Assembly (NCBI GenBank): GCA_963773045.1
Contig: CAVYZT010000013.1
Span: 207,137-271,136 of the forward strand
DNA: 64,000 bases
From: an uncultured Acidobacteriota bacterium
GTDB lineage: Bacteria > Acidobacteriota > Vicinamibacteria > Vicinamibacterales > UBA2999
Direction: 5' to 3'
Shown piece after piece: positions 1 to 64,000 of the stretch (positions within the stretch are counted from its first letter, which is position 1; each line of letters starts with the position of its first letter). Both the position numbers and the translations under genes were made by a program. A model generated the notes under the pieces. It had not been told where the DNA came from, did not search any database, and was given only the letters and a program-made list of their open reading frames with translations.

Positions 1-91
1 AGCCGCGGCTCGTCGAGGGCGTATTTCGCCCCAGGGCTGCGACAATTCACCGCAGATCGCCGCCTGATGAGCCAACCGACAATCGGAGGCA

Positions 92-778
92 ATGGAGATG
101 ACGATGCTGAAGAGAACCATCTGTGTCGCGGCGGCGCTGGCAGCCTGCGCCAGTCTCGCCGGTGCCGTTCGCGCGCAACAGCCTGGCGCGCAGCCAGCGA
201 AGCCGGATCACATGCAGCACCGCTTCGACGATCCGGCCAAGTTGTCGAAGTCGTTCGACGACCCGGCGAGGGACGCATGGCAGATGCCGGCCAAGGTCAT
301 CGAAGCGCTCGGCCTCAAAGCCGGTGTCACGGTCGCCGACATCGGTGCCGGCACCGGCTACTTCAGCATGCGGCTCGCCAAGGCGTCGCCGGAGCTGACT
401 GTCTTCGCGGTCGACATCGAGCCGGCGATGGTGGACCACTTGAAGAAGCGGGCGACATCGGAGCATCTCAACAATGTCGTGCCAGTGTTGGCGGGCGCCG
501 CGAGCCCCAATCTCCCCAAGCCCGTCGACCTCGTGCTCATCGTCGACACGTACCATCACTTGCCGAGCCGCGTGTCCTACTTCCGCGACCTGCGGAAGTC
601 GCTCACGCTCACCGGGCGAGTCGCCATCATCGATTTTCGAAAGAGTTCGCCCGAAGGACCGCCCGTCGGCTTTCGATTCACGCCACAGCAGATCGAAGAC
701 GAGATGCGGCAGGCCGGATTCCGCCTCGACGCGACGCACGACTTTCTGCCGAGGCAGCATTTCCTCGTGTTCCGCTGA
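92..778 (+). CDS. Class I SAM-dependent methyltransferase with N-terminal signal peptide
   Basis: 228-aa ORF. Hydrophobic leader ICVAAALAACASLAGAVRA. SAM-binding motif I VADIGAGTGYF followed by FAVDIE. Confidence 0.8.
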   Translation: MEMTMLKRTICVAAALAACASLAGAVRAQQPGAQPAKPDHMQHRFDDPAKLSKSFDDPARDAWQMPAKVIEALGLKAGVTVADIGAGTGYFSMRLAKASPELTVFAVDIEPAMVDHLKKRATSEHLNNVVPVLAGAASPNLPKPVDLVLIVDTYHHLPSRVSYFRDLRKSLTLTGRVAIIDFRKSSPEGPPVGFRFTPQQIEDEMRQAGFRLDATHDFLPRQHFLVFR

Positions 779-945
779 GCAGGGCTTCGCGTCCACCAAT
801 GCGTGCGATCGCTGATGCGGGCTCAGTTCTCAGTCGCGTCGACGTATCGCAGTCCGCTGCCGAAGGCGGCGTATTGGGGAATTCGTCATCGGATTCTCAA
901 ACGTCAAGGAGCAAGCCAGACCGCCGTCCAGCCTCTGTCAGCGGC

Positions 946-1788
946 TCAGTCCTGCCACCGGCTGACGATCGCAGCGGCGACCACGGCGAGCGCGAGCAGG
1001 GCGACCGAGACCGGTCCGGGCGGCAAGTCCAGGTAGAACGCAACAACGAGACCACCGCAGGCCGCCCCGACGCCAATAGCCGCGGAGACGAGAAAGGTCG
1101 AGCGGATCCGGCGCGTGACCAGAAGGGACGCCATGGCCGGCAGGGTGAGCAGGGAAAACGTCAACAGGGCGCCGATTTCCTGCACCGCCGCCGCCGCGGC
1201 TGCGCCAATCGAAAGATTCAGGCAGATCGACCACACACGGGTGTTCACGCCTGCCACCTGTGCCGCCTCTGCGTCAAAGGTGATCAAAAGGAAGCGGGGC
1301 CCGAACACGACGTGCACGGCCACGATCGCCACCGCAAGAATGCCAAGGGCTGCCGCGTGACTCGAACTGACGGCGAGGATATTGCCGAACAGCAGATGGA
1401 GCGTATCCGCGTCGGGCGCTGCCGCAGCGGCCAGAATGAGGATGGTGGCAGATGCTGCCGCGGCGTACGCCCACGCGGTGATCGACTCGCCAGAGATCAG
1501 CCGGGACGAGCGAAGAACGCCCAGGCCAAATGCAGTCAGAAGGGCAGCGACGATCGCGGTGATCTCCGGGGACCACTCGAAGACCTCGGCGACGGCTGCG
1601 CCCACTGTGGCGGCATTGGCCAATACCAGTCCGAGAAAGACCATCCGGCGAACGATCAGATAGACGCCGATGACGCTGAGCGAAACGCCTGCGGCAATCG
1701 ATGCCGCGAGCGCCACGCGCATGAACGTGACTTCAAACACCGGGCGTGTCCCGGCGGACCACGAGTATGCGTTGCCCACCGACGCCAC
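946..1788 (-). CDS. Metal (Zn/Mn-type) ABC transporter permease, ABC-3 family. Start codon uncertain.
   Basis: 280-aa polytopic hydrophobic ORF directly downstream of the ATPase. ZnuB/MntB-like N-terminus (FMRVALAASIAAGV...LIVRRMVFLG). It overlaps the ATPase by 56 nt if the first start is used. Confidence 0.75.
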   Translation of the reverse strand: MASVGNAYSWSAGTRPVFEVTFMRVALAASIAAGVSLSVIGVYLIVRRMVFLGLVLANAATVGAAVAEVFEWSPEITAIVAALLTAFGLGVLRSSRLISGESITAWAYAAAASATILILAAAAAPDADTLHLLFGNILAVSSSHAAALGILAVAIVAVHVVFGPRFLLITFDAEAAQVAGVNTRVWSICLNLSIGAAAAAAVQEIGALLTFSLLTLPAMASLLVTRRIRSTFLVSAAIGVGAACGGLVVAFYLDLPPGPVSVALLALAVVAAAIVSRWQD

Positions 1789-2503
1789 CCAGCTCGATCG
1801 GCGCCCCGTACAGTGCGGTCAATCGATCCGCCTCGAGCACGTCATCGACTGGCCCGTACAGGATCTCGCCAGGGCCCATCAGCATGATCGACGTGGCGAA
1901 GTTGAGCGCGAGTGAGAGCAGATGCGTGACGATGAGGATCGTCACGCCGCGGGTGCGATTCAGGTCCCGGAGCAGCGCGATGATGGACGCTTCGCCGGCG
2001 ATGTCCATCCCGGCAGTCGGTTCGTCGAGGACGAGGACATCCGGCTCAGCCGAGAGCGCCCGGGCCAGCAGCACACGCTGCTGCTGGCCGCCCGAGAGGT
2101 TTCGGAACAGCTGTGGACCGAGCGAGCCGACAGCCGCGTGATCCAATGCGCTCTGAGCGGCGGCGCGATCCGATACCTGCGAGCGCAGGAACACGCCGGC
2201 TCTCGCCGTGCGCCCCATCTCCACGACTTCGAGCGCGGTGATGGGGAGCATGGTTTCCAACCGATCGCGCTGCGGCATGTAGCTGATGACCAATCCGCGA
2301 TCGCGCTCGACACTGCCCTCGAGCGGCGGAATCAGTTCGAGAATCGACCGCAACAACGTCGTCTTACCGCAGCCGTTGGGCCCGACGATGCCGAGGATGT
2401 CTCCCCGGTGGATCTCGAACGACAGATCCTGAACGACGACGCGATGACGATAGCCGAGGGTCAGATGGTCCCCGCGGACGATCGGTCGCGTCTTCGCATC
2501 CAC
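1733..2503 (-). CDS. Metal ABC transporter ATP-binding protein (ZnuC-like)
   Basis: Walker A GPNGCGKTT, ABC signature LSGGQQQR, Walker B VLVLDEP. Confidence 0.9.
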   Translation of the reverse strand: MDAKTRPIVRGDHLTLGYRHRVVVQDLSFEIHRGDILGIVGPNGCGKTTLLRSILELIPPLEGSVERDRGLVISYMPQRDRLETMLPITALEVVEMGRTARAGVFLRSQVSDRAAAQSALDHAAVGSLGPQLFRNLSGGQQQRVLLARALSAEPDVLVLDEPTAGMDIAGEASIIALLRDLNRTRGVTILIVTHLLSLALNFATSIMLMGPGEILYGPVDDVLEADRLTALYGAPIELGGVGGQRILVVRRDTPGV

Positions 2504-2589
2504 TCGGCGGCATTTTACACGACGTTCCTCATGCCGATTCCTCAGTGCCGCGCTGCGCCGCTGTCCTTCACCCGTAGCACCGATCGAGG

Positions 2590-2655
2590 GCCGGACTCTG
2601 CCTCGACGCGACGCGAGACTCTCTGCCGAGACACCATTTCCTCGTCGTCCGCCAG
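2590..2655 (+). pseudogene. Relic copy of the 3' end of the methyltransferase gene (duplicate of about 715-780)
   Basis: About 62 nt align by eye at roughly 80% identity with 715-780. The translation AGLCLDATRDSLPRHHFLVVR matches AGFRLDATHDFLPRQHFLVFR. An in-frame stop lies at 2575-2577 upstream. Confidence 0.5.
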
Positions 2656-2899
2656 TCAGCTTCCTTGGGGAAGCGGAATAGCCCCAGCAGTGTCGGCAGC
2701 GCGCGGTGCACCGGCGCTGGGTACGGAACGTCGACGCCCTTGATGCTGTGCCAGAGGATGCGGTTCAGCGGGTCCTCGTCGATGCGGTCGTACTCGCGGA
2801 AGTCCATGGCAGCTGACGCGGTTGCCCCGTATCCGCGCCGGATTCTTCGTCATCAGATCGGTTCTCGCCGGTACGGCTGGGAAGCGCCGACCTCTGGAT

Positions 2900-3078
2900 T
2901 TGCGACGGCGCGGCTGTTCGGCTCTTATTCGTTTAACAAGGCCGGCGTGCTGAACACGATCACCGCTCGGCTCGACAACGCGACCGATCGCTTGTATCGC
3001 AACCACCTGAACTACTTGAAGGACGTGCTGCCCGAAATCGGCAGGACCTTCAAGGTCGTTTACTCAATCGGCTTCTGA
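2900..3078 (+). pseudogene. C-terminal remnant of a TonB-dependent receptor
   Basis: The ORF tail ...ARLDNATDRLYRNHLNYLKDVLPEIGRTFKVVYSIGF ends in the aromatic residue typical of TBDR last beta-strands. No plug or barrel sequence lies upstream. Confidence 0.55.
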
Positions 3079-3215
3079 TCGGCTTTCAGCGCAACTTGCA
3101 GCTCTCGGCGAAGAATCCTCGCTGAGAGCCGCTCGCTGACGGACGCTCGTCGCGCACGGACGACACGCGTGCGCCAATCGTTCTCAGGCGCCGGCCCCCT
3201 TGCGCTTGACTGGTG

Positions 3216-4187
3216 TCATGCGACCTGACTCCAATACCGCGACACGATCTCGGGCAGCATTCGCAGCCACGACGGCCTGATGGAACGATCGATCTCATCC
3301 ATCGTGGCGAACGCCCGGCCGGTCTTGTAGGCGGCAAAGCGTTCAGGCAGGGTGAACGACTGGAAGACGTCGTTCTTGCTCCTCCCGGATTTCATCCCTT
3401 CTCGCACGTGCTCGAGAACGAGGGCGTTCAGGTCGCGGAAGTCGAGCAGGTCCTGCCAGGTCGACATGGGGCCATGACCGGTGATGACGTGCTCGATATC
3501 GGTGAGCGAGGCCACGCGATCGAGCACCTGCGAAAACGTGACGCCGTTGCCGCCCCCATCGATGTTGATAATCGGGAAGCCCTTTCCCGAGAACACGTCG
3601 CCGGCATGCATCACGCCCGCGTCGCGGAAGACCACGAACAGGTCGCCGGAGGTGTGCGCCGGTCCAAAGTAGTGCACGTCGATTTCATCGGCGCCGCTGA
3701 AGAGCGTCAGCATGTCCCCGCACGACCGGATGTGCTGTGACCCGAACGATGATCGCAAGCCTGGCCGCTGCGCCAGACTGGTCGCGAGAGGTTCCTGCAT
3801 ACTGATGATCTCGACGTTTGGGTCCAGCCGCGCGTTGCCGCCACGATGGTCGGCGTGCCGGTGCGTGTTGATGACGTGGGTAATCGGCTTGTCGGTCACG
3901 GTCCGAATCTGATCGAGCATGGCCTGATACCGGTCTTCGTACTTCGTATCGACGAGGACAACGCCCGTCGAGGTGACGAACACGGCCGTGTTTCCGCCGC
4001 CACCTGGCACCACGTACAGATTGCGGGCAATGCTGTAGATCGGACCGACAGGGCCATGTGGAGCAGGCAAGGGTCGCGGGCTTCGAACGCTTCGCGTCGC
4101 CGACCAGGAGCTTGCGCCGGCGACGAGAGCGATACCAATGACGAGACACGTCGCCTGGAACAGCCAACGCTTCATGAATTTCTCCAA
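3216..4187 (-). CDS. Secreted MBL-fold metallo-hydrolase
   Basis: Signal peptide. HxHxDH motif in INTHRHADHRGG, with later H and D ligands (HTSGD, ITGHG). Confidence 0.85.
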   Translation of the reverse strand: MEKFMKRWLFQATCLVIGIALVAGASSWSATRSVRSPRPLPAPHGPVGPIYSIARNLYVVPGGGGNTAVFVTSTGVVLVDTKYEDRYQAMLDQIRTVTDKPITHVINTHRHADHRGGNARLDPNVEIISMQEPLATSLAQRPGLRSSFGSQHIRSCGDMLTLFSGADEIDVHYFGPAHTSGDLFVVFRDAGVMHAGDVFSGKGFPIINIDGGGNGVTFSQVLDRVASLTDIEHVITGHGPMSTWQDLLDFRDLNALVLEHVREGMKSGRSKNDVFQSFTLPERFAAYKTGRAFATMDEIDRSIRPSWLRMLPEIVSRYWSQVA

Positions 4188-4334
4188 GGACGTTGTGACG
4201 GCTTTGCCGAGGATGTGCCATCGCTCACGAACTCTTCGCGTGAGCGGCGAGTACTCCGCGCTCGGCAGGGCGGACGAGAACCTTCAACCGTACACTGAAC
4301 CCGGCAAAAGTCCTATTGATTGCAGTCATACGAA

Positions 4335-4419
4335 CAGGTTCAGCAGGTTCAGCAGGTTCAGCAGGTTCAGCAGGTTCAGCAGGTTCTGCGGGTTCTACAG
4401 GTTCTACAGGTTCCACGGG
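4335..4419. repeat. Tandem nonamer array (CAGGTTCAG)n, 5 perfect units then degenerate units
   Basis: Read directly. The same array with the same GAAC left flank recurs at 54440-54492. Confidence 0.9.
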
Positions 4420-4457
4420 CACTGCTGTTGCAATGCAGCAGCGTTGGGGGTCGTGCC

Positions 4458-4610
4458 GTGATCCGCAAGCTTCAATCTGGCCAATATCGCCTCTACTCCC
4501 GGAAGGTCGACGCGCGGACCGGACGCCGGCGGAACCTTGGGACCTTCAAGAGCCGCGCAGCGGCAGAGCGTCACGAACGGGCCGTTCAGTTCTTCAAGCG
4601 ACGGGGCTGA
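4458..4610 (+). CDS. Small conserved basic protein (about 50 aa), function unknown
   Basis: VIRKLQSGQYRLYSRKVDARTGRRRNLGTFKSRAAAERHERAVQFFKRRG resembles a small protein family I recall from soil bacteria. GTG start at 4458 chosen after a G-rich SD-like run. The longer TTG-4320 ORF reads through the nonamer array. Confidence 0.45.
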   Translation: MIRKLQSGQYRLYSRKVDARTGRRRNLGTFKSRAAAERHERAVQFFKRRG

Positions 4611-4769
4611 GTCCGCATCTCGTCGTTGCCATTGCTGCGTCTGTGAACGGCCTTACCGCAACTTGGAGCGGCGCTGGCCATTCCAGCCGCTTCAAGCCCG
4701 TCCCAGGGTCCTCGCCCGGCGGCGACGAATTTGCAATCAACAGCCGAGAAGCCAGAGGAGGCCAGACCA

Positions 4770-5213
4770 ATGACCGTACGCGACATCATGACCGAGGACC
4801 CGGTGTGCTGCAGCCCGTCAACGCCGCTGCCCGAAGTAGCGAGACTCATGGTCGACTGCAACTGCGGTGAGATTCCCGTGACCGATGCAGACGGCATCCT
4901 GGTCGGCGTGATCACCGATCGCGACATCACGTGCCGCGCGGTGGCGAAGGACAAGAATCCGCTGACGCTGACTGCGAGTGACTGCATGTCGTCTCCAGTG
5001 GTGACGGTCACACCGACCACGAGCCTCGAGGAGTGCTGCGAATCGATGGAGGTCAACCAGGTTCGACGCCTCCCGGTAATCGATAGTCGAGGAAGCTGCT
5101 GCGGCATCGTCGCGCAAGCCGACATTGCGCGCCGCGCGCCGATCGATCAGGCTGCTCACGTCGTCAAGGACGTGTCCAGGCCGAGCGACACGCCATCCGC
5201 CGTCGGAGCGTAG
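4770..5213 (+). CDS. CBS-pair domain protein
   Basis: ATG 4770 preceded by GGAGG. MTVRDIMTEDPV... and a second CBS repeat (VRRLPVIDSRG..GIVAQADI). Confidence 0.8.
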   Translation: MTVRDIMTEDPVCCSPSTPLPEVARLMVDCNCGEIPVTDADGILVGVITDRDITCRAVAKDKNPLTLTASDCMSSPVVTVTPTTSLEECCESMEVNQVRRLPVIDSRGSCCGIVAQADIARRAPIDQAAHVVKDVSRPSDTPSAVGA

Positions 5214-5230
5214 CCGGCCAATCGAGACGT

Positions 5231-6328
5231 CTACGCCGCCGGCAGCGTGAAGGTGAAGACCGCGCCGCCCTCTTGGCGGTTGCGCGCGGAAATCTCTCCT
5301 CCGTGCGCCGCGACGAGATTGCGCGCGATCGCAAGCCCGAGCCCGGAGCCCTGCGAGTCGGCGCCTTTGGCGAAGCGATCGAAGACCCTTGGCAGTTCTT
5401 CGGGAGGAATTCCCGAGCCGGTGTCCTCTACGTCGATGCGAAGTTGATTTGCCTCGGCAATCGCACCGATAGCAATCTTTCCGCCCGCCGGCGTGTGACG
5501 GAGCGCGTTGGTGACGAGGTTCGTCAGGACCTCGCGTATTCGGAAGGGATCGACATCCACCAGCGGCAGGTCGCTGTTCTGTGATGCCGTCAAATCCACG
5601 TCGCGGGTGCGCGCCGCGATGGCAAACGACCGCGCCACTTCGTGAATGAGCACGCCGATGTCAGTGGATTCGCGTTGCAGCCGCAGCGTGCCGCCTTCCG
5701 CGTGGGCGAGGGTCCGCAAGTCCTCGACCAGACGCTCGAGCAGCACCGTCTCTTCGATGAGCTGCTCGAGCGCGGCGTCGTCCCGCGTGTAGACGCCGTC
5801 GCGCAATCCCTCGAGCCGGCCGCGAATGACCGACAGCGGTGTGCGGAGTTCGTGGGCCACGTCGGCCATCAGATGACGTCGCAGCTGCTCCTGCGCTTCG
5901 AGCCGGGCAGTCATGGCATTGAACGCGCGAGCGACCTTCTGCAGAAAGGGCGGTCCACGCTCGACGAGCTTCGCCGAGTAGTCCCCCCGGCCAACTCGAT
6001 CCGCGGCGCCGACGATGTCCCCCAGCGGGAAGCCGACGCGCCGCATGCCGCCGAAGAAGATCGCCGGGAAGACGATCAAAACGAACATGACCACGCCGAA
6101 GGCAATGACCTGACGTGGCACGTCGATCCCAAGCCGTGCGGCAAGCGCCGACAGCAGTCCCGCCAAACCGAAGCTGCCAAACATCAGCAGGAAGATGAAC
6201 AGCCCGCCCATGCGGAACAGGAACGCGCGACGGGCCCAGTGGCCGTGCCGGCCACCTCCGTCCGGCGGCCAGGGCTCGTTGTCCGGCCACCATGGAGGAC
6301 GGCGATCGTGAGTCCAGCCTTCCCTCAT
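5231..6328 (-). CDS. Sensor histidine kinase (TM-HAMP-HisKA-HATPase_c, BaeS/CpxA-like)
   Basis: H-box HELRTPLSVIRG. G-boxes DTGSGIP and GSGLGLAI. 4-nt overlap with the upstream response regulator. Confidence 0.9.
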   Translation of the reverse strand: MREGWTHDRRPPWWPDNEPWPPDGGGRHGHWARRAFLFRMGGLFIFLLMFGSFGLAGLLSALAARLGIDVPRQVIAFGVVMFVLIVFPAIFFGGMRRVGFPLGDIVGAADRVGRGDYSAKLVERGPPFLQKVARAFNAMTARLEAQEQLRRHLMADVAHELRTPLSVIRGRLEGLRDGVYTRDDAALEQLIEETVLLERLVEDLRTLAHAEGGTLRLQRESTDIGVLIHEVARSFAIAARTRDVDLTASQNSDLPLVDVDPFRIREVLTNLVTNALRHTPAGGKIAIGAIAEANQLRIDVEDTGSGIPPEELPRVFDRFAKGADSQGSGLGLAIARNLVAAHGGEISARNRQEGGAVFTFTLPAA

Positions 6329-7005
6329 GATTCGGCCGATCGGTAGCCGATCCCGTACACCGTCTCGATGTAGCGCGGTCGGCGCGGGTCGGGCTCGATC
6401 TTGCGGCGGATGTTCTTGATGTGCGTATCGATCGCGCGCTCGAACGATTCCACTTCCGTCCCGCGGACCGCGTCCAGCAGTTGCGCGCGGCTGAAGACCC
6501 GCCCGGGCTGGCGGGCCAGGGTCGCCAGCAGCTGGAATTCGGTCGCGGTGAGATCGATGGCATGTCCGTCGCGAGAGGCTTTCAGACGAGGCACGTCGAG
6601 CGTGACATCGCCGAGACGAACGACATCGCCCGAGTTGGCGGCGACACGCGCCCGCCGGAGGACGGCCTGCACGCGGGCCACGAGCTCACGCGGGCTGAAC
6701 GGCTTGGTGATGTAGTCGTCCGCGCCCAGCTCCAGGCCGCGGAGTCGATCGTCTTCGTCGACTCGTGCCGTCAGCATGATGATCGGCACGGTCGATTCCG
6801 CCCGCAGCGTCCTCGTGACCTGGATTCCGTCCAGCTTGGGAAGGCCGAGGTCGAGGACGATCAGGTCGGGACGGCGATCGCGGGTCAGCGCGATCGCGCT
6901 CTCGCCGTCGGCCGCGCTGAGCACGGCAAAGCCGGCCCGCTTCAGGTAGTCGACGGCGATTTGCGCAATCTGCAGTTCGTCTTCGACGACCAGGATGGTT
7001 TTCAC
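6325..7005 (-). CDS. OmpR-family response regulator
   Basis: REC (ILVVEDE...DLIVLDLGLP) plus winged-helix tail (ETVYGIGYR). GTG 7005 chosen because the upstream part of the ORF runs into an AT-rich repeat. Confidence 0.9.
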   Translation of the reverse strand: MKTILVVEDELQIAQIAVDYLKRAGFAVLSAADGESAIALTRDRRPDLIVLDLGLPKLDGIQVTRTLRAESTVPIIMLTARVDEDDRLRGLELGADDYITKPFSPRELVARVQAVLRRARVAANSGDVVRLGDVTLDVPRLKASRDGHAIDLTATEFQLLATLARQPGRVFSRAQLLDAVRGTEVESFERAIDTHIKNIRRKIEPDPRRPRYIETVYGIGYRSAES

Positions 7006-7014
7006 GACGCAGGA

Positions 7015-7176
7015 TAGTTCAAAGTTGAAAAGTCCAAAGTTGAAAGTTTCAGTTTGGAGTTCAGTGAGAAGAATGTGAAGTTCCAAGTTCAGCAGCCGCG
7101 CGATGACTTTGAACTTGAAACTTCAACTGAACTGCAGACTTCAACTTAGAACTTTCAACTCTTGAACTTTCAACTT
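7015..7176. repeat. AT-rich imperfect inverted array of GTTGAAAGT/AGTTCAG words (two roughly 70-bp arms around CCGCGCGATGAC)
   Basis: Read directly. The reverse complement of the right arm re-uses the left-arm words in the same order. Confidence 0.8.
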
Positions 7177-7523
7177 TTTTCTGACGTCGTCCCCTTCATC
7201 CGTTCGTGCGCCTGCCGGTGCCATTCCTCGAACCGGTCGCGGACATGTGACGGCGGTCCGTAATAGGACCAGTGGCCCCACGGCCTCCACCAGAAGCCCC
7301 TGATGACCATCACCCAGAAGAAGATGAACAGCAGCGGAAAGAGGAATCCGAATCCCCACGGCCGATGCCACCCATAAGGGTACGGCGGCAGGCTGCCTGC
7401 CGACGCGCCGACCTGCGCCAGGCCCTGGGAGAGGCCCACGTTGTAGGCCACGCCGGCGGCAATGGCGACGGCCACTGCGGCCACCGCTGCGACGAACCAT
7501 CCGTTCCATCGATTCCCGTTCAT
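7170..7523 (-). CDS. Small Trp/Gly/Pro-rich membrane protein, first gene of the RR-HK operon
   Basis: ATG 7523 preceded by GGAGGG. One TM helix, then PYPYGWHRPWGFGFLFPLLFIFFW..FEEWHRQAHERM. Confidence 0.55.
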   Translation of the reverse strand: MNGNRWNGWFVAAVAAVAVAIAAGVAYNVGLSQGLAQVGASAGSLPPYPYGWHRPWGFGFLFPLLFIFFWVMVIRGFWWRPWGHWSYYGPPSHVRDRFEEWHRQAHERMKGTTSEKS

Positions 7524-7827
7524 GGTGTTTCCCTCCAAGAGTCGGGGCTGTCCACCTTCGCTGAAGCTACGGTGGACAAGTCCGCCTCCGCCCCGACTTC
7601 GCTCGAAGAGCTTCGTCGAGGTCTCGCCGGAGCGCTCTGCGCGACGGCGGACAAGGCTACGGTGCGACCGGAGCCTGGAGCAGAAGTGGATATCCGTCTC
7701 TGAAGACACTGTCCCGCGGGAATGTGGAGGAAATATGAGCCTTGTGACCTCTCCGCAAAAATTGATTGCGGCGCCGCCGATTCGGCTGGGAATCCCCGTC
7801 CTGTGACTCGCAGCCGAAGGGCCGCGC

Positions 7828-8874
7828 TCAGGGCTCGTCGTGCGGGACGATTTCGACCGTGGCTTGGGGCACGGCGCCGAGCAGCTGCTCGAGCGTCGAC
7901 CCGTGCCAGAGCAGTTCCAGGCGGGAACGGGCGCCCTGCCCGAGGATGACGCGGGTGATCTTCTCGCGTCGGGCAAAGGCGATCAGCCCGTCCGACGCTC
8001 GGTCGGCCTCGACGGGAACGACCATGGCGCCGAGACTCCTGGCGAGCTCGACATTTCCCTGCAAGATGCCGGCGTCGCCCGAGGAGCCATGATCCGCTTT
8101 CCCGTGGAGTGTCTCCACATGCGCGGCATACCAAGTCGACCCCAGCCTGTCGGCTAGCGCCGCAGCCGCGCGAATCGCTCGAGCTGCGCTCGCGGTCGCG
8201 CTCATCCACACCATGACGCGCTCCGGCGCCGGATGCGGCTGAATCCCGTGGCGCCAGTGAGTGCCGACCCGTTCTGCCGGCATCGGCCGCGGGCCTGCGG
8301 CCGAACGCCTCTCTAACTCTTCGGCAGCAATGTCGACCTGCATCACGTCATCGGCCCGGTCGAGAAAGGCTTCTGGAATCGTCTCCGTGGCGCGCACGCC
8401 GGTCTCCCGGGCGATGGCGTCCTTCAGCGACTCGATATGCTCGATGTTCACGGCCGTGATCACGTGAATCCCGGCGTCGAGAATGTCGATCACGTCCTCG
8501 TAGCGGCGCTCGCGGCGATGATCCGGCACAGCAGTGGACGCCAGCTCGTCGACGATGCAGGTGCGAGGCTTTCGCCGGACGATAGCATCGACGTCCGGCT
8601 CCTCGACCGACACGCCGCCGTAGTGGCTCGTGCGGGACGGGATGACCTCCAGGCCTTTGAGCGCCAGGTCCTGGTCGAGACGGGCGGACGGCGCGAGATA
8701 GCCGATCACGACGTCGACGCCATCGGCAGCGAGCGCTTGCGCTTCGTTGAGCATGTGACGGGTTCTGCCCAAATGCGCCCCGGCACCGATGTAAATGCGC
8801 AGTCTCGCGCGATCGCGCTCCTTGACCTGGGCCAGCAGCTCGTCGGCAGCGGAATGAACGTGCGGTGTGGACAT
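7828..8874 (-). CDS. Stand-alone KdpD N-terminal sensor domain plus Usp-like domain protein (paralogue 1, Walker A Lys replaced by Arg)
   Basis: LRIYIGAGAHLGRTRHML...VVIGY...VDELA...RRYEDVIDILDAGIHVITAVNIEHIESL matches the KdpD N-terminal pattern. The ORF ends after the Usp-like part. Confidence 0.8.
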   Translation of the reverse strand: MSTPHVHSAADELLAQVKERDRARLRIYIGAGAHLGRTRHMLNEAQALAADGVDVVIGYLAPSARLDQDLALKGLEVIPSRTSHYGGVSVEEPDVDAIVRRKPRTCIVDELASTAVPDHRRERRYEDVIDILDAGIHVITAVNIEHIESLKDAIARETGVRATETIPEAFLDRADDVMQVDIAAEELERRSAAGPRPMPAERVGTHWRHGIQPHPAPERVMVWMSATASAARAIRAAAALADRLGSTWYAAHVETLHGKADHGSSGDAGILQGNVELARSLGAMVVPVEADRASDGLIAFARREKITRVILGQGARSRLELLWHGSTLEQLLGAVPQATVEIVPHDEP

Positions 8875-8969
8875 TTGTCATCACTCCCAGCGGTGGTCAA
8901 CCACCAAGCAATCGGTTGCCGTTTAACCGTCAAAGATACGGATCTCTGAGAAATCAGTAAAGTGATCGC

Positions 8970-10079
8970 ATGCGCGACGACGCGTTGGCGCTGGTTGCCG
9001 TCGCCGCCATCGTCGCGCTCTTGCGGCTGGCCAGCCCGGTTGCGAATACGACGGTGGCGGCACTCTGCCTGGTGCTGGTCGTCCTGATCGTTGCCCGGAC
9101 GCTGAGCCGCCGCGCCGCGCTCACAGCGTCGCTCGTTGGCGTCCTCGCCTTCAACTTTTTCTTTCTTCCTCCGGTCGGTACGCTCACCATTGCCGATCCC
9201 CTGAACTGGGTCGCCGCTGGCGTGTTCCTGGCCCTGTCGTTGACCGTGAGCGAGCTGTCGGCCCGTGCCCGGCAGCAGACCGAGAAGGCGCACGCCCATC
9301 GTCTGGAGGCGGAGCGGCTCTATCGCGAATTGCAGGCCGCCTTCGATCGCGAGGCGCAGACCGAAGCCGACCGGCGGAGCGAGCGTCTGAAGAGCGAGCT
9401 GCTCGATGCCGTCACCCATAATCTGCGCACGCCGATCACGTCGATCAAGGCGTCAACGACGGCCCTGCTGTCACAGCCGTCGACCATGGGAGAAGCCGTT
9501 CGCCGAGAATTGTTGACCGTTGCGAATGAAGAAGCCGATCGACTGGATCTTCTGGTGGAAGACCTGATCGGCCTGGCTCGCATCCAGGCTGGAGAGCTTG
9601 GCCTTCAGATGTCGTGGTGCAGCCTGGACGATGTGATTGGCAGCGCCATCAAACGTGCCGAACGTCTGCTCGGGGCGCACACGCTCGAGGTTTCGGTCCC
9701 GCCGGATCTTCCGGTCGTCCGGGCCGACGCGCGCGCGCTCGAGGAGGTGGTGTTTCAGCTGCTGGAGAACGCGGCGAAGTATTCGCCACGCGGATCGCGC
9801 ATCGCGGTATCGGCGCGCGAAGAACCCGGTGAGCTGATCGAGATCCGAGTAGAGGACGAGGGTCCCGGCGTCGCCGCCGACGAGCGCGAACGCATCTTCG
9901 ACAAGTTCTATCGGTCGCCGGCCGCGGCGACCGCGGCCAGCGGCTCCGGGCTGGGCCTGGCGATCGTTCGTGGCATCGTCGATGCGCATCGAGGGGACGT
10001 GATGGTCACCGACCGCGCGGCGCAGCCCGGGGCGCGGTTCATCGTTCGTCTGCCGATTGGCGACGAGGACAACCCGTGA
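8970..10079 (+). CDS. kdpD: KdpD C-terminal half: DUF4118-type membrane domain plus HisKA plus HATPase_c
   Basis: Begins with KdpD-like TM helices (LAFNFFFLPPVGTLTIADP). H-box THNLRTPITSI. G-boxes DEGPGV and GSGLGLAI. Confidence 0.85.
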   Translation: MRDDALALVAVAAIVALLRLASPVANTTVAALCLVLVVLIVARTLSRRAALTASLVGVLAFNFFFLPPVGTLTIADPLNWVAAGVFLALSLTVSELSARARQQTEKAHAHRLEAERLYRELQAAFDREAQTEADRRSERLKSELLDAVTHNLRTPITSIKASTTALLSQPSTMGEAVRRELLTVANEEADRLDLLVEDLIGLARIQAGELGLQMSWCSLDDVIGSAIKRAERLLGAHTLEVSVPPDLPVVRADARALEEVVFQLLENAAKYSPRGSRIAVSAREEPGELIEIRVEDEGPGVAADERERIFDKFYRSPAAATAASGSGLGLAIVRGIVDAHRGDVMVTDRAAQPGARFIVRLPIGDEDNP

Positions 10080-10804
10080 GCCGGCCATTCCGAGTGCTGG
10101 TCGTGGACGACGAGCCGCAGATTCGGCGCGTCCTTCGCTTGGCCCTCGACAGTCAGGGATTCGATCTTCGCGTCGCCGCCGACGGCGAGTCGGCGCTGGA
10201 TACGATGCGCGACTGGCCACCCGATCTCGTCATCACCGATCTGTCGATGCCAGGAGTGGACGGTCTCGAGCTCTGCCGTCGCATCCGCGAGAAGAGCGCG
10301 GTGCCGATCATCGTCCTGTCGGTGAAGGGCGAGGAGCGGTCGAAGGTGGCCGCGCTCGACGCGGGCGCGGACGACTATGTGACCAAGCCCTTCGGCATGG
10401 ACGAGTTGCTCGCCCGAGTCCGGGCGGTTTCCCGCCGCGCCCCGGCCGACAGCCAACACGCCTCCCGGCTGACCGTGGGTGTGTTCACAATCGATATCGC
10501 TGCGCACACCGTGTTGATCGAAGGGCGGGATGTGCGGCTGACGCCGAAGGAGTTCGACCTGCTCGTCCATTTCGCTCGCAATCCAGGGAAGGTTTTGACC
10601 CATCGCGCCCTACTGGCGGGCGTATGGGGCGCCGAACATGCCGAGCAGAGCGAATACCTGCGCGTGTTCGTCGGGCAGCTGCGTAAGAAGATCGAGCCCG
10701 ACCCGTCGGAGCCGACGTACCTCCGCACCGAGCCGTGGGTCGGCTACCGGTTCGACCCGGGCGCCGCGGGCGGCGAACGCGATCCGCGGCCGGCCGCCGG
10801 CTGA
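10076..10804 (+). CDS. kdpE: OmpR-family response regulator KdpE
   Basis: 4-nt overlap with the kinase. REC plus winged helix (LRTEPWVGYRF). KdpE-like FGMDELLARVRA. Confidence 0.85.
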   Translation: MSRPFRVLVVDDEPQIRRVLRLALDSQGFDLRVAADGESALDTMRDWPPDLVITDLSMPGVDGLELCRRIREKSAVPIIVLSVKGEERSKVAALDAGADDYVTKPFGMDELLARVRAVSRRAPADSQHASRLTVGVFTIDIAAHTVLIEGRDVRLTPKEFDLLVHFARNPGKVLTHRALLAGVWGAEHAEQSEYLRVFVGQLRKKIEPDPSEPTYLRTEPWVGYRFDPGAAGGERDPRPAAG

Positions 10805-10930
10805 AAATCCCCGGCGGCGCGGAAAACCCAGCGCCTCACATCGAGCCGGCAGCGGTCTTTCCTCCGGAAAATCGAATATGCCCAGGAAACCAGGCGGCAC
10901 AGCTCATGCGCTACGCCTTGGCCGTGGGCG

Positions 10931-10947
10931 TTTACAACTTCTTTAGA
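10931..10947 (+). promoter_or_regulatory. Candidate KdpE operator: TTTACA-N5-TTTAGA direct repeat
   Basis: Two hexamers 11 bp centre to centre in the only AT-rich patch upstream of the porin-kdp genes. A TAGACT -10-like hexamer lies at 10978-10983. Confidence 0.35.
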
Positions 10948-10992
10948 AATCCTTTGATCGGCCCTTATGGCCGGCTCCCTAGACTGGGCTGC

Positions 10993-12186
10993 ATGCGCAA
11001 CTCATTCTCTGTTCTTGCAGTCGCTGCCATGCTAAGCCTGGTTGCGGTTGGGGCGAGCGCACAGACGCCGGCACCGGCCGAGCCGGCCGAGCCGGCCCAG
11101 GCGTCTCCGGCGGCGGCCACGGCTGCCGACTCCTGGCGCGACATGACCTTCGGTGCGACGCTCGAGGCTTATTACCAGTTCAACGGCAATCATCCGCCCG
11201 ATCGCATCTCGTTGCTGCGCGCCTACGACACGCGCGCCAACACGTTTGCGATTCAACAGGCGACGCTCGTCACCGAGCTGGCGCCCGCCGTCGACAAAGG
11301 ACGCCGCTTCGGGCTGCGCGCGGATTTGATGTTCGGCCAGGCCACCGAGACCGTTCAGGGCGGGCCGGCCAACGAGCCGCGCCCCGATGTCTATCGCCAC
11401 ATCTGGCAGGCGTACGGATCCTATGTCTTCCCAGTCGGCAAAGGCTTGCGCACCGACTTCGGCAAATTCGCTTCGAACCTCGGCTACGAGACCAACTACG
11501 CGAAGGACAACGATCACTTCTCACGCGCGTATCTCTTCAACTTCCTGCCGTTCTATCACTCCGGCCTGCGCACGTCGCTGCCGGTCGGTGACAAGGTGAC
11601 GCTGATGTACATGCTGACCAACGGCATCCAGCAGACCGAGGATTTCAACGACTTCAAGTCGAATCACTTCAGCGCCGTGATTGCGCCGGTCGCCAACGTC
11701 TCGTGGACGACGAGCTATTACTTCGGCCAGGAACAGGCCGATGGCGGAGATCCGGGCGGTCCGGATGGATTCTTCCGCGTGTTCGACACCTACTTCTCCT
11801 GGACGCCGAACGCGCGCGGGCTGATTGGCGCCGACTTCAACCACGTTACCAACGAGGTGAACAAGGGTGACGAGGCGACTGCCCTCACCGGCTTGGGCCT
11901 TTACGGTCGGTTCAAGCCGTCGGATCCATCGACGCTCGCCATCCGCTACGAGCGGCTCGACGACGAAGGACTGTTCGGCGGCATCGATCAGGTACTGCAG
12001 GAGATCACCTTCACGGCGGAATGGAAGTTTGCCGACGGGTTCCTCGCGCGTCTGGAGCTCAGGGACGACTGGTCGAACGAGCGCTTCTTCACCGGCAGCG
12101 GCGGCGGCACCGACAAGCGCACGAGCCAGCCGACGGCGATGCTCGCCGTCGTGTGGTGGATGGGGAACAAGACGGGGACTTGGTAG
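10993..12186 (+). CDS. Outer-membrane beta-barrel porin (OmpL/porin-2-like), kdp-associated
   Basis: Signal peptide MRNSFSVLAVAAMLSLVAVGASAQ. Alternating beta-strand pattern. C-terminal aromatic residue (...KTGTW). Confidence 0.7.
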   Translation: MRNSFSVLAVAAMLSLVAVGASAQTPAPAEPAEPAQASPAAATAADSWRDMTFGATLEAYYQFNGNHPPDRISLLRAYDTRANTFAIQQATLVTELAPAVDKGRRFGLRADLMFGQATETVQGGPANEPRPDVYRHIWQAYGSYVFPVGKGLRTDFGKFASNLGYETNYAKDNDHFSRAYLFNFLPFYHSGLRTSLPVGDKVTLMYMLTNGIQQTEDFNDFKSNHFSAVIAPVANVSWTTSYYFGQEQADGGDPGGPDGFFRVFDTYFSWTPNARGLIGADFNHVTNEVNKGDEATALTGLGLYGRFKPSDPSTLAIRYERLDDEGLFGGIDQVLQEITFTAEWKFADGFLARLELRDDWSNERFFTGSGGGTDKRTSQPTAMLAVVWWMGNKTGTW

Positions 12187-12276
12187 CTGTTCGCCTTTCG
12201 CTTTTCGCAATTCGCAACGCACCCACGCTCGTGCGAACCGCGAACCGCGAACCGCGAATAGCGAACAGCGAATTGC
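12187..12276. repeat. Inverted heptad arrays (NNTTCGC)n ... (GCGAANN)n forming a long imperfect hairpin
   Basis: Left arm gctgttcgcctttcgcttttcgcaattcgc. Right arm gcgaacc x3, gcgaata, gcgaaca, gcgaatt. Confidence 0.85.
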
Positions 12277-12295
12277 AAAAACCCTTGGAGGTTTG

Positions 12296-12379
12296 ATGCT
12301 GCTAATTGGAATGATCGTTCTTGGGCTCGCAACCTTTGCCGCGATGCTGGGGTTCGTCACGTTCTGCGATCGCATCTGA
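12296..12379 (+). CDS. 27-aa hydrophobic peptide upstream of kdpF (KdpF/KdpG-like accessory peptide?)
   Basis: GGAGG 4 nt before the ATG. MLLIGMIVLGLATFAAMLGFVTFCDRI forms a single TM helix. Below the ORF-track size cutoff. Confidence 0.4.
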   Translation: MLLIGMIVLGLATFAAMLGFVTFCDRI

Positions 12380-12388
12380 GGGGAACGC

Positions 12389-12469
12389 CATGACCGTCCT
12401 GTCTCTCGTATTGAGCATCGCCGCATTCGTGTACCTCGTTTACGCGATGCTGCGCCCAGAGCGGTTTTG
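12389..12469 (+). CDS. kdpF: K+-transporting ATPase subunit F
   Basis: 26-aa MTVLSLVLSIAAFVYLVYAMLRPERF with the KdpF C-terminal signature (Y-L-x-Y-A-[LM]-L-R-P-E-R-F). GAGGGG RBS. Immediately upstream of kdpA. Confidence 0.75.
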
Positions 12470-12510
12470 AACCGCGAATAGCGAACCGCGAACAGCGAAC
12501 AGCGAACAGC
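12470..12510. repeat. Heptad array (GCGAANN)n between kdpF and kdpA
   Basis: gcgaata gcgaacc gcgaaca gcgaaca gcgaaca. Same unit as 12233-12276. Confidence 0.85.
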
Positions 12511-12512
12511 AT

Positions 12513-14219
12513 ATGACCACCGAATACATCGCCATCGTCATCACGATCGCATTCACGATCGCGACCAGTCTGATCCTCGGCCGGTACATGTTCAAGGTGT
12601 TCACCGGCCAGCGGACCCTGCTCGATCCGGCCTTGGTTCCGATCGAGCGCCTGGTGCTCCGGGTGACCGGTGTGGATCCGAATCAACAGCAGGATTGGAA
12701 GCAGTATTCGGTGTCACTGCTGGTCTCGAACGTCGTGATGTGGCTCGCCACCTTTGCCATCGTCTCGCTTCAGCAGTGGCTGCCGATCAATCCCGACGGC
12801 ATCGCGAACATGGAGCCGACGCTGTCGTTCAACACGATCTCGAGCTTCACGACCAACACCAACCTGCAGCACTACAGCGGCGAGACGGGGTTGTCGTACT
12901 TCTCGCAGATGTTCGTCATCTCGTTTCTGCAATTCGTGACCGCGGCCACCGGCGTCGCCGCGTGCATCGCCACCATCCGCGGCCTGGGAAACAATCGCCT
13001 CACCGAGCTTGGCAACTTCTACGTCGATCTCACGCGGGCGACCGTTCGCCTCTTCCTCCCGCTGGCCCTGCTGGTCTCGGTCGTGATCATGTCGCAGGGA
13101 ACGCCGATGACGTTCGAGGGGGCGGCCAAGGCGACGACGGTTGAGGGACAGGAACAGTCGATCGCGCGCGGCGTGACGGCGGCAGTCGTGTCGATCAAGC
13201 AGCTGGGCACCAACGGCGGTGGGTACTTCGGCCCGAACTCGGCGCATCCCTTCGAGAACCCGACGCCGCTCACCAATTTCGTCGAGACGTGGTCGATCAC
13301 GATCATCCCCATGGCGATGGTCTGGACTCTGGGGTACATGCTCGGGCGGCGCCGCCTCGCCGTTACGATCTTCGCGACCATGCTCGCCCTCTATCTCCCG
13401 ATGGTCGTGTTCGGCGTGTCGCAGGAAGTCGGGGGCAATCCCGCGATTGCGCGCATGGGCGTCGATCAGTCCACCGGGTCGATGGAGGGCAAGGAAGTGC
13501 GATTCGGCGCCGGGCTCTCGGCGCTGTGGGCGGTGACGACGACGGTGACGTCGAACGGGTCGGTGAACAGCATGCACGACTCGATGACGCCGCTCGGCGG
13601 GTTGATGCCCCTCATCGGCATGTGGCTGAACAACATCTTCGGCGGCGTTGGTGTCGGCTTCATCAACATGCTGATCTTCGTCATCGTCGCGGTGTTCGTC
13701 GCCGGCATGATGATCGGCCGCACGCCCGAGTTCCTGGGCAAGAAGGTCGAAGCCAAGGAGATGAAGCTGGCCAGCCTGGCGATGCTCTGGCATCCGCTGG
13801 CCATTCTCGTGGGCACCGCCATCGCCGCCTACGTGTGGGTGATCACGCCCGATCCGGGAACGGCGCTGGCCTGGCTGAAGAATCCGGGTCCGCATGGCTT
13901 CTCCGAGATGTTGTACGAGTTCAGCTCGTCGGCGGCGAACAACGGCTCCGGCTTCGAAGGGCTGGGCGACAACACGCCCTTCTGGAACATCGCCTGCGGC
14001 CTCGTGATGCTGCTGTCGCGCTACATCCCGATCATCGCGCCGCTGGCGCTGGCGGGATCGCTGGCGGCAAAGCCGGCGGCGCCGGAGACAGCCGGCTCGC
14101 TTCGAGCCGACACGCCGACGTTCGGCTTCACGCTGTGGGCCGTGATCGTGATTCTCGGTTTGTTGATGTTCATGCCGGTCGCAGTGCTGGGACCGATTGC
14201 GGAGTACCTGGCGCTGTGA
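12513..14219 (+). CDS. kdpA: K+-transporting ATPase subunit A
   Basis: 568-aa polytopic protein with a KdpA-like N-terminus and length, sitting within the kdp context. Confidence 0.95.
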   Translation: MTTEYIAIVITIAFTIATSLILGRYMFKVFTGQRTLLDPALVPIERLVLRVTGVDPNQQQDWKQYSVSLLVSNVVMWLATFAIVSLQQWLPINPDGIANMEPTLSFNTISSFTTNTNLQHYSGETGLSYFSQMFVISFLQFVTAATGVAACIATIRGLGNNRLTELGNFYVDLTRATVRLFLPLALLVSVVIMSQGTPMTFEGAAKATTVEGQEQSIARGVTAAVVSIKQLGTNGGGYFGPNSAHPFENPTPLTNFVETWSITIIPMAMVWTLGYMLGRRRLAVTIFATMLALYLPMVVFGVSQEVGGNPAIARMGVDQSTGSMEGKEVRFGAGLSALWAVTTTVTSNGSVNSMHDSMTPLGGLMPLIGMWLNNIFGGVGVGFINMLIFVIVAVFVAGMMIGRTPEFLGKKVEAKEMKLASLAMLWHPLAILVGTAIAAYVWVITPDPGTALAWLKNPGPHGFSEMLYEFSSSAANNGSGFEGLGDNTPFWNIACGLVMLLSRYIPIIAPLALAGSLAAKPAAPETAGSLRADTPTFGFTLWAVIVILGLLMFMPVAVLGPIAEYLAL

Positions 14220-14222
14220 AAG

Positions 14223-14296
14223 GGCTTGGGACTTGGGGCTTGGGACTTGGGGTTTAGCTGGCCTTCAGTCCCAGGCCCCAAGCCCCAGGCCCCAAG
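14223..14296. repeat. Inverted heptad arrays (CTTGGGR)n / (CCCCARG)n forming a hairpin between kdpA and kdpC
   Basis: ggcttgggacttggggcttgggacttgggg ... agtcccaggccccaagccccaggccccaag. Confidence 0.85.
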
Positions 14297-14308
14297 ACGG
14301 AGAAGACA

Positions 14309-14902
14309 ATGTTGAAGGAACTGAGACAAGGCGTCCTCTTCACGCTGATCACGATGCTGATGCTCGGCGGTGTCTATCACGGTGTGCTGTGGACGATCGG
14401 GCAGGTCGCGTTTTCTTCTGAGGCAGAAGGCAGCCTGATTCGGCGGGCGGACGGCACGATCGTCGGCTCGCGGCTGATCGCCCAGAAGTTCACGCGGCCC
14501 GAGTACTTCCAGCCACGCCCGTCCGGCGTGGACTACAACGCGGCTTCGACCGGCGGCACCAACTACGGGCCCTCCAATCCGGATCATCTGAAGGCGGTTC
14601 AGGAGCGGCTCGACGCCGTCATCGCGCTCGACAAGGTCAAGGCGGGCGAGGTGCCTTCCGAAATGGTGACTGCGAGCGGCGGCGGCCTCGATCCTCACAT
14701 TCCGCCCGCCGCAGCGCGGCTTCAGTCGGCTCGAGTGGCCGCCGCGCGCGGCGTGCCGGCCGATCGAGTGCGAGCGTTGATTGATGAACACACCGAGGCG
14801 CCGACGCTCGGCTTTCTCGGTCGTGCCCGGGTCAACGTGCTGGAGCTGAACCTGGCCCTCGACGAGGCGCTCGGCGCACCCAAGCCGGTTGAACCGCGGT
14901 AG
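14309..14902 (+). CDS. kdpC: K+-transporting ATPase subunit C
   Basis: N-terminal TM helix. [31 protein letters not shown] and [11 protein letters not shown] match KdpC conserved blocks. Confidence 0.95.
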
Positions 14903-14939
14903 GCACAGCCCCAAGCCCCAAGCCAAAAGACACAGAACC

Positions 14940-17045
<2,106 letters not shown>

Positions 17046-17046
17046 G

Positions 17047-17313
17047 GAAGGCAGACAAGGCAGAAGGCACAAGGCAGAAGGCACAAGGCAGAAGGCACAA
17101 GGCAGAAGGCACAAGGCAGAAGGCGACAAGGCAGAAGGCACAAGGCAGAAGGCAACAAGGCAGAAGGCACAAGGCAGAAGGCAACAAGGCAGAAGGCACA
17201 AGGCAGAAGGCACAAGGCAGAAGGCACAAAGGCAGAAGGCACAAGGCAGAAGGCACAAGGCAGAAGGCCCAAGCCCCAAGCCCCAAGCCCCAAGCCCCAA
17301 GCCTCAAGCCTCA
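17047..17313. repeat. About 220-bp heptad array (GAAGGCA/CAAGGCA, 14-bp super-unit, about 30 heptads) followed by (CCCCAAG)n
   Basis: Read directly. It starts 2 nt after the kdpB stop and ends 9 nt before the next start. Occasional 8-nt units occur. Confidence 0.95.
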
Positions 17314-17321
17314 GGACAACC

Positions 17322-18509
17322 GTGACGACCAACCGCAGCGCGTTCGAAGATCGGCGTCCCGATGCGGCGTCGCTGCTCGCCAAGCTCAACGAGAGCGACC
17401 GGGCTCGGCTTCGCGTGTACATCGGCGCGGCGCCAGGGGTCGGCAAGACCTATCAGATGCTCGAGGACGCGCATCAACTGAAGCGCCAGGGCATCGACGT
17501 CGTCATCGGCTACATCGAGCCGCACGGCCGCGCCGACACACTGTCGCTGGTCGACGGGCTGGAGATCGTCCCGCGGCGGGTCCTGTCGTACCGGGACGTG
17601 AAGCTCGAGGAGATGGATGTTGAGGCGATCAAGGCGAGGAAGCCGCAGATCGTCCTGGTGGACGAGCTGGCGCACACCAACGTGCCCGGCTCAGCGCACG
17701 AGAAGCGGTACGAAGACGTCCTCGATCTGCTGAACAGCGGCATCTCCGTGATCACGGCGATCAACATTCAGCACATCGAGTCGCTCAACGACGTGGTCGT
17801 CAGAAGCAGCGGCATTCACGTGCGCGAGACCGTTCCAGACTGGTTTCTGCACCGCGCCGACGAGGTGGTCAACGTCGACGTCTCGGTCGAGACGCTGCGC
17901 ACGCGCCTGCTGCAGGGCAAGATCTACGGCGTCGAGAAGATCGAGCAGGCGCTCGCCAACTTCTTTCGCAAGGGCAATCTGTCGACGCTGCGCGAGCTGG
18001 CGCTGCGCCAGCTGGCGATGAACCAGGCCGAGCAGTCGCACGAGTATCGCGAGCGCGAAGGGCTCGAGGACCCGGCGATTCCGGAAAAAGTGATGGTCGC
18101 CATCGCGTCGCGCGGCAGCGCGACGAGACTGCTGCGCACCGGGTCGCGAATCGCCGGCCGGCTGGCGTCCGACTGGTACGCCGTGTACGTCGAGACGCCG
18201 AGCGAGGAGCCAGGGAGTATCACTCCCGAGGCGCACGCCGCCTTGATGAACAACATCCGCTTCGCCGAGCATCTCGGTGCGCGCGTCGTCAAGCTCAAGG
18301 GCAAGCGCGTGGCCGACGCGCTCATCGAGTTCGCGCGCCGCGAAGGCATCACGCACGTGATCTTCGGGCAGTCGGCCAGGTCGCGCTGGAGCCTCTTCTG
18401 GAGCGGCTCGATCGTCAACCGCTTCCTCGCCGAGGTGAGGAATGCCACCGTCCACGTCGTCCCGCAGGGGCCAGACGACGAGGCGAAGGCGGGCGAGGCG
18501 CCCGCATAA
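17322..18509 (+). CDS. Stand-alone KdpD N-terminal sensor domain plus Usp domain protein (paralogue 2, intact Walker A)
   Basis: LRVYIGAAPGVGKTYQML...VVIGYIEPHGR...VDELAHTN...KRYEDVLDLLNSGISVITAINIQHIESL, then a Usp-like half. No membrane or kinase part. Confidence 0.85.
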   Translation: MTTNRSAFEDRRPDAASLLAKLNESDRARLRVYIGAAPGVGKTYQMLEDAHQLKRQGIDVVIGYIEPHGRADTLSLVDGLEIVPRRVLSYRDVKLEEMDVEAIKARKPQIVLVDELAHTNVPGSAHEKRYEDVLDLLNSGISVITAINIQHIESLNDVVVRSSGIHVRETVPDWFLHRADEVVNVDVSVETLRTRLLQGKIYGVEKIEQALANFFRKGNLSTLRELALRQLAMNQAEQSHEYREREGLEDPAIPEKVMVAIASRGSATRLLRTGSRIAGRLASDWYAVYVETPSEEPGSITPEAHAALMNNIRFAEHLGARVVKLKGKRVADALIEFARREGITHVIFGQSARSRWSLFWSGSIVNRFLAEVRNATVHVVPQGPDDEAKAGEAPA

Positions 18510-18511
18510 CC

Positions 18512-20360
18512 ATGACGCTCCGCACACGCCTGATCGGGACCTTCGTGGTCATCCTCGCCGCGCTGGCCGGCCTCGGCGCATGGAGCGCCTGGCGGCTGTG
18601 GGACATGGGTGCCGTCTCCAACCGCATCATCGCGGACAACTACGGGTCGGTCGTGGCCGCCCAGCAGATGAAGGAGAGTCTCGAGCGCCAGGACTCGGCG
18701 CTCCTCTTCGCGCTGGTTGGCGAACGCGATCGGGCCGAGCGGCAACTGGCAGAGCATCGGGCGCGGTTCCGCGCCGCGTTGGCGGTTGCCGCCGACAACA
18801 TCACCGAGCCCGGTGAATCGGAGATCATCGCCGCGATCTCGAAGGCAGAGCCGCAGTACGCGGCGACCATCGACCGGCTGATGGCCGCAACCCTCTCTCC
18901 CGCTCCCGGCAAGAGCGTGCGCGGGTATTTCGACGAGGCCGAGCCCGCGTTCAACCAGCTTCGCGCCGACAGCGACGCCCTGCTCACCTTGAACCAGGAG
19001 GCGATGCAGCGAAAGGCCACCGACGCGGCGACGATCGCCCGCCGCAATTTCACGGTGGCGGTGACGCTGGCCGTGATCCTGACCCTGGCTGGCGGCCTGA
19101 TCGCGGCGGTCGTGGCCGGCGGGGTGCTTCGTCCCATTGGCGAACTGACCCGTGCGACGACGGCCATCGCGGCCGGTGAGCTGGATGTCGCCGTTCCGGT
19201 CCGGCGCGACGATGAGATTGGGCGGCTGGGGCAGGCGTTCAACGACATGGCCGGGCGGCTGCGCGAAGTGCGCGAGTCGAACCTCGGCGAGCTGCTGATG
19301 GCGCGGCAAACCGCCGAAGCCGCGATCGATTCGCTCTACGACCCGGTGATCGTCACCGACGCGCAGGGCCGGGTCACGCGGCTCAACAACGCCGCCGAGC
19401 CGCTGTTCGGGCGTGAGTCCGACGCGCACGGCCGCCCGCTGGCTGAGGTGGCGCGCGATCCGCTCGTCGCCGACGCCGTCAGCGAGGTGCTGAGCTCGCA
19501 GCAGGCCGTGGCCCTCGAAGGCGCGGCGGCGACTTTCACCGTGAACGTGGCCGATACCGAGCGCAGCTTCAGGCTGCGTTCGACGCCGATGCGCGACTCG
19601 CACGGACAGCTGCTGGGCGCCGTGCTCCTGCTCGAGGACGTCACGCATCTTCACGAAGTCGATCGCCTGAAATCGGAGTTCATCGCCGCGGCCTCCCACG
19701 AGCTGCGCACGCCATTGACGAGTCTTGAAATGGGGCTGCACCTCGTCCTCGAAGATCCGAGCAATCTCACCGCGCGCCAGCAGGAGATTCTGTACACGTG
19801 CCGCAGCGAAAGCCGGCGGCTCGCCCGACTGTCGACCGACTTGCTCGATCTGTCGAAGATCGAGTCGGGTCGGACGCCCCCGCGACTGGCGAGCGTTCCG
19901 ACCGCCGCGCTGGTGCGCAGCGCCATCGAGCCGCTCCGCCTGCAGGTCGAGGCCCAGGGGCTCGGCCTCGTCGTCGAGGTCGAGCCAGACCTGCCGCCGG
20001 TGCTTGCCGACCGCGCCCAGATCGAGCGAGTTCTCGCCAATCTCGTGACCAATGCCGCGCGTGCGACTCCGCGCGGCGGCCGCATCACGGTCACGGCCGA
20101 CCTGCGGCAGGACTACATGGCGATTGCCGTCGCCGACACCGGCGTGGGCATCCCGGCGGAGTACCTGAGACGCATGTTCGAGCCGTTCGTCCAGGTGCCC
20201 AACGTCCCGGCTGGCGCCGGCGGCCTCGGTCTGGCCATCTCGCAGACGGCTCATCGAGGCGCACCACGGGCAGATCTCCGCTCAGTCGGCGCCGGGATCG
20301 GGCGCCGTCTTCACCTTCACGTTGCCGGTCGCACACGCGGCGGCCGAGGTGGAGACGTGA
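18512..20360 (+). CDS. Sensor histidine kinase (TM-4HB periplasmic-TM-HAMP-PAS-HisKA-HATPase_c) with an apparent 1-nt insertion near 20246
   Basis: H-box SHELRTPLTSL. N and G boxes present. After GLGLAISQ the conserved tail [28 protein letters not shown]..ET-stop is found only in the +2 frame (stop 20358-20360). Confidence 0.8.
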
Positions 20361-21061
20361 GAATCCTGATCGTGGACGACGACGGGCCGTCGCGCCACAT
20401 GTTCCGCTTTGCGCTCGAGGACCAGCACGAGCCGCACGAAGCCGCGGACGGGGCCTCGGCGCTCGAGGTGATGCGCGCGAAGGGGCCGTTCGATGTGGTG
20501 CTGCTCGACCTCAGGATGCCGGGGATGAGCGGCCTCGAAGTGTTGAAGCGCGTTCACCGGCGCTCGCCGCAGACCGCGGTCATCGTGATGACGGCGTACA
20601 GCTCGTTCGCCGTTCCGGCCCAGGCGATGCGCGCCGGCGCGACGCACTTTCTGAGCAAGCCCACCGATCCGAGCGCGCTCCGCGCGGCGGTGGCGGCGAC
20701 GCGCCGAAGGGTTGTGCCGCCGGACTTGGCCATCACGCTCAACGGATTTACCGTCGAGCCGTGGGGCGACCCGGCCCGGGTCGAACGCGACGGCTCGGTC
20801 GTGCACACGTTCCATGTGAGTCACGGGCTTGAATCATGGAACCGTGTCATGCAGGTACGCCTTGGACCACAGGCGCTCCAGCGCACCATGGCCCGAAACC
20901 AGGACAACGTCAGCACGGTTGCCGCTCAAATTGCGCGCCGTACCTTGGCGGACCACTTGTGGCGTGAGGGGACGTTGCCACCGAAGGAAGGACTGGTCGT
21001 CGACGAAGCGGATGCCTCGCTCGTTGCGGCGGTCGTCAGCGAGGCCGGCACCGCACAGTAG
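20357..21061 (+). CDS. Response regulator: REC domain plus about 110-aa C-terminal domain of unknown type
   Basis: GTG 20357 overlaps the restored kinase stop (GTGA). VRILIVDDD...VVLLDLRMPGMSG...SKP. The C-terminal half carries no motif I recognise. Confidence 0.75.
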   Translation: MRILIVDDDGPSRHMFRFALEDQHEPHEAADGASALEVMRAKGPFDVVLLDLRMPGMSGLEVLKRVHRRSPQTAVIVMTAYSSFAVPAQAMRAGATHFLSKPTDPSALRAAVAATRRRVVPPDLAITLNGFTVEPWGDPARVERDGSVVHTFHVSHGLESWNRVMQVRLGPQALQRTMARNQDNVSTVAAQIARRTLADHLWREGTLPPKEGLVVDEADASLVAAVVSEAGTAQ

Positions 21062-21076
21062 TGTCGGACGTTTTGC

Positions 21077-22000
21077 GTGGGGTATGACATGAGCCCGATC
21101 ACTCGCGTGCTTGGCGGCGCGGTCATGGCCGTTGCCGTTGGCTGCACCCAGGGCCCGACGACGATCCTGGAGCGGCTGTCCGAGGCGCGCGCGCTGGCGT
21201 CGGAAGCCATCGTGCAGTTGACGAAAGCCGCCGACGCGTCCAACTGCGCCGTCATGGCCGGCAGCGACGAGACCGCCGCAAGCTGTGTGAAGGAAGCCGA
21301 TCGAGCGAACGCTGCGGTCCAAACCACCACTGCGCAGCTCAGACCGCTCCTGGCCGGCCTCGGGTACTCGAAGGAATCGCAACTGCTCGATGAGTTCGAC
21401 GGGCGCTTTGCCGCGTATCGGGAGTTGGACCGGGAGATCCTGGAGATGGCGGTTGAGAGCAGCAATCTGAAGGCACAACGGTTGTCCTTTGGTCCGGCGC
21501 GAGAGCAGGCCGATGCGGTCGGCGACGCGCTCGGCTCGATTGCGCCGCTCGATGTCGCGAAGCCGTTGGCGACCGGGCCTGCCACTGGTCCAGGCGCGAG
21601 CGCCGCCGGGCGCATCAGTGCCCTTGCGGCGATCGTGATGATGTCGGTCCGCGAGATCCAGGCTCTGCAGGCGCCTCACATCGCCGAGCCGAACGACGCA
21701 CCGATGACGCAGATCGAGCAGCGGATGAGCAAGTTGGAAGAGACGGCCCGCGGGGCTCTTCAAGCCCTGGCGTCGACGATTCCGCCGCCGGCGCAGCCCA
21801 ACGTGAAGGCTGCTGCCGCGGCATTCGATCAGTTCATGAAGATCAATGCCGAGATTCTCAGTCTGTCGCGGCGAAACAGCAACGTCCGCGCGCTTGCCTT
21901 GACGATGGGCAAGAAGCGCACGCTGATCGCAGCCTGCGAGGAGAGCCTGCGCGCGCTGCAGGATGCGCTGGCCAAGCGCGGGTTCACTGGGACGAGGTGA
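21077..22000 (+). CDS. Probable lipoprotein with an all-helical four-helix-bundle (MCP N-terminal-like) domain
   Basis: Leader ..GGAVMAVAVGC. Long amphipathic helices ending ...SRRNSNVRALALTMGKKRTLIAACEESL, typical of 4HB_MCP sensors. Confidence 0.55.
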   Translation: MGYDMSPITRVLGGAVMAVAVGCTQGPTTILERLSEARALASEAIVQLTKAADASNCAVMAGSDETAASCVKEADRANAAVQTTTAQLRPLLAGLGYSKESQLLDEFDGRFAAYRELDREILEMAVESSNLKAQRLSFGPAREQADAVGDALGSIAPLDVAKPLATGPATGPGASAAGRISALAAIVMMSVREIQALQAPHIAEPNDAPMTQIEQRMSKLEETARGALQALASTIPPPAQPNVKAAAAAFDQFMKINAEILSLSRRNSNVRALALTMGKKRTLIAACEESLRALQDALAKRGFTGTR

Positions 22001-22078
22001 GCATCTGCTTTCGGCACTCTGCTTTCGGCCTTCGGCAAGAGAGCTGATAGCTGAAAGCTGAGAGCTGAGGGCACTCCT

Positions 22079-23939
22079 TTACAGTTCCACCTGAATGCCG
22101 ATCTCGACGACGCGTTCGGGGGGGATTCTGAAGAACGACGTCGCTCGCACGGCATTGCGAGCAGTGAAGACGAACAGCCGCTCGCGCCACAGCGCCATCC
22201 CAGGCCGCTTGGTGGCAATCAGCGTCTCGATGCCGAGAAAGAACGTCGTCCGGGCCATTCGGAACGGGAACCCATCCTTCGCCGCGTCCTTCAGCGCCTT
22301 CGGCACGTCCGGCTGCTCGGCAAAGCCGTACTGCAGAAACACGCGGTAGAAGCCCTCTTCCAGGGGTTGGATCTGAATCCGCTTGGCGGAATTCACGTGA
22401 GGCATATCGCTGGTCGTCACCGTCAGCAGAATCACGCGTTCGTGCAGCACCTGGTTGTGCTCGAGATTGTGGAGCAGCGTTGGCGGTGTGCCCTGACCGC
22501 TGCTCGTCATGAAGATCGCCGTGCCCGACACGCGGGGTGGCGGCTGCCACTTGATGTCCTTCATGAACCGCTCGAGCGGATAGATGAGCTCGTTGATGCG
22601 CGAGGCGAGGAGCGCGCGACCCGCTTTCCACGTGGACAGGACGGTATAGACCAGCGCGCCGACGATGAGCGGGAACCAGCCGCCATCGGCGATCTTCGTG
22701 AGGTTGGCGCCGAAGAATCCCAGATCGATGGCGAGAAAGAACCCGGCCAGCGAACCGGCGACGGCGCGCGACACGCCCCACGAATCGCGCGCGACGAGAT
22801 ACGCCAGCAGAGTCGTGATCACCATCGTCGACGTGACGGCGATGCCGTAGGCGGCCGCCAGCGCGCTCGAGCTGCGGAAGCCGAGCACCAGGCCGATGGT
22901 CGCGATCATCAGCGCGGTGTTGACCTGCGGGATGTAGATCTGCCCCTCGGTTGTCTCCGAAGTGTGCTCGATGTCCAGCCGCGGACAGTAGCCGAGCTGG
23001 ATCGCCTGCCGCGTCAGCGAAAAGGCGCCCGAGATCAGCGCTTGTGACGCGATGACGGCTGCGGAAGTCGCGAGAATCACCAGGGGAAAGAGCCCCCAGC
23101 GCGGCGCCATGTGATAGAAGGGCGACTCGGCCAGCTCCGGATGATCGAGCAGCATCCCTCCTTGACCGAGGTAGTTCATGAACAGCGCCGGGAGCACGAG
23201 CGTAAACCAGGCCACGCGAATCGGCTGGCGGCCGAAATGGCCCATGTCCGCGTAGAGCGCTTCGCCGCCGGTCACCACCAAAAACACCGAGCCGAGCACG
23301 ATGAAGCCGTGCCATCCATTGCCGATCAGGAATCGCGCTGCGTGGAGCCGGGTTGAGCGAGGCGAGCACGTGAGGATTCTGAACGATCCAGTACACGCCG
23401 AGCCCGCCGATGGTCAAAAACCAGACCACCATGACCGGCCCGAAGAACGTGCCGACTCGATGCGTCCCGTGGCGCTGAATGAGAAACAGCGCGAAGAGGA
23501 TGGCGATCGTGGTCGGGACCACGATCGGCTCGAACACGTCGGTCGCAACCGCCAGGCCCTCGACGGCGCCCAGCACCGAGATGGCCGGTGTGATCATGCC
23601 GTCGCCGTAGAGCAGGGCCGCGCCGAACAGGCCCAGCGTAATCAGCCTGGCGCGGCTGCGCCGCCGGGCGGCCGGCTGCTGCGAGACCAGGGCCATGAGC
23701 GCCAGGATGCCGCCTTCGCCCTTGTTGTCGGCGCGCATGACGAAGACCAGGTACTTGATCGAGATGATGAACGTCAGCGCGTAGAAAATCAGCGACAGCA
23801 CGCCGAGTACGTTGTCGTGTGTCGGCGTGATGCCATGCGCGCCATGAAAGCATTCCTTCAAGGCATAGAGCACGCTCGTGCCGATGTCGCCATAGACGAC
23901 TCCCAGCGCCCCAAGTGTCAGTACAGCGAGCTGTCGGCC
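22079..23939 (-). pseudogene. kup: Kup/HAK/KT K+ uptake transporter, disrupted (frameshift at 23345 and no in-frame start codon)
   Basis: N-terminal part LGALGVVYGDIGTSVLYALKE... lies in one frame. HAARFLIGNGWHGFIVLGSVFLVVTGGEALYADMGHFG... lies in another. Confidence 0.8.
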
Positions 23940-24108
23940 TGAGCGAGAGGACGGGTCGTGAGCGGAGGAGTCAGCCGTGTCAGACGGCTGAGCGGGCGAA
24001 TGATCTGCTGCGGTCTCGGCGTCGATAGAGGAACAGCTTACGCACGAACGAACAGTGGGTCAAACGAACATTGCGCGCTGGTTGGTGGCGCCTTCGAGGC
24101 GGGACTGA

Positions 24109-24156
24109 AGTCCCGCCCTACTGACGGACGACAGTCCCGTCCTACTGACGGACGAC
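24109..24156. repeat. 24-bp tandem duplication spanning the stop codon of the propeller gene
   Basis: agtcccgccctactgacggacgac / agtcccgtcctactgacggacgac. A GGGACTGAAGTCCC hairpin lies just outside. Confidence 0.8.
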
Positions 24157-25179
24157 CGCGGGTGAGAGGCCGCCGCGGATGAGAATTCGCTTCGCCTCGG
24201 TGGCGCCGGACGCAATCGGGCTCACCCACACGTTGACCGCGACTTCGGGCAAGCCCCGCTCTTCGGCAAAGTGATACAGCACGTGGTCGTTATCGAGCCA
24301 CTCGACCTGATCGTCGATGCTTCTTTCCTCGGCGGCGATCGGCCACTCCTTCATCGACTCGAGCTCCAGCACGTGCAGTCGCCACTCCATGCCGTTGGGC
24401 TGCCGGCTCTTGAACGCGATGTGCTTCTCGTCGGGCGAGAGCGACGGGCATTCGACATTCCGGCGAATGACGCGCATGCTCCGCTCGGTGACATTGCCTT
24501 CCACCAGGTAGATCGCTCCACCAGTGGCGAGCGTCGCGTAGAAGCGATTGCTGTCTTTCGTGAATGTCACGCCCCAGAAATTGAAGTCCACGGCCGAGAA
24601 TTTCTTGCCGTCGCGCCACGTCGTAAAGCGCTCCAGGTCGGCGAGCAGCTCCCCGGATTGCAGATTCACGATGTAGGTTCGCGTCGCGAAATCGCCGGTG
24701 TAGGTCTCACCGCTGACGAAAACCGTTGTTGCCGCATAACGCTCGTCTGGCGAGATGCGGGTGCGGCTCGGAAAGCCGGGCAGGTCGAACGTGAAGAGCG
24801 GCTTCAGGTCGCGATCGACGATGGTGCCGATGCCGGGCGGCAGCACGTTGACGCGGTTGTCGACGAGACAGACGCCGCGCTCGACGGCAAAGTCGATGCG
24901 GTCGCACTTGAGATCGGTCACGAATCGCTGATCGTTCGGAGCGTCGAGGCTGGCGATGACCACCTGCCCGAACTCGCTCGACTTCATGCTGCTGAAATAC
25001 ACATGCGGCGCCGACCGCAAACGTTCTGGCGACGTGCTGGACGCGGGAGCGCGACCCGGGCCGTTCGACGCATCGGACGGCACGCCGCTCGAGCCGTCGT
25101 CTCGTGAAGCGATGTAGACCCACGCCGATCCAATCGCGACGAGCGTGAAGATCGCGAACCCGGCGAATCGGGCGGTCAC
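24142..25179 (-). CDS. Membrane-anchored hypothetical protein, probable TolB/DPP-IV-like beta-propeller
   Basis: N-terminal TM helix. Repeated SPDE[RK]..A motifs (ISPDERYAATT, LSPDEKHIAFKS). GTGA overlap with the upstream MFS gene. Confidence 0.5.
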   Translation of the reverse strand: MTARFAGFAIFTLVAIGSAWVYIASRDDGSSGVPSDASNGPGRAPASSTSPERLRSAPHVYFSSMKSSEFGQVVIASLDAPNDQRFVTDLKCDRIDFAVERGVCLVDNRVNVLPPGIGTIVDRDLKPLFTFDLPGFPSRTRISPDERYAATTVFVSGETYTGDFATRTYIVNLQSGELLADLERFTTWRDGKKFSAVDFNFWGVTFTKDSNRFYATLATGGAIYLVEGNVTERSMRVIRRNVECPSLSPDEKHIAFKSRQPNGMEWRLHVLELESMKEWPIAAEERSIDDQVEWLDNDHVLYHFAEERGLPEVAVNVWVSPIASGATEAKRILIRGGLSPAVVRQ

Positions 25180-26387
25180 GGCCGTGGCTCCGCTTCCACT
25201 TCCGTCTGCAACCGCCGCAGAGCGGGTCCGGTGGCGATCAGCACGACCAGCAGGCCGATGGCGAAGACGCTCACCGCAGCCTGAATGTCGAGACGGCTCC
25301 AGAGCACTCCGAACGTCAATCCAGAGACGATCTTGCCGACATCATTGGCCGTTCCCACCAGCGAGAGGCCGGTGGCGCGCAGACGCGCGTCAACGACCGC
25401 GCTGGTGAGCGCGGCCACGACGCCGTCGGTGGCGGCGTAGTAGGCGCCCATGCAGCCAATGGTGAAGACCAGCGTGAACACTCCACTGGCCGGCACGAGC
25501 AGCATCGCGTAGACCGCCACCAGCGCCACGTATCCCATGATGACCACTGCGCCCCGGCCAATGCGATCGGCGGCCCATCCCACCGGCGCCGCCAGCAGCA
25601 TGTACACAGTGGGCGTGGCCACGTAGAGCAGCGGCAGGTACACCGGGTTGAAGTCGAGGCGTCGTTGCAGCACGAGATAGATGAAGCTGTCACTAAGCGT
25701 AGCAGCGCCGAGGCCGCCCACGCTCAGGACCATGGTTCGAATGCGGCGGTCGCGCCACAGGCCTCCAGCTCCCGCCTTTACCGGGCGCCACTCACCGTCT
25801 GATGGAACCTGAGGGCTGCGCACGAAGGCGACGAGGATGGCGACGCCAATCAACGCCAGTACAAAGCTGACGACGAACACGACGTCGTAGCCGTTGCGAA
25901 TGCGGGAGAGCACGGCAAACGCGACGATCGGCCCGAGCGTCGCGCCCAGAGTGTCGAGCATGCGATGTACGCCGAAGGCGGCCCCAAGACCCGCCCGAGG
26001 GGTGCTCAACGAAATCATCGCGTCGCGCGGCGACGTGCGGAGGCCCTTCCCCAATCGATCGGCAAACGTCAGCGCCGTGAGGCCGGCCGAGCTCCGTCCG
26101 ACGAGCAGCAGACCGAGCCGGCAGGCGGCGGAGGCCGCGTATCCCACGACGGCGACCGCCTTGTGCTGCCGCCATCGATCGGTGATCACGCCACCGGCCA
26201 ATCGCATCACCGAGGCGCCGCCTTGCTGCAGCCCGTCGATCAGGCCGAACGCGGCCGGCGACAACTGCAGGCTGAACATCACGTAGAGCGGAAGCGTGCT
26301 CGTGATCATCTCCGAGGAGATGTCGGTGAACAGGCTGGTCAGGCCAAGCAGCCAGACCGTCGGGCCGACGGTCGTCCAACGGAGCAC
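25176..26387 (-). CDS. MFS transporter
   Basis: 12-TM-like hydrophobic profile. MFS loop motif DRWRQHK. GTG 26387 chosen because the longer ORF reads through a dispersed repeat. Confidence 0.8.
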   Translation of the reverse strand: MLRWTTVGPTVWLLGLTSLFTDISSEMITSTLPLYVMFSLQLSPAAFGLIDGLQQGGASVMRLAGGVITDRWRQHKAVAVVGYAASAACRLGLLLVGRSSAGLTALTFADRLGKGLRTSPRDAMISLSTPRAGLGAAFGVHRMLDTLGATLGPIVAFAVLSRIRNGYDVVFVVSFVLALIGVAILVAFVRSPQVPSDGEWRPVKAGAGGLWRDRRIRTMVLSVGGLGAATLSDSFIYLVLQRRLDFNPVYLPLLYVATPTVYMLLAAPVGWAADRIGRGAVVIMGYVALVAVYAMLLVPASGVFTLVFTIGCMGAYYAATDGVVAALTSAVVDARLRATGLSLVGTANDVGKIVSGLTFGVLWSRLDIQAAVSVFAIGLLVVLIATGPALRRLQTEVEAEPRP

Positions 26388-26510
26388 GCGAGCGGAGGGG
26401 TCGGAGAGGAGGGTCTGGGTCTCGGGACTTCGCGTGGCTTGATACAGAGAAGCGCTCCTGGCGGAGGCTAGCGTGGGCGGGGGGACAGTGCAAGTGAGGA
26501 CCGGGCTGCT

Positions 26511-26588
26511 GTTGCCGAACGACCGATCGACTGATTTAGCGACTGTTGGGTGAAGTCGGTCGATCGGTCGATCGCTAATTTGGCAATG
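26511..26588. repeat. Minimal copy (two termini back to back) of the CGATCG-rich TIR element family
   Basis: gttgccgaacgaccgatcgactgatttagcgactg ... gtcggtcgatcggtcgatcgctaatttggcaat. Confidence 0.7.
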
Positions 26589-26613
26589 TGGAATTCGATC
26601 AGGCTCAGGCTCC

Positions 26614-29418
26614 CTAGAACCTGACCCGCACCCCCAACTGCACACTGCGCGGATCGGCGACGCCGGTGATCTGATTGAACGTCGGCGAGGGATTGGTGGG
26701 GTACGTGCCCGCGCCGAAATTCGCGTTGCGCGTGACGTCGTTGCGGTGGTTGGTGAGGTTGAACACCTCCACCAGTCCCTCGATCTGCGCGCGCGAGCTC
26801 ACCTTGAACGAGCGCATCAGCCGCACGCTGGTTGAGAAGAAGGTATCGGCGATGCCCGAGTTGCGCTCGATGAACTCGCCATCGACGACCGGCCGGCCAG
26901 AGGTTCCCTGAACCGTCGTCACGCCCGACGTGATGTTGAAGGGCAACGCCGAATACGCCTGCAGCACGCCGCTCAGCTGAAAGCCGCCCACGTTGGCGCC
27001 GCCGTTGACCACGAGCCGATGTCGTTGGTCGCCGTCCGAGCGGCCCCAGTCCTTCCACACGTCGAAAGGGTCGATCGGCGAGCTGAAGAAGTTCTCGCCG
27101 ACGTTGTTCATCGAGCTCGACAGCGTGTAGCTCACCCGGTAGTAGCCCCACTGCGACGGCCGTTGGCTGTAGGACACGTGCATGGCGTGAGACCTCGAAT
27201 CCGCCGCCCCCTGGTATTGACTGTTGTTGGCAAAATTGGGGTTTGGCCGGCAGCCGTTGTTCGTGCCCACCGCCACGCACGACGGCACGTTCTGGTTGAT
27301 CGACATCATCAGGTGGATGCCCTTGATATAGGTGTAACCGGCGCTGACCGTCCCGGCGGTCCCGACCTGTCGCTCCACCTCGAAGCTGGCCTGCTCCGAA
27401 TAGGCATTCTGCATATCGGGATCGAGCGTTGTCAGGTTGAGGAGCGCGGTCGAGGCCGGCGCGGTCGCCAGGATGTTCGGAAACGTCGGCGCCCCCGTCT
27501 GGGCCGGCGACAGTGAGATGTTGAGCTGCCGCACCGCATTCACGTCGGTGCTGTTGTTGGCCGACAGCAGCGCATTGGCCAGGGCGCGAAGCGGCACGCG
27601 ATCGTAGAAGAGACCGGCGCTCCCCCGCACCACCAGGTTGCGCGACGCCGTCGGCGTCCATGCAAATCCGACGCGCGGTGAGAGGTTGCTCGTGTCGGTG
27701 TTGATCGTCTTCAGGAACTGCAGGTCGTAGCGGAGGCCCAGGTTCAGCGTGAGGTTGGAGGTGGACTTCCACTCGTCCTGCACGTACATCCCGATGTTCG
27801 GGTTGGTCTGCGCCACGACGAGCTCGCCGAACGTCTGACCGAACCCGGCGTTGTTGTAGACGCCGGAGAGGAAATTGGCGAGCGACGAGAAGGTGTATTG
27901 ACCGCGGACCGCTCGCGGGAAGGTGATCGTATCGTCGTTGAACAGGAAGTCGGCGCCGACGCGCAGCGCGTGCGCGCCGGCCTGGTGCGACAGGTTGTCG
28001 ACCACCTGGAACATCTTGTTGAGACGGCCTTGCGGGCTCGACGGAAAGGTGCCGAACGACGCCACGCCGGCGATGCTGACCGCCGGACCGATCGGGTCGG
28101 TGGGGAGAGCGAGGAGATCGCTATAGGTGAACTGGGCGCGGGTTTCGTTCACGGTGCGTGACCCGAGGGTCGCCGTGTTGCTGATCGCGATCGCCTGATC
28201 GCGGTTGTCGAGTCCGGCCGATCCCGAAGGCGCGCTGATGCCGCCCGCGCCGCGCGAGTTCTCGGAGTACACGTCGTAGAAGCTGTATCGGACGCTCAGG
28301 AGATCCGTGCCGCTGAATTGATGATCGACCTTGCCCAGCACGTTGACGCTGTGCACCGGGTTTTCATAGATGCCGGTGGCGACTCGCGAACCGGGATAGC
28401 CGACTTCGTTGAGTCGCGCGTTGATGATCGCCACGTTGGCGTCGCTGATCGTCGTGAGCCCGGTTTGATCCAGCAGCCGCTGCTCGACGTTTCCGAAATA
28501 GAACGTCCGGTTCTTCGCGATCGGCCCACCGAGGCTGAGGCCGTACTGCTTCTGCGACATCGGCAGCGTCGTGCCCGACAATGCGTTTCTCGCGTTCATC
28601 GAGTCGTCTTTGAAATAGCCGTAGACGTCGCCGCGCATGAGGTTCGTGCCGCTCTTGGTCACCACGTTGACGTACCCGCCAAGCGCGCGCCCGAGCTCGG
28701 CCTGCCCGCCCGAGGTCACCACCTGGAATTGATCGACCGCATCGACGCCGTACGGCATCCCGCTCAATCCCGCCGCATCGTCATTGGCCGAGAGGCCGTC
28801 GACGATGAAGTTGTTGGAGAAGTTGCGCTGGCTGCCGATCGAGATGCCCATCCCGCTGACGGCGGACGTTTCCGCGAAGAGCTGGGTGCTGTTCAGATTG
28901 GGCGGCGACACGCCTGACACCAGCAACGCGATGTCGAGAAAGTTGCGGCCGTTGAGCGGAAGATTCACCACTTCGGCCTGCGAAACCGTGCCGGCAATCT
29001 GGCTGCGTGCCGATTCGAGCAGCGGCGCTGCAGCGTTGACGGTCACCGTCGTCTCGACCGACTCGACCGCGAGCGTGACGGGCACTTCAAACGCCGAGCC
29101 CAACGTGAGCGTGAGCTGGCGCGCGGCGGTCTGGAACCCGGGCAATGCCACCGTGACTTCGTACGCGCCGACACGGAGATAGGGGAAACGAAAACGGCCG
29201 GACGCATCGGTCACGCTTTCGGCGGCGACGTTGGTTGCGGTCTGCCGGGCCGTGACGGTGGCGCCGGGCACCGCCGCGCCCGATGGATCGGTGACGCGTC
29301 CGCTGACGCTGGCGTAATTGACCGTTTCCTGCGCACGGGCGATGGCCGGCAGGGCGATACACAAGGCCGCGCAGCTGAGAATCCTGATTAAGGGGGAAAG
29401 TCGAGCAAGGCAAGACAT
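26614..29418 (-). CDS. TonB-dependent receptor with N-terminal carboxypeptidase-regulatory-like domain
   Basis: Signal peptide. GRVTDPSGAAVPGATVTA (CarboxypepD_reg). Plug and barrel. Terminal ...QLGVRVRF. Confidence 0.85.
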   Translation of the reverse strand: MSCLARLSPLIRILSCAALCIALPAIARAQETVNYASVSGRVTDPSGAAVPGATVTARQTATNVAAESVTDASGRFRFPYLRVGAYEVTVALPGFQTAARQLTLTLGSAFEVPVTLAVESVETTVTVNAAAPLLESARSQIAGTVSQAEVVNLPLNGRNFLDIALLVSGVSPPNLNSTQLFAETSAVSGMGISIGSQRNFSNNFIVDGLSANDDAAGLSGMPYGVDAVDQFQVVTSGGQAELGRALGGYVNVVTKSGTNLMRGDVYGYFKDDSMNARNALSGTTLPMSQKQYGLSLGGPIAKNRTFYFGNVEQRLLDQTGLTTISDANVAIINARLNEVGYPGSRVATGIYENPVHSVNVLGKVDHQFSGTDLLSVRYSFYDVYSENSRGAGGISAPSGSAGLDNRDQAIAISNTATLGSRTVNETRAQFTYSDLLALPTDPIGPAVSIAGVASFGTFPSSPQGRLNKMFQVVDNLSHQAGAHALRVGADFLFNDDTITFPRAVRGQYTFSSLANFLSGVYNNAGFGQTFGELVVAQTNPNIGMYVQDEWKSTSNLTLNLGLRYDLQFLKTINTDTSNLSPRVGFAWTPTASRNLVVRGSAGLFYDRVPLRALANALLSANNSTDVNAVRQLNISLSPAQTGAPTFPNILATAPASTALLNLTTLDPDMQNAYSEQASFEVERQVGTAGTVSAGYTYIKGIHLMMSINQNVPSCVAVGTNNGCRPNPNFANNSQYQGAADSRSHAMHVSYSQRPSQWGYYRVSYTLSSSMNNVGENFFSSPIDPFDVWKDWGRSDGDQRHRLVVNGGANVGGFQLSGVLQAYSALPFNITSGVTTVQGTSGRPVVDGEFIERNSGIADTFFSTSVRLMRSFKVSSRAQIEGLVEVFNLTNHRNDVTRNANFGAGTYPTNPSPTFNQITGVADPRSVQLGVRVRF

Positions 29419-29477
29419 GTAGCGCCCAGCTTACGGACCGCGAAGGCCGGCGGGAATGCGGTCAATTGTCGCAGCTG

Positions 29478-29549
29478 GTTGCAGCTGGGACAGTCCCCGT
29501 GGTTGCAGCTGGGGACAGTCCCCGGGGACTGTCCCCGGGGACTGTCCCC
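29478..29549. repeat. Four tandem copies of the 13-bp palindrome GGGGAC-N-GTCCCC, nested in an outer inverted repeat (29463-29474 / 29592-29602)
   Basis: Read directly. 29511-29536 is a perfect 26-bp palindrome. Lies in the divergent TBDR/regB region. Confidence 0.9.
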
Positions 29550-29661
29550 AATGGCGAGAGTTTTGCGCGATCGGCAGTTTCTTCTACGAACCTGCGACAA
29601 TTCGCCGCAGCTCCGTTAATCGACCGATTGACCGATTTGTCCCGGCCACCCCACTACACTG

Positions 29662-30933
29662 GTGTCGGAAATGGCCGAATCGCCACTCGACGCAGGGCCG
29701 CTCGTCACCGGGCCGTGGCTCGTGCGCTTGCGGTGGGCCGCGGTCGGCGCGCAGGCCATCGGCGTTGCCGTGGCCGTTCGCGCCCTCGGTCTGGCGCTGC
29801 CCCTGCTGCCGATTGCCACCCTGATCACAATCCTCGGCGCCAGCAACATCGTTCTTGGCTGGTGGGTCTCTCAGGGCCGTCCAGCGCCACCGCGGATGTT
29901 TGGCGCGGTGCTCACCGCCGACGTGATGATGCTGACGGCTCTGCTCTGGCTTGCCGGCGGCGCGTCCAATCCATTCACAGTCGTCTATCTCGTCTACATC
30001 GCGCTCGCGGCGGTCACGTTGGGATCAGAGTGGACGTGGACGATCGCGGCGCTCGCCGTCGCCGGCTACGCGACGCTGTTTGCGATCGCCCCGCCTGCCG
30101 ATCCGCACGACATGCACCGGCCGGCGAACGACCTGTCGGGCCACCTGGCCGGCATGTGGGTAGCGTTCCTGTCTGCTGCCGTGCTCATTGGGTTTTTCGT
30201 CACGCGCGTGCGTGCCGCGCTCGACGCACGCGAGCGCGATTTGGCCGAAGCCAGACGCCAGGCGGCGCTGCAGGATCGGCTGGCATCGCTGACGACCCTT
30301 GCCGCCGGCGCCGCGCACGAATTGGCGACGCCGCTGGCGACGATCGCCGTCGCGTCGAAGGAATTGGTCCACGCAGCCGAAGCGACGACCGACTCGGCGC
30401 TCATCGATGACGCGCGGCTGATTCGATCGCAAGTCGAGCGCTGCCGGCAGATTCTCGATCACATGAGCGGCCGCGCCGACGCGACCACAGTCGATCCACC
30501 CGCGCTCATCGATCCCGTGGTCGTCGTGCGCGAGGCCATCGAGGCGCTGCCATCGGGCGCCGCATCGCGCGTGCTCACCCGCGTGCAAGGCGCCGCCCCT
30601 GGCGTGCGAATCCCGCGAGTCGGTGTCGCGCGCGTGCTGACGACGCTGCTCAAGAACGCGCTCGATGCCTCGCCCGACGGATCGCCGGTTGAGATTGCCG
30701 TCACCGCATCAGCCGATCAATTGCAGTTTGCCGTGAGCGATTCGGGCCAGGGGATGGACGACGCGACGCTGGCGCGAGCTGGCGAGCCGTTTTTCACCAC
30801 CAAGGCGCCCGGCGCGGGCTTTGGGCTCGGCCTCTTCCTCGCGCGCACCTTCGTCGAACAGTGGGGCGGCCGCTTCACTCTCCGGTCGCAGCCTGGACAT
30901 GGCACCGTGGCGGCCGTCGAGTTCTTCAATTAG
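29662..30933 (+). CDS. regB: Redox-sensing histidine kinase RegB/PrrB family
   Basis: Six TM helices containing the GGASNPF (GGxxNPF) box. H-box AAHELATPLATI. Conserved Cys in VERCRQILDHM. Confidence 0.8.
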   Translation: MSEMAESPLDAGPLVTGPWLVRLRWAAVGAQAIGVAVAVRALGLALPLLPIATLITILGASNIVLGWWVSQGRPAPPRMFGAVLTADVMMLTALLWLAGGASNPFTVVYLVYIALAAVTLGSEWTWTIAALAVAGYATLFAIAPPADPHDMHRPANDLSGHLAGMWVAFLSAAVLIGFFVTRVRAALDARERDLAEARRQAALQDRLASLTTLAAGAAHELATPLATIAVASKELVHAAEATTDSALIDDARLIRSQVERCRQILDHMSGRADATTVDPPALIDPVVVVREAIEALPSGAASRVLTRVQGAAPGVRIPRVGVARVLTTLLKNALDASPDGSPVEIAVTASADQLQFAVSDSGQGMDDATLARAGEPFFTTKAPGAGFGLGLFLARTFVEQWGGRFTLRSQPGHGTVAAVEFFN

Positions 30934-30980
30934 GGCTGGTGGGGCTGGTGGGGCTGGTGGGGCGGGTGGGGGGGTGAGGC
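30934..30980. repeat. G-rich decamer array (GGGCTGGTGG)n, G-quadruplex-capable
   Basis: GGGCTGGTGGGGCTGGTGGGGCTGGTGGGGCGGGTGGGGGGG begins directly after the regB stop. Confidence 0.85.
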
Positions 30981-30994
30981 CGGCGGGGAGATGA

Positions 30995-31555
30995 ATGACT
31001 CAGAACGTGACTGACGGCGCGGAACGGTCGGGCACGAGCATCTTCGTCGTCGAAGACGACGAGCGGTTTCGCGAGCGGCTCGCGCGCGCGCTCGAGGCTC
31101 GCGGCTGCGACGTGCGCGCCTTCGGGTCGGCCGAGGATGCGCTGGCCGCTGCCGGACAGGAGAGTCCTGAGCTCGCCGTTGTGGATCTCAAGCTCCCTGG
31201 GGCGAGCGGACTCGACGTCGTTCGCGGCCTTCACGCCGTCGACCCCACCACTCGAATCGTCGTTCTTACCGGTTACGGCAGCATCGCAACGGCGCTCGAA
31301 AGTGTCCGGCTGGGAGCGGTCAACTATCTGACCAAGCCGGTGGACGCCGACCAGGTGCTGGCAGCGTTCGACGGTCGCGATGTATCGAGCGATCAACTCC
31401 ACGTCGAAGTGCCCTCACTCGCACGCGTCGAATGGGAACACATCCAACGCGTGCTGGCCGATTGCGATGGCAATGTCTCGCAAGCGGCGAGGCTTCTGGG
31501 CATTCACCGCCGATCGCTTCAGCGGAAGCTCTCGAAATATCCGACCGCACGGTGA
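30995..31555 (+). CDS. regA: Response regulator RegA/PrrA/ActR family (REC plus Fis-type HTH)
   Basis: VVEDDERFRERLARALE..., and C-terminal VEWEHIQRVLADCDGNVSQAARLLGIHRRSLQRKL. Confidence 0.85.
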   Translation: MTQNVTDGAERSGTSIFVVEDDERFRERLARALEARGCDVRAFGSAEDALAAAGQESPELAVVDLKLPGASGLDVVRGLHAVDPTTRIVVLTGYGSIATALESVRLGAVNYLTKPVDADQVLAAFDGRDVSSDQLHVEVPSLARVEWEHIQRVLADCDGNVSQAARLLGIHRRSLQRKLSKYPTAR

Positions 31556-31562
31556 GGGTGGG

Positions 31563-31776
31563 CATTGCCGATCGACTGAATGGCCGATTGACCGATGGTT
31601 TGGCGGATGGGTGAATGTGGAATGTGTCAATCGATCGAGCGATCGACAATTGCACGATTGAGTCACTAGATCGCGAACTCACCGAATCACACAACAGTCG
31701 TCCCTCGACTACGCTCGGGACGACCCTGAGCGGAGTCGAAGGGTCGCTAAATCAGTCGATCGATCGTTCGGCAATT
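31563..31776. repeat. CGATCG-rich TIR element, full-length copy
   Basis: Left end cattgccgatcgactgaatggccgattgaccgatggtttgg. Right end tcgctaaatcagtcgatcgatcgttcggcaatt. Homologous to 35723-35890 along its length. Confidence 0.75.
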
Positions 31777-31802
31777 TGCACGCACGGCTCCGGTGACCAC
31801 CA

Positions 31803-33060
31803 CTACTGGCAGTTGAACGTGCGCAGTTGCAGCGCCGGCTGAGCTCCCTGGCCCGAGAAGACGGTCGCGCTGTTGCCGGCCGTATCGGTGGCCGTCAACC
31901 TGACCGAGAGCGGGATGACCGAGCCGTCGGGAGCCGACGCCCCGCACGACTCGGTGAACGAGAAGCTCGACAGCGCGCCGACCTGCGTCCGCACCTTGCT
32001 CCCGCCGTACGCGTATTCGACGCGCCAGTCGTAGGTGGCAATCGGCGCCGGCAGGACGGCCGAGACCGCGGTCGCCGTGCAGACGGTTTGGTTCGCGCGG
32101 ACCCGGCACTCGGTGGTCGGACTCGTCGACGTCGCGGGATCGAAGAACTGGAATCCGATCGTGACCGACGTCGAGCCTTGACGGACTTCGAGGAACGTTG
32201 CTCCGCCCGGATAGTTGAAGCGAATCGTCCCGGAGCGCGGCGCGCCAGTGTTGGCCGCCACGTTGTAGGTCAGCGTTCCGCGGTCGCCGCCTGTGATGGG
32301 CCGGCTCAGCGTGATCCACGGCGCTTCGCTTTCGGCCAGCCACTCGCACGAACCGGACGTTCGGATCATTTCGGCGACAAAGGTCCCTCCGGCCGACGGT
32401 GGCGACACCGGCGTGCCGATGTAATAGGCGCACTGCGCCAGGCAAGTCGGCGGCGCCGGGTTGCCATCCACTTGGGTCAGGGCTTTCTGTACCGCCGTGG
32501 GGTGATCGCACCCGCTGGTGCGATACCGCAGGTACTCGCCGGTCCAGATCGCCGCGCCCTCCTGGTCCACCGCCGACTGCGCACTGCGCCCCATCGCCTG
32601 GTACTTCGATCCGAGCTGGCGACGGAAGTCGACGAGCTGGTCACGCGGAGGGTAGATCGCCGTTTCGGGGAAGAACCGGATAGCGCAGACCGGGCTGGCG
32701 GCCGCGCCGTCGATCTGCGACAAGGCCCGCTGGGTTGCGGTGTCGTGATCGCATCCGTTCACGCGATAACGATCGGTACTCGCCGATCCACGTGGCCTCC
32801 CCCTCCATGTCCACGAAGGTCTGGGCCGGCCGGCGACCCATCGACGTGTACTTGCTCTCGAGCTGCATCCGGAAATCCAGGGCGTCGGGCCGCGGCGGAA
32901 AGTCGACGACCGCCGGGCGCGAGACACCACCGTCAGGCCCGCCCGGCAGGACGACCGATGGGCCAGTTGGCGTCGCCGTCGACGGTTCCTGCGACTTTTT
33001 CGAGCACGCGCTGGCAACCAACGCGAGCGTGGAGATGGCGAGAAGGAGGCGGATTGACAT
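31803..33060 (-). CDS. Lipoprotein with two tandem roughly 70-aa Cys-containing repeats and BACON/Ig-like C-terminal domains. Apparent 1-nt insertion at 32775.
   Basis: Lipobox LALVASAC. Repeat 1 is broken after WIGEY and continues as DRYRVNGCDHDTATQRAL in the other frame, parallel to the intact repeat 2 WTGEYLRYRTSGCDHPTAVQKAL. Confidence 0.6.
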
Positions 33061-33158
33061 GATGGCTGGGAGCGCAAGTCGTGCGCCCGCGCATCCTAGC
33101 CTGGGTCGAGTCTGCGTCGCAGTACGTCTTAGGTCCTACTCTTGGCGCGCCGCCCTGT

Positions 33159-33240
33159 AGGGGCCTGGCCCGTTCTCAGAAACTGGGACGCCGGTACGGT
33201 TCTTCCGTCGTCGCAGGTTCTGCGAACGGGCCAGGCCCCT
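33159..33240. repeat. GGGGCCTGGCCC-ended hairpin element, copy 1
   Basis: AGGGGCCTGGCCCGTTC ... GAACGGGCCAGGCCCCT (17-bp perfect stem, about 48-nt loop), just downstream of the ADOP gene stop. Confidence 0.85.
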
Positions 33241-33253
33241 AGTCGCTAGGCCC

Positions 33254-35725
33254 CTAGTCGCCGCGCAGCGCGTCGACCGGAGCGATCCGCGCGGCCTTGA
33301 TCGCGGGGGCCGTCACCGCGATCGCGGCGACGATCGCCAGAACCAGCGTCGACGCGGCGAGCGCAACCCCGTCGAACGGGCTCACGCCGAACAGGACTCC
33401 TCGCAGCAGTCGATCGGCCGCGATCGTCAGCACGATCCCGAGCACGATCCCCCCGGCGAGCAGCCGCCCTGCGCCGCTGACGACGAGCCGAATCATCTGA
33501 GACGGCTCGGCACCGATGGCGAGGCGGAGCGCCATCTCGCGTGACCGCTCCGAGACGATCAGCATGAAGAGGCTGTAGAGGCCGACCGCGGCGAGCGTCA
33601 CGGCGGCGGTCGCGAACAGACTCAACATCGTCGCGTCGAGCCGCGGCCGATCGAGCGCGGCATCGAGCACCGCCTGGAGGGGTCGCACGCCGAACACCGC
33701 GCGGCCCGGTTCGATCTCGCCGACGATTCGCCGGAGCGCGCCTGCGAGGGCTCGCGGATCGCTGGTTCGGACGACGTACTCGGGGTCGGGCCAGGCGCCG
33801 GCCGGACTGCAGGTATAGACGTACGGCGCTGGACTTGCGGCGTGGCCGTCTTCGGCCAGATTTCCAAGGATGCCTGTGATCGTGAAATTCGCCCCGCCCG
33901 CCTGCGTGAGCGTCACCGTGCGACCGATGAGGTCCTGTCCGCCGGCGAAAACCTCGACGAAGCGGTGGTTGACCAGCGCCGAGAGCGGGACGCCGCGGCC
34001 GCCGATGCCGAGCGCCGGACATGACGATCCACCGACGAGTTGCGCGCGAATCGCGCGCACGTAGCCGCCGCCGATCATCCGCGTGCCGACCGTCATCGAT
34101 CCGTCCTCGTTCGGGCCGACCAGGCCGCTCACCTTGAACTCATAGCGCAGCGTGGCGCCAGTGGCCGGGAAGAAGTTCGTCAGGCCCGCTGCCTGCACGT
34201 GCGGCAACTGCTCGAGCCTCGAGAGCAGCTCCTGCTGCAGCAGGCCGATGCGCGCGCGGTCTTCGTCCCAGCGCGCGGCGACGTGGAACGTGATCACACT
34301 CGAGGGATCGAAGCCGACGTCGATGCGGGTCAAGTTGGCATAGCTGCGTAGCAACAGCGTGGCCGAACCGACCAGCAAAACGCTCAGCGCCACTTGAGCG
34401 ACGACCAGCAGGCGTTGTACGCGGTGATGTCCGCCGCCGACGGCGCGATTGCCGGCGGCCAGCGCCGGGGTCAGCGTGGCGCGTGTGCTGGTGATCGACG
34501 GGATGAGGCTGAACACGAACGCAGCGAGGACGCTGGTGGCGGCGACAAACGACAGCGCGCGCCAGTCGAGCGCCACCTCGTTGATGCGCGGCGTTCGCGT
34601 GAGGATCGCCGGCATGAGTGACAACAGCCAGGCCGTGAGCAGCGTCCCAAGCGCGCCGCCGGCGACGGCGATCAACAGCCCTTCGCGAACCACCGTGGCG
34701 ACCACCCGCACCCGCGAGGCTCCCAACGCGACGCGCAGCGCGAGCTCTCGCGCGCGACGCTGCATCTGGACCAGCGTCAGCCCCGCGATATTGGCGACGG
34801 CGATCACCCAGAGCGAGGCGACGGCGCCGAGCACGATGACGAGCCCACGCCCGGCATCGCCAACCCGCGCGTCTTTCAGGCCGCGGAGCTGTACCGACCA
34901 GCCAGCGTCGGTCTTGGGAAAGTCCCGCGCTAGCGCGTCCTGCACCGACGCCAGTTCACGCTGGCCCGCGTCGATGGTCACGCCGCGCTTCAGCCGCCCG
35001 ACGCCCTGGACGAAGCGGGCGTTGCGCACGGCCAGAAGGCCGGGAGGCGTTTGCGACGGCAGCCAGACATCGGTCGTCGCGCTCGTGAAGGTCGCGGGCA
35101 TCACGCCGACGATCTCGTAGGATCGCCCGCCGATCTTCAGGGCGTGGCCGATGGCGGCCGGGCTGCCTTGGAATCGCCGCGTCCAGAATCGCTCGCTGAT
35201 GATCGCGGCCCCCGGTCCGCCGAAGGCTTCCTCGGCGTCGGTGAAATACCGGCCGGCGATTGGCGGCGTCGCGAACACGGCGAAGAATCGGGGCTGCACG
35301 CGTCGGCCTTCCAGGCGCTCGGGCTCCGCGCCGCTCGTGTCGGTGACGTTCTCGTTATAGCTGCCCGAGATTCCGGTGAAGCTCTGGCTCAGCCGCTGCC
35401 AGTCTTCCAGCCGGCCGGGCGCGACGAGGCCGATGTCCTGTGCGGCAGGGGAATTGGAACTCGACTCGTAGACGGTCACGAGCCGATCGGAATCGGGATA
35501 CGGCAGCGGCTTGATCAGCACGGTATCCACCAGCGAGAACACCGCCGCGGTGATTCCCGTGCCGAACCCAAGCGTGAGCACGGCCGACGCCAGAAACGCG
35601 GGCCGCCGCCCAAGCGACCGCAGCGCCTGCCGCCAGGCTGAAGACTGAATCCACTGCGACGGCCACTTCCATACGTCCTGGTGACGCGTTGGACGGACGA
35701 CACCTCGGGCGAACCGTTGGCTCAT
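33254..35725 (-). CDS. ADOP-family duplicated ABC permease (MacB-like, two FtsX domains)
   Basis: N-terminal RQALRSLGRRPAFLASAVLTLGFG, two MacB_PCD/FtsX modules, about 820 aa. The ATG 35725 lies inside the terminus of a dispersed repeat. Confidence 0.85.
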   Translation of the reverse strand: MSQRFARGVVRPTRHQDVWKWPSQWIQSSAWRQALRSLGRRPAFLASAVLTLGFGTGITAAVFSLVDTVLIKPLPYPDSDRLVTVYESSSNSPAAQDIGLVAPGRLEDWQRLSQSFTGISGSYNENVTDTSGAEPERLEGRRVQPRFFAVFATPPIAGRYFTDAEEAFGGPGAAIISERFWTRRFQGSPAAIGHALKIGGRSYEIVGVMPATFTSATTDVWLPSQTPPGLLAVRNARFVQGVGRLKRGVTIDAGQRELASVQDALARDFPKTDAGWSVQLRGLKDARVGDAGRGLVIVLGAVASLWVIAVANIAGLTLVQMQRRARELALRVALGASRVRVVATVVREGLLIAVAGGALGTLLTAWLLSLMPAILTRTPRINEVALDWRALSFVAATSVLAAFVFSLIPSITSTRATLTPALAAGNRAVGGGHHRVQRLLVVAQVALSVLLVGSATLLLRSYANLTRIDVGFDPSSVITFHVAARWDEDRARIGLLQQELLSRLEQLPHVQAAGLTNFFPATGATLRYEFKVSGLVGPNEDGSMTVGTRMIGGGYVRAIRAQLVGGSSCPALGIGGRGVPLSALVNHRFVEVFAGGQDLIGRTVTLTQAGGANFTITGILGNLAEDGHAASPAPYVYTCSPAGAWPDPEYVVRTSDPRALAGALRRIVGEIEPGRAVFGVRPLQAVLDAALDRPRLDATMLSLFATAAVTLAAVGLYSLFMLIVSERSREMALRLAIGAEPSQMIRLVVSGAGRLLAGGIVLGIVLTIAADRLLRGVLFGVSPFDGVALAASTLVLAIVAAIAVTAPAIKAARIAPVDALRGD

Positions 35726-35890
35726 TGCCGATTGACTGAACGACCGATCGACCGACTGTTTGGTGATGGCCAATCGGTCGATTGGGTGAATCAATCGGAC
35801 GATTGACGATGGCTCGATCGATTCCCGAAATCCCGAAATCACCCAATCACGAAACAGTCGCTAAATCGGTCGATCGGTCGTTCGGCAATT
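35723..35890. repeat. CGATCG-rich TIR element, full-length copy
   Basis: cattgccgattgactgaacgaccgatcgaccgactgtttgg ... cagtcgctaaatcggtcgatcggtcgttcggcaatt. The termini are inverted repeats sharing ATTGCCGA and ACGACCGATCGACCGA. Confidence 0.8.
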
Positions 35891-35903
35891 GATACCGATC
35901 CTT

Positions 35904-36374
35904 CTACCTCTCCATGGCGTCTTTGATGAACGACAGGCGGGGCGTCACCGGATTGATGAAGAGCAACGTCGCGCCGGTCTCGTCCAGCAGCTGGGCCGTG
36001 GGCAGCATCCGGCCACTCAGAGGATTTGGACTGAGGCACGGCACGATACCGACGCGTCCAGCGGCGCGGGTCGGGTCTGGCGTGTATTCCAGCGTCGCCG
36101 CTTCACCGACACGCAGGCGCACGTCCTGCTTGGCGAGGATCTCGCCCGCGGCATCGTGAATCATGAACTGGCCCGCGCACGCGCGTGGCGCGATGCCCGC
36201 GGCCCCGTGCTCCGAGCACACCGCGTGCAGTTGAATCGTTTCTCCCGGCCGGACGCTGATCATCCCGAACGCCGGCGGGTCTGGCTGCGGATCGAAGGCC
36301 AGGGCCGGGTACCACCACAGCCCCGCCAATCCGATTGCCGTCGCGGCCGCAATTGCCAAGGATCGCTTCGTCAT
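35904..36374 (-). CDS. Secreted hypothetical protein
   Basis: ATG 36374 preceded by GGAGGA. Signal peptide MTKRSLAIAAATAIGLAGL. No motif recognised. Confidence 0.5.
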   Translation of the reverse strand: MTKRSLAIAAATAIGLAGLWWYPALAFDPQPDPPAFGMISVRPGETIQLHAVCSEHGAAGIAPRACAGQFMIHDAAGEILAKQDVRLRVGEAATLEYTPDPTRAAGRVGIVPCLSPNPLSGRMLPTAQLLDETGATLLFINPVTPRLSFIKDAMER

Positions 36375-36423
36375 GTGTCCTCCACCATGACTAGCGGCCT
36401 TCGCGGCCGGAATTCTCAACCAT

Positions 36424-36504
36424 GAGAGGGATTACCACGAAGATAGGAACAACCACGAAAATGACCTTTCTCGTGGTGATCTTTCTTCGTGGTTTATCCC
36501 TCTC
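36424..36504. repeat. AT-rich nested palindrome: four ACCACGARRA words (two forward, two reverse)
   Basis: Outer stem gagagggattaccacgaaga / tcttcgtggtttatccctctc. Inner stem accacgaaaa / tttctcgtggt. Confidence 0.85.
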
Positions 36505-36508
36505 GTGG

Positions 36509-39190
36509 TCAGCGAGCGCGCGGATCGGGACTCACGACGAGCGGTTGCGTCAGGCTCTGACCGTCGACCGTCAGCTTGACGGTGAATGTCCCCGTTCTCA
36601 TCGGCTGCGGCTGCCGGAAGCCGCCGCCTCCACCAGGTGGAGGAGTCTCACGCAGATCCCAGATCCACCGATGCATACCCGCGGCAGTTGACAAGGCCGG
36701 CGGCACGCGACGCCACAGCACCGACACGGTTTGTGGCGGCATCGGCGGAGGCGGTGTCGTCTCGCTCGAGAAGCTCCGGATGACCTTGCCCGACGCGTCG
36801 CTGATCTCGATCGTCAGCGGGCCGCTCGTGGCGCTTCTCAAGTAGTAGTCGATTGCCCCTCCGACCGGGGCGTTCTCGGCCTGCGGCTCGTCCTTCTGCC
36901 ACGGCGTGCCGTTGTCATCGCCTTGCACGATCGCCACCGCCTCGCTCGGCCTGAACAACACGGCTCGAGTCTGGGCCGTCGCCGGTGTGATCTGGCGCAG
37001 AGCCGCGATGTCATCCAGGACCCAGAACCCCCGGCCGTGTGTGGCGAGGACGATGTCGTTGTCGTGGATCTCGAGATCCCGCATCGACGTCACCGGCAGG
37101 TTCAACTGCAGCGACTGCCAGGTGTCGCCGTCATCGAACGACACGAACAGCTGCCGTTCGGTGCCGGCAAACAACAACCCGCGGCGCTTCGGGTCCTCCT
37201 TGATGGTGTGGACGTAGCCGTCGGCGGGAAGGCCGCGCGTGATCTCTTGCCACGACTTGCCGAGATCGCGCGTCCGATAGATGTGCGGGCGGAAGTCATC
37301 GAGTTGATGCCGATCGACCGTGGCGTAGGCGGTGTTGAAGTCGAAGTGCGACGCCTCCATCATCGTCACCCGGCTCCATGAGCCGACCTCTGACGGCGTC
37401 ACGCTCTGCCAAGCCACCCCGTCGTCCATCGACATCTGAATCAGGCCGTCGTCGGTCCCCACCCACAGGAGCGGCTTCAACACGGGCGATGGCGCCACGG
37501 TGTAGATGACGCCGCGACGCCCATTGCGGTCGGTCATTGCTGCCGTCGTCGGATCGAGCGTGGCGGGCACACCTGGCTCGGGTCGCGTGAGGTCTTCCGA
37601 GATGCGGTTCCACGTGACGCCCCCAGTAACGGTCTTGTACAGGTACTGATTCGCGTAATAGAGCGCGTGTGGATCGGCCTTCGAAAAGACGAGCGGCTGG
37701 GTCCAGTCTTCGCGGGCCCGCTCTGGTCCAGGTGGCGGTGCGATGTTGCTGGCTGGATCGTTCACCGACAACCGGCATTTTTCGACCGTTCCGCCGTAGA
37801 GCAGATCCGGGTCGAGCGGGTCGGCCGCGGTGTAACCACTCTCACCGCCGGCGCACGCGCCCTGCCAATCGCGGGTCGACAGCGTTGCGGTGAAGCTGCG
37901 CGAGCGCACCCAGACGGCGCCGCTGTCCTGTTGCGCGCCGGTCGCGACCCACGGAAAGCCGTGCGTGACGGAGACGTGATAGAGCTGTGCCGTCGGCTGG
38001 TTGTACCAGGAGCTCCACTCTGGCGTGTCGTCGGTGCCGTTCATCGTCACGACCGAACCCTGATCGCTGGCAACGATCATCACTTTGGGATCGGTCGGCG
38101 AGATCCACAGCTGGTGATAGTCGTCGCCGCCGGGCGAGCCACGCACGGCAAAGGTCGAAAACGTCTGGCCGGCGTCCTTTGATTTTTGAATCCCGACGTT
38201 CGGCACGAACACGATGTCGGGGTTGGTCGGATCGACCGCGACTTTTTCAAAGTACCAACCACGTCCCCAGACGCGGGTGTCGCCTGTCGTTCTCATCCAC
38301 GTGGCGCCCGCATCGTCCGATCGATAGAGCCCGCCCTCCTTCGCATCGATCACGGCGTAGATTCGTCGCGGATTGCTCGGCGCCACCGCCAGGCCGATGC
38401 GTCCGACGGCTTCTGTCGGGAGCCCTGACGTAAGCTGCGTCCAGGTTGATCCGCCATCGCTTGACTTGAAGATGCCGCCGCCGGGACTGTTCGAAGGCGG
38501 GTAGGTGAACCACGGCGTTCGCCGGGTGGCCCAGAGGCTGGCGTACACAACCCGGGAGTCGACCGGATCGATGGCGACGTCCACTGCTCCCGTGTTGTTG
38601 TCCTTGAACAACACCTTTTCCCAGGTCTTGCCCGCGTCGCGCGTGCGATACAGCCCGCGGTCGGCGTGTGGCGCGTACATGCGGCCAATCGCGGCCACGA
38701 AGACGACGTCGGCGTTCTTCGGATCGATGGCGACGCGCCCGATGTGATGCGTGTTGTCCAAGCCCACGTGCGTCCAGCTACGGCCGGCATCGGTGCTCTT
38801 GTAGACGCCGTTCCCGTATCCGTTGGAATCGCGCAGCGTCGATTCGCCCGACCCGACGAACACGACGTCGGGGTTGGTCGTCGCCACGGCCAACGCGCCG
38901 ATTGAGGCGACTGGCTGGTTGTCGAAGACCGGCATCCACGTCCGGCCGGCGTTGATCGTCTTCCACACGCCGCCATTCACGTGGCCGAAGTAGAACTCGA
39001 ACGGGCGCCCAGGCACGCCGCTCACCGCGTCCACTCGCCCGCCGCGGAAGGGGCCGATCATGCGCCAGCGGAGGCCGCTGTAGAGCGCGGGGTCGACTTC
39101 CGATTGTCTCGCGTTTACAGTTGTGCCTGGTGACGTGAAAACAAACGCGCTCGATAAGGCGATCAGCAGCAAGTGTCCGCGAGTGGTCAT
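36509..39190 (-). CDS. Secreted BNR/Asp-box repeat protein (sortilin/Vps10- or GH74-like double propeller)
   Basis: Eight or more SxDxGxTW-type boxes (STDAGRSW, TRDAGKTW, SSDGGSTW, SDDAGATW, SKDAGQTF, TRDLGKSW, FDDGDTW). Confidence 0.8.
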   Translation of the reverse strand: MTTRGHLLLIALSSAFVFTSPGTTVNARQSEVDPALYSGLRWRMIGPFRGGRVDAVSGVPGRPFEFYFGHVNGGVWKTINAGRTWMPVFDNQPVASIGALAVATTNPDVVFVGSGESTLRDSNGYGNGVYKSTDAGRSWTHVGLDNTHHIGRVAIDPKNADVVFVAAIGRMYAPHADRGLYRTRDAGKTWEKVLFKDNNTGAVDVAIDPVDSRVVYASLWATRRTPWFTYPPSNSPGGGIFKSSDGGSTWTQLTSGLPTEAVGRIGLAVAPSNPRRIYAVIDAKEGGLYRSDDAGATWMRTTGDTRVWGRGWYFEKVAVDPTNPDIVFVPNVGIQKSKDAGQTFSTFAVRGSPGGDDYHQLWISPTDPKVMIVASDQGSVVTMNGTDDTPEWSSWYNQPTAQLYHVSVTHGFPWVATGAQQDSGAVWVRSRSFTATLSTRDWQGACAGGESGYTAADPLDPDLLYGGTVEKCRLSVNDPASNIAPPPGPERAREDWTQPLVFSKADPHALYYANQYLYKTVTGGVTWNRISEDLTRPEPGVPATLDPTTAAMTDRNGRRGVIYTVAPSPVLKPLLWVGTDDGLIQMSMDDGVAWQSVTPSEVGSWSRVTMMEASHFDFNTAYATVDRHQLDDFRPHIYRTRDLGKSWQEITRGLPADGYVHTIKEDPKRRGLLFAGTERQLFVSFDDGDTWQSLQLNLPVTSMRDLEIHDNDIVLATHGRGFWVLDDIAALRQITPATAQTRAVLFRPSEAVAIVQGDDNGTPWQKDEPQAENAPVGGAIDYYLRSATSGPLTIEISDASGKVIRSFSSETTPPPPMPPQTVSVLWRRVPPALSTAAGMHRWIWDLRETPPPGGGGGFRQPQPMRTGTFTVKLTVDGQSLTQPLVVSPDPRAR

Positions 39191-39207
39191 GAGAGCTCCC
39201 TACGCGC

Positions 39208-39424
39208 CATTGTCGATCGACTGTATGACTGATCGACCGACTGTTGACGATTCCGTGATCGCCCGATTTCGCGATTCCATTTCGCGAAGCGTCGATTGTC
39301 AGTCGTTACGCTGCCGATCGGCCGGCCCATTAGACGTCGCTGAAATCGTCCGATGAATCGCCAATTATCAAGATCGTCTCTCACCAAACAGTCAGTCGAT
39401 CGGTCGTCCAATAGATCGACAATC
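39208..39424. repeat. CGATCG-rich TIR element, diverged copy
   Basis: cattgtcgatcgactgtatgactgatcgaccgactgtt ... cagtcagtcgatcggtcgtccaatagatcgacaat. Confidence 0.65.
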
Positions 39425-39437
39425 AAGAAGCCGCGAT

Positions 39438-41654
39438 TCAGAAGGCAAACATTTGCGTGTACTTGACGACGATGCCCCGGCCGGCGGTTTGTTCGGTATC
39501 CGCGAACTGTGACTCGTTATACACGATGAAGAAGTCGCTCAACGGTCGATGGATCAGATTGAAGCGCACGTTGGCCGAGAACTGATGGAGGTCGTTCCGA
39601 TACTGCAGCAACGAGTCGAGGAACATGTTCGTGCTGAACGAATAACCAGTCCTGAGTGTCGCGAGCGACGTGGTGAAGGCGGCGTCGGGCAGTGTGAGCG
39701 TGATATCGCTCACTTGAAGTCCCAGGTCGAACACCAGGCGGTAGTTCGGCCGGAACAGCACGCTCAACTGCATCGTCTTCTGCGAGCCGCTCCAGAAATC
39801 GCCGAACGTCGTGCGAATCGTGCCCGACAGCGCCTTGCTGTGATCGCTGTCGAACAGGGCCAGGTGCTGATTCCAGTCGTAGCGGCCAGCCGGGATCACG
39901 ACGCCGGGAGAAATCATGAACGGCTTGTCGATGGCCTCGACTCGAGGCTCGAACGCGTATTCGAAATACGAGCCGTTCTCCCAGGTGATCTGGTTCGCAA
40001 TGTGACCTTGCCGCGTCACCAGCGTCCCGTGCGGATCGTAGTAATTCCAGACCCGCGCGTGCGGCTGCAGTTGTCTGATGCCGTGGCGTCGCAGCGACTC
40101 GGGCTGCGGCATCCACGCGGCGTCGTAGAACTGCCGGGTCACGCCGGTGCGCCGGATGAAGCCCATGTCGTCGCGGAACCCCTCGCCGATGGTCATGATC
40201 GAGGCCTGCAATCGCGAGAGGCTGTCTTCCCAGCCGATCGACGCTTTCGCCGAGTTCTGATTCGTCGTGACGCCGGGCGTCTCCGAGCGTGCGGCAAAAC
40301 CGTTGAGGTTCAGGCTCTTGAAGAACCGGAAATTGGTGTCGGCGCCGACCACGCGATTGAGGTCGTCCTGCCCGCCTGATGCCTGTCGAGACAGCACGAT
40401 GGCGCCGATATCGGAGCTGCTGAACACATCTCGTCGCACCCGAAGGACGGTGAAGTTGTTCCCGTAGCCGCCATCGACACCGTCGCTCTGCATCGTCATC
40501 AGCCCGAGGCCGAACTTGCCGGCGCGGCCGGTGAAACGAACACCGCCGTGCAGCGGATCCTGCGCGCCCGCGTCGGTGAGGCCGATGCGCCGGCTGAAGA
40601 ACAGCAGCAGATCTTCCTCGGGCGGGCGGAAGCGGCTCACATTGCGCTGGTTCCGAGGAATGTCGCCAAAGTAGAAGATGCCTGAGTTCTCGAGAAAGAA
40701 CTCGCGCTTCTCCGGAAAGAACAAACTGAATTGGGTGAGATTGACTTGCTGTTCGTCGGCTTCGGCCTGGGCGAAGTCGGGTCGGATGGTGACGTCGAGG
40801 GTGAGTGACGGCGTCACGCCGGCTTTGATGTCCACGCCCACGTTCGTATCGGCGTCGAACGAGTCTTCGCCGACGCCGCGGACCGCGCCGCCCAGTACGA
40901 AGGGCTTGACCCGGAGATTCCGCCCCTGCTTGAGCGGCGGCAGGCCGGTGAGGTCTCCGTCAGAAGACGCGCGATAGATGGAGTACGCGCGCGAGACCGG
41001 CGACCAGTAGCTCACTTCGTTCTTGCGGCGCACGCGTCTGGCGAAGTTGATCCCCCACGTGCGCGCGTCGCCGCCGGTAAAGCGCAGCGTCTTGAACGGA
41101 ATGCGGAGCTCGGCGGTCCATCCGTCGGCCGACTGCCTGGCTGCGACCCACCACACCGCATCCCAGTTCGGGTTCACATCGCGGCCTTCGTTCGCCACTT
41201 GCGTGTCGGCCTTGGCGCCTTTTGAGTTGGTCGCGAACACGAAGCCATTGCGCCGATCGGCAAACGTGTCGAGGAGCACCTCGAAGGTGTCCTGATCGCG
41301 CCCGGGAAAATCCTTGCGGATTTCGTTGACGACGATGCCGTCGGGAGAGGCGTCGTGACAGAACGCCCCGACGTAGAGGTAGTCGGCGTCGAAGGCGACA
41401 CGAACTTCGGTGACGTCGGTGGCCGCCTCTCCCTCGCGAGGGTCGGCCTGAATGAATCCGCTGGCCACAGCGGCCTGCCTCCAGACGTCCTCGTCCAGCG
41501 CGCCATCGATGATGATGGGACCCTTCGTCTCGATGGCGGTCAGTTGACGCCGGCCATCTGGCGACGGTACCAGGAGGTTTTGGGCGAAAAGGGGAGCGGC
41601 GACCGGGAGAAATGAACAGAGTAGAAGAACGGAAGCCGGGCGCCGGGAAAACAT
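39438..41654 (-). CDS. CBM9-like plus DUF5916-type outer-membrane protein
   Basis: IIIDGALDEDVW..ASGFIQADPREGE..YLYVGAFC..WTAELRIPFKTLRF. Long beta-rich C-terminus ending ..YTQMFAF. Confidence 0.75.
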   Translation of the reverse strand: MFSRRPASVLLLCSFLPVAAPLFAQNLLVPSPDGRRQLTAIETKGPIIIDGALDEDVWRQAAVASGFIQADPREGEAATDVTEVRVAFDADYLYVGAFCHDASPDGIVVNEIRKDFPGRDQDTFEVLLDTFADRRNGFVFATNSKGAKADTQVANEGRDVNPNWDAVWWVAARQSADGWTAELRIPFKTLRFTGGDARTWGINFARRVRRKNEVSYWSPVSRAYSIYRASSDGDLTGLPPLKQGRNLRVKPFVLGGAVRGVGEDSFDADTNVGVDIKAGVTPSLTLDVTIRPDFAQAEADEQQVNLTQFSLFFPEKREFFLENSGIFYFGDIPRNQRNVSRFRPPEEDLLLFFSRRIGLTDAGAQDPLHGGVRFTGRAGKFGLGLMTMQSDGVDGGYGNNFTVLRVRRDVFSSSDIGAIVLSRQASGGQDDLNRVVGADTNFRFFKSLNLNGFAARSETPGVTTNQNSAKASIGWEDSLSRLQASIMTIGEGFRDDMGFIRRTGVTRQFYDAAWMPQPESLRRHGIRQLQPHARVWNYYDPHGTLVTRQGHIANQITWENGSYFEYAFEPRVEAIDKPFMISPGVVIPAGRYDWNQHLALFDSDHSKALSGTIRTTFGDFWSGSQKTMQLSVLFRPNYRLVFDLGLQVSDITLTLPDAAFTTSLATLRTGYSFSTNMFLDSLLQYRNDLHQFSANVRFNLIHRPLSDFFIVYNESQFADTEQTAGRGIVVKYTQMFAF

Positions 41655-41672
41655 CCGCCGGCTAGTTTATCG

Positions 41673-42653
41673 TTACATTCCCGTTACGCCTCGGGCTCGT
41701 CGCAACCTGGTCAGCAGTTCCTTGAAGTCCGCCGGAAGAGGCGCTTCCACGGAGATTTGCTCGCCGGTGACGGGATGCGGAAATGCCAGCGTCCAGGCGT
41801 GCAGCATTGGTCGCGGCACTGGTGCTGACGACAAACCCTCAGGTCGTGGCCCTTCAGGTCGTGGCGACAAACCTTCTGCCGTCGCGCGTTGTCGCGACAA
41901 ACCCTTAGGTTTGTCGAAGGTGTACACCGTTTCGCCTAATAGCGGATGCCCCAACTTCTCCAGGTGCAGCCGAATCTGATGCTGCCGGCCCGTGTGCAGC
42001 CGCAACTCGAGGAGGGCCGAGCGCGCGAATCGTTCTCGCACGAAGTAGTCGGTCGTGGCGTCAAGCCCCTCCTGCTGCTGGCCGACCAGCCGTCTCCGGC
42101 CGGCTTTGTATTCCGACGAAATCCGCGACGTGATGGTGCCGTGCTCGGCCTTGGGGATCCCTTGCACCAGCGCGAGGTAGTGGCGCTCGAAGCGGTGGTG
42201 TTTGAAGAGCACGCGTCCCGCGGCATGCGCGTCCTTGGATAGCGCGATGGCGAGCGCCCCGGACGTGTCGCGGTCGAGTCGATGGAGCATGCCGACGTAG
42301 GAGCGGCGCCCGTGCCGATGCGCGACGTACTGGCGCGCGCGGCGCAGGATCGTGTCTTCGCTGTCGCCGTGCTCGGGAGCGGTTGGGATCGAGAGCACGC
42401 CGGCAGGCTTGTTGATGACCAGGATCAGATCGTCTTCGTGCAGGATGTCGAACGGCGCGCGCGTTCGCTTTTGCGCCGGACGATTGCGATCGAGGGTCAC
42501 AGCGGCGGGTGAGGCCACAACATGACCGGGGTCACGCTGCACGCGCCCGTCGATCGTGACCTGGCCTTGCTCGATCGCCTCGCGGATCTGTCGCCAGGAG
42601 AGCTCCGGGTGCGCCTCCCGGAGGCGACGGTCGAGACGGATGGGTTCGTTCAC
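41673..42653 (-). CDS. RluA-family (RluD-like) pseudouridine synthase with S4 domain
   Basis: HRLDRDTSGALAIA catalytic motif. HQIRLH. HPLLGE. Contains an internal hairpin/tandem DNA repeat at about 41825-41915. Confidence 0.85.
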   Translation of the reverse strand: MNEPIRLDRRLREAHPELSWRQIREAIEQGQVTIDGRVQRDPGHVVASPAAVTLDRNRPAQKRTRAPFDILHEDDLILVINKPAGVLSIPTAPEHGDSEDTILRRARQYVAHRHGRRSYVGMLHRLDRDTSGALAIALSKDAHAAGRVLFKHHRFERHYLALVQGIPKAEHGTITSRISSEYKAGRRRLVGQQQEGLDATTDYFVRERFARSALLELRLHTGRQHQIRLHLEKLGHPLLGETVYTFDKPKGLSRQRATAEGLSPRPEGPRPEGLSSAPVPRPMLHAWTLAFPHPVTGEQISVEAPLPADFKELLTRLRRARGVTGM

Positions 42654-42719
42654 AGAGAGTTCGGGGAGTTCCGGGAGAATATTTTCTCCCTGATCTCCCT
42701 GATCTCCCTGTGAATCCGG

Positions 42720-44207
42720 TTACCCGCGGAGCGGAACGAAGAACGTCCTGCCCTCGCGAGCGATCAGGAGGACCGCCGGACGATCGGTCGACGCGTCGAG
42801 CGCCGACTTCACCTCGGCCGGTGTTTTCACCTGGCGGCCGTTCACCTGCTGAATCACGTCGCCTTCTCGCAGGCCCGCAGAGGCCCCGCGACCCGACGGG
42901 TCGACGTCGGCGATGACGACGCCGCTGGCGTTTTTCGGCAGTTCCAGCTGTTCGGCGATCTCGGGGGTCAGCGGCTGAAGCGAGAGGCCGAACTTTCCGG
43001 CTCCACGTCGCGCGTCGCCCCGAACATCTTCCTTCTCAGCCGTCGCGAGTTCGCCCAGCGTGGCGTGCATCTCGCTCTTCTTGCCGTTACGCAGCACTTC
43101 GAGCGTGACCGAGGTGCCCGGCTTGGTCGCTGCGATCTCGTTGCGCAGCGTGTTGGTGTCGGCGACCGGCCGACTCTGATAGCTCAGGATCACGTCGCCG
43201 CGCTCGAGGCCCGCCTTGTCGGCGGCACTGCCATCAGTGACGTCGCTGACCAGCGCTCCCGACGTGCGGTCGAGGCCGAGCCCAGCGGCGAGGTCGCTCG
43301 TCATCCCCTGGACCGTCACACCCAGTTGCCCGCGGTGCACGCGCCCACCGGCGACGAGTTGATCCATCACGTTCTTCGCCATGTTCGACGGCACGGCGAA
43401 GCCGATGCCGATGTTGCCGCCGGACGGCGAGAGAATCTGCGAGTTGATCCCGACCAGCTCGCCCTGCATGTTCACGAGCGCGCCGCCCGAGTTGCCCTGA
43501 TTGATCGCCGCGTCGGTCTGCAGGAAGTCTTCGAAGCTGCCATCGCCGAAGCCGGTCGCGCGGCTCTTCGCGCTGACGATACCCATCGTCACCGTTTGTC
43601 CGATGCCCAGCGGGTTGCCGATCGCCAGGACGACATCGCCCACGCGCATCACGCTCGAATCGCCCAGGGCCACCGTCGCCAGATCCTTTGTGTCAACCTT
43701 CACGACCGCGAGGTCGCTCGGTGCGTCGGCGCCGATCAGTTTGCCGTCGACCGTCCGCTTGTCGGCCAGCTCGACTTGAATGCGCTCCGCCCCCTCGACC
43801 ACGTGATTGTTGGTCAGGATGTAGCCATCGTGCGTGACGATGACGCCGGAGCCGAGCCCGCGCTGCATCGGCGCTGGCAGGTTACGGCCACCGCGTGGCT
43901 GGCGCTGGCCGAAGAGATCGCCAAACGGTAAGCCGTCAGGCATCTGGGTGAACTGTGGCGATGCCTTGCGCTCCGTGCGAATGGTCACCACGGCAGGCGT
44001 CACTTTCGCGACGAGGTCGGCGTATCCCGCGTCTCCGGGACGGGCACTCATCGCCGGGGTCGCCGGGGTGCTCGAGACGGCAGTCGCCACTGCCGGCGCT
44101 GACATCACCGAGTTGGCCATGGGCAGCGTTGCGCCGCTCATCACCGCGACCGAGACGGCTCCCGCCAGTACCGCCGCGGCGCCAAATTTCCAAATCGAAC
44201 GGGTCAT
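42720..44207 (-). CDS. DegP/HtrA-family periplasmic serine protease with two PDZ domains
   Basis: ATG 44207 preceded by GGAGGAG. NNHVV, D, and GNSGGALVN catalytic triad context. Two PDZ-like segments. Confidence 0.9.
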   Translation of the reverse strand: MTRSIWKFGAAAVLAGAVSVAVMSGATLPMANSVMSAPAVATAVSSTPATPAMSARPGDAGYADLVAKVTPAVVTIRTERKASPQFTQMPDGLPFGDLFGQRQPRGGRNLPAPMQRGLGSGVIVTHDGYILTNNHVVEGAERIQVELADKRTVDGKLIGADAPSDLAVVKVDTKDLATVALGDSSVMRVGDVVLAIGNPLGIGQTVTMGIVSAKSRATGFGDGSFEDFLQTDAAINQGNSGGALVNMQGELVGINSQILSPSGGNIGIGFAVPSNMAKNVMDQLVAGGRVHRGQLGVTVQGMTSDLAAGLGLDRTSGALVSDVTDGSAADKAGLERGDVILSYQSRPVADTNTLRNEIAATKPGTSVTLEVLRNGKKSEMHATLGELATAEKEDVRGDARRGAGKFGLSLQPLTPEIAEQLELPKNASGVVIADVDPSGRGASAGLREGDVIQQVNGRQVKTPAEVKSALDASTDRPAVLLIAREGRTFFVPLRG

Positions 44208-44380
44208 GTTCGTAACTCCTCCTGTTTCCGGCAGCCGGGATCCGGCAGCCGGCCCAGTAGCCGGCACCCAGCTCTTGTTGCCGGATCCCGGTTCCCGGTT
44301 CTCTCTCTATTTCTTGAGACGTCGGAGGCGCCTTCAGCAGTCTTAACGGAGGATTACAACTGTGTAAGGAGTCGAACCGG

Positions 44381-44519
44381 CATCCGGCATCCGGCATCCG
44401 GCATCCGACATCCGACATCCGGCATCCGGCATCCGGCATCCGGCATCCGGCAGACAGCAGTCAGCGGACTGCGGACTGTGGACTGAGGACTGAGGACCGT
44501 GGACCGTGGACTTTGGACC
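44381..44519. repeat. Two adjacent heptad arrays: (CATCCGR)x10 and (GGACYGN)x7-8
   Basis: Read directly. The second array abuts the kinase stop codon at 44521. Confidence 0.95.
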
Positions 44520-44520
44520 T

Positions 44521-45915
44521 TCAAGCGCCGAGCGGGAGGCGCAGCGTGAACGTGCTGCCTTTGCCGGGAGTGCTTTCGACTGAGACGGTTCCGCCCTGCG
44601 CCTCGACCGAGGCGCGGACGAGGCTGAGGCCGAGCCCCAGGCCTCGCGTCGCTCGACTGTGATCGCCGCGGAAGAGTCGATCCCAGATCCGCGGCAGGTC
44701 CCGCTCGGCAATGCCGACGCCGGTGTCGCGCACGCGAATCACGACGTCGCCTCTATCCTGCATGGCCTCGATTTCGATCCGGCCGCCGCGCGGTGTGTAC
44801 TTCACGGCATTGTCGACCAGATTACCGACGGCCTGCCGGAGCCGATCGCGGTCGGCGCGCACCAAGATCGCTTCCCGTATCTTGGGTACGATCGTCACGC
44901 CGTTCTCATCGGCGGCATCCTCGTACAGCTCAACGGCCTCCGACACGATGGCTGAGACATCCACGTTGGTCATCGCCAGGCGCATGGTGCCGGTCTCGGC
45001 CTCGGAAATATCCATCAGCGTCGTCAGCATCGAGAGCACGCGGTCGGATTCTTCGAGGCAATCCGAGAGCGCCTCGCGATGGCGCGACGGATCGTCCACT
45101 GACAGCGCCGACTCTGCGGTGACTCGAAGTCTGGTCATGGGCGTCCGCAGATCGTGAGCGACGTGATCGAGCGCATTCCGCATCCCGTGAATCAGCGTAT
45201 TGATGCGCGCCAGCATCGCGTTGAACAGCAGGCCCAACTCCCCGACGGCATCGCCGGTGCCTGCCACCGGCACGCGGTCGTCGGTCTGGCCGGTCTGCAG
45301 GATGCGCTGCACGGTGTCGCGCAGGTCGCGCAACGGTTTCAGCGTCGATCGCGTGAGCAGCAGGCCGCCGACGAGCCCGACGGCCAGCGCCGCCGTCGCC
45401 GCAAGCAAGAGCACGCGACGAAATCCGGCCAGCAGTTGCGTGCGGTTTTCCGTCGTTTTGCCGACCTGAAGCACCATTCCTGTGCCGAGCCCCAGTGTGG
45501 CCACTTCGAGCGCGGCGTTACGACCGGGCGCCGGCACGCGACGCCACACATCGTTGGTCCCGCTCTCCTCGAGCGACGACAGATCGAACGCGCCCCATGC
45601 CTCGGGAAGCGAGTAGAGGAGCACGTCTTGAAACGGACCGACGAGGCGGACGAAGAGCGGCTCGCGAAGCCCCGATTGCCGCTCGGCCTCGACGGCATCG
45701 GCGAGCGCCTGGAATCCACCGCTTTGATAGCGCGCCGCGTACTCGCGCAGCGTGGACTGGATGAGGTCGCGGTCTCTCGCTTCCAGCGATTGCGCGAGCA
45801 AGGTGTAAGTGAGGACGCCGATCAGGACCGTGCTGACGAGGAAAGTGCCCAGGTACCAGGCCGCCAGCCGCAGACCGATTGTCTGCCGGAAGCGATCAGT
45901 CCGCCTTGAGGACAT
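44521..45915 (-). CDS. Sensor histidine kinase (CpxA/BaeS-like, periplasmic domain-HAMP-HisKA-HATPase_c)
   Basis: H-box [27 protein letters not shown]. Confidence 0.9.
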
Positions 45916-46570
45916 AGCCGGCGCCCCGCACGGTCTGAATCAGCTTGCGATCGAAGCCGCGGTCCACCTTGTCGCGCAGCCGCGAGACGAGCACGTCCAC
46001 GACGTTGGTGCCCGGGTCGAACGAGTAGCCCCATACGTGGGACAAGATCATCGTCTTGGACAGCACGCGCCCGGGATGGCGCATCAGGTATTCGAGGAGC
46101 GCGAACTCGCGCGGGCGGAGATCGATGGCCTGCCCCGAACGCTCGACGCGACGCGACAGCAAGTCCATGGTCAGCTCGCCGACCACGAGGCGCGTTGGCT
46201 CGGCCGTGCCGCTGGAGCGACGAATGAGGGCCTGGACCCGCGCCAGCAGTTCGGCAAAGGCGAAAGGCTTGGTGAGGTAGTCGTCGCCACCGGCTTGCAG
46301 ACCCTTCACGCGATCGTCGACCGACCGGCGCGCGCTCAGGATCAGAACGGGCGTCTGGACGCGGGCGGCGCGCAGGCGTTCGATGAGCGCCAGTCCGTCG
46401 AGGCCGGGAAGCATGACGTCCACAACCGCCACGTCATATGCGTTGGCGAGCGCCAGACGCAGACCGTCGGTCCCGGCGGCCGCGACATCCACGGCGTAGC
46501 TTGCTTCGCGAAGGCCTTGCGCGACGAAGTCGGCAATCACCCGATCGTCTTCGCACACCAGGACGCGCAT
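45896..46570 (-). CDS. OmpR-family response regulator (CpxR-like)
   Basis: MRVLVCEDD..DVAVVDVMLPGLDG. Winged helix ..[11 protein letters not shown]. Confidence 0.9.
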   Translation of the reverse strand: MRVLVCEDDRVIADFVAQGLREASYAVDVAAAGTDGLRLALANAYDVAVVDVMLPGLDGLALIERLRAARVQTPVLILSARRSVDDRVKGLQAGGDDYLTKPFAFAELLARVQALIRRSSGTAEPTRLVVGELTMDLLSRRVERSGQAIDLRPREFALLEYLMRHPGRVLSKTMILSHVWGYSFDPGTNVVDVLVSRLRDKVDRGFDRKLIQTVRGAGYVLKAD

Positions 46571-46596
46571 AAGGCGGATCGTAACAGTTCATGCGG

Positions 46597-46694
46597 AATC
46601 TGGAGATCTGGTGACGTCGTGATCTCGTGATCGATCGTGCGATCTGGCGATCTGGTGATCTGGTGAGCGATCGGTTGATCTATCTGGTGATCGA
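46597..46694. repeat. Degenerate 7-8-nt array (GATCTGGY)n
   Basis: gatctggcgatctggtgatctggtgagcgatcggttgatctatctggtgatcg. Confidence 0.8.
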
Positions 46695-46711
46695 ATTGCC
46701 TTGTGAGAGTC

Positions 46712-47014
46712 GTAGGGCGCGACTTTAGTCGTGCCCCTCGATTGGAGTAGGCCACGACTTTAGTCGTGCAGGAGGAGGAATTGGAGTGCCTCTCGAGTGG
46801 AGTAGGGCACGACTTTGGTCGTGCCTCTCGGGTGGAGTAGGCCACGACTTTAGTCGTGCAGGAGGAGGAATTGGAGTGCCTCTCGAGTGGAGTAGGGCAC
46901 GACTTTAGTCGTGCCTCTCGGGTGGAGTAGGCCACAACTTAGTCATATCGCTGAGTGGTGCCATCAGATGCGGGGTCACGTCCGTGCCGAGTAGGGCATG
47001 ACCTTTGTCATGCC
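46712..47014. repeat. REP array, 7 copies of GTAGG-GCAYGAC-TTTA-GTCRTGCC hairpins, including a roughly 90-bp higher-order duplication
   Basis: Copies start at about 46712, 46747, 46802, 46827, 46892, 46927 (degenerate) and 46991. The last is 37 bp upstream of the RAYT start. Confidence 0.9.
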
Positions 47015-47050
47015 ACTCACGGGACCACTGTTTGCACCAAGCAGCGAAGC

Positions 47051-47557
47051 ATGGCTCGACCTGTCCGCCTGCGCGAGGTCTCCTACGCCGGCTTTGCCGC
47101 CTACTTCGTGACGACGTGCACTCTGGATCGCGTATGTGTCTTTGAGAATGTCGAGTTTGGTCGCCTCGTCGCGGACGCACTTCTTTCACACGCTAGAGCG
47201 AATGCGTTTGCAGTTCCTGCGTACTGCCTGATGCCTGACCACGCGCACATCATCATGGTCGGCACACAAGAGAATTCGTCACTGTGCGAATTCGTAAAGG
47301 ACTGGAAACAAGCGTCAGGCTTCCAGTGGAGTCAGCGAGGAAATGGCAAACTCTGGCAGATCGGCTACTGGGATCGCGTGCTCCGAGAAGACGAGGCGAT
47401 TCTATCGGTCGCGCGTTACGTGATCGAGAATCCAGTGCGCGCGAAGCTTGTCAGGGAACCGGCGGAGTATCCACTACTGGGATCGAGCGAGTACACGATT
47501 GCCGAGATTCTTGAAGCAGTCCAGATGAACTGGGGACGTCGGTGGAGATCGAGCTAA
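47051..47557 (+). CDS. REP-associated tyrosine transposase (RAYT, IS200/IS605 TnpA-like Y1 HUH enzyme)
   Basis: HUH motif in CLMPDHAHIIM. Catalytic Tyr context ARYVIENPVRAKL. 168 aa. Flanked by REP arrays. Confidence 0.85.
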   Translation: MARPVRLREVSYAGFAAYFVTTCTLDRVCVFENVEFGRLVADALLSHARANAFAVPAYCLMPDHAHIIMVGTQENSSLCEFVKDWKQASGFQWSQRGNGKLWQIGYWDRVLREDEAILSVARYVIENPVRAKLVREPAEYPLLGSSEYTIAEILEAVQMNWGRRWRSS

Positions 47558-47559
47558 TC

Positions 47560-47720
47560 GGCACGACATGCCCGACGACTCGATGGCATGACTGAAGTCA
47601 TACCCTACGACTCGATGGCATGACTAAAGTCATGCCCTACGACGCGACGACTCGATGGGATGACTGAAGTCATGCCCTACGACACCACGACTCGATGGCA
47701 TGACTAAAGTCATGCCCTAC
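47560..47720. repeat. REP array in the opposite orientation, 4 copies of GGCATGACTRAAGTCATRCCCTAC in a roughly 40-bp tandem unit, plus one partial copy
   Basis: Copies at about 47585, 47617, 47656 and 47697. They are the reverse complement of the upstream GTAGGGCATGAC... type. Confidence 0.9.
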
Positions 47721-47747
47721 GACGCGACGAGTCGCCAGCGTTCGACA

Positions 47748-48698
47748 TCAGCGCATCTTTTGCCATCGAGCGACCGCGCGGGCGTCGAGGCCCTGAAGAT
47801 CGTGGCTGCGGAGAAACTCGTTCACGAGTCCCAAGAGCTTCGGCGAGTCCTTGCGAACGGCCCACGCGTAGATGCCGTCCTGGCTCACGGAGACGTCCGG
47901 ATTGACCGCAATATTGTCGAGCGACCTCCGCCACGCGGCGACCAGATACTGGTCGGCGAGGGTGACGGGCACGCGGCCGTCGTTCACCATCCGCAGCAGG
48001 TCTTCATCAGTCAGCGACGGATCCATCGCGACGATCTTGCAGACGGGCTTGTTGATCTTGGCGAGCTGCCCGTTCAACCGCGTGAGGCTCGAGAAGTGAT
48101 CGCTGCCGCGACGGACATGAATCGAGCGGCCGGCCACGTCCTCGAGACTGACAATCGGCTGGACGCCAGGGCCGGTCAACAGGACCTCGCGCACGTCCTT
48201 GACGATCGGCTCGCTGAACGCGACGAGTTCCTCGCGCTCGAAGGTGTGCGCGAAACGGCCGGCGATCATGTCGCCGCGGCCGCTCGTCAGGGCGGCGAGC
48301 AACTCCTCAGGTGGCATCGGAATGAAGACCACCTTCACGCGCGTCGCGCCGGTGTCTGACGCAACGCGGACGAACGACTCGAACGCCTTGCCGGCTTCGA
48401 ACGCCGCGCCGTACTGCTGCCCGTCGTCGATCGAATAGTTGGTCTGGCCGCGCGCGACCAGAACACGAATGGTGCCACGCGACGTCATCGCGTCGACGTC
48501 GCCGGTGGCCGGCGTGCTCGCCAGCGCCATCTCTCTTGCCGACGGCGCAGGTTCTGGAGGCGTCTCGGCGATAGCCGTCTTTGGGTGTGCGGCTGTGGTT
48601 CCGCCAGCGCTGCTCGCGGTTGGCGCCGGTGCCGAGCACGCGGCGAAGGCGATGGCGCAGGTCGACACTGCGCACCATCTCAGGCACCCACCCCGCAT
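47748..48698 (-). CDS. Lipoprotein with a type-3 periplasmic solute-binding (MltF N-terminal-like) domain
   Basis: Leader ..CAIAFAAC. GTIRVLV..., bilobal SBP_bac_3-like pattern. No transglycosylase domain. Confidence 0.65.
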   Translation of the reverse strand: MRGGCLRWCAVSTCAIAFAACSAPAPTASSAGGTTAAHPKTAIAETPPEPAPSAREMALASTPATGDVDAMTSRGTIRVLVARGQTNYSIDDGQQYGAAFEAGKAFESFVRVASDTGATRVKVVFIPMPPEELLAALTSGRGDMIAGRFAHTFEREELVAFSEPIVKDVREVLLTGPGVQPIVSLEDVAGRSIHVRRGSDHFSSLTRLNGQLAKINKPVCKIVAMDPSLTDEDLLRMVNDGRVPVTLADQYLVAAWRRSLDNIAVNPDVSVSQDGIYAWAVRKDSPKLLGLVNEFLRSHDLQGLDARAVARWQKMR

Positions 48699-48732
48699 CG
48701 CGGGATCTTCTCACGGTTGTATACTCTGCCGG

Positions 48733-51159
48733 ATGAAGCGGGTCGCGCTGACGACGCTGTTGGGCCTTTCGGCCGTGACAGCAACGCTTGCGCAGGCGCC
48801 GGCAATGCCGGCGAGCGAACCAAAGGCGGCCTCTTCCAACTCGGTTGCGCTCGTCTCGCAGTACTGCGCCACCTGTCACAGCGAACGCGGGAAGGCCGGC
48901 GAGCTCTCGCTCGCCGGATTCGATCCCGATCGCGCGAGCGAGCATCCTGTCACCGCCGAAAAGATGATCCGCAAGCTGCGTGCGGGGATGATGCCGCCGC
49001 CCGGCGCGCGTCGGCCGTCGCCCGAAGTACTCGCGGCGCTGGCCGGCGCGATGGAATCGACGCTCGACGCCGAGAGCGCCGCCAATCCGGATCCGGGATG
49101 GCGGCCGTTCCAGCGATTGAATCGAGCCGAGTACGCGCGTGAAGTGAAGCGCCTGTTGAGTCTCGACGTGGACGTGTCGGCGTTCCTGCCGGCCGACACC
49201 GTGAGCCACGGCTTCGACAACATCGCCGATGCGCAGACGTTCTCACCGACGTTGATGGAGGGCTACCTCCGCGCCGCCAGTCGCATCACGATGCTGGCGA
49301 TTGGCGATCCGGAGAGCTCACCCAGCCAGGCGACATATAAGGTGTCGAAGGCGACCTCGCAGCTCACGCAGGTCGACGGTGCACCGCTCGGCACGCGCGG
49401 CGGCGTCTCGGTGATGCACACGTTCCCGGCGGACGGTGACTATGTGTTCAGCGCCGATTTCTACGCGGAGCCGCTGGGCTTGCTGTTTGGCAGCACCGCG
49501 GCCGGCGAGCAGCTCGAGGTGTCGATCGACGGGGCGCGCGTGGCGCTGTTCGACATCAATCCGCGGATGAGCGAAGAGAAGACGGGCCTGCAGGTCAAGT
49601 CACCGGCGATTCACGTACAGGCCGGGCCCCGCCGGGTGACGGCCGCGTTCATCAACCGATCGGAAGGCCTGGTCAACGATCTGATTGCGCCCATCGATCA
49701 CACGCTCGCCGACACCGAAATCGGCGTGGCCTACGGCATCACCACGCTCCCTCATTTGCGCGGCCTCAACATCGTCGGGCCGGAGCAGACCAGCGGTGTG
49801 TCGGACACGGTCAGCCGTCGAGCGGTGTTCACGTGCCGGCCGACCTCAGCGCAAGAAGAGACGGTGTGCGCGTCGGCAATCGTGCGGCGGTTGGCCACAA
49901 CAGCCTTCCGGCGTCCCGTGAACCCGCGCGACTTCGAGAGCCTGATGGGGTTCTACCAACGCGGCCGCAAGAACGCCAACTTCGAGCGCGGCATCGGCAA
50001 GGCGCTCGAAGCGATTCTCGCGAGCCCGCAGTTCCTCTTCAAGCTGGAGGAGCCGCCGGTTCGACTCGCCTCGACCCCCGCTGCGGCGACCAAGATCGAA
50101 AGGTACCGGCTGGGCGATCTGGATCTCGCGTCGCGACTGTCGTTCTTCTTGTGGGGATCGGGCCCGGACACCGAACTGTTGCGGATTGCCAGCGAGGGCC
50201 GGTTGAAGGCTCCCGGGATGATGTCGCAGCAGGTCAAGCGGATGCTGAGCGACGAGCGAGCCGAGGCACTGGCCACGCGATTCGCGGCGCAGTGGCTGCG
50301 GCTTCAGGATCTCGATCAGGTGCTGCCCGATCCGATTCAGTTTCCGTACTACGACCACACGCTGGGACAAGCCTTCAAGCGCGAGACCGAGCTCTTCGTC
50401 GAGAGTCTCATCCGTGAAGATCGCAGCGTCCTCGAGTTGTTGACGGCCGATTACACCTTCGTCAACGAACGACTGGCGCGTCACTACGGCATTCCCGACA
50501 TCGCGGGCAGTGAGTTCCGGCGCGTGACGCTGCCCGAGTATCGCCGCGGCATCCTGGGACAGGGCAGCGTGTTGACGCTCACGTCGATCGCCACTCGCAC
50601 CTCGCCGGTCATGCGCGGCAAGTGGGTGCTCGAAGTGCTGATGGCGTCGCCGCCGCCTCCGCCGCCGCCCAATGTTCCGCCGCTGGATGAGATCAAGCCG
50701 ACTTCGGGTACGCGGCTGCTGACCGTGCGCGAGCGGATGGAGGAGCATCGCAAGAATCCGTCGTGCACGTCGTGCCACCGGGTGATCGATCCGGTCGGCC
50801 TCGCGCTCGAAAATTTCGACGTGACCGGCAAGTGGCGCGCGAAGGACGGCGACGTGGCGGTGGATGCATCGGGGACGCTCTACGACGGCACGACGATGAG
50901 CGGTCCGGGCGGACTGCGCGACGCGCTTCTGAAGCACAAGGACATGTTCCTGACGAGCTTCACGGAGAATTTGATGACGTACGCGCTGGGGCGGCGGCTC
51001 GAGGCGTACGACATGCCGGCGGTGCGCCGGATCATCCGTGACGCCGCACAGCGGGACTATCGGCTCGGCGCGTTCATCAACGGCGTCGTCAACAGCGTCG
51101 CGTTTCAGTCGAGTCGGGTGCCGACGGCGGAGTTGTCGTCGACGACGGCGGGCAGATAA
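48733..51159 (+). CDS. DUF1587/1592/1595/1588/1585 multi-domain protein with cytochrome c motifs
   Basis: Signal peptide. CATCHS near the N-terminus. MMPPPG. C-terminal CTSCHRVIDPVG. Confidence 0.8.
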   Translation: MKRVALTTLLGLSAVTATLAQAPAMPASEPKAASSNSVALVSQYCATCHSERGKAGELSLAGFDPDRASEHPVTAEKMIRKLRAGMMPPPGARRPSPEVLAALAGAMESTLDAESAANPDPGWRPFQRLNRAEYAREVKRLLSLDVDVSAFLPADTVSHGFDNIADAQTFSPTLMEGYLRAASRITMLAIGDPESSPSQATYKVSKATSQLTQVDGAPLGTRGGVSVMHTFPADGDYVFSADFYAEPLGLLFGSTAAGEQLEVSIDGARVALFDINPRMSEEKTGLQVKSPAIHVQAGPRRVTAAFINRSEGLVNDLIAPIDHTLADTEIGVAYGITTLPHLRGLNIVGPEQTSGVSDTVSRRAVFTCRPTSAQEETVCASAIVRRLATTAFRRPVNPRDFESLMGFYQRGRKNANFERGIGKALEAILASPQFLFKLEEPPVRLASTPAAATKIERYRLGDLDLASRLSFFLWGSGPDTELLRIASEGRLKAPGMMSQQVKRMLSDERAEALATRFAAQWLRLQDLDQVLPDPIQFPYYDHTLGQAFKRETELFVESLIREDRSVLELLTADYTFVNERLARHYGIPDIAGSEFRRVTLPEYRRGILGQGSVLTLTSIATRTSPVMRGKWVLEVLMASPPPPPPPNVPPLDEIKPTSGTRLLTVRERMEEHRKNPSCTSCHRVIDPVGLALENFDVTGKWRAKDGDVAVDASGTLYDGTTMSGPGGLRDALLKHKDMFLTSFTENLMTYALGRRLEAYDMPAVRRIIRDAAQRDYRLGAFINGVVNSVAFQSSRVPTAELSSTTAGR

Positions 51160-51162
51160 TTG

Positions 51163-51241
51163 GGGCCTGGCCCCTCGCCAAAAACTGCGATCCGGAAAGA
51201 TTCGTGCCGGGCGCGCAGTTTTTGACGAGGGGCCAGGCCCC
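51163..51241. repeat. GGGGCCTGGCCC-ended hairpin element, copy 2
   Basis: GGGGCCTGGCCCCTCGCCAAAAACTGCG ... CGCAGTTTTTGACGAGGGGCCAGGCCCC (27-bp stem, one mismatch), between the two DUF genes. Confidence 0.9.
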
Positions 51242-51252
51242 TAGAGGGAAAC

Positions 51253-52623
51253 ATGAAGCAGCCACTGTCGAGGCGGACGATGCTCAAGGGCGTGGGCGCG
51301 GCGATCAGCCTCCCGATGCTCGAGGCGATGATGCCGGCGCGCTCAGCGTGGGCGAGCGCCGCGGGACGACCCAAGCGGCTGGTCGCCATCGAGATGGTGC
51401 ACGGCGCCGCCGGCAGCACCACCTACGGCATCAAGAAGAACATGTGGTCGCCAGCCGAGACCGGCGCCGCCTTCGACCTGAAGCCCACCAGCCTCGCCTC
51501 GCTCGAGCCCTATCGCGATTACCTGACGATCGTCAGCAACACCGATGTCCGCAACGCCGAGGCGTTTGCCGCGCCTGAGATCGGCGCCGATCACTTCCGC
51601 ACCGCCGCCGTCTTTCTCACCCAATGCAAGCCGAAGCAGACGCAGGGGTCCGACGTCTTTGCCGGCGTCTCGCTCGATCAGATCTACGCGCAGCACTTCG
51701 GCCAGGAGACGCCGATCCCCTCGATGCAGCTCTGCATCGAGAACGTCGACCAGGCCGGCGGGTGTTCGTACAACTACTCCTGCGTCTACACCGACACGAT
51801 CAGCTGGTCATCGCCGACCGATCCGCTGCCGATGATTCGGGATCCCCGGGTTGTGTTCGACCAACTGTTCGGCGTGGGCGCGACCGCGGCCGCCCGGCGC
51901 ACCCGGCGGCAGGACGATCGCAGCATCCTCGACTGGGTGACCGATTCGGTGAATCAGCTCAAGACGCGCCTCGGCGCGGCCGATCGCGCCCGGCTCAGCA
52001 ACTATCTGGACGACGTGCGCGAGATCGAGCGGCGTATTCAGCGCGTCGAATCGTTCAATTCCAGCGGCGAGACGCGCGAATTGCCGACCGCGCCAGTCGG
52101 CGTCCCGGACGACTTCGCCGAGCACGTGCGCTTGATGTTCGATCTGCAGGCGGTCGCCTTCGCCTCCGACCTGACGCGAGTGTTTTCATTCAAGATGGGC
52201 CGCGACGTGTCGAACCGCGTTTATCGCCCCAGCGGATCGACCACGGCCTTCCACACCGCGTCGCATCATCTGGACCGCGAGGAGCGCATCACCGACTTCC
52301 AGAAGATCAACACCTACCACGTCAGCATGCTGCCGTATTTCCTCGAGAAGCTGAAGCAGACGACGGATGGCGATGGCAACCTGCTCGACTCGAGCCTGGT
52401 GATCTACGGGTCGGCGATGGGGAACTCGAATCTCCACAACCACAAACGCTGTCCGCTGCTGGTCGCGGGACACGCCGGCGGCGCGCTCAAGGGCCAGTGT
52501 CACATCCGCGCCGAAGACGGCGCGCCGATGGCCAACGCGATGCTCGCGATGCTGCAAGCGCTGGGCGTCGAGATGACGCAATTCGGCGACAGCACGAAGG
52601 CGATGGATCTCAACGCGGATTAG
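51253..52623 (+). CDS. DUF1552 domain protein with Tat signal
   Basis: SRRTMLKGVGAAISLPMLEAM twin-arginine leader. Usual partner of the DUF1592 family. Confidence 0.8.
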   Translation: MKQPLSRRTMLKGVGAAISLPMLEAMMPARSAWASAAGRPKRLVAIEMVHGAAGSTTYGIKKNMWSPAETGAAFDLKPTSLASLEPYRDYLTIVSNTDVRNAEAFAAPEIGADHFRTAAVFLTQCKPKQTQGSDVFAGVSLDQIYAQHFGQETPIPSMQLCIENVDQAGGCSYNYSCVYTDTISWSSPTDPLPMIRDPRVVFDQLFGVGATAAARRTRRQDDRSILDWVTDSVNQLKTRLGAADRARLSNYLDDVREIERRIQRVESFNSSGETRELPTAPVGVPDDFAEHVRLMFDLQAVAFASDLTRVFSFKMGRDVSNRVYRPSGSTTAFHTASHHLDREERITDFQKINTYHVSMLPYFLEKLKQTTDGDGNLLDSSLVIYGSAMGNSNLHNHKRCPLLVAGHAGGALKGQCHIRAEDGAPMANAMLAMLQALGVEMTQFGDSTKAMDLNAD

Positions 52624-52657
52624 TGCAGATGACGCGGATGATTTTCCAGGGCCGCAG

Positions 52658-54436
52658 ATGACGCAGATGACACCGATGGCCTGTGTTGCGAGGTCGACGA
52701 TGGGCTGTGTCGCGAGGTCGGGCGGTCAGTCGAATCGCTGGCTCGTCGCCGGATTGCTGGCGGCTACGGTGTTGACCGCCGGCCTTCGCGCGGCACAGCC
52801 CAGCGCAGCGAAGCAGGCGTTGTCCGATCCGGTGAACGTTGTGCAGGCCGCGCAGTCACGCGAACTCCCGGCGGTGCGCGCGCTGTTGAAAAGCGGCAGC
52901 GATGTGAACGCGACGCAGGGCGATGGCATGACGGCGCTGCACTGGGCGGCCACGCACGGCGACGTCGAGATGACGTCAATGCTGCTGGCAGCCGGCGGGA
53001 ATCTGCACGCGACGACGCGGCTGGGCGGCTACACGCCGCTCCACCTGGCCGCTCAAGCCGGACACACGGCGGTGGTTCGAACGTTGCTGAGCGCCGGTGC
53101 TCGCGTCGACACGCTCACCTCCACCGGAGCCACACCGCTGATGTTGGCCGCGAAGTCCGGCAGCCCGGACGTGACGACGACGCTGCTCGAGTTGGGCGCG
53201 AATCCCAATGCGAAGGAGCCGGTGAACGGCCAGACGCCCCTCATGATCGCCGCCGGCCTCGATCGTGCGTCAGTCGTCCGCGCGCTGCTCGCCCGCGGCG
53301 CCGACGCGACGATCACGTCATCGATCGTGGATCTGGCGGCGCTGACCGCTCCTGCCGAGGCCGACGCGCGTCCCGGCGCGGCGCGTACCGGCGCAGGTGC
53401 GGCAGCCGAGAAGCGGCTCGATGTTCCCGGTGTGACTCGAGGCTTTCGCTACAACGAGCTGATCGGTGCGCAAGGCGGGCTGTCGGCGCTGCACTTCGCC
53501 GCCCGGCAGGGCAGCATGGCATCGGCCCGGGCGCTGCTCGATGCTGGCGCGGACGTGAATCAGCCGAGCCCGGGCGACAAGACCACGCCGCTGCTCATCG
53601 CCATCATCAACGGCCATTTCGATCTCGGACTGTCGTTGCTCGAGCGCGGCGCCAATCCGAACGGCCGCAGCGAAGCGGGTGCCACGCCGCTGTACGCGAC
53701 GCTGAACGTGCAGTGGGCGCCGATTGCCGCGTATCCACAGCCGCGGGCGTATCTGCAGCAGGAGCATTCGTACCTGGATGTCATGAAGGCGCTGCTCGAC
53801 AAGGGCGCCGATCCGAACGCGCGGCTCGGCCGCAAGGTCTGGTACTCGAGCTACAACTTCGATCAATCGAACGTGGACGAAATCGGCGCCTCGCCGTTCT
53901 GGCGGGCGGCCTACGCGAGCGACGTGGCGGCGATGCGGCTGCTCGTGTCGTACGGTGCCGACCCGGCGCTACCGACCATCAAGTCGGCCGGCCGCCGTTT
54001 TTCGGAGGATGGCGTGGCCGAAGGCAAGGACGGAACGGGATTGCCGCCGCCGACGATCGGGGGCCCGAACGTGACGCCGCTGCAAGCGGCGGCCGGCGTC
54101 GGCTATGGATTCGGCTTTGCCGGCAACTCTCACCACGTCGCGCCAGGCGGCATGATGGCGGCAGTCCGCTACCTGGTCGATGAGCTCGGCGCCGACGTGA
54201 ACGCGATCGACGCCGACGGCAACACGGCCGTGCACCATGCGGCGTCGCGCGGCGACAACGACATGATTCTCTACCTGGTCTCGAAGGGCGCGCTGGTCAC
54301 GCGAGTCAATCGCTCCGGGCAGACCACGATCGACCTCGCGAATGGCCCCGTGCAGCGGATTCAGCCGTTTCCTGAAACGATCGCGCTGCTCGAACGGTTG
54401 GGTGCCAAGAACAATCACAAGTGCGTGTCGTGCTGA
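52658..54436 (+). CDS. Secreted ankyrin-repeat protein (about 10 ANK repeats). Start uncertain (in-frame ATGs at 52658, 52667, 52676, 52700).
   Basis: Repeated G.T.LH.AA..G motifs. The hydrophobic leader follows a tandemly duplicated 5' end. Confidence 0.8.
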   Translation: MTQMTPMACVARSTMGCVARSGGQSNRWLVAGLLAATVLTAGLRAAQPSAAKQALSDPVNVVQAAQSRELPAVRALLKSGSDVNATQGDGMTALHWAATHGDVEMTSMLLAAGGNLHATTRLGGYTPLHLAAQAGHTAVVRTLLSAGARVDTLTSTGATPLMLAAKSGSPDVTTTLLELGANPNAKEPVNGQTPLMIAAGLDRASVVRALLARGADATITSSIVDLAALTAPAEADARPGAARTGAGAAAEKRLDVPGVTRGFRYNELIGAQGGLSALHFAARQGSMASARALLDAGADVNQPSPGDKTTPLLIAIINGHFDLGLSLLERGANPNGRSEAGATPLYATLNVQWAPIAAYPQPRAYLQQEHSYLDVMKALLDKGADPNARLGRKVWYSSYNFDQSNVDEIGASPFWRAAYASDVAAMRLLVSYGADPALPTIKSAGRRFSEDGVAEGKDGTGLPPPTIGGPNVTPLQAAAGVGYGFGFAGNSHHVAPGGMMAAVRYLVDELGADVNAIDADGNTAVHHAASRGDNDMILYLVSKGALVTRVNRSGQTTIDLANGPVQRIQPFPETIALLERLGAKNNHKCVSC

Positions 54437-54439
54437 GAA

Positions 54440-54492
54440 CAGGTTCAGCAGGTTCAGCAGGTTCAGCAGGTTCAGCAGGTTCTGCAGGTTCG
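54440..54492. repeat. Tandem nonamer array (CAGGTTCAG)n, second locus
   Basis: gaac(aggttcagc)x4 aggttctgc aggttcgg. Near-identical to 4331-4400. Confidence 0.9.
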
Positions 54493-54500
54493 GACTACTG

Positions 54501-55559
54501 ATGAATCGTCGCGCGTTCTTACAGACTGGACTGCTGGTGCCGTTGGCGATGCGGCACGCGGCTTCGGCGGCGACTGGCGTGTGGCGTTCGTTCGAGATCA
54601 CGTGCAAGCTCGAGATCAAGGATCCGGTCGGCCTCGTGCGGGCCTGGGTGCCGTTGCTGCTCGCGCGGACCGCGCCGTTTCAGCGGGATCGCGGGCACGA
54701 AGCCTCGGGCAATGCCGCTCGCACTCAAGAGATCCAGGATCCAGCGTCTGGCGCCCTGATGGTCGTGGCCGAATGGCCGCAAAGGGACGCGCCGCCGGCA
54801 CTGGCCGTGACAATGCGCGCCGAGACCACCGATCATCGAGTGGCGCTCGACGCGCCAGGCGCCGTCAGATCGAAGCCGCGCGATCTTGGCCGCTACCTGC
54901 GACCGACCAGGCTGATTCCGGTCGACGGCATCGTCCGCGAGACCGCCAGCCAGATCACCAAGGGACACGCCACCGATCTCTCTCGTGCGCGCGCGATCTA
55001 CGACTGGATTGTCGAGAACACCGTTCGCGATCCTGAGGTGAAGGGCTGCGGATTGGGTGACATTCGCGGCATGCTCGAAATGAAAAACCTGAGCGGCAAA
55101 TGCGCCGATCTCAACGCGCTCTTCGTCGGCCTGGCGCGAGCGTCGGGCCTGCCGGCGCGCGATCTCTACGGCATCCGCGTCGCGCCGTCGGCAGCCTCGC
55201 CCAGTCTCGGGCGCGGCGGCGGCAACATCACCACGGCGCAGCACTGCCGGGCCGAAATCTATCTCGATCGTTACGGCTGGGTGCCCGTCGATCCTGCCGA
55301 CGTCAGGAAGGTGATACTCGAAGAGCGGCCTCAGGCCGCGCTCAGCGATCCGTACATCGCCGGCGTTCGCGCGCGGCTGTTTGGCTCATGGGAAGGCAAC
55401 TGGATCGCCTTCAACGATGCGCACGATGTCGCCTTGCCCGGTTCAGCTGGTAAGCCTCTCCCGTTCCTGATGTACCCGCAGGCAGAGGCCGCGGGCACCC
55501 GTCGCGACAGCCTCGATCCCGATCGCTTCAAGTACGAGATCAGCGCGCGCGAACTGTAG
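54501..55559 (+). CDS. Tat-exported transglutaminase-like cysteine peptidase
   Basis: MNRRAFLQTG. Catalytic Cys in GKCADLNALFVGLARASG. His and Asp in HCRAEIY..GWVPVDPAD. Confidence 0.8.
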   Translation: MNRRAFLQTGLLVPLAMRHAASAATGVWRSFEITCKLEIKDPVGLVRAWVPLLLARTAPFQRDRGHEASGNAARTQEIQDPASGALMVVAEWPQRDAPPALAVTMRAETTDHRVALDAPGAVRSKPRDLGRYLRPTRLIPVDGIVRETASQITKGHATDLSRARAIYDWIVENTVRDPEVKGCGLGDIRGMLEMKNLSGKCADLNALFVGLARASGLPARDLYGIRVAPSAASPSLGRGGGNITTAQHCRAEIYLDRYGWVPVDPADVRKVILEERPQAALSDPYIAGVRARLFGSWEGNWIAFNDAHDVALPGSAGKPLPFLMYPQAEAAGTRRDSLDPDRFKYEISAREL

Positions 55560-55735
55560 GGTGCGACTGCGCGCACTGTAGCGAACCGTAGGGCGCCAAT
55601 TCCGCCTTCGCGCGAAGCGCTTCCGCCTTCGCAGATGCTTCGGCGGACCGCCGTAGCTTTAGCGGAGGCTGGTCGGCGGACCGCCTAGCCTTGGCGGAGG
55701 CTGGTCAGCGGCGCCAGAGGCTGCGAGTGACCCAT
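55556..55735. repeat. Orphan REP-like GTAGGG words followed by a 37-bp tandem duplication
   Basis: gtagggtgcgactgcgcgcac and gtagggcgcc. cggcggaccgccgtagctttagcggaggctggt / cggcggaccgcctagccttggcggaggctggt. Confidence 0.7.
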
Positions 55736-56051
55736 TCATGGAAAACGGATGCCGCGTTTGATACTTCAATTCGCCTTCTCTCGGGGCGGCGGCACGGTCT
55801 CCCCAGGAAGCCCAACTGGCATCCAACTTGAAATAGAAATGAGTGCCGGTAGTCCAGAGGCAAAGAACGCTTTGAAGTGGGTCACACCACCAAAACCGAA
55901 CTTGATCTTTGGGCTACCGGCATTTCCTTTCGGCGCGGCAGCCAGCTAGCCTAGCGCTTCTCGCTCCCTGCATCAGCAATCGCGATTCGTCTGCCGACAC
56001 CAGCCTGTTTCTCTAATGTGCCCTCTGAGAAGATGCGATCGAAGAGGTGGT

Positions 56052-56807
56052 ATGCATCGGGTCATCAATGGAATCGATCTGCATTGGGAGAGTGTTGGCG
56101 AAGGCGAGCCGCTGCTGTGGCTGCACGGGGCAATGGGATGCGGCGACGATTGGCGCTTTGTCTTCGACGAGCCGCCAGCCGGGTATCGATTGATCGCTCC
56201 GGACCTCCGCGGCCACGGCGCGTCGACGGGTCCATCTGGCTTGTTCACGTTCCGTCAGTGTGCGCAGGACGTACTCGACCTGCTGGCACACTTACGTCTC
56301 GATCGAGTCAAGGCGATTGGCGTGAGCGGCGGCGGAATCACCTTGCTGCATATGGCGACGATGCGGCCTGCCGCGATTGAGTCGATGGTGATCGTCAGCG
56401 CGCCACCATATTTCCCGGCACAAGCGCGCGCGATCATGCGGCAGTTCTCGGCGGCCGCGCTTGATGATGCCGCGATGACGCGCATGCGCGCGAGTCATCG
56501 CGGCGGCGAGCCACAGATTCAGGAGCTCCTCGCCATGGCCCGCGGGTTTGCCGACAGCTACGCCGACGTGAATTTCACCGAGCCGTCCCTCGCGGCCATT
56601 CAAGCGGAGACGCTGATCGTGTTCGGGGATCGAGACCCGCTGTATCCAGTGTCGCTGGCGCTCGACTTGCGGCGCGCCATCCCGCATTCGTATCTCTGGG
56701 TCGTGCCCAACGGTGGGCACGGGCCGGTGTTTGGCGACGCGGCGCCGGCGTTCCGGGCGATCGCGCTTCCATTCCTGCGCGGCGCATGGCGGTCAGGCAG
56801 TTCGTGA
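56052..56807 (+). CDS. Alpha/beta hydrolase
   Basis: GAGGTGG RBS. LLWLHGAMG. Nucleophile elbow GVSGGG. Late His in VPNGGHGP. Confidence 0.85.
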   Translation: MHRVINGIDLHWESVGEGEPLLWLHGAMGCGDDWRFVFDEPPAGYRLIAPDLRGHGASTGPSGLFTFRQCAQDVLDLLAHLRLDRVKAIGVSGGGITLLHMATMRPAAIESMVIVSAPPYFPAQARAIMRQFSAAALDDAAMTRMRASHRGGEPQIQELLAMARGFADSYADVNFTEPSLAAIQAETLIVFGDRDPLYPVSLALDLRRAIPHSYLWVVPNGGHGPVFGDAAPAFRAIALPFLRGAWRSGSS

Positions 56808-56893
56808 TCGGATCCTTCTGCGCTTTCGCGGCCCGCTTCGGTCCCGCGAGCCAGCCCAACGGCCGCGAATATACTGACGCGGGAGGTCTACTA

Positions 56894-57439
56894 ATGCGCT
56901 CATTCTTTGCGGTTCTTGCACTCGCTGTTCTGTCGTTCACCGCCGTGCCGACAGCCGATCAAGCCGGTGCACAAGCCACAGTCAAGCTCACCAAAGCGGC
57001 GGTGGCGGCCGAAGCCAAGACCGATCAACGCGACACGATGGCGCCGGAATCGGGCAAGCAGTTCCTGTGGGTGTCGGCGACCCTGTCGGGTGCCGCCCAG
57101 ACGATCGATCTGACGAAGGTGGCCCTGGCCGATGGCGCGGTCAGCTATCCACTCGTCGGCGTCGACAGCGTGTGGGATGGGGATCCGAATCAGTTTTCGA
57201 TGATCGCGCCGATCAAGTTGAAGACCGGCAAGGTGAGAGATCCGCTGGAAGAGACACGGTCGGTCGGCCCGATCGCCTTTGCCTTCACGCCGGGCAAGCT
57301 GGCGACGTTGAAGGTGATCGAGCCGCCGCAGTCGTTCTGTCTGCTCTTCCTCGTGCCGCAGGCGGTCCACGCGGGCCAGATCAAGGGGCTCACCGCGGCC
57401 GCGCTGGCGATTCCGGCGCTGCCGGCCGGCAAGCCATGA
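56894..57439 (+). CDS. Secreted hypothetical protein (DUF4352/Ig-like?)
   Basis: GGGAGG RBS. Signal peptide MRSFFAVLALAVLSFTAVP. GKQFLWVSATLSG beta-sandwich-like pattern. Confidence 0.45.
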   Translation: MRSFFAVLALAVLSFTAVPTADQAGAQATVKLTKAAVAAEAKTDQRDTMAPESGKQFLWVSATLSGAAQTIDLTKVALADGAVSYPLVGVDSVWDGDPNQFSMIAPIKLKTGKVRDPLEETRSVGPIAFAFTPGKLATLKVIEPPQSFCLLFLVPQAVHAGQIKGLTAAALAIPALPAGKP

Positions 57440-58509
57440 TCCGTTTCGCGCGTCTCGCCTCGCTCGTCGCCACGCTTGCCGTTGCTTTCGCCGGCGAAGT
57501 GTCGAGTGCAGGCGCGCAACCGGTGCGGCTGGAGTATCGCGTCGTGCAGGCAGCGCCTCGCGAGCTCCAACGCCGCATCGACGAAGCCGGACGCGAGGGC
57601 TTCGCCTGCGTCTCCGTCGCGCGGCCTGAGACGGACGTCAAACTCAACAGCGTCGTCGTCGTGCTCGCGCGGCCTTCGAGCACCACCGTAGCGCGCGCGA
57701 CGCATCGTGTCGAGCGCGCTGCCGGCAGCGGCAGCGATCTGCAGTCGCTGCTCGATCGGTCAGGCTCGGAGGGCTTCCACCTGTGCGGCGTCGCGTTGGC
57801 GGAGATTTCACCCTTCCCCGTCCTGGTCGCCGTGATGAGCCGTCCTGTCGATGGCGACACGGGCGCGTGGCACTACGCCGCCGAAGTCCTCGGCCAAAAG
57901 GATCGGCTGGCGAGGCTCGTGGCGAAGGCTCACGAGGGATTCGTGCCGGTAGCGGCATCGCCGGTCAGCGACAATCGCGTCGTCGAGATGCGCAACTGGA
58001 TCCTCGTGACCGAGCGGTCGGCGACCTCCACGGAACCGATCGATCTCGCCATCCGTTCCGGCCCAGGCCCCGACAGCGTGCAGCGCGCCATCGTCGAGCA
58101 GAGCAAGCAGGGGTACATCGCGAACCTGTTCTGGAAGGAAGGCAACACCACCATCGTCGTGGCCATGTCGCGATCGCCCGTCAATCCCACGGTGCGTCCG
58201 GAGTTTGTCGTCGAGACCATCGATCCGTCGAGGCTGGATGGGTGGCCTGGCGTCTACATCGGCGATGTGCCGTACCTCAGCGACGGCCAGCGTGTGGTGT
58301 TGACGATCAAGGACAGCTCGACCTCCACTTCCGTGGTGGAGGATCGGCTGCCGGTCATGGGCACGGTGGATTCTGCCGACATCAATGCCATGCGGCCGCT
58401 CGGTGAACATCTGTCGCGCAACCGGTATCGGTTGGCCAGGTCGAGCATTCGCCGGGGCAAGGACGGCAGTCTCGTGCTGCATACGGTGCTGACTCGACTT
58501 TCTCCGTGA
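57436..58509 (+). CDS. Secreted hypothetical protein with three internally similar modules (DUF4177-like?)
   Basis: ATGA overlap with the previous gene. Signal peptide. Recurring E[YL]..V......L....[EQ]..[KR][EQ]G[FY] modules. Confidence 0.45.
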   Translation: MIRFARLASLVATLAVAFAGEVSSAGAQPVRLEYRVVQAAPRELQRRIDEAGREGFACVSVARPETDVKLNSVVVVLARPSSTTVARATHRVERAAGSGSDLQSLLDRSGSEGFHLCGVALAEISPFPVLVAVMSRPVDGDTGAWHYAAEVLGQKDRLARLVAKAHEGFVPVAASPVSDNRVVEMRNWILVTERSATSTEPIDLAIRSGPGPDSVQRAIVEQSKQGYIANLFWKEGNTTIVVAMSRSPVNPTVRPEFVVETIDPSRLDGWPGVYIGDVPYLSDGQRVVLTIKDSSTSTSVVEDRLPVMGTVDSADINAMRPLGEHLSRNRYRLARSSIRRGKDGSLVLHTVLTRLSP

Positions 58510-60605
58510 TTGACGCGCGAGACCCACGTTCGGCCGAGCGCGGGCGCCGCCCTTCGACTTGGTGGCGTCGGATACTTCGACGCGACCAGCCAAGGGCAAG
58601 CTATCCGGGTGTCCTGCTGTGGGCCGCGTTCATCCTGACACCGCGGCCCTCGAGCGGCATCGTCGACGGCGTGCCCGTGGGCCCTATCGAAGCGGCCGCG
58701 CTTCTCGCGATCGGGTGGTTGATGCTCCAAGGCCGGCGACTGCCGGGCGCGCCCTGGGCCGCGGCCGCGCTTGCGGCGTCGATCGCGCAGGCCCTGGCGG
58801 CGCCAGAAGCTGGTGGACTCACCGCGAGGTACTACGCCACCGCCGATGCGACGGGCCCGGTCGAACGCAGCACGGAGTTTCGGGACGAGCCGTTCACCCG
58901 CGTTGACCGGACTCTCCAGTTCGAGCCGGCGCGCGCGGAGTTTCCGCTCGCATTCTTCAACGACCTTGGCCGGTTCAATTTCTATCAGCCCCACGAACCC
59001 AATCGGGAGCAGATGGCGTTCTCGGTGGTGTGGGATGGCTACTGGCGGGTCGAGACCGACGGCACGCCACGCGATCTGTATCTCGACGCACCCGGAGCGA
59101 GCGCTGAGCTGGTGCTGGATGGGATGCCGGTCGTGTCGGTCTCGCCGCTGGATGCCGCACACCTGGCGCGCGTGCAGCCAACCCGTGGGCGGCATGCGCT
59201 GCAGGTGCGATTCAGATCCCCGGCTGGGTCGCCGCGCCGGTTCTCAGCTGGCGAGCAGGTCGGCGACACACGCGAGCCGTTTGGCGCACCCACGGTGTCG
59301 ACGGCGGGCACCGAATCCTGGCGCGCGAGCGCGGCACCGATCGTCCGCATCATCGCGACCGCACTTGATGCCGGTGTACTTGGCTGGCTGTTCGCTCTCG
59401 TCGTATTTACGTTGCGCGATGACTGGCGGACGCAGGGCCGGGCTGTCATCGCGTCGCTGACGTTGATCGCCGCGATCGAAGCGCTCGTCTTCGCCACGCC
59501 CTGGTCGTGGCGGATGATGACGCTGGTCGGCGGCGACGACACCCTGACCTACGAATCCTACGCGCGCCAGATCCAGCTCGACTCGTTCCTGTTGGCGCAG
59601 GGTGGGGGAGAGCCGTTCTTCTACCAGGTGCTCTACCCCTACGTGCTGGCCGCGATGCACATGGTCTTCGGCGAGAGCATGTTCGGCCCGATGCTGGTGC
59701 AGCGGCTGCTGCTGGCGCTGCTCGTCTGGGCGATCGTCAGGATCGCCGTCCGCATCGGGGGGAACACGGTGTGGTGGTCCGCGCTCGCGTGCGGCGTCGC
59801 CTTCGCGTATTTCCTGATGGCGCCGATCTCAGGAAAGCTCCTCAACGAATCGCTCTTCGTTCCGTTCCTGACGGCATGGACGGCCGCCAATCTCAGCGTG
59901 AGCGTCTCGCCAACGCTCTGGCGCGCGATCGGCACCGGCTTGCTGGGCGGTGTGACGACGCTCACGCGGTCAACGGCGCTTCTCGCCTGGCCCGTTGCCC
60001 TGTCGATCGATTGGCTGTCGTGGAAGACGGTACCCAGGCGCGGGCGGTTCGTCGTGACGATGCTCGTCTGCTCATGCAGCGTGATGTCGGTGATTGCGCT
60101 TCGCAACTGGATTGTCTTGCACGAGTTGATCCTCATGCCGGGCGAGTTGCCGGTGACCCTCTACGGCGGCAATGAGCCGCCACCAGGCGTCACGGTCGCA
60201 GACGAGCCGCAACGCGCGATTTACGACTGGCTCGGGCTTCACCCGCTCACGAGGCGAGTCGTGGAGTACGCGCTGGTCGCGCCGCAGCCGTTCTTTCAGA
60301 ATCTCCTGAACAAGGCGCTGTTCGCGCTCGGTTATTTCGATCGGTATGCGCCGGGGTGGGGCTATTCGGTTGGCCTGCTCGTGATTGCCGTCGCGAGCAT
60401 CGCCGGTTTGCTGCTGACGATCCGCCATCCGTCTGCGCCGCTCGCAGTGGCGTTGATGCCCGCGCTCATCGCGCTGACGCAGTACGCTGCGGTGGTGATG
60501 GTCTATCCGAAGGGCATGCGGCTGATTCTCCCGTTTCACGCGCTGATGGTGCCTTACGCTGCCGTGGCGGCGAATGCGCTGTGGCGGCGTGTGCTTCGCT
60601 CCTAG
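58506..60605 (+). CDS. Polytopic membrane protein: PA14-like domain fused to a GT-C (ArnT/PMT-like) glycosyltransferase-type core
   Basis: GTGA overlap. GLTARYYATAD...FSVVWDGYWRV..G..DLYLDA..ASAELVLDG (PA14 pattern). GGDDTLTYESYA loop and more than 10 TM helices. Confidence 0.6.
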   Translation: MIDARDPRSAERGRRPSTWWRRILRRDQPRASYPGVLLWAAFILTPRPSSGIVDGVPVGPIEAAALLAIGWLMLQGRRLPGAPWAAAALAASIAQALAAPEAGGLTARYYATADATGPVERSTEFRDEPFTRVDRTLQFEPARAEFPLAFFNDLGRFNFYQPHEPNREQMAFSVVWDGYWRVETDGTPRDLYLDAPGASAELVLDGMPVVSVSPLDAAHLARVQPTRGRHALQVRFRSPAGSPRRFSAGEQVGDTREPFGAPTVSTAGTESWRASAAPIVRIIATALDAGVLGWLFALVVFTLRDDWRTQGRAVIASLTLIAAIEALVFATPWSWRMMTLVGGDDTLTYESYARQIQLDSFLLAQGGGEPFFYQVLYPYVLAAMHMVFGESMFGPMLVQRLLLALLVWAIVRIAVRIGGNTVWWSALACGVAFAYFLMAPISGKLLNESLFVPFLTAWTAANLSVSVSPTLWRAIGTGLLGGVTTLTRSTALLAWPVALSIDWLSWKTVPRRGRFVVTMLVCSCSVMSVIALRNWIVLHELILMPGELPVTLYGGNEPPPGVTVADEPQRAIYDWLGLHPLTRRVVEYALVAPQPFFQNLLNKALFALGYFDRYAPGWGYSVGLLVIAVASIAGLLLTIRHPSAPLAVALMPALIALTQYAAVVMVYPKGMRLILPFHALMVPYAAVAANALWRRVLRS

Positions 60606-60628
60606 CTCTCCCCGTATACTCTCGGCCG

Positions 60629-61069
60629 ATGCAGCTGCTCTACACGCTTCTTGGCTTCAATCGAGCGGGGAAGTTTCTCTATGGCGGGCTCATCTTGTTG
60701 GCGGGCCCGGCGCTCGCCTGGTGGTTCATCTGGCGTCCGAGCAGTCAGTTTCACGACGAGGATGAGCACTTGTTTCGCGCCGCGCGTCACGGCGACGTCG
60801 CCGGCATCGACCGGGCGCTCGATGCGGGCGCACGCGTCAACGCGGCCGCTCCCATCGATGGCAAGACGGCGATTTTTCGAGCAGCCGTGTTCGGTCACGC
60901 CGATGCCGTTCGCGATTTGCTGCAGCGCGGCGCCGATACGAATGCGCGCGGCAACGACGGCAAGACCGTGCTCGAGATCGTGACCAGTGTTCGATCGGAG
61001 GAACTGGATCCCGGTCGCGCCAATCGTCTCGCTGCGGTGGCGTCCGTGTTGGAGAGCGCGCAGCGATGA
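60629..61069 (+). CDS. Membrane-anchored ankyrin-repeat protein
   Basis: One TM helix (LYGGLILLAGPALAWWFIW), then LFRAARHGD...GKTAIFRAAVFGH...GADTNARGNDGKTVLE. Confidence 0.75.
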   Translation: MQLLYTLLGFNRAGKFLYGGLILLAGPALAWWFIWRPSSQFHDEDEHLFRAARHGDVAGIDRALDAGARVNAAAPIDGKTAIFRAAVFGHADAVRDLLQRGADTNARGNDGKTVLEIVTSVRSEELDPGRANRLAAVASVLESAQR

Positions 61070-61704
61070 CACGCCGGGCCATCATCCTCGTCTCCGTCGC
61101 GGTGGTCTCGTGCTCCCGGGTTCAGACGCCGCCATACGGAGGAGCGCCTGAAGAAGCGCTGGTGGCCGCGACGCTGGCGCACGACGCCGTGAAGGTGCAG
61201 CAGTTGCTTGCCGCCGGCGCCGATCCCAACAAGGCGATCACCTACAAGGCGCAGAGCCAATCGGCGTGGTCGTTGGCCTTGGAGCGGTTCACGCCGAAAC
61301 AGGACCGGCAGGCGCAGGTCGATATTGTCCAGGCCATGCTCGAGTCGGGTGCCGACCCGGAGGCCGCGTGGGGCACCAATGGTGGCGATTCCCCGCAAGA
61401 GCTCTCGAGCGTGGGACGACGGTCCTTCTCGTCCCGCTTGCCGTTGGAACTGGCCTTGTACAGCGGTGACCCCGCCGTCGTCGGCGCCATCCTTCGAGTC
61501 AAGCCCAACGCCGCTGGCGGCGAAACCGCATTGGTGATGGCGATTGAACGTGGGGAAACGGAAGTGGCCCACCTGCTGGTCGATGCCGGCGTGGACGTGA
61601 ATTCACACCGCGGCGCCAACACGCCGCTCGTGGCCGCGATCGAAGCGCGCGACGAGGCGATGATGACCTACCTCGAACAGCACGGCGCTCGAGAGAAGCC
61701 CTAG
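61066..61704 (+). CDS. Ankyrin-repeat lipoprotein
   Basis: ATGA overlap. Lipobox VAVVSC. ANK motifs (LLAAGADPN, GETALVMAIERGETEVAHLLVDAGVDVN). Confidence 0.75.
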   Translation: MTRRAIILVSVAVVSCSRVQTPPYGGAPEEALVAATLAHDAVKVQQLLAAGADPNKAITYKAQSQSAWSLALERFTPKQDRQAQVDIVQAMLESGADPEAAWGTNGGDSPQELSSVGRRSFSSRLPLELALYSGDPAVVGAILRVKPNAAGGETALVMAIERGETEVAHLLVDAGVDVNSHRGANTPLVAAIEARDEAMMTYLEQHGAREKP

Positions 61705-61932
61705 ACATCTTCTAAGCGACCGCAATCGTGACACTCGAAGCAAGTTTTCCGCGGCCGCAGAAGATGTCGCCCCGCGGAGCGGGGCAAAACAACACTGCCG
61801 CTAGCGAAGCGGAGCCGACGTGTTTTTCTGGGCGGTTTGAGGCGGAGCTTCGCTAGCGTGCCCCTAGCCGAATGGCTGGGGACGCTCACCCTCGTGTGCG
61901 AGTTTCATAGACAGCGCGACACTGGAGGGACC

Positions 61933-62574
61933 ATGACCAACGTTGGCGTTCTCGGATCGGGGCCAGTCGGCCAGGTCTTGGCCAAGGGCGTGCGGCAGCA
62001 CGGTTATCAGGCCAGGATCGGCAGCCGCGACGGATCGAAGCTCGACGCATTTTCAGCCGAGACCGGCATCGCGTCCGGCACGTTCGCGGACGTTGCCGCC
62101 TGGGCGGACACGATCGTCCTGGCGGTGAAGGGCACTGTCGCACTCGAGGTGCTTGCCGGCGCCGGCGCCGAACGGCTCGCCGGCAAGATCGTGATCGATA
62201 CGACGAACCCGCTCGCCGACGCGCCGCCGCAGGACGGAGTCCTGCAGCTGTTCACCGGGCCGAACGAGTCGCTGATGGAGCGGCTGCAGGATGCCTATCC
62301 CGCCGCCCGGTTCGTCAAGGCCTTCAGCTGCGTCGGCAATTCGCTCATGGTGGATCCCAAGCTCAGTGGCGGCCGCTCGGCGATGTTCATCTGCGGCAAC
62401 GACCGGGATGCCCGCGCTGAAGTGGGGAAGCTCGTCGGCCAGTTTGGCCACGACGTATGGGACATGGGGACCGCCAAGGCGGCCCGGGCCATCGAGCCGC
62501 TGGTCGTCTTATGGTGCATTCCCGGGTTTCTGCAGAACGATTGGACGCATGCTTTCGCGATGGTGCGCCCGTAG
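61933..62574 (+). CDS. NADPH-dependent F420 reductase-like NAD(P)-binding oxidoreductase
   Basis: GGAGGG RBS. Rossmann VGVLGSGPVGQVLA. ..IVLAVKG..., DTTNPL. Confidence 0.75.
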   Translation: MTNVGVLGSGPVGQVLAKGVRQHGYQARIGSRDGSKLDAFSAETGIASGTFADVAAWADTIVLAVKGTVALEVLAGAGAERLAGKIVIDTTNPLADAPPQDGVLQLFTGPNESLMERLQDAYPAARFVKAFSCVGNSLMVDPKLSGGRSAMFICGNDRDARAEVGKLVGQFGHDVWDMGTAKAARAIEPLVVLWCIPGFLQNDWTHAFAMVRP

Positions 62575-62634
62575 TCCGCCTTGGACACAAGCAACCAATG
62601 CGGTGCCGCAGTGCGGGCGGCCGCATCGAGGATG

Positions 62635-63384
62635 TCAGCCTGCGGCGCTCGTGGCGGAGCGAGAGACCGGCCTGATGTGGGCGAACATGCTGCGGGCGTT
62701 CCAGGTTGGGAAGGCTCTGACCAGCGACGGAAGGCCGTCGAGTTGGATGCGGCCGTCGCGGGTGGCCTGGGCCCAGGTGAGCTGGCCGGCGTGCCATTTG
62801 ACGAAGGCTTCGGCGTCCGCCGTGATGTAGAGGTCCTCGTCGAGGCCGGGGTATGTCTTGCAGATCTCGGTGTCTCCGAGCTCGATGAGTAGCCAATAGC
62901 GCTCACGGTGTGGGCGGCCGGTCCCACCTTCGCGCGACGCGCTCCGGCAGGCAAGGAAGTCGAAGCGGATGACCACGCGTCGATCCGGTAGCCGGTCTCG
63001 GCGGAGCGCGTGGCACATCGACCATAGGGCCACAAAGGGGTCGAGATTCTCGGGGGCGATCTCGAGCCAACGCGCACCCCACTCGCCGAGCGACTGGCAG
63101 ACCGCGAAGAGATCGTGTCCCGCAGACGTGAGCTCGTAGTGGTGCCCGCGCCCGTCGGGTTTGAGTGCCGAGTCGACGACACCGAGCCGTTGGAGCTGCT
63201 TCAGCCGCTGTGAGAGCAGGGTACGCGAGAGTCCGGGCGCGCCCTCCAGGATTTCACTGAAGCTTCCGCAGCCAAGGTACAGGTTGCGGATGATCAGCGG
63301 CGTCCAGCGCTCGGCGAAGATCTCCGCACCACGGGCGATGGGGCAGTACTGGCCGTACGTCCTCACAACGCCAGTGTTTAACAC
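62635..63384 (-). CDS. HxlR-family transcriptional regulator with C-terminal extension
   Basis: YGQYCPIARGAEIFAERWTPLIIRNL...FSEILEGAPGLSRTLLSQRLKQLQRLGVV. Confidence 0.8.
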   Translation of the reverse strand: MLNTGVVRTYGQYCPIARGAEIFAERWTPLIIRNLYLGCGSFSEILEGAPGLSRTLLSQRLKQLQRLGVVDSALKPDGRGHHYELTSAGHDLFAVCQSLGEWGARWLEIAPENLDPFVALWSMCHALRRDRLPDRRVVIRFDFLACRSASREGGTGRPHRERYWLLIELGDTEICKTYPGLDEDLYITADAEAFVKWHAGQLTWAQATRDGRIQLDGLPSLVRAFPTWNARSMFAHIRPVSRSATSAAG

Positions 63385-63471
63385 CCGGCTTCGGTTGTGA
63401 AGTCCAGATTCTTGACTTCACCGGCTGCGGTCCGCCGTGGTCCGATGTGGCCATCAAGAGAGGAGGACCCA

Positions 63472-64000
63472 ATGACGACATCGACGACCGCAGAGGTCGG
63501 CCACGGAGGCAAGAAGCCAACCGTCGTGGAGATCGCTGGGTTCCGAGGCCGGCTGATCAGTGCCGACCATGCCGAATACGACATCGCCCGTGCAGTGTGG
63601 AACGGTGCCATCGACCGGCGCCCGCGCCTGATCGCCCGCTGCATCGGGACCGCCGACGTGGTCGCGGCCGTGCGTTTCGCCCGCGACCACGATCTGGAGA
63701 TCGCCATACGGGGCGGAGGCCACAACGTGGCGGGCACCGCCGTTTGCGACGACGGGATCGTCGTCGATCTCTCGGCGATGCGAGCCGTGCGGGTCGATCC
63801 CGCCGGCCGCAGCGCCTGGGTGCAGGGTGGAGCGCTGTGGGGCGACGTCGACCACGAGACGCAGGCGCACGGCCTGGCCACCACAGCCGGAATCGTGAGC
63901 CACACCGGAGTCGCCGGGCTCACCCTCGGCGGTGGCGTCGGTTGGCTGATGCGCAAGCACGGCCTCACCATCGACAACCTCCTCGCCGTTGACGTCGTGA
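63472..64000 (+). CDS. FAD-binding (PCMH/FAD_binding_4) oxidoreductase, 3'-truncated by the window end
   Basis: AGGAGGA RBS. ...VVAAVRFARDHDLEIAIRGGGHNVAG...GVAGLTLGGGVGWL. Not in the ORF track because no stop is reached. Confidence 0.8.
   Translation, partial: MTTSTTAEVGHGGKKPTVVEIAGFRGRLISADHAEYDIARAVWNGAIDRRPRLIARCIGTADVVAAVRFARDHDLEIAIRGGGHNVAGTAVCDDGIVVDLSAMRAVRVDPAGRSAWVQGGALWGDVDHETQAHGLATTAGIVSHTGVAGLTLGGGVGWLMRKHGLTIDNLLAVDVV

Follow-up and report, generated by a model that had tools for sequence, protein, structure and literature searches.

REPtrons of group 3, or subclass 2.5, are represented by REPtron Sm of Stenotrophomonas maltophilia and by Pseudomonas RAYTs (Bertels 2017, PMC5581495; Quentin 2018, PMC6006769; Corneloup 2021, PMC8266576). 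The S. maltophilia REP consists of GTAG and a perfect 8-bp stem; positions within its loop are essential, mismatches in the stem abolish cleavage, and complementary swaps of stem sequence have a mild effect (PMC8266576). The E. coli REPtron comprises rayT/yafM together with Y and Z2 REPs arranged in BIMEs, and its protein has the structure 4er8 (Ton-Hoang 2012, PMC3333891; Messing 2012, PMC3479197). Residues W94, Q95, E100, H101 and R104 of E. coli TnpA-REP touch GTAG (PMC6006769). In Acidobacteria, TIRYTs are known from Terriglobus, Koribacter, Acidobacterium and Granulicella (PMC3733652), and a class 3 TnpA-Y1 is known from Solibacter usitatus (PMC6006769); GTAG REPs of this phylum are listed in neither survey. 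The original prediction for the locus described here placed RAYTs with inverted GTAG REPs in proteobacteria, which is true but understated, GTAG REPs having also been reported in Cyanobacteria, Chloroflexi and the PVC group.

The locus occupies positions 46712-47720, as first delimited, of the 64,000-nucleotide stretch of DNA that was analysed as a whole (the window). It is very probably a REPtron: a chromosomal, single-copy, vertically inherited REP-associated tyrosine transposase (RAYT) flanked by cognate REPs whose GTAG feet point outward, with subclass 2.5 (Bertels group 3) as its nearest described class and with arrays that arose as local duplications. The host, initially taken for a probable acidobacterium, is a soil acidobacterium, and the named homologues belong to Vicinamibacterales and other Acidobacteriota.

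Sequence and predicted structure of the RAYT protein

The RAYT (TnpA-REP) gene lies on the + strand at 47051..47557, with the coding part at 47051-47554 and the stop codon at 47555-47557. Its translation agrees with the 168-aa Y1 protein of the original prediction, carrying the HUH motif in PDHAHII (residues 62-68; H64 and H66) and the catalytic Tyr123 in ARYVIENP. The NCBIfam RAYT model NF047646 matches the protein at 103.4 bits (cut-off 80), the IS200 model NF033573 reaches 15.4 bits against a cut-off of 55, and Pfam Y1_Tnp gives 26.5 bits. Judged by these models, the protein is a RAYT (class 2 TnpA-Y1), distinct from IS200 TnpA, as had been proposed.

The top sequence match of the protein is 4er8, the E. 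coli TnpA-REP. In a Foldseek search with the AF2 model (pLDDT 89.5), 4er8_A also ranks first (E 3.8e-10, TM 0.68, rmsd 2.8), and the TnpA structures of IS200, IS608 and ISDra2 score lower, at a TM of ~0.52. The modelled fold is the same as that of E. coli RayT, with the HUH and the tyrosine at aligned positions, although sequence identity is only 19-20%. The five GTAG-contacting residues of the E. coli protein align with W102, Q103, D108, R109 and R112, which form a putative GTAG-reading block; WQ-E-H in E. coli corresponds to WQ-D-R here. H64, H66, N127 and P128 are invariant in 22 relatives, and Y123 is nearly so (at least 90%).

Several features are shared with group 3 / subclass 2.5: the D-H-u-H, WQ and Y---NP motifs, with D and R standing where the E. 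coli protein has E100 and H101, a small C-terminal helix, and 35% identity to a Pseudomonas plasmid homologue carrying DHLH, WQ and YIITNP. The combination of DHAH, WQ and YVIENP is nearer to subclass 2.5 than to subclass 2.2 (DHLH, WE, YIHYNP) and matches neither exactly (PMC6006769). Subclass 2.5 itself is characterized by DH[LF]H and YI[VI]ANP (Table 1 of PMC6006769) and a median length of 151 aa, in contrast to DHAH, YVIENP and 168 aa here, and its known hosts are xanthomonads and pseudomonads, not Acidobacteriota (Vicinamibacterales). On motifs, REP shape and the 35% identity to this one Pseudomonas homologue, subclass 2.5 / Bertels group 3 would be the nearest class.

The gene is present once in the genome. 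Its nearest paralogue is 49% identical and has its own REP type, an arrangement also found in group 3 / subclass 2.5, where a genome holds several divergent RAYTs, each with a separate REP type. RAYT matches occur in 22 of 72,556 plasmid records, all of them distant (<36% identity). The neighbours are a response regulator gene and an SBP_bac_3 gene; the GC content of the RAYT gene is 56-57%, versus 65-69% in the neighbouring genes.

Hairpin arrays on both sides of the gene

Within 1 kb of the gene, GTAG-footed 8-bp hairpins lie on the + strand upstream and on the - strand downstream, a pattern with a chance expectation of 0.00 in the window (100 shuffles). The covariance model scores the flanking REPs at 28-43 bits on the correct strand and 12-16 bits on the opposite strand. 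Upstream there are six clear copies and one degenerate copy, compared with the seven hairpins first claimed for this side; downstream, four clear copies and one remnant agree with the four to five reverse copies claimed. A covariance model scan finds no REP within the RAYT coding sequence.

The upstream array (46712..46944, + strand; repeat families D1 and D3) is built from a 90-bp higher-order unit, present 2.6 times with 94% matches (TRF), within which a period of 35 is nested. Each 90-bp unit contains a full REP (GTAGGGCACGAC-TTTA-GTCGTGCC), a weakened REP (GTAGGCCACGAC..GTCGTGCA) and a spacer. The first REP (46712..46735, 39.6 bits) has a GCGCGAC/GTCGTGCC stem with one wobble or mismatch and is followed by a weakened REP with a GTAGGCC foot region and a 6-bp stem (46747..46769, 27.8 bits). 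The next unit holds a CACGAC-type REP with a TTTG loop (46802..46825, 38.9 bits) and a second weakened GTAGGCC copy with a 6-bp stem (46837..46859, 27.8 bits). These four copies, all on the + strand, are found by the hairpin pattern as well as by the covariance model. The REP at 46892..46915 (+, 43.3 bits) has the commonest sequence genome-wide, GTAGGGCACGACTTTAGTCGTGCC, with nine identical copies in the genome. The degenerate seventh copy, GTAGGCCACAACTTAGTCATATC (46927..46949, +), is recognized by direct reading; it has lost the ability to form a hairpin and is detected neither by the hairpin pattern nor by the covariance model. The stems of the GTAGGCC copies at 46747, 46837 and 46927 are reduced to 6 bp or broken. 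The proximal upstream REP (46991..47014, +; pattern and covariance model, 34.1 bits) is of the CATGAC type, has a CTTT loop and ends 36 nt before the RAYT start codon. No sigma-70-type promoter is found by a promoter scan between this REP and the start codon.

Directly 3' of the stop codon, a loop-less REP remnant on the - strand (~47560..47576; GGCACGACATGCCCGAC on the + strand) is seen by direct reading inside the first, 32-nt unit of repeat family D2. The downstream array (47585..47720) follows, with four CATGAC-type REPs in units of ~40 bp, at 47585-47608, 47617-47640, 47657-47680 and 47697-47720, all with GTAG on the - strand and all found by the pattern and by the covariance model (37.5-42 bits). 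TRF describes a tandem repeat at 47567-47734 with a 40-bp unit present 3.2-4.5 times, so that the unit lengths of about 90 bp upstream and about 40 bp downstream in the original prediction correspond to the TRF periods. The two subtypes are likewise distributed as claimed, CACGAC in the distal upstream copies (one of which is GCGCGAC) and CATGAC in every downstream copy as well as in the proximal upstream one. An octamer-rich tract beside the upstream array (46598-46700) shows no hairpin fold (z = -0.4) and does not evidently resemble the CGATCG-rich element at 35723-35890.

As in group 3 / subclass 2.5, the GTAG foot directly adjoins an 8-bp perfect palindrome, and foot plus stem amount to 12 nt, the reported range being 10-13. 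The loop has 4 nt (TTYA), compared with 3 nt in REPtron Sm. A single-copy gene bracketed by inverted GTAG-footed REPs is also the arrangement of the E. coli locus, where, however, inverted REP pairs stand on each side of the gene; here all upstream copies are on the + strand and all downstream copies on the - strand. The E. coli REPs are also unlike these in being long, imperfect palindromes with a bulge required for recognition.

The REP family across the genome

The pattern GTAGGGC-N4-CTTYAG-N4'-GCC recurs ~60 times beyond the locus, on most contigs of the 7.8-Mb genome. The covariance model finds 70 REP copies at E<1e-3 in the whole genome, 10 of them at the RAYT locus and 60 away from it; these dispersed copies bear out the expectation that the hairpins would occur elsewhere in the genome. 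The sole other member of the family in the window, GTAGGGCGGGACTTCAGTCCCGCC, lies on the - strand at 24098..24121 (40.9 bits). When the two N4 blocks are left free, the exact pattern gives 45 matches on 13 contigs, and the reversed pattern, used as a control, gives 0 matches in 31 of 31 genomes searched. A looser hairpin definition (1-mismatch foot, any pyrimidine-rich loop) gave 100 matches, 19 of them in long ORFs, and what it added was mainly GC-rich coding noise; it gave way to the strict pattern and to the covariance model.

Perfect complementarity is retained in 42 of the 45 exact-pattern REPs, which carry 15 different central stems. Four pairs of the stem covary, with 40 double-change cells versus 9.7 in shuffles, and conservation extends to the loop and to the strand-asymmetric GTAG foot. 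A conserved loop with a stem that is free in sequence but paired is again a feature of group 3 / subclass 2.5. The copy number of ~60-70 in 7.8 Mb is low for the RAYT class, the classic cases having >100 and group 3 / subclass 2.5 having hundreds. The REPs are almost all extragenic, many between convergent genes, and among the strict REPs one pair only lies in a long ORF. By replication strand, their orientation is 32 versus 24 overall and 15 of 23 for singletons, with a GC skew that is mostly <0.01 and too weak to orient the replichores.

The genome contains 13 REP dimers, nine of which are inverted with the GTAG feet outside and gaps of 3-10 nt. Such close inverted doublets are also numerous in the REPINs of Pseudomonas fluorescens (Bertels and Rainey 2011, PMC3116915), with which the present family further shares the repetition of a doublet-carrying composite, here of 102-112 bp in 5-6 copies at 87-95% identity. 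This level of identity points to copying and not to independent origin. The dimer partners almost always differ in stem (for example, CAGGAC with GCGCCAC), recalling the E. coli Y/Z BIMEs, in which two different REP types are paired. Because the stems of the partners differ, no long hairpin of the P. fluorescens REPIN kind can form and each REP folds alone; a further difference is that singletons make up 57 of the 73 REP clusters (loose definition). Far from any RAYT, a REP array of four copies with a 43-bp period is present at C13:499577-499729.

In the genome searched, intact GTAG-footed REPs of the CATGAC type occur only at the RAYT gene, and CATGAC is therefore not the type that spread. 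It is not obvious that the dispersed REPs came from the CATGAC flanking copies, which is a point against the REPtron reading as given above.

Inheritance of the locus

A metagenome contig of 1.8 kb, L098, which is the single relative on which the synteny is based, carries a response regulator gene, a RAYT orthologue (80% identity) and an SBP_bac_3 gene (72% identity) in the same order. Between the two RAYT genes, dN/dS is 0.116. The shared chromosomal site and this ratio indicate that the RAYT is passed on vertically and is subject to selection, and the ratio together with the intact catalytic residues argues, at the level of sequence, for a functional RAYT protein. The L098 gene is flanked by three different upstream REPs and one downstream REP, without tandem arrays; the arrays are thus lineage-specific expansions.

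The REPtron layout recurs among homologues in Vicinamibacterales and other Acidobacteriota MAGs. In 25 of 67 evaluable homologous loci, a + strand hairpin lies upstream and a - strand hairpin downstream, and 11 of the 67 (such as L053, L007, L020, L034 and L019) have at least three tandem copies on one side. Loops of TTTA and TTCA dominate in these loci, and the proximal REP stands 32-47 nt from the start codon in most of them. Four related genomes (G002, G007, G024 and G029) carry 15-47 REPs of the same architecture and give no RAYT match at E<=1e-10, the absence in G007 being unsafe owing to its incomplete sequence.

Origin of the arrays and of the dispersed REPs

By analogy with the characterized systems, RAYT would bind the folded top strand of the REP in single-stranded DNA. 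The 5' GTAG foot would be read through the W102-Q103...D108-R109...R112 block, and the protein may in addition read the GGC/GCC closing pairs as well as the C-TTYA-G loop. Tyr123 and an HUH-bound metal would then cut, and the strand would be rejoined nearby. In the central four pairs of the stem, pairing alone would be required, which would account for a single genome having 15 compensated stem variants. Since the flanking hairpins lie on opposite strands, RAYT is expected to be unable to move its own gene.

The tandem arrays are lineage-specific local duplications of REP-plus-spacer units, most likely caused by slippage or unequal recombination between neighbouring REPs. It is possible, if unlikely, that RAYT itself makes the arrays: by cutting single-stranded DNA again and again at neighbouring REPs and transferring strands between them, it would add head-to-tail units beside its gene, so that REPs would be actively generated at this site. 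An intact gene under purifying selection, a syntenic relative without arrays and the same-orientation REP arrays beside RAYT in 11 of the 67 homologous loci are consistent with this. However, the 90- and 40-bp units contain non-REP spacer and degraded REPs, the nested 35/90-bp periodicity upstream is what slippage or unequal crossing-over typically leaves, the array on C13 stands far from any RAYT, and REP clusters reiterated together with flanking DNA are known as a general phenomenon (PMC3733652). The units are also only 89-94% identical, which indicates that the duplications are not very recent. The original prediction had an active or recently active system, caught amplifying REPs locally. 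Both the activity and the amplification are unproven, and tandem duplication of whole units, non-REP spacer included, fits slippage or recombination as well as it fits enzyme action.

A clearly less probable explanation takes the dispersed hairpins mainly for host regulatory elements (terminators or mRNA stabilisers) under independent selection, with the RAYT as an inactive relic among them. Their extragenic position, often between convergent genes, their low copy number with stems kept perfectly paired, and the four genomes with REPs and no RAYT match would suit this reading, although the absence in G007 is unsafe. It is opposed by the low dN/dS and intact catalytic residues of the RAYT, by the conserved strand-asymmetric foot and loop, for which a simple terminator has no need, and by the repeated composite that carries a REP pair. 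An autonomous IS200/IS605-type insertion sequence with the hairpins as its left and right ends, favoured by the Y1_Tnp match, the hairpins on both sides and the lower GC of the gene, has next to no probability and is effectively refuted by the score far below the IS200 cut-off, the Y---NP and not Y---Q tyrosine motif (PMC6006769 Table 1), the hairpins on opposite strands instead of the same strand, the lack of tnpB and of a second gene copy in the genome, the hairpins dispersed alone without the gene, and the unchanged chromosomal position of the gene in a relative where the gene beside it is down to 72% identity.

Implications

The REPtron reading may be extended in a way that is put forward tentatively and is rather doubtful. 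The RAYT clade, which is widespread in Vicinamibacterales and other Acidobacteriota, might read nothing of the REP beyond its GTAG foot, its GGC/GCC closing pairs and its C-TTYA-G loop, leaving the four central stem pairs to drift by compensated change, and the gene-adjacent REPs might be separately constrained as cis-regulators of RAYT expression and not serve as REP sources. Free drift of the stem is suggested by the diversity within a single genome, whose 45 copies show 15 variants, and by stems that differ from one related genome to the next. A cis-regulatory role is suggested by a private CATGAC type that two species retain at the 3' end, a fixed start-codon spacing of ~36 nt and an overlap with the stop codon. 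If this were true, nature would have run a SELEX experiment of its own, with the stem drifting under a fixed foot, closing pairs and loop.

With the acidobacterial TIRYTs and class 3 TnpA-Y1, the locus has in common its phylum, the Y1/HUH superfamily and low-copy genes. It differs from them in having canonical GTAG REPs and a Y---NP motif, where they have long terminal inverted repeats or atypical CnGA-foot structures with a Y----Q-type motif.

In conclusion, the locus is an ordinary, well-preserved REPtron with a domesticated RAYT, a known system in a new bacterial group. The understanding of REPtrons is unchanged by it, and the gene can already be named by current annotation pipelines. With a foot, closing pairs and loop that do not vary and a central stem that covaries freely, the REP family provides a compact natural data set on recognition by a group-3-like RAYT, in agreement with published SELEX. 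Canonical GTAG-REP / RAYT systems are thereby extended to Acidobacteriota, for which two surveys (PMC3733652, PMC6006769) give only TIR-flanked or CnGA-footed Y1 genes.

RAYT identity and the flanking hairpins

The gene at 47051-47557 (+) encodes a 168-aa protein carrying PDHAHII and ARYVIENP, in agreement with the Y1-type enzyme of the original prediction (HUH in PDHAHII, Tyr in YVIENP). Its identity as a REP-associated tyrosine transposase (RAYT) is borne out by the NCBIfam model REP_Tyr_transpos (NF047646; 103.4 bits, cut-off 80), the IS200 model NF033573 giving 15.4 bits (cut-off 55); the Pfam match is the general Y1_Tnp domain only. The closest solved structure by sequence is 4er8, E. coli TnpA-REP, and 4er8_A is also the top fold match (TM 0.68, rmsd 2.8) of an AlphaFold model (pLDDT 89.5, input alignment of 22 relatives), with the ISDra2, IS608 and IS200 transposases ranking below it (TM ~0.52). 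Identity is 19-20% to E. coli RayT and 35% to a Pseudomonas plasmid-borne homologue (DHLH / WQ / YIITNP). The JGI and NCBI pipelines already call such genes RayT. Judged by its motifs (DHAH / WQ / YVIENP) against Table 1 of PMC6006769, the protein falls in class 2 (Y---NP) and appears nearest, by an inexact match, to subclass 2.5 (Bertels group 3). The GTAG-contacting residues W94, Q95, E100, H101 and R104 of E. coli TnpA-REP (Quentin et al. 2018, PMC6006769) align with W102, Q103, D108, R109 and R112. The changes E100 to D108 and H101 to R109 are exactly the E-to-D and H-to-R replacements described for subclasses 2.5 and 2.7 in that work.

In the window (C13:207137-271136 of a 7.78 Mb genome, 64.5% GC, 19 contigs), pattern matching places GTAG-footed hairpins on the + strand upstream of the gene, starting at 46712, 46747, 46802, 46837, 46892 and 46991, and on the - strand downstream, at 47585-47608, 47617-47640, 47657-47680 and 47697-47720, with 0.00 chance matches per shuffled window. 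Direct reading adds a degenerate seventh upstream hairpin at 46927 (+) and a REP remnant without a loop just 3' of the stop codon. The predicted opposite orientation and copy numbers (7 upstream, 4-5 downstream) are therefore upheld, with three of the seven upstream copies weakened (GTAGGCC, stem 6-bp or broken) and one downstream copy being the remnant. A covariance-model scan of the window detected no REP inside the coding sequence. As foreseen, CACGAC/GTCGTG stems occupy the distal upstream copies, and CATGAC/GTCATG stems the proximal upstream and every downstream copy. Tandem Repeats Finder resolves an upstream unit of 90 bp (x2.6, 94% matches) with a 35-bp period nested inside, and a downstream unit of 40 bp (x3.2-4.5), close to the sizes first proposed. 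With hairpins on opposite strands at its two sides, the gene is not mobilisable as an IS200-type unit.

The GC content of gene and arrays is 56-58%, versus 63-69% in neighbouring genes, a difference that could stem from weak codon adaptation or from an ancient foreign origin. A GAATTCG/CGAATTC inverted repeat (47272-47293; 7 bp, 8-nt loop) sits in the coding sequence between the HUH and Tyr motifs; it lacks a GTAG foot, is not kept in the orthologue on the JGI metagenome contig L098, and is therefore probably incidental. An octamer tract of ~8 units (ATCTGGTG and variants; 46598-46700) lies between the response-regulator start and the first REP. It is absent from the syntenic L098 site and shows no folding signal (z = -0.4); short-query BLAST finds >70 similar tracts genome-wide.

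A paired, strand-asymmetric REP family across the genome

The hairpins also occur elsewhere in the genome. The pattern GTAGGGC-N4-CTTYAG-N4-GCC, in which foot, closing pairs and loop are fixed and the N4 blocks free, has 45 matches with 15 different central stems. The N4 blocks are perfectly complementary in 42 of these and carry one mismatch in the other 3, against a chance expectation of 1 in 256 per match; the reversed pattern, a control, gave 0 matches across all 31 genomes searched. Among distinct copies, double compensatory change at four stem pairs fills 40 cells versus 9.7 shuffled, in a set chosen for pairing, so that the free-N4 count is the unbiased test of stem pairing. With a covariance model made from 32 distinct copies, the genome yields 70 matches at E<1e-3 (rough E-values, from a short calibration), 10 of which lie at the RAYT locus. 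Within the window the model scores 28-43 bits on the correct strand versus 12-16 bits on the opposite one; the REP is thus strand-asymmetric, as expected of a RAYT substrate. The GC skew of the genome is too weak for a strand-bias test.

CACGAC and CAGGAC stems are commonest, followed by GCGCCAC; CATGAC is confined to the RAYT locus, except for one foot-less relic at C15:192553. Strict copies are almost all extragenic. A REP pair at C6:169916-169973 (CACTGC and CACCAC stems, -/+ orientation) lies within a 2196-nt open frame (GC3 0.82), a possible in-frame intragenic insertion. In 9 of 13 close dimers the GTAG feet point outside, with gaps of 3-10 nt. The partners of these dimers differ in stem, which brings them closer to E. 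coli Y/Z BIMEs than to REPINs, which pair with themselves. A composite MITE-like element of 102-112 bp, present in 5-6 copies (C6:112745-112860, C5:311131-311242, C15:60953-61054, C1:20105-20206, C12:5057-5156, partial C18:104611-104677), encloses a CAGGAC + GCGCCAC heterodimer (5-nt gap, feet outside) within an outer inverted repeat, CTCACTTGAGTTGAC ... GTACTCGACTCAAGTGA. The 87-95% identity of its copies suggests that the doublet was copied as part of a larger composite unit.

Inheritance, paralogue and related loci

L098 carries a RAYT orthologue (80% identity) with the same neighbours on both sides, an OmpR-type response regulator and an SBP_bac_3 protein (72% identical). This synteny, seen on one short contig, and a dN/dS of 0.116 between the two genes indicate that the RAYT gene has a stable position and evolves under purifying selection. 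The three upstream REPs of L098 all differ: one CACGAC, one CAGCAC and one hybrid (176-199; GTAGAGCATGAC-TTCA-GTCGTGCC) whose CATGAC 5' arm and CACGAC-type 3' arm form a T·G wobble, and which looks like an intermediate of compensated change between the two subtypes. The single downstream REP, CATGAC, lies at 823-845 and overlaps the frame end: the last codons (..PGHD) and TGA are REP sequence, with the stop within the loop (CTGAAG). The CATGAC REP at the RAYT 3' end is older than the split of the two lineages. No tandem REP arrays exist at the L098 locus; the arrays arose within the source genome's own lineage.

Besides this single RAYT copy, the genome holds one paralogue (49% identity; C13:804709-805146; 158 aa, PDHVHLL / WQ / YVILNP) in a second REPtron at C13:804609-805260 (L001 1333-1991). 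Its own hairpins, GTGGA-GGCGACCCC-TTCTT(T)-GGGGTCGCC, form an inverted doublet upstream and one - strand copy downstream. Only ~5 occur genome-wide, so this GTGGA family is nearly silent.

MAGs of Vicinamibacterales and other Acidobacteriota supply the protein relatives down to ~40% identity, in support of the acidobacterial host first guessed. Of the homologous loci, 67 have flanks long enough to be assessed. GT[AG]G hairpins stand upstream on + and downstream on - in 25 of these, solely upstream in 11 and solely downstream in 5; 11 loci have at least three same-orientation hairpins to one side of the gene. The start codon usually follows the proximal upstream hairpin at a distance of 32-47 nt (36 nt in the present gene), loops are mostly TTTA or TTCA, and stem sequence varies between genomes. 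In many loci the downstream REP begins 3-26 nt before the extrapolated gene end. Same-genus genomes share the REP architecture with other stems, one holding 60 copies of GTAGGGCACCCCTTTAGGGGTGCC, which also flanks its RAYT. Four related genomes (G002, G007, G024, G029) have 15-47 copies of this architecture, but a search with this RAYT found nothing in them at E<=1e-10, the search of G007 having left out 999 bases in which its gene may lie. These REP populations may persist after loss of the enzyme, or their RAYTs may have diverged beyond the reach of the search.

Origin of the arrays

The arrays are real expansions. They were probably made by slippage or unequal recombination. Amplification driven by the enzyme is an unlikely source: the repeat units contain spacer and decayed REPs with nested periodicity, a four-copy array of 43-bp period lies distant from any RAYT, and REP clusters repeated in tandem along with adjacent DNA are already described (De Nocera et al. 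2013, PMC3733652). On the same features, amplification in progress (a system 'caught amplifying') is not established. The distant array consists of head-to-tail CAGGAC REPs (C13:499577-499729), as does a two-copy array of 48-bp period at C7:265361-265432; tandem amplification is therefore not restricted to the REPtron. In conclusion, the original prediction is supported for identity and unproven for ongoing activity.

Proposed mechanism and taxonomic scope

The RAYT is intact and under selection, strand-asymmetric GTAG hairpins lie both around it and dispersed through the genome, and REP pairing is strictly maintained while the central stem sequence is free. By analogy with characterised enzymes, the RAYT would bind the folded top strand of the REP and read its foot, closing pairs and loop, and Tyr123 would cut and rejoin. 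This proposed reading agrees with group-3 biochemistry: in S. maltophilia the REP consists of GTAG and a perfect palindrome of 8 bp, whose loop positions are essential; mismatches in the stem abolish cleavage, and swapping in another complementary stem has a mild effect (Corneloup et al. 2021, PMC8266576).

GTAG REPs are listed in Proteobacteria, Cyanobacteria, Chloroflexi and the PVC group, the Acidobacteria entries being TIR-flanked Y1 genes only (De Nocera et al. 2013, PMC3733652); class 3 genes with CnGA-footed structures are also reported from Acidobacteria (Quentin et al. 2018, PMC6006769). In contrast to both, the REPtron here is a canonical GTAG one. Since the Y1 genes given for Acidobacteria are of these other kinds, the Vicinamibacterales GTAG REPtron clade is a taxonomic extension and not a new type of system.

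Follow-up and report, generated by a model that had tools for sequence, protein, structure and literature searches.

GT-C enzymes serve to decorate the bacterial envelope; those of soil bacteria are for the most part uncharacterised. In the three-component extracytoplasmic glycosylation systems GtrA/GtrB/GtrC and ArnC/ArnEF/ArnT (PMC11127046), the GT-C enzyme forms the third component. Enzymes of the PMT_2 type, such as ArnT (GT83) and the protein O-mannosyltransferase-like enzymes (GT39), carry an acidic motif in their first extracytoplasmic loop. In the mycobacterial Emb arabinosyltransferases, a periplasmic beta-sandwich is inserted behind the transmembrane (TM) segment that precedes the core; the next TM pair comes after it, and then a loop with a D-D motif (PMC7305291). 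Hypothetical proteins annotated as 'PMT2/PA14' are on record in other phyla, for example in Chloroflexi bacterium 44-23 (PMC8756737, Appendix 2). The N-domain of fungal polyglycine hydrolases is built from five beta-alpha-beta-beta (EHEE) repeats of ~45-55 residues with little similarity between repeats (PMC9912923). Our literature search returned no paper combining 'PA14 domain' with 'GT-C', and nothing relevant on Vicinamibacter, glycosyltransferase and ankyrin.

We analysed a window of 64,000 nucleotides from an uncultured bacterium of the Acidobacteriota, within which five genes on the same strand, here g1 to g5, form a compact string (Table 1). The host is a soil acidobacterium. Start and stop codons overlap by 4 nt at 57436 (ATGA, g1 stop and g2 start), 58506 (GTGA, g2 and g3) and 61066 (ATGA, g4 and g5), exactly as given in a preliminary description of this DNA; g3 and g4 are 23 nt apart, and the ATG of g1 is preceded at 8 nt by the ribosome-binding site GGGAGG. 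A 4-base overlap is the most frequent overlap type in bacterial operons. The overlaps indicate co-transcription and coupling, and nothing rarer. We found no sigma-70-like promoter between 55.5 and 62.5 kb of the window, and terminator-like sites in the same interval are no more frequent than in shuffled sequences. RNA folding of the inverted repeat and hairpin behind g5 gives -49.9 kcal/mol, with z = -2.78 relative to shuffled sequences; the lack of a T-run sets this region apart from canonical intrinsic terminators, and the transcript may end here. All five products are predicted to be membrane-bound or extracytoplasmic, and their only matches in Pfam and NCBIfam are to ankyrin families. The flanking genes encode a hydrolase, an F420-type oxidoreductase and an HxlR-like protein; no GT2 polyprenyl-phosphate glycosyltransferase (sugar synthase) or flippase was found among the five products or in the immediate flanks.

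Table 1. Features of the five-gene string, in window coordinates.
Feature	Position	Strand	Length	Description and basis
g1	56894..57439	+	181 aa	Secreted orphan; Sec signal peptide, AQA cleavage site
g2	57436..58509	+	357 aa	Secreted protein with five beta-alpha-beta-beta (EHEE) repeats; AF2 model
g3	58506..60605	+	699 aa	Predicted polytopic GT-C (PMT_2-like) glycosyltransferase with internal periplasmic PA14-like domain; AF2, Foldseek, homologue profiles
PA14-like beta-sandwich of g3	58803..59300	+	~aa 100-265	Between TM helix 82-98 and TM hairpin 271-334
GGDD loop of g3	59529..59564	+	aa 342-353 (G342-A353)	GGDDTLTYESYA; candidate catalytic acidic motif, first extracytoplasmic loop of the GT-C module
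g4	60629..61069	+	146 aa	Signal-anchored ankyrin protein; N-terminal hydrophobic anchor; Ank_4 E 1.2e-11, 44.9 bits
g5	61066..61704	+	212 aa	Ankyrin protein with lipoprotein-type signal; Ank_2 E 1.5e-11, 45.1 bits; Ank 39.7 bits
Structured 3' end	61704..61785	+		Long inverted repeat GACATCTTCT...AGAAGATGTC, then GC hairpin GCCCCGC-GGA-GCGGGGC; immediately past g5 stop

The GTG at 58506 is the sole in-frame start within the first 50 codons of g3, and the start of the protein (V-I/T-D/V-A) is common to five related loci. Its AF2 model (pLDDT 88.6, pTM 0.88) is polytopic, with ~15 long helices, and Foldseek matched this model to the GT-C enzymes EmbA/B/C, AglB and human STT3 (probability 1.00, E 4.9e-5 to 6e-3), with low whole-chain TM-scores of ~0.3. 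The protein itself has no Pfam match at E<=1, neither to PA14 nor to PMT_2, and phmmer found no match to it in the PDB; however, PF13231 (PMT_2) is matched by 16 of 36 homologues (best E 6.7e-9) and by long forms of the family (to E 2.6e-10), in a segment that begins at the GGDD loop. In hhalign, g3 and a PMT_2-positive neighbour protein align at 95.7% probability, and the loop GGDDTLTYESYA falls on the G-I-D motif of the latter. Across the 36 homologues, which go down to 42% identity, G343, D345, T348, Y349 and E350 never vary, at least 90% have D344, and besides the DD loop ~70 further positions are invariant. The family comprises at least 284 clusters at 50% identity (E<=1e-30, among 1.84 billion representatives).

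Ahead of this core, Foldseek matched the beta-sandwich to more than 30 PA14 structures (probability 1.00, TMt up to 0.59). These include the PA14 domain of the RTX adhesin MpIBP (6x8d, 5j6y; probability 1.00, TMt 0.55-0.59) and those of Flo, Epa, GH31 and RsgI (6qe7, 6qdi). Neither g3 nor any of the 36 homologues matched PF07691 (PA14), and the only PDB hit of the g3 profile, the PA14 structure 6qdi, was insignificant (E 1.2). With the domains of MpIBP, of yeast Flo and Epa and of the GH31 alpha-xylosidase insert, the g3 sandwich shares the fold, and among its strands are a typical ...W.G.W... and a conserved ..DG..; those domains sit at an adhesin tip or in a glycosidase, whereas this one lies inside a polytopic membrane protein. 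The Ca-binding D-cis-D of lectin-type domains is D-A in the g3 family (consensus L-D-A-P, against Y-D-D-G in 6qdi), so that glycan binding stays putative. The preliminary description had seen in g3 a PA14-like region ahead of an ArnT/PMT-like core with the loop described above, and this is borne out by AF2, Foldseek, the homologue profiles and hhalign, even though Pfam searches on g3 itself recover neither domain. Together, models and profiles show a predicted PMT_2-like GT-C core behind a PA14-like beta-sandwich, in an uncharacterised family, and extracytoplasmic glycosylation is the best reading of its putative role.

The closest structural comparison is with the Emb enzymes, which are the top whole-chain matches of g3 (EmbA/EmbB/EmbC; 7bvc, 7bvh, 6x0o; E 4.9e-5). 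Both are GT-C proteins with ~15 TM helices. The local order in g3 of TM helix, beta-sandwich, two TM helices and DD loop is that of Emb, and the loop is positioned as is the DDX motif of EmbB PL2 (PMC7305291). The two nevertheless differ in several respects: their sequences share no detectable similarity and TM-scores are low, at 0.3; the periplasmic domain at the C-terminus of Emb is missing from g3, which starts with two additional helices; the g3 sandwich is PA14-like, in contrast with the PDN jelly roll of Emb; the g3 profile groups with PMT_2 and not with arabinosyltransferase families; and host and glycan are wholly different. From ArnT and the PMTs, with which it shares the acidic loop motif, g3 differs in having an N-terminal PA14-like insertion and in lacking adjacent Arn-type or Dpm-type donor genes. 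As a kind of enzyme it corresponds to the third component of the Gtr and Arn systems, but its cluster has no GT2 or flippase, and its neighbours are ankyrin and repeat proteins. The 'PMT2/PA14' proteins of other phyla have the same two-domain combination on record in domain databases, and are themselves uncharacterised.

Relatives of g3 in a sister clade sit among genes for Gmd, DegT, UDPG-DH, an RmlC-like isomerase, a methyltransferase, AT3-SGNH and other PMT_2 proteins; in the tree, this clade and that of the window's g3 are separated with support of 100/100 and 100/99. The genome of the window also has such a glycan cluster (C13:380-423 kb), 155 kb from g3, and there the gap between the isomerase gene and thiG is only 140 bp and the usual GT-C slot is empty, an observation from one genome. 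Because the sister-clade enzymes sit in the glycan cluster and the slot is empty in this genome, g3 likely serves a glycan pathway of the Gmd/DegT/UDP-sugar dehydrogenase/methyltransferase/acyltransferase type, as judged from gene context. An Arn-like pathway was rejected, as the conserved 327-aa neighbour of the sister-clade enzymes is GDP-mannose 4,6-dehydratase and not a GT2 enzyme.

These observations bear on an alternative in which g3 is no active transferase but a glycan-sensing, scaffolding or otherwise non-catalytic membrane protein of GT-C fold. That g3 itself falls below Pfam thresholds, that no donor-synthesis genes adjoin it and that PA14 is also found in sensory proteins (RsgI anti-sigma factors are among the structural matches of g3) are all consistent with such a role. 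The conservation of the DD loop and of the other invariant positions is, however, enzyme-like, the sister-clade members lie in sugar-nucleotide clusters, and g3 has no output domain; we consider a non-catalytic g3 highly improbable.

The gene overlapping the start of g3 encodes a protein of different affinities. The AF2 model of g2 has a pLDDT of 88.7 and a pTM of 0.87, and in DSSP analysis of this model four repeats are regular and the fifth is interrupted by an insertion. The preliminary description had made g2 a secreted protein with three similar modules; secretion and repetition stand, but the count becomes four clear modules and an interrupted fifth. Foldseek gave a single significant match, the N-domain of a fungal polyglycine hydrolase (Fvan-cmp; 7tpu_A, E 3.1e-5); in both, the five EHEE repeats are ~45-55 residues long and show weak sequence similarity to one another. 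Unlike Fvan-cmp, g2 comes from a bacterium and is secreted as a protein on its own, with no beta-lactamase-like protease domain attached, and its fifth repeat bears an inserted beta-hairpin region. We found 57 homologues. A suggested relation to DUF4177 is too weak to serve as an assignment (2 of 32 homologues, E 0.0028). In the window's clade, the loops between repeats are rich in Ser and Thr (SSTT, SATST, SSTSTS); they are short, and are not kept across the g2 family.

The first gene of the string matched nothing in Pfam, NCBIfam or the PDB, even by a profile of 31 sequences, and the DUF4352 proposed for it finds no support in these searches. Among its 93 homologues are free-standing genes at 54-62% identity in unrelated contexts (L036, L037), and in the related loci L030 and L033 its position is occupied by an unrelated 4-TM protein. 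Thus g1 is not an obligate partner of g3.

The two ankyrin proteins, g4 TM-anchored and g5 a lipoprotein, are much as first described: both exceed the Pfam ankyrin gathering thresholds, g4 has its hydrophobic anchor, and g5 has a lipobox-like VVSC whose Cys is kept in homologues. The positive-inside rule (R12 and K15 ahead of the TM helix, acidic DEDE behind it) predicts a periplasmic ankyrin domain for g4, and columns of the g4 family alignment have a mean identity of 76%. A metagenome scan seeded with g4 yielded 17 loci; g5 follows g4 in all 13 with room for it, g2 is adjacent in two, and none contains g3. Besides g2, no recurrent neighbour of g4-g5 emerged in 22 loci by simple ORF picking, a procedure confused by antisense ORFs in GC-rich DNA.

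Only one other assembly, that of the close relative L034, has all five genes in the same order. L030 has g2-g3-g4 behind a different upstream gene and L035 only g2-g3, and g3 occurs without g2, g4 and g5 in L001, L031, L032 and the P0007 contig. Genes of the same g3 clade (~65-95% mutual identity) stand alone in the same syntenic locus of close relatives, and half of the clade's g3 genes are without g2. Between L035 and L031, g3 is 95% identical, yet L031 lacks g1 and g2; remnants of both are still present there, 20 nt from the g1 leader and ~12 nt from the end of g2 including the CCGTGA junction, and g1 and g2 were probably lost from L031 by deletion. As 95% identical enzymes occur with and without neighbours, gene flux around g3 is very fast. 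In L045, conversely, g2, g4 and g5 are all joined by 4-nt overlaps and g3 is absent; in L040 and L042 g2 is convergent with g5-g4, in L046 the two lie 5 kb apart, and in G003 g4 and the GT-C gene are on different contigs. Within 8 kb of the g3 homologues of 14 genus genomes we found none of g1, g2, g4 and g5, and 40 relatives yielded no orthologues of g1 or g2.

The preliminary description had proposed that the five genes may encode a machine for envelope glycosylation or glycan sensing, with the ankyrin proteins as adaptors. In a single dedicated machine of this kind, the ankyrin proteins, and g1 and g2 too, would be adaptors or subunits of the PA14-bearing GT-C protein. The shared strand, the three overlaps and short gap, the extracytoplasmic or membrane-bound nature of all the products, and the retention of the full order in L034 and of g2-g3-g4 in L030 would fit this proposal. 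It fails its own test, as the genes are not co-conserved across lineages: g3 persists alone in the syntenic loci of close relatives, and intact at 95% identity without g1 and g2; the 17 metagenome loci of g4 (and g5) lack it altogether; g2-g4-g5 are coupled without it in L045; g1 is free-standing elsewhere; and no partners lie near the g3 homologues of the genus genomes. We regard a single five-gene machine as very unlikely.

We therefore favour, as the probable explanation, a lineage-specific mosaic in which three separately inherited units have recently come to lie in one co-directional, translationally coupled string. The first would be g3, a PMT_2 (GT39/GT83-like) GT-C glycosyltransferase, predicted to run from three N-terminal TM helices through the periplasmic PA14-like beta-sandwich and a TM hairpin to the G-G-D-D loop and ~10 further helices. 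Its DD loop, at the outer face of the inner membrane, would take a sugar from a polyprenyl-phosphate donor and pass it to an envelope glycan, and the PA14-like domain may hold the acceptor or growing glycan, as the carbohydrate-binding domains of Emb do. The second unit would consist of g2 with g4-g5, all predicted to be extracytoplasmic and recurring together without the GT-C gene; it is probably a protein-protein interaction module. The third would be g1, as a free-standing secreted orphan. That g3 lies between g2 and g4 in the window's clade would be most simply accounted for by insertion into the second unit, but the rearrangement may also have run the other way, with g3 lost from g2-g4-g5.

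The 4-nt overlap of g2 and g3 is kept in L030, L033, L034 and L035 (we count five loci of the clade), and could reflect a real functional coupling within that clade. One form of this would be a clade-specific capture, in which g3 was recruited to the g2-ankyrin module, for example to O-glycosylate the Ser/Thr loops of g2 in the manner of PMTs, or with g2 presenting an acceptor to the PA14-like domain. The conserved overlap and GTG start, the PMT_2-like nature of g3, the Ser/Thr-rich loops of the clade's g2 and the signal peptide that would deliver g2 to the compartment of the DD loop all point this way. Against it, g2 has gone from beside an intact, 95% identical g3 and is missing from half of the clade's loci, the Ser/Thr loops are short and vary over the g2 family, and a domain of carbohydrate-binding type suits a glycan acceptor more than a protein one; such a capture is rather unlikely. 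We would call it quite unlikely, too, that g2, g4 and g5 form a previously undescribed periplasmic complex of Vicinamibacteria-type Acidobacteriota into which the clade's PA14-bearing GT-C enzyme has been wired, glycosylating the complex or being positioned by it. If so, periplasmic ankyrin pairs and the polyglycine-hydrolase N-domain fold would each have a function assigned to them for the first time.

The combination of PA14 and PMT_2 is already annotated elsewhere; the g2-ankyrin module is undescribed and, as a recurrent association of an orphan EHEE fold with a conserved periplasmic ankyrin pair, is the more original lead. The g3 family is here defined by a PA14-like domain inside the chain, placed much as the sandwich of Emb is, and is a candidate for studying how polymer-modifying GT-C enzymes outside the Actinobacteria bind their acceptors. 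The locus also advises caution, as the tight start/stop overlaps of g1 to g5 gave no sign of a conserved system.

Frameshifts in g3 and g5 of L034 were considered as pseudogene decay, which we rejected, since L034 and L035 are frameshifted in several genes at once; our guess, judging by the 'contig_NNNN' names of the records, is that these are assembly indels.

Five consecutive genes, g1 to g5, had been described as one translationally coupled operon centred on the membrane protein encoded by g3, with two ankyrin partners. The start and stop codon overlaps on which that reading drew are exactly as claimed (ATGA at 57436, GTGA at 58506 and ATGA at 61066), and g3 and g4 are separated by a gap of 23 nt. 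A GGGAGG ribosome-binding site precedes g1, and the GTG at 58506, the sole in-frame start within the first 50 codons of g3, is conserved across five related loci. The DNA immediately 3' of g5 is strongly structured, with a long inverted repeat and a GC hairpin (z = -2.78), and may be a 3' end marker. Four-base overlaps are the commonest type of overlap in bacterial operons; those within g1-g5 argue for co-transcription, and for nothing rarer.

Positions of the five genes in the window
Gene	Position	Strand	Length	Product
g1	56894-57439	+	181 aa	secreted protein
g2	57436-58509	+	357 aa	secreted protein
g3	58506-60605	+	699 aa	PA14-like and GT-C membrane protein
g4	60629-61069	+	146 aa	ankyrin protein
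g5	61066-61704	+	212 aa	ankyrin protein

The fold and topology of g3 and its conserved acidic loop are clear from structural and alignment evidence. No match to g3 itself was found in Pfam or NCBIfam, but its close homologues number more than 160, and among 36 that we aligned, 16 match PMT_2 (PF13231; best 6.7e-9) and none matches PA14 in Pfam. An AlphaFold model built from the 36-sequence alignment is confident (pLDDT 88.6, pTM 0.88), and a Foldseek search of the PDB with this model returned two classes of match: GT-C enzymes (EmbA/B/C at 4.9e-5, AglB and human STT3) and more than 30 PA14 domains, including those of the MpIBP adhesin (TMt 0.55-0.59), the Flo and Epa adhesins, a GH31 insert and RsgI. 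In a profile-profile alignment to a PMT_2-positive neighbour protein the probability was 95.7%, and the GGDD loop of g3 fell on the G-I-D motif of that protein. G343, D345, T348, Y349 and E350 are invariant in the alignment, and at least 90% of its sequences have D344. Three N-terminal TM helices are followed by a beta-sandwich (about aa 100-265), a TM hairpin (271-334), the loop containing D344 and D345, and the remaining core; the PA14-like domain and the loop therefore lie on the same, periplasmic, side. Where lectin-type PA14 domains have their Ca-binding Asp-Asp pair, g3 reads D-A, and sugar binding by its PA14-like domain is therefore plausible at most.

Searched by profile, a set of 1.84 billion representative proteins yielded 284 clusters of the g3 family at E<=1e-30, many of them matching over the whole length, PA14 part included, and part of them extended at the C-terminus by 200-600 aa. 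A 'PMT2/PA14' hypothetical protein had also been recorded in a Chloroflexi genome (PMC8756737). On all this evidence g3 joins an existing, uncharacterised family, in which its membership is established at the profile level. In the long forms (900-1290 aa; P0015-P0018, P0032 and many of the profile-search matches) the additional 200-600 residues at the C-terminus have no Pfam match. By sequence, the nearest kin of g3 are PMT_2 or GT39-GT83-like enzymes; by architecture, they are the Emb proteins. The local domain order of g3 is that of EmbB, whose PDN, a jelly roll, lies between TMH1 and TMH2 and whose PL2 contains a DDX motif (PMC7305291). As encoded here, g3 stands outside any Gtr/Arn-type three-component system.

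In a tree of these enzymes, window-type g3 proteins form a clade (100/100 support) apart from that of the other genus genomes (100/99). Members of the latter are encoded in a recurrent cluster, usually directly after thiS-thiG, together with genes for a GDP-mannose 4,6-dehydratase, a DegT aminotransferase, a UDP-sugar dehydrogenase, an RmlC-like isomerase, a methyltransferase, an AT3-SGNH acyltransferase and more PMT_2 proteins. The window's own genome, 7.8 Mb in size and of a Vicinamibacterales-type acidobacterium, carries such a Gmd/DegT/UDPG-DH glycan cluster at C13:380-423 kb; there, outside the window, only 140 bp (C13:421996-422136) separate the RmlC-like isomerase from thiG, the gap which in related genomes is the usual site of the PA14-GT-C gene. 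This genome has no family member besides g3, which lies 155 kb from the cluster. Given the empty slot and the lone family member, the simplest inference, with one genome as its basis, is that g3 acts in that envelope-glycan pathway from a changed location in the chromosome. It would take the sugar from a polyprenyl-phosphate donor and add it to an envelope glycan at the periplasmic face, and its PA14-like domain would hold the acceptor if it behaves as the carbohydrate-binding domains of Emb do. At L016, L019, L021 and L024, loci of genus genomes, the glycan cluster holds several further GT-C paralogues of 650-713 aa within a few kb of the PA14-GT-C gene; some are PMT_2-positive and one is a second, diverged PA14-GT-C copy (29% identity).

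The remaining four products are of other kinds. Pfam matches within the five proteins are confined to ankyrin repeats, in g4 and g5, the two that the preliminary description had called ankyrin proteins. g4 has a hydrophobic N-terminal anchor with basic residues ahead and acidic residues after it, so that the positive-inside rule predicts a periplasmic ankyrin domain. g5 carries VVSC, which resembles a lipobox and whose Cys is conserved among homologues. The g2 model is confident (pLDDT 88.7, pTM 0.87) and comprises five strand-helix-strand-strand repeats, four of them regular and the fifth interrupted by an insertion; the only structure that it resembles significantly is Fvan-cmp, a fungal polyglycine hydrolase (7tpu, E 3.1e-5), in its N-domain, a barrel-like fold of five EHEE repeats that is mainly bacterial and has no known function (PMC9912923). 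g1 has a signal peptide and 93 homologues, and no family or structure match was found for it, profile search included.

The gene neighbourhoods do not bear out one conserved five-gene system: the full set occurs in a single comparison locus (L034), its parts occur separately elsewhere, and the set is not a system. None of g1, g2, g4 and g5 lies within 8 kb of the g3 homologues (36-49% identical) in 14 genus genomes, and no true orthologue of g1 or g2 was found among 40 relatives searched, which are samples, so that absence from these searches is not absence in nature. Homologues of g1 (54-62% identity) are free-standing in unrelated contexts. g4 and g5 are a tight two-gene unit: among 17 metagenome loci found by a g4-seeded scan, g5 follows g4 in all 13 with room for it, g2 is adjacent in two (L050, L052), and g3 is in none. 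g2 is a frequent, non-obligatory companion; nine of its homologues in named Acidobacteriota MAGs have g4-g5 in four cases and g3 nearby in none. The arrangement varies, with g2-g4-g5 in series and a 4-nt overlap at both junctions (L045), g2 convergent with g5-g4 (L040, L042), or g2 and g4-g5 5 kb apart (L046). Among relative genomes only G003 has a true g4, and its GT-C gene is on another contig. g2-g4-g5 would be a separate periplasmic protein-interaction module; as far as we could find, g2 with the ankyrin pair has not been described previously.

g3 is joined to g2 and g4-g5 only in one shallow clade. Contigs with window-type g3 share large-scale synteny (DUF1592-like, HXXSHH, 590-aa ankyrin and transglutaminase genes ... 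Rieske-reductase, AI-2E and topoisomerase IB) and differ in accessory genes. L034 has all five genes and the same downstream oxidoreductase as the window; L030 has an unrelated 4-TM protein, then g2-g3-g4; L033 has the same 4-TM protein, then g2-g3, where the contig ends; L035 has g2-g3 only; the contig of homologue P0007 has a g1-like gene, then g3; and L001, L031 and L032 have g3 alone. L034 and L035 were used for gene content and not for reading frames; several comparison loci apparently carry indel errors. Frameshifts split g3 and g5 in L034 and the large ankyrin gene in L035; our guess, given record names of the form 'contig_NNNN', is that these are assembly indel errors and not pseudogenes.

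Within this clade the g3 and g2-g4-g5 units would be co-transcribed, because g3 sits between g2 and g4, which may reflect its insertion there or its loss from other loci. A functional link specific to this clade, for example with g2 as the acceptor, is conceivable though improbable. L031 lacks g1 and g2, yet its g3 gene and that of L035 are 95% identical. Directly before its intact g3, L031:158-235 holds 20 nt that match the g1 leader, followed by GTGATCCGTTCG, resembling the first g2 codons, and by the final ~12 nt of g2 with the CCGTGA junction between g2 and g3. These remnants look like a deletion scar, and g3 therefore survives intact without g2.

Downstream of g5, at 61837-63384, are an F420/NADP-type oxidoreductase (PF03807-like, +) and a divergent HxlR-like regulator (-). 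As the oxidoreductase also follows g5 in L034, g4-g5-oxidoreductase may have been acquired as a single block. Upstream, window 48733-55559 encodes a DUF1592-like PSD protein, an HXXSHH/DUF1552 protein, a 592-aa secreted ankyrin protein and a transglutaminase, syntenic in L001, L033, L034 and L035. The large ankyrin protein is 81-88% identical among these contigs, against 59-84% for g1-g5, and its cluster is a stable anchor beside the variable region. A short tandem repeat immediately follows the stop codon of the large ankyrin gene (window about 54440-54520, ...NRFSRFSRFSRFSRF); L035 has one at the same position (about 6330-6420, NRFDRFDRFDRF / GSTGSTGST) with a different repeat unit, and this is therefore a fast-evolving intergenic repeat.
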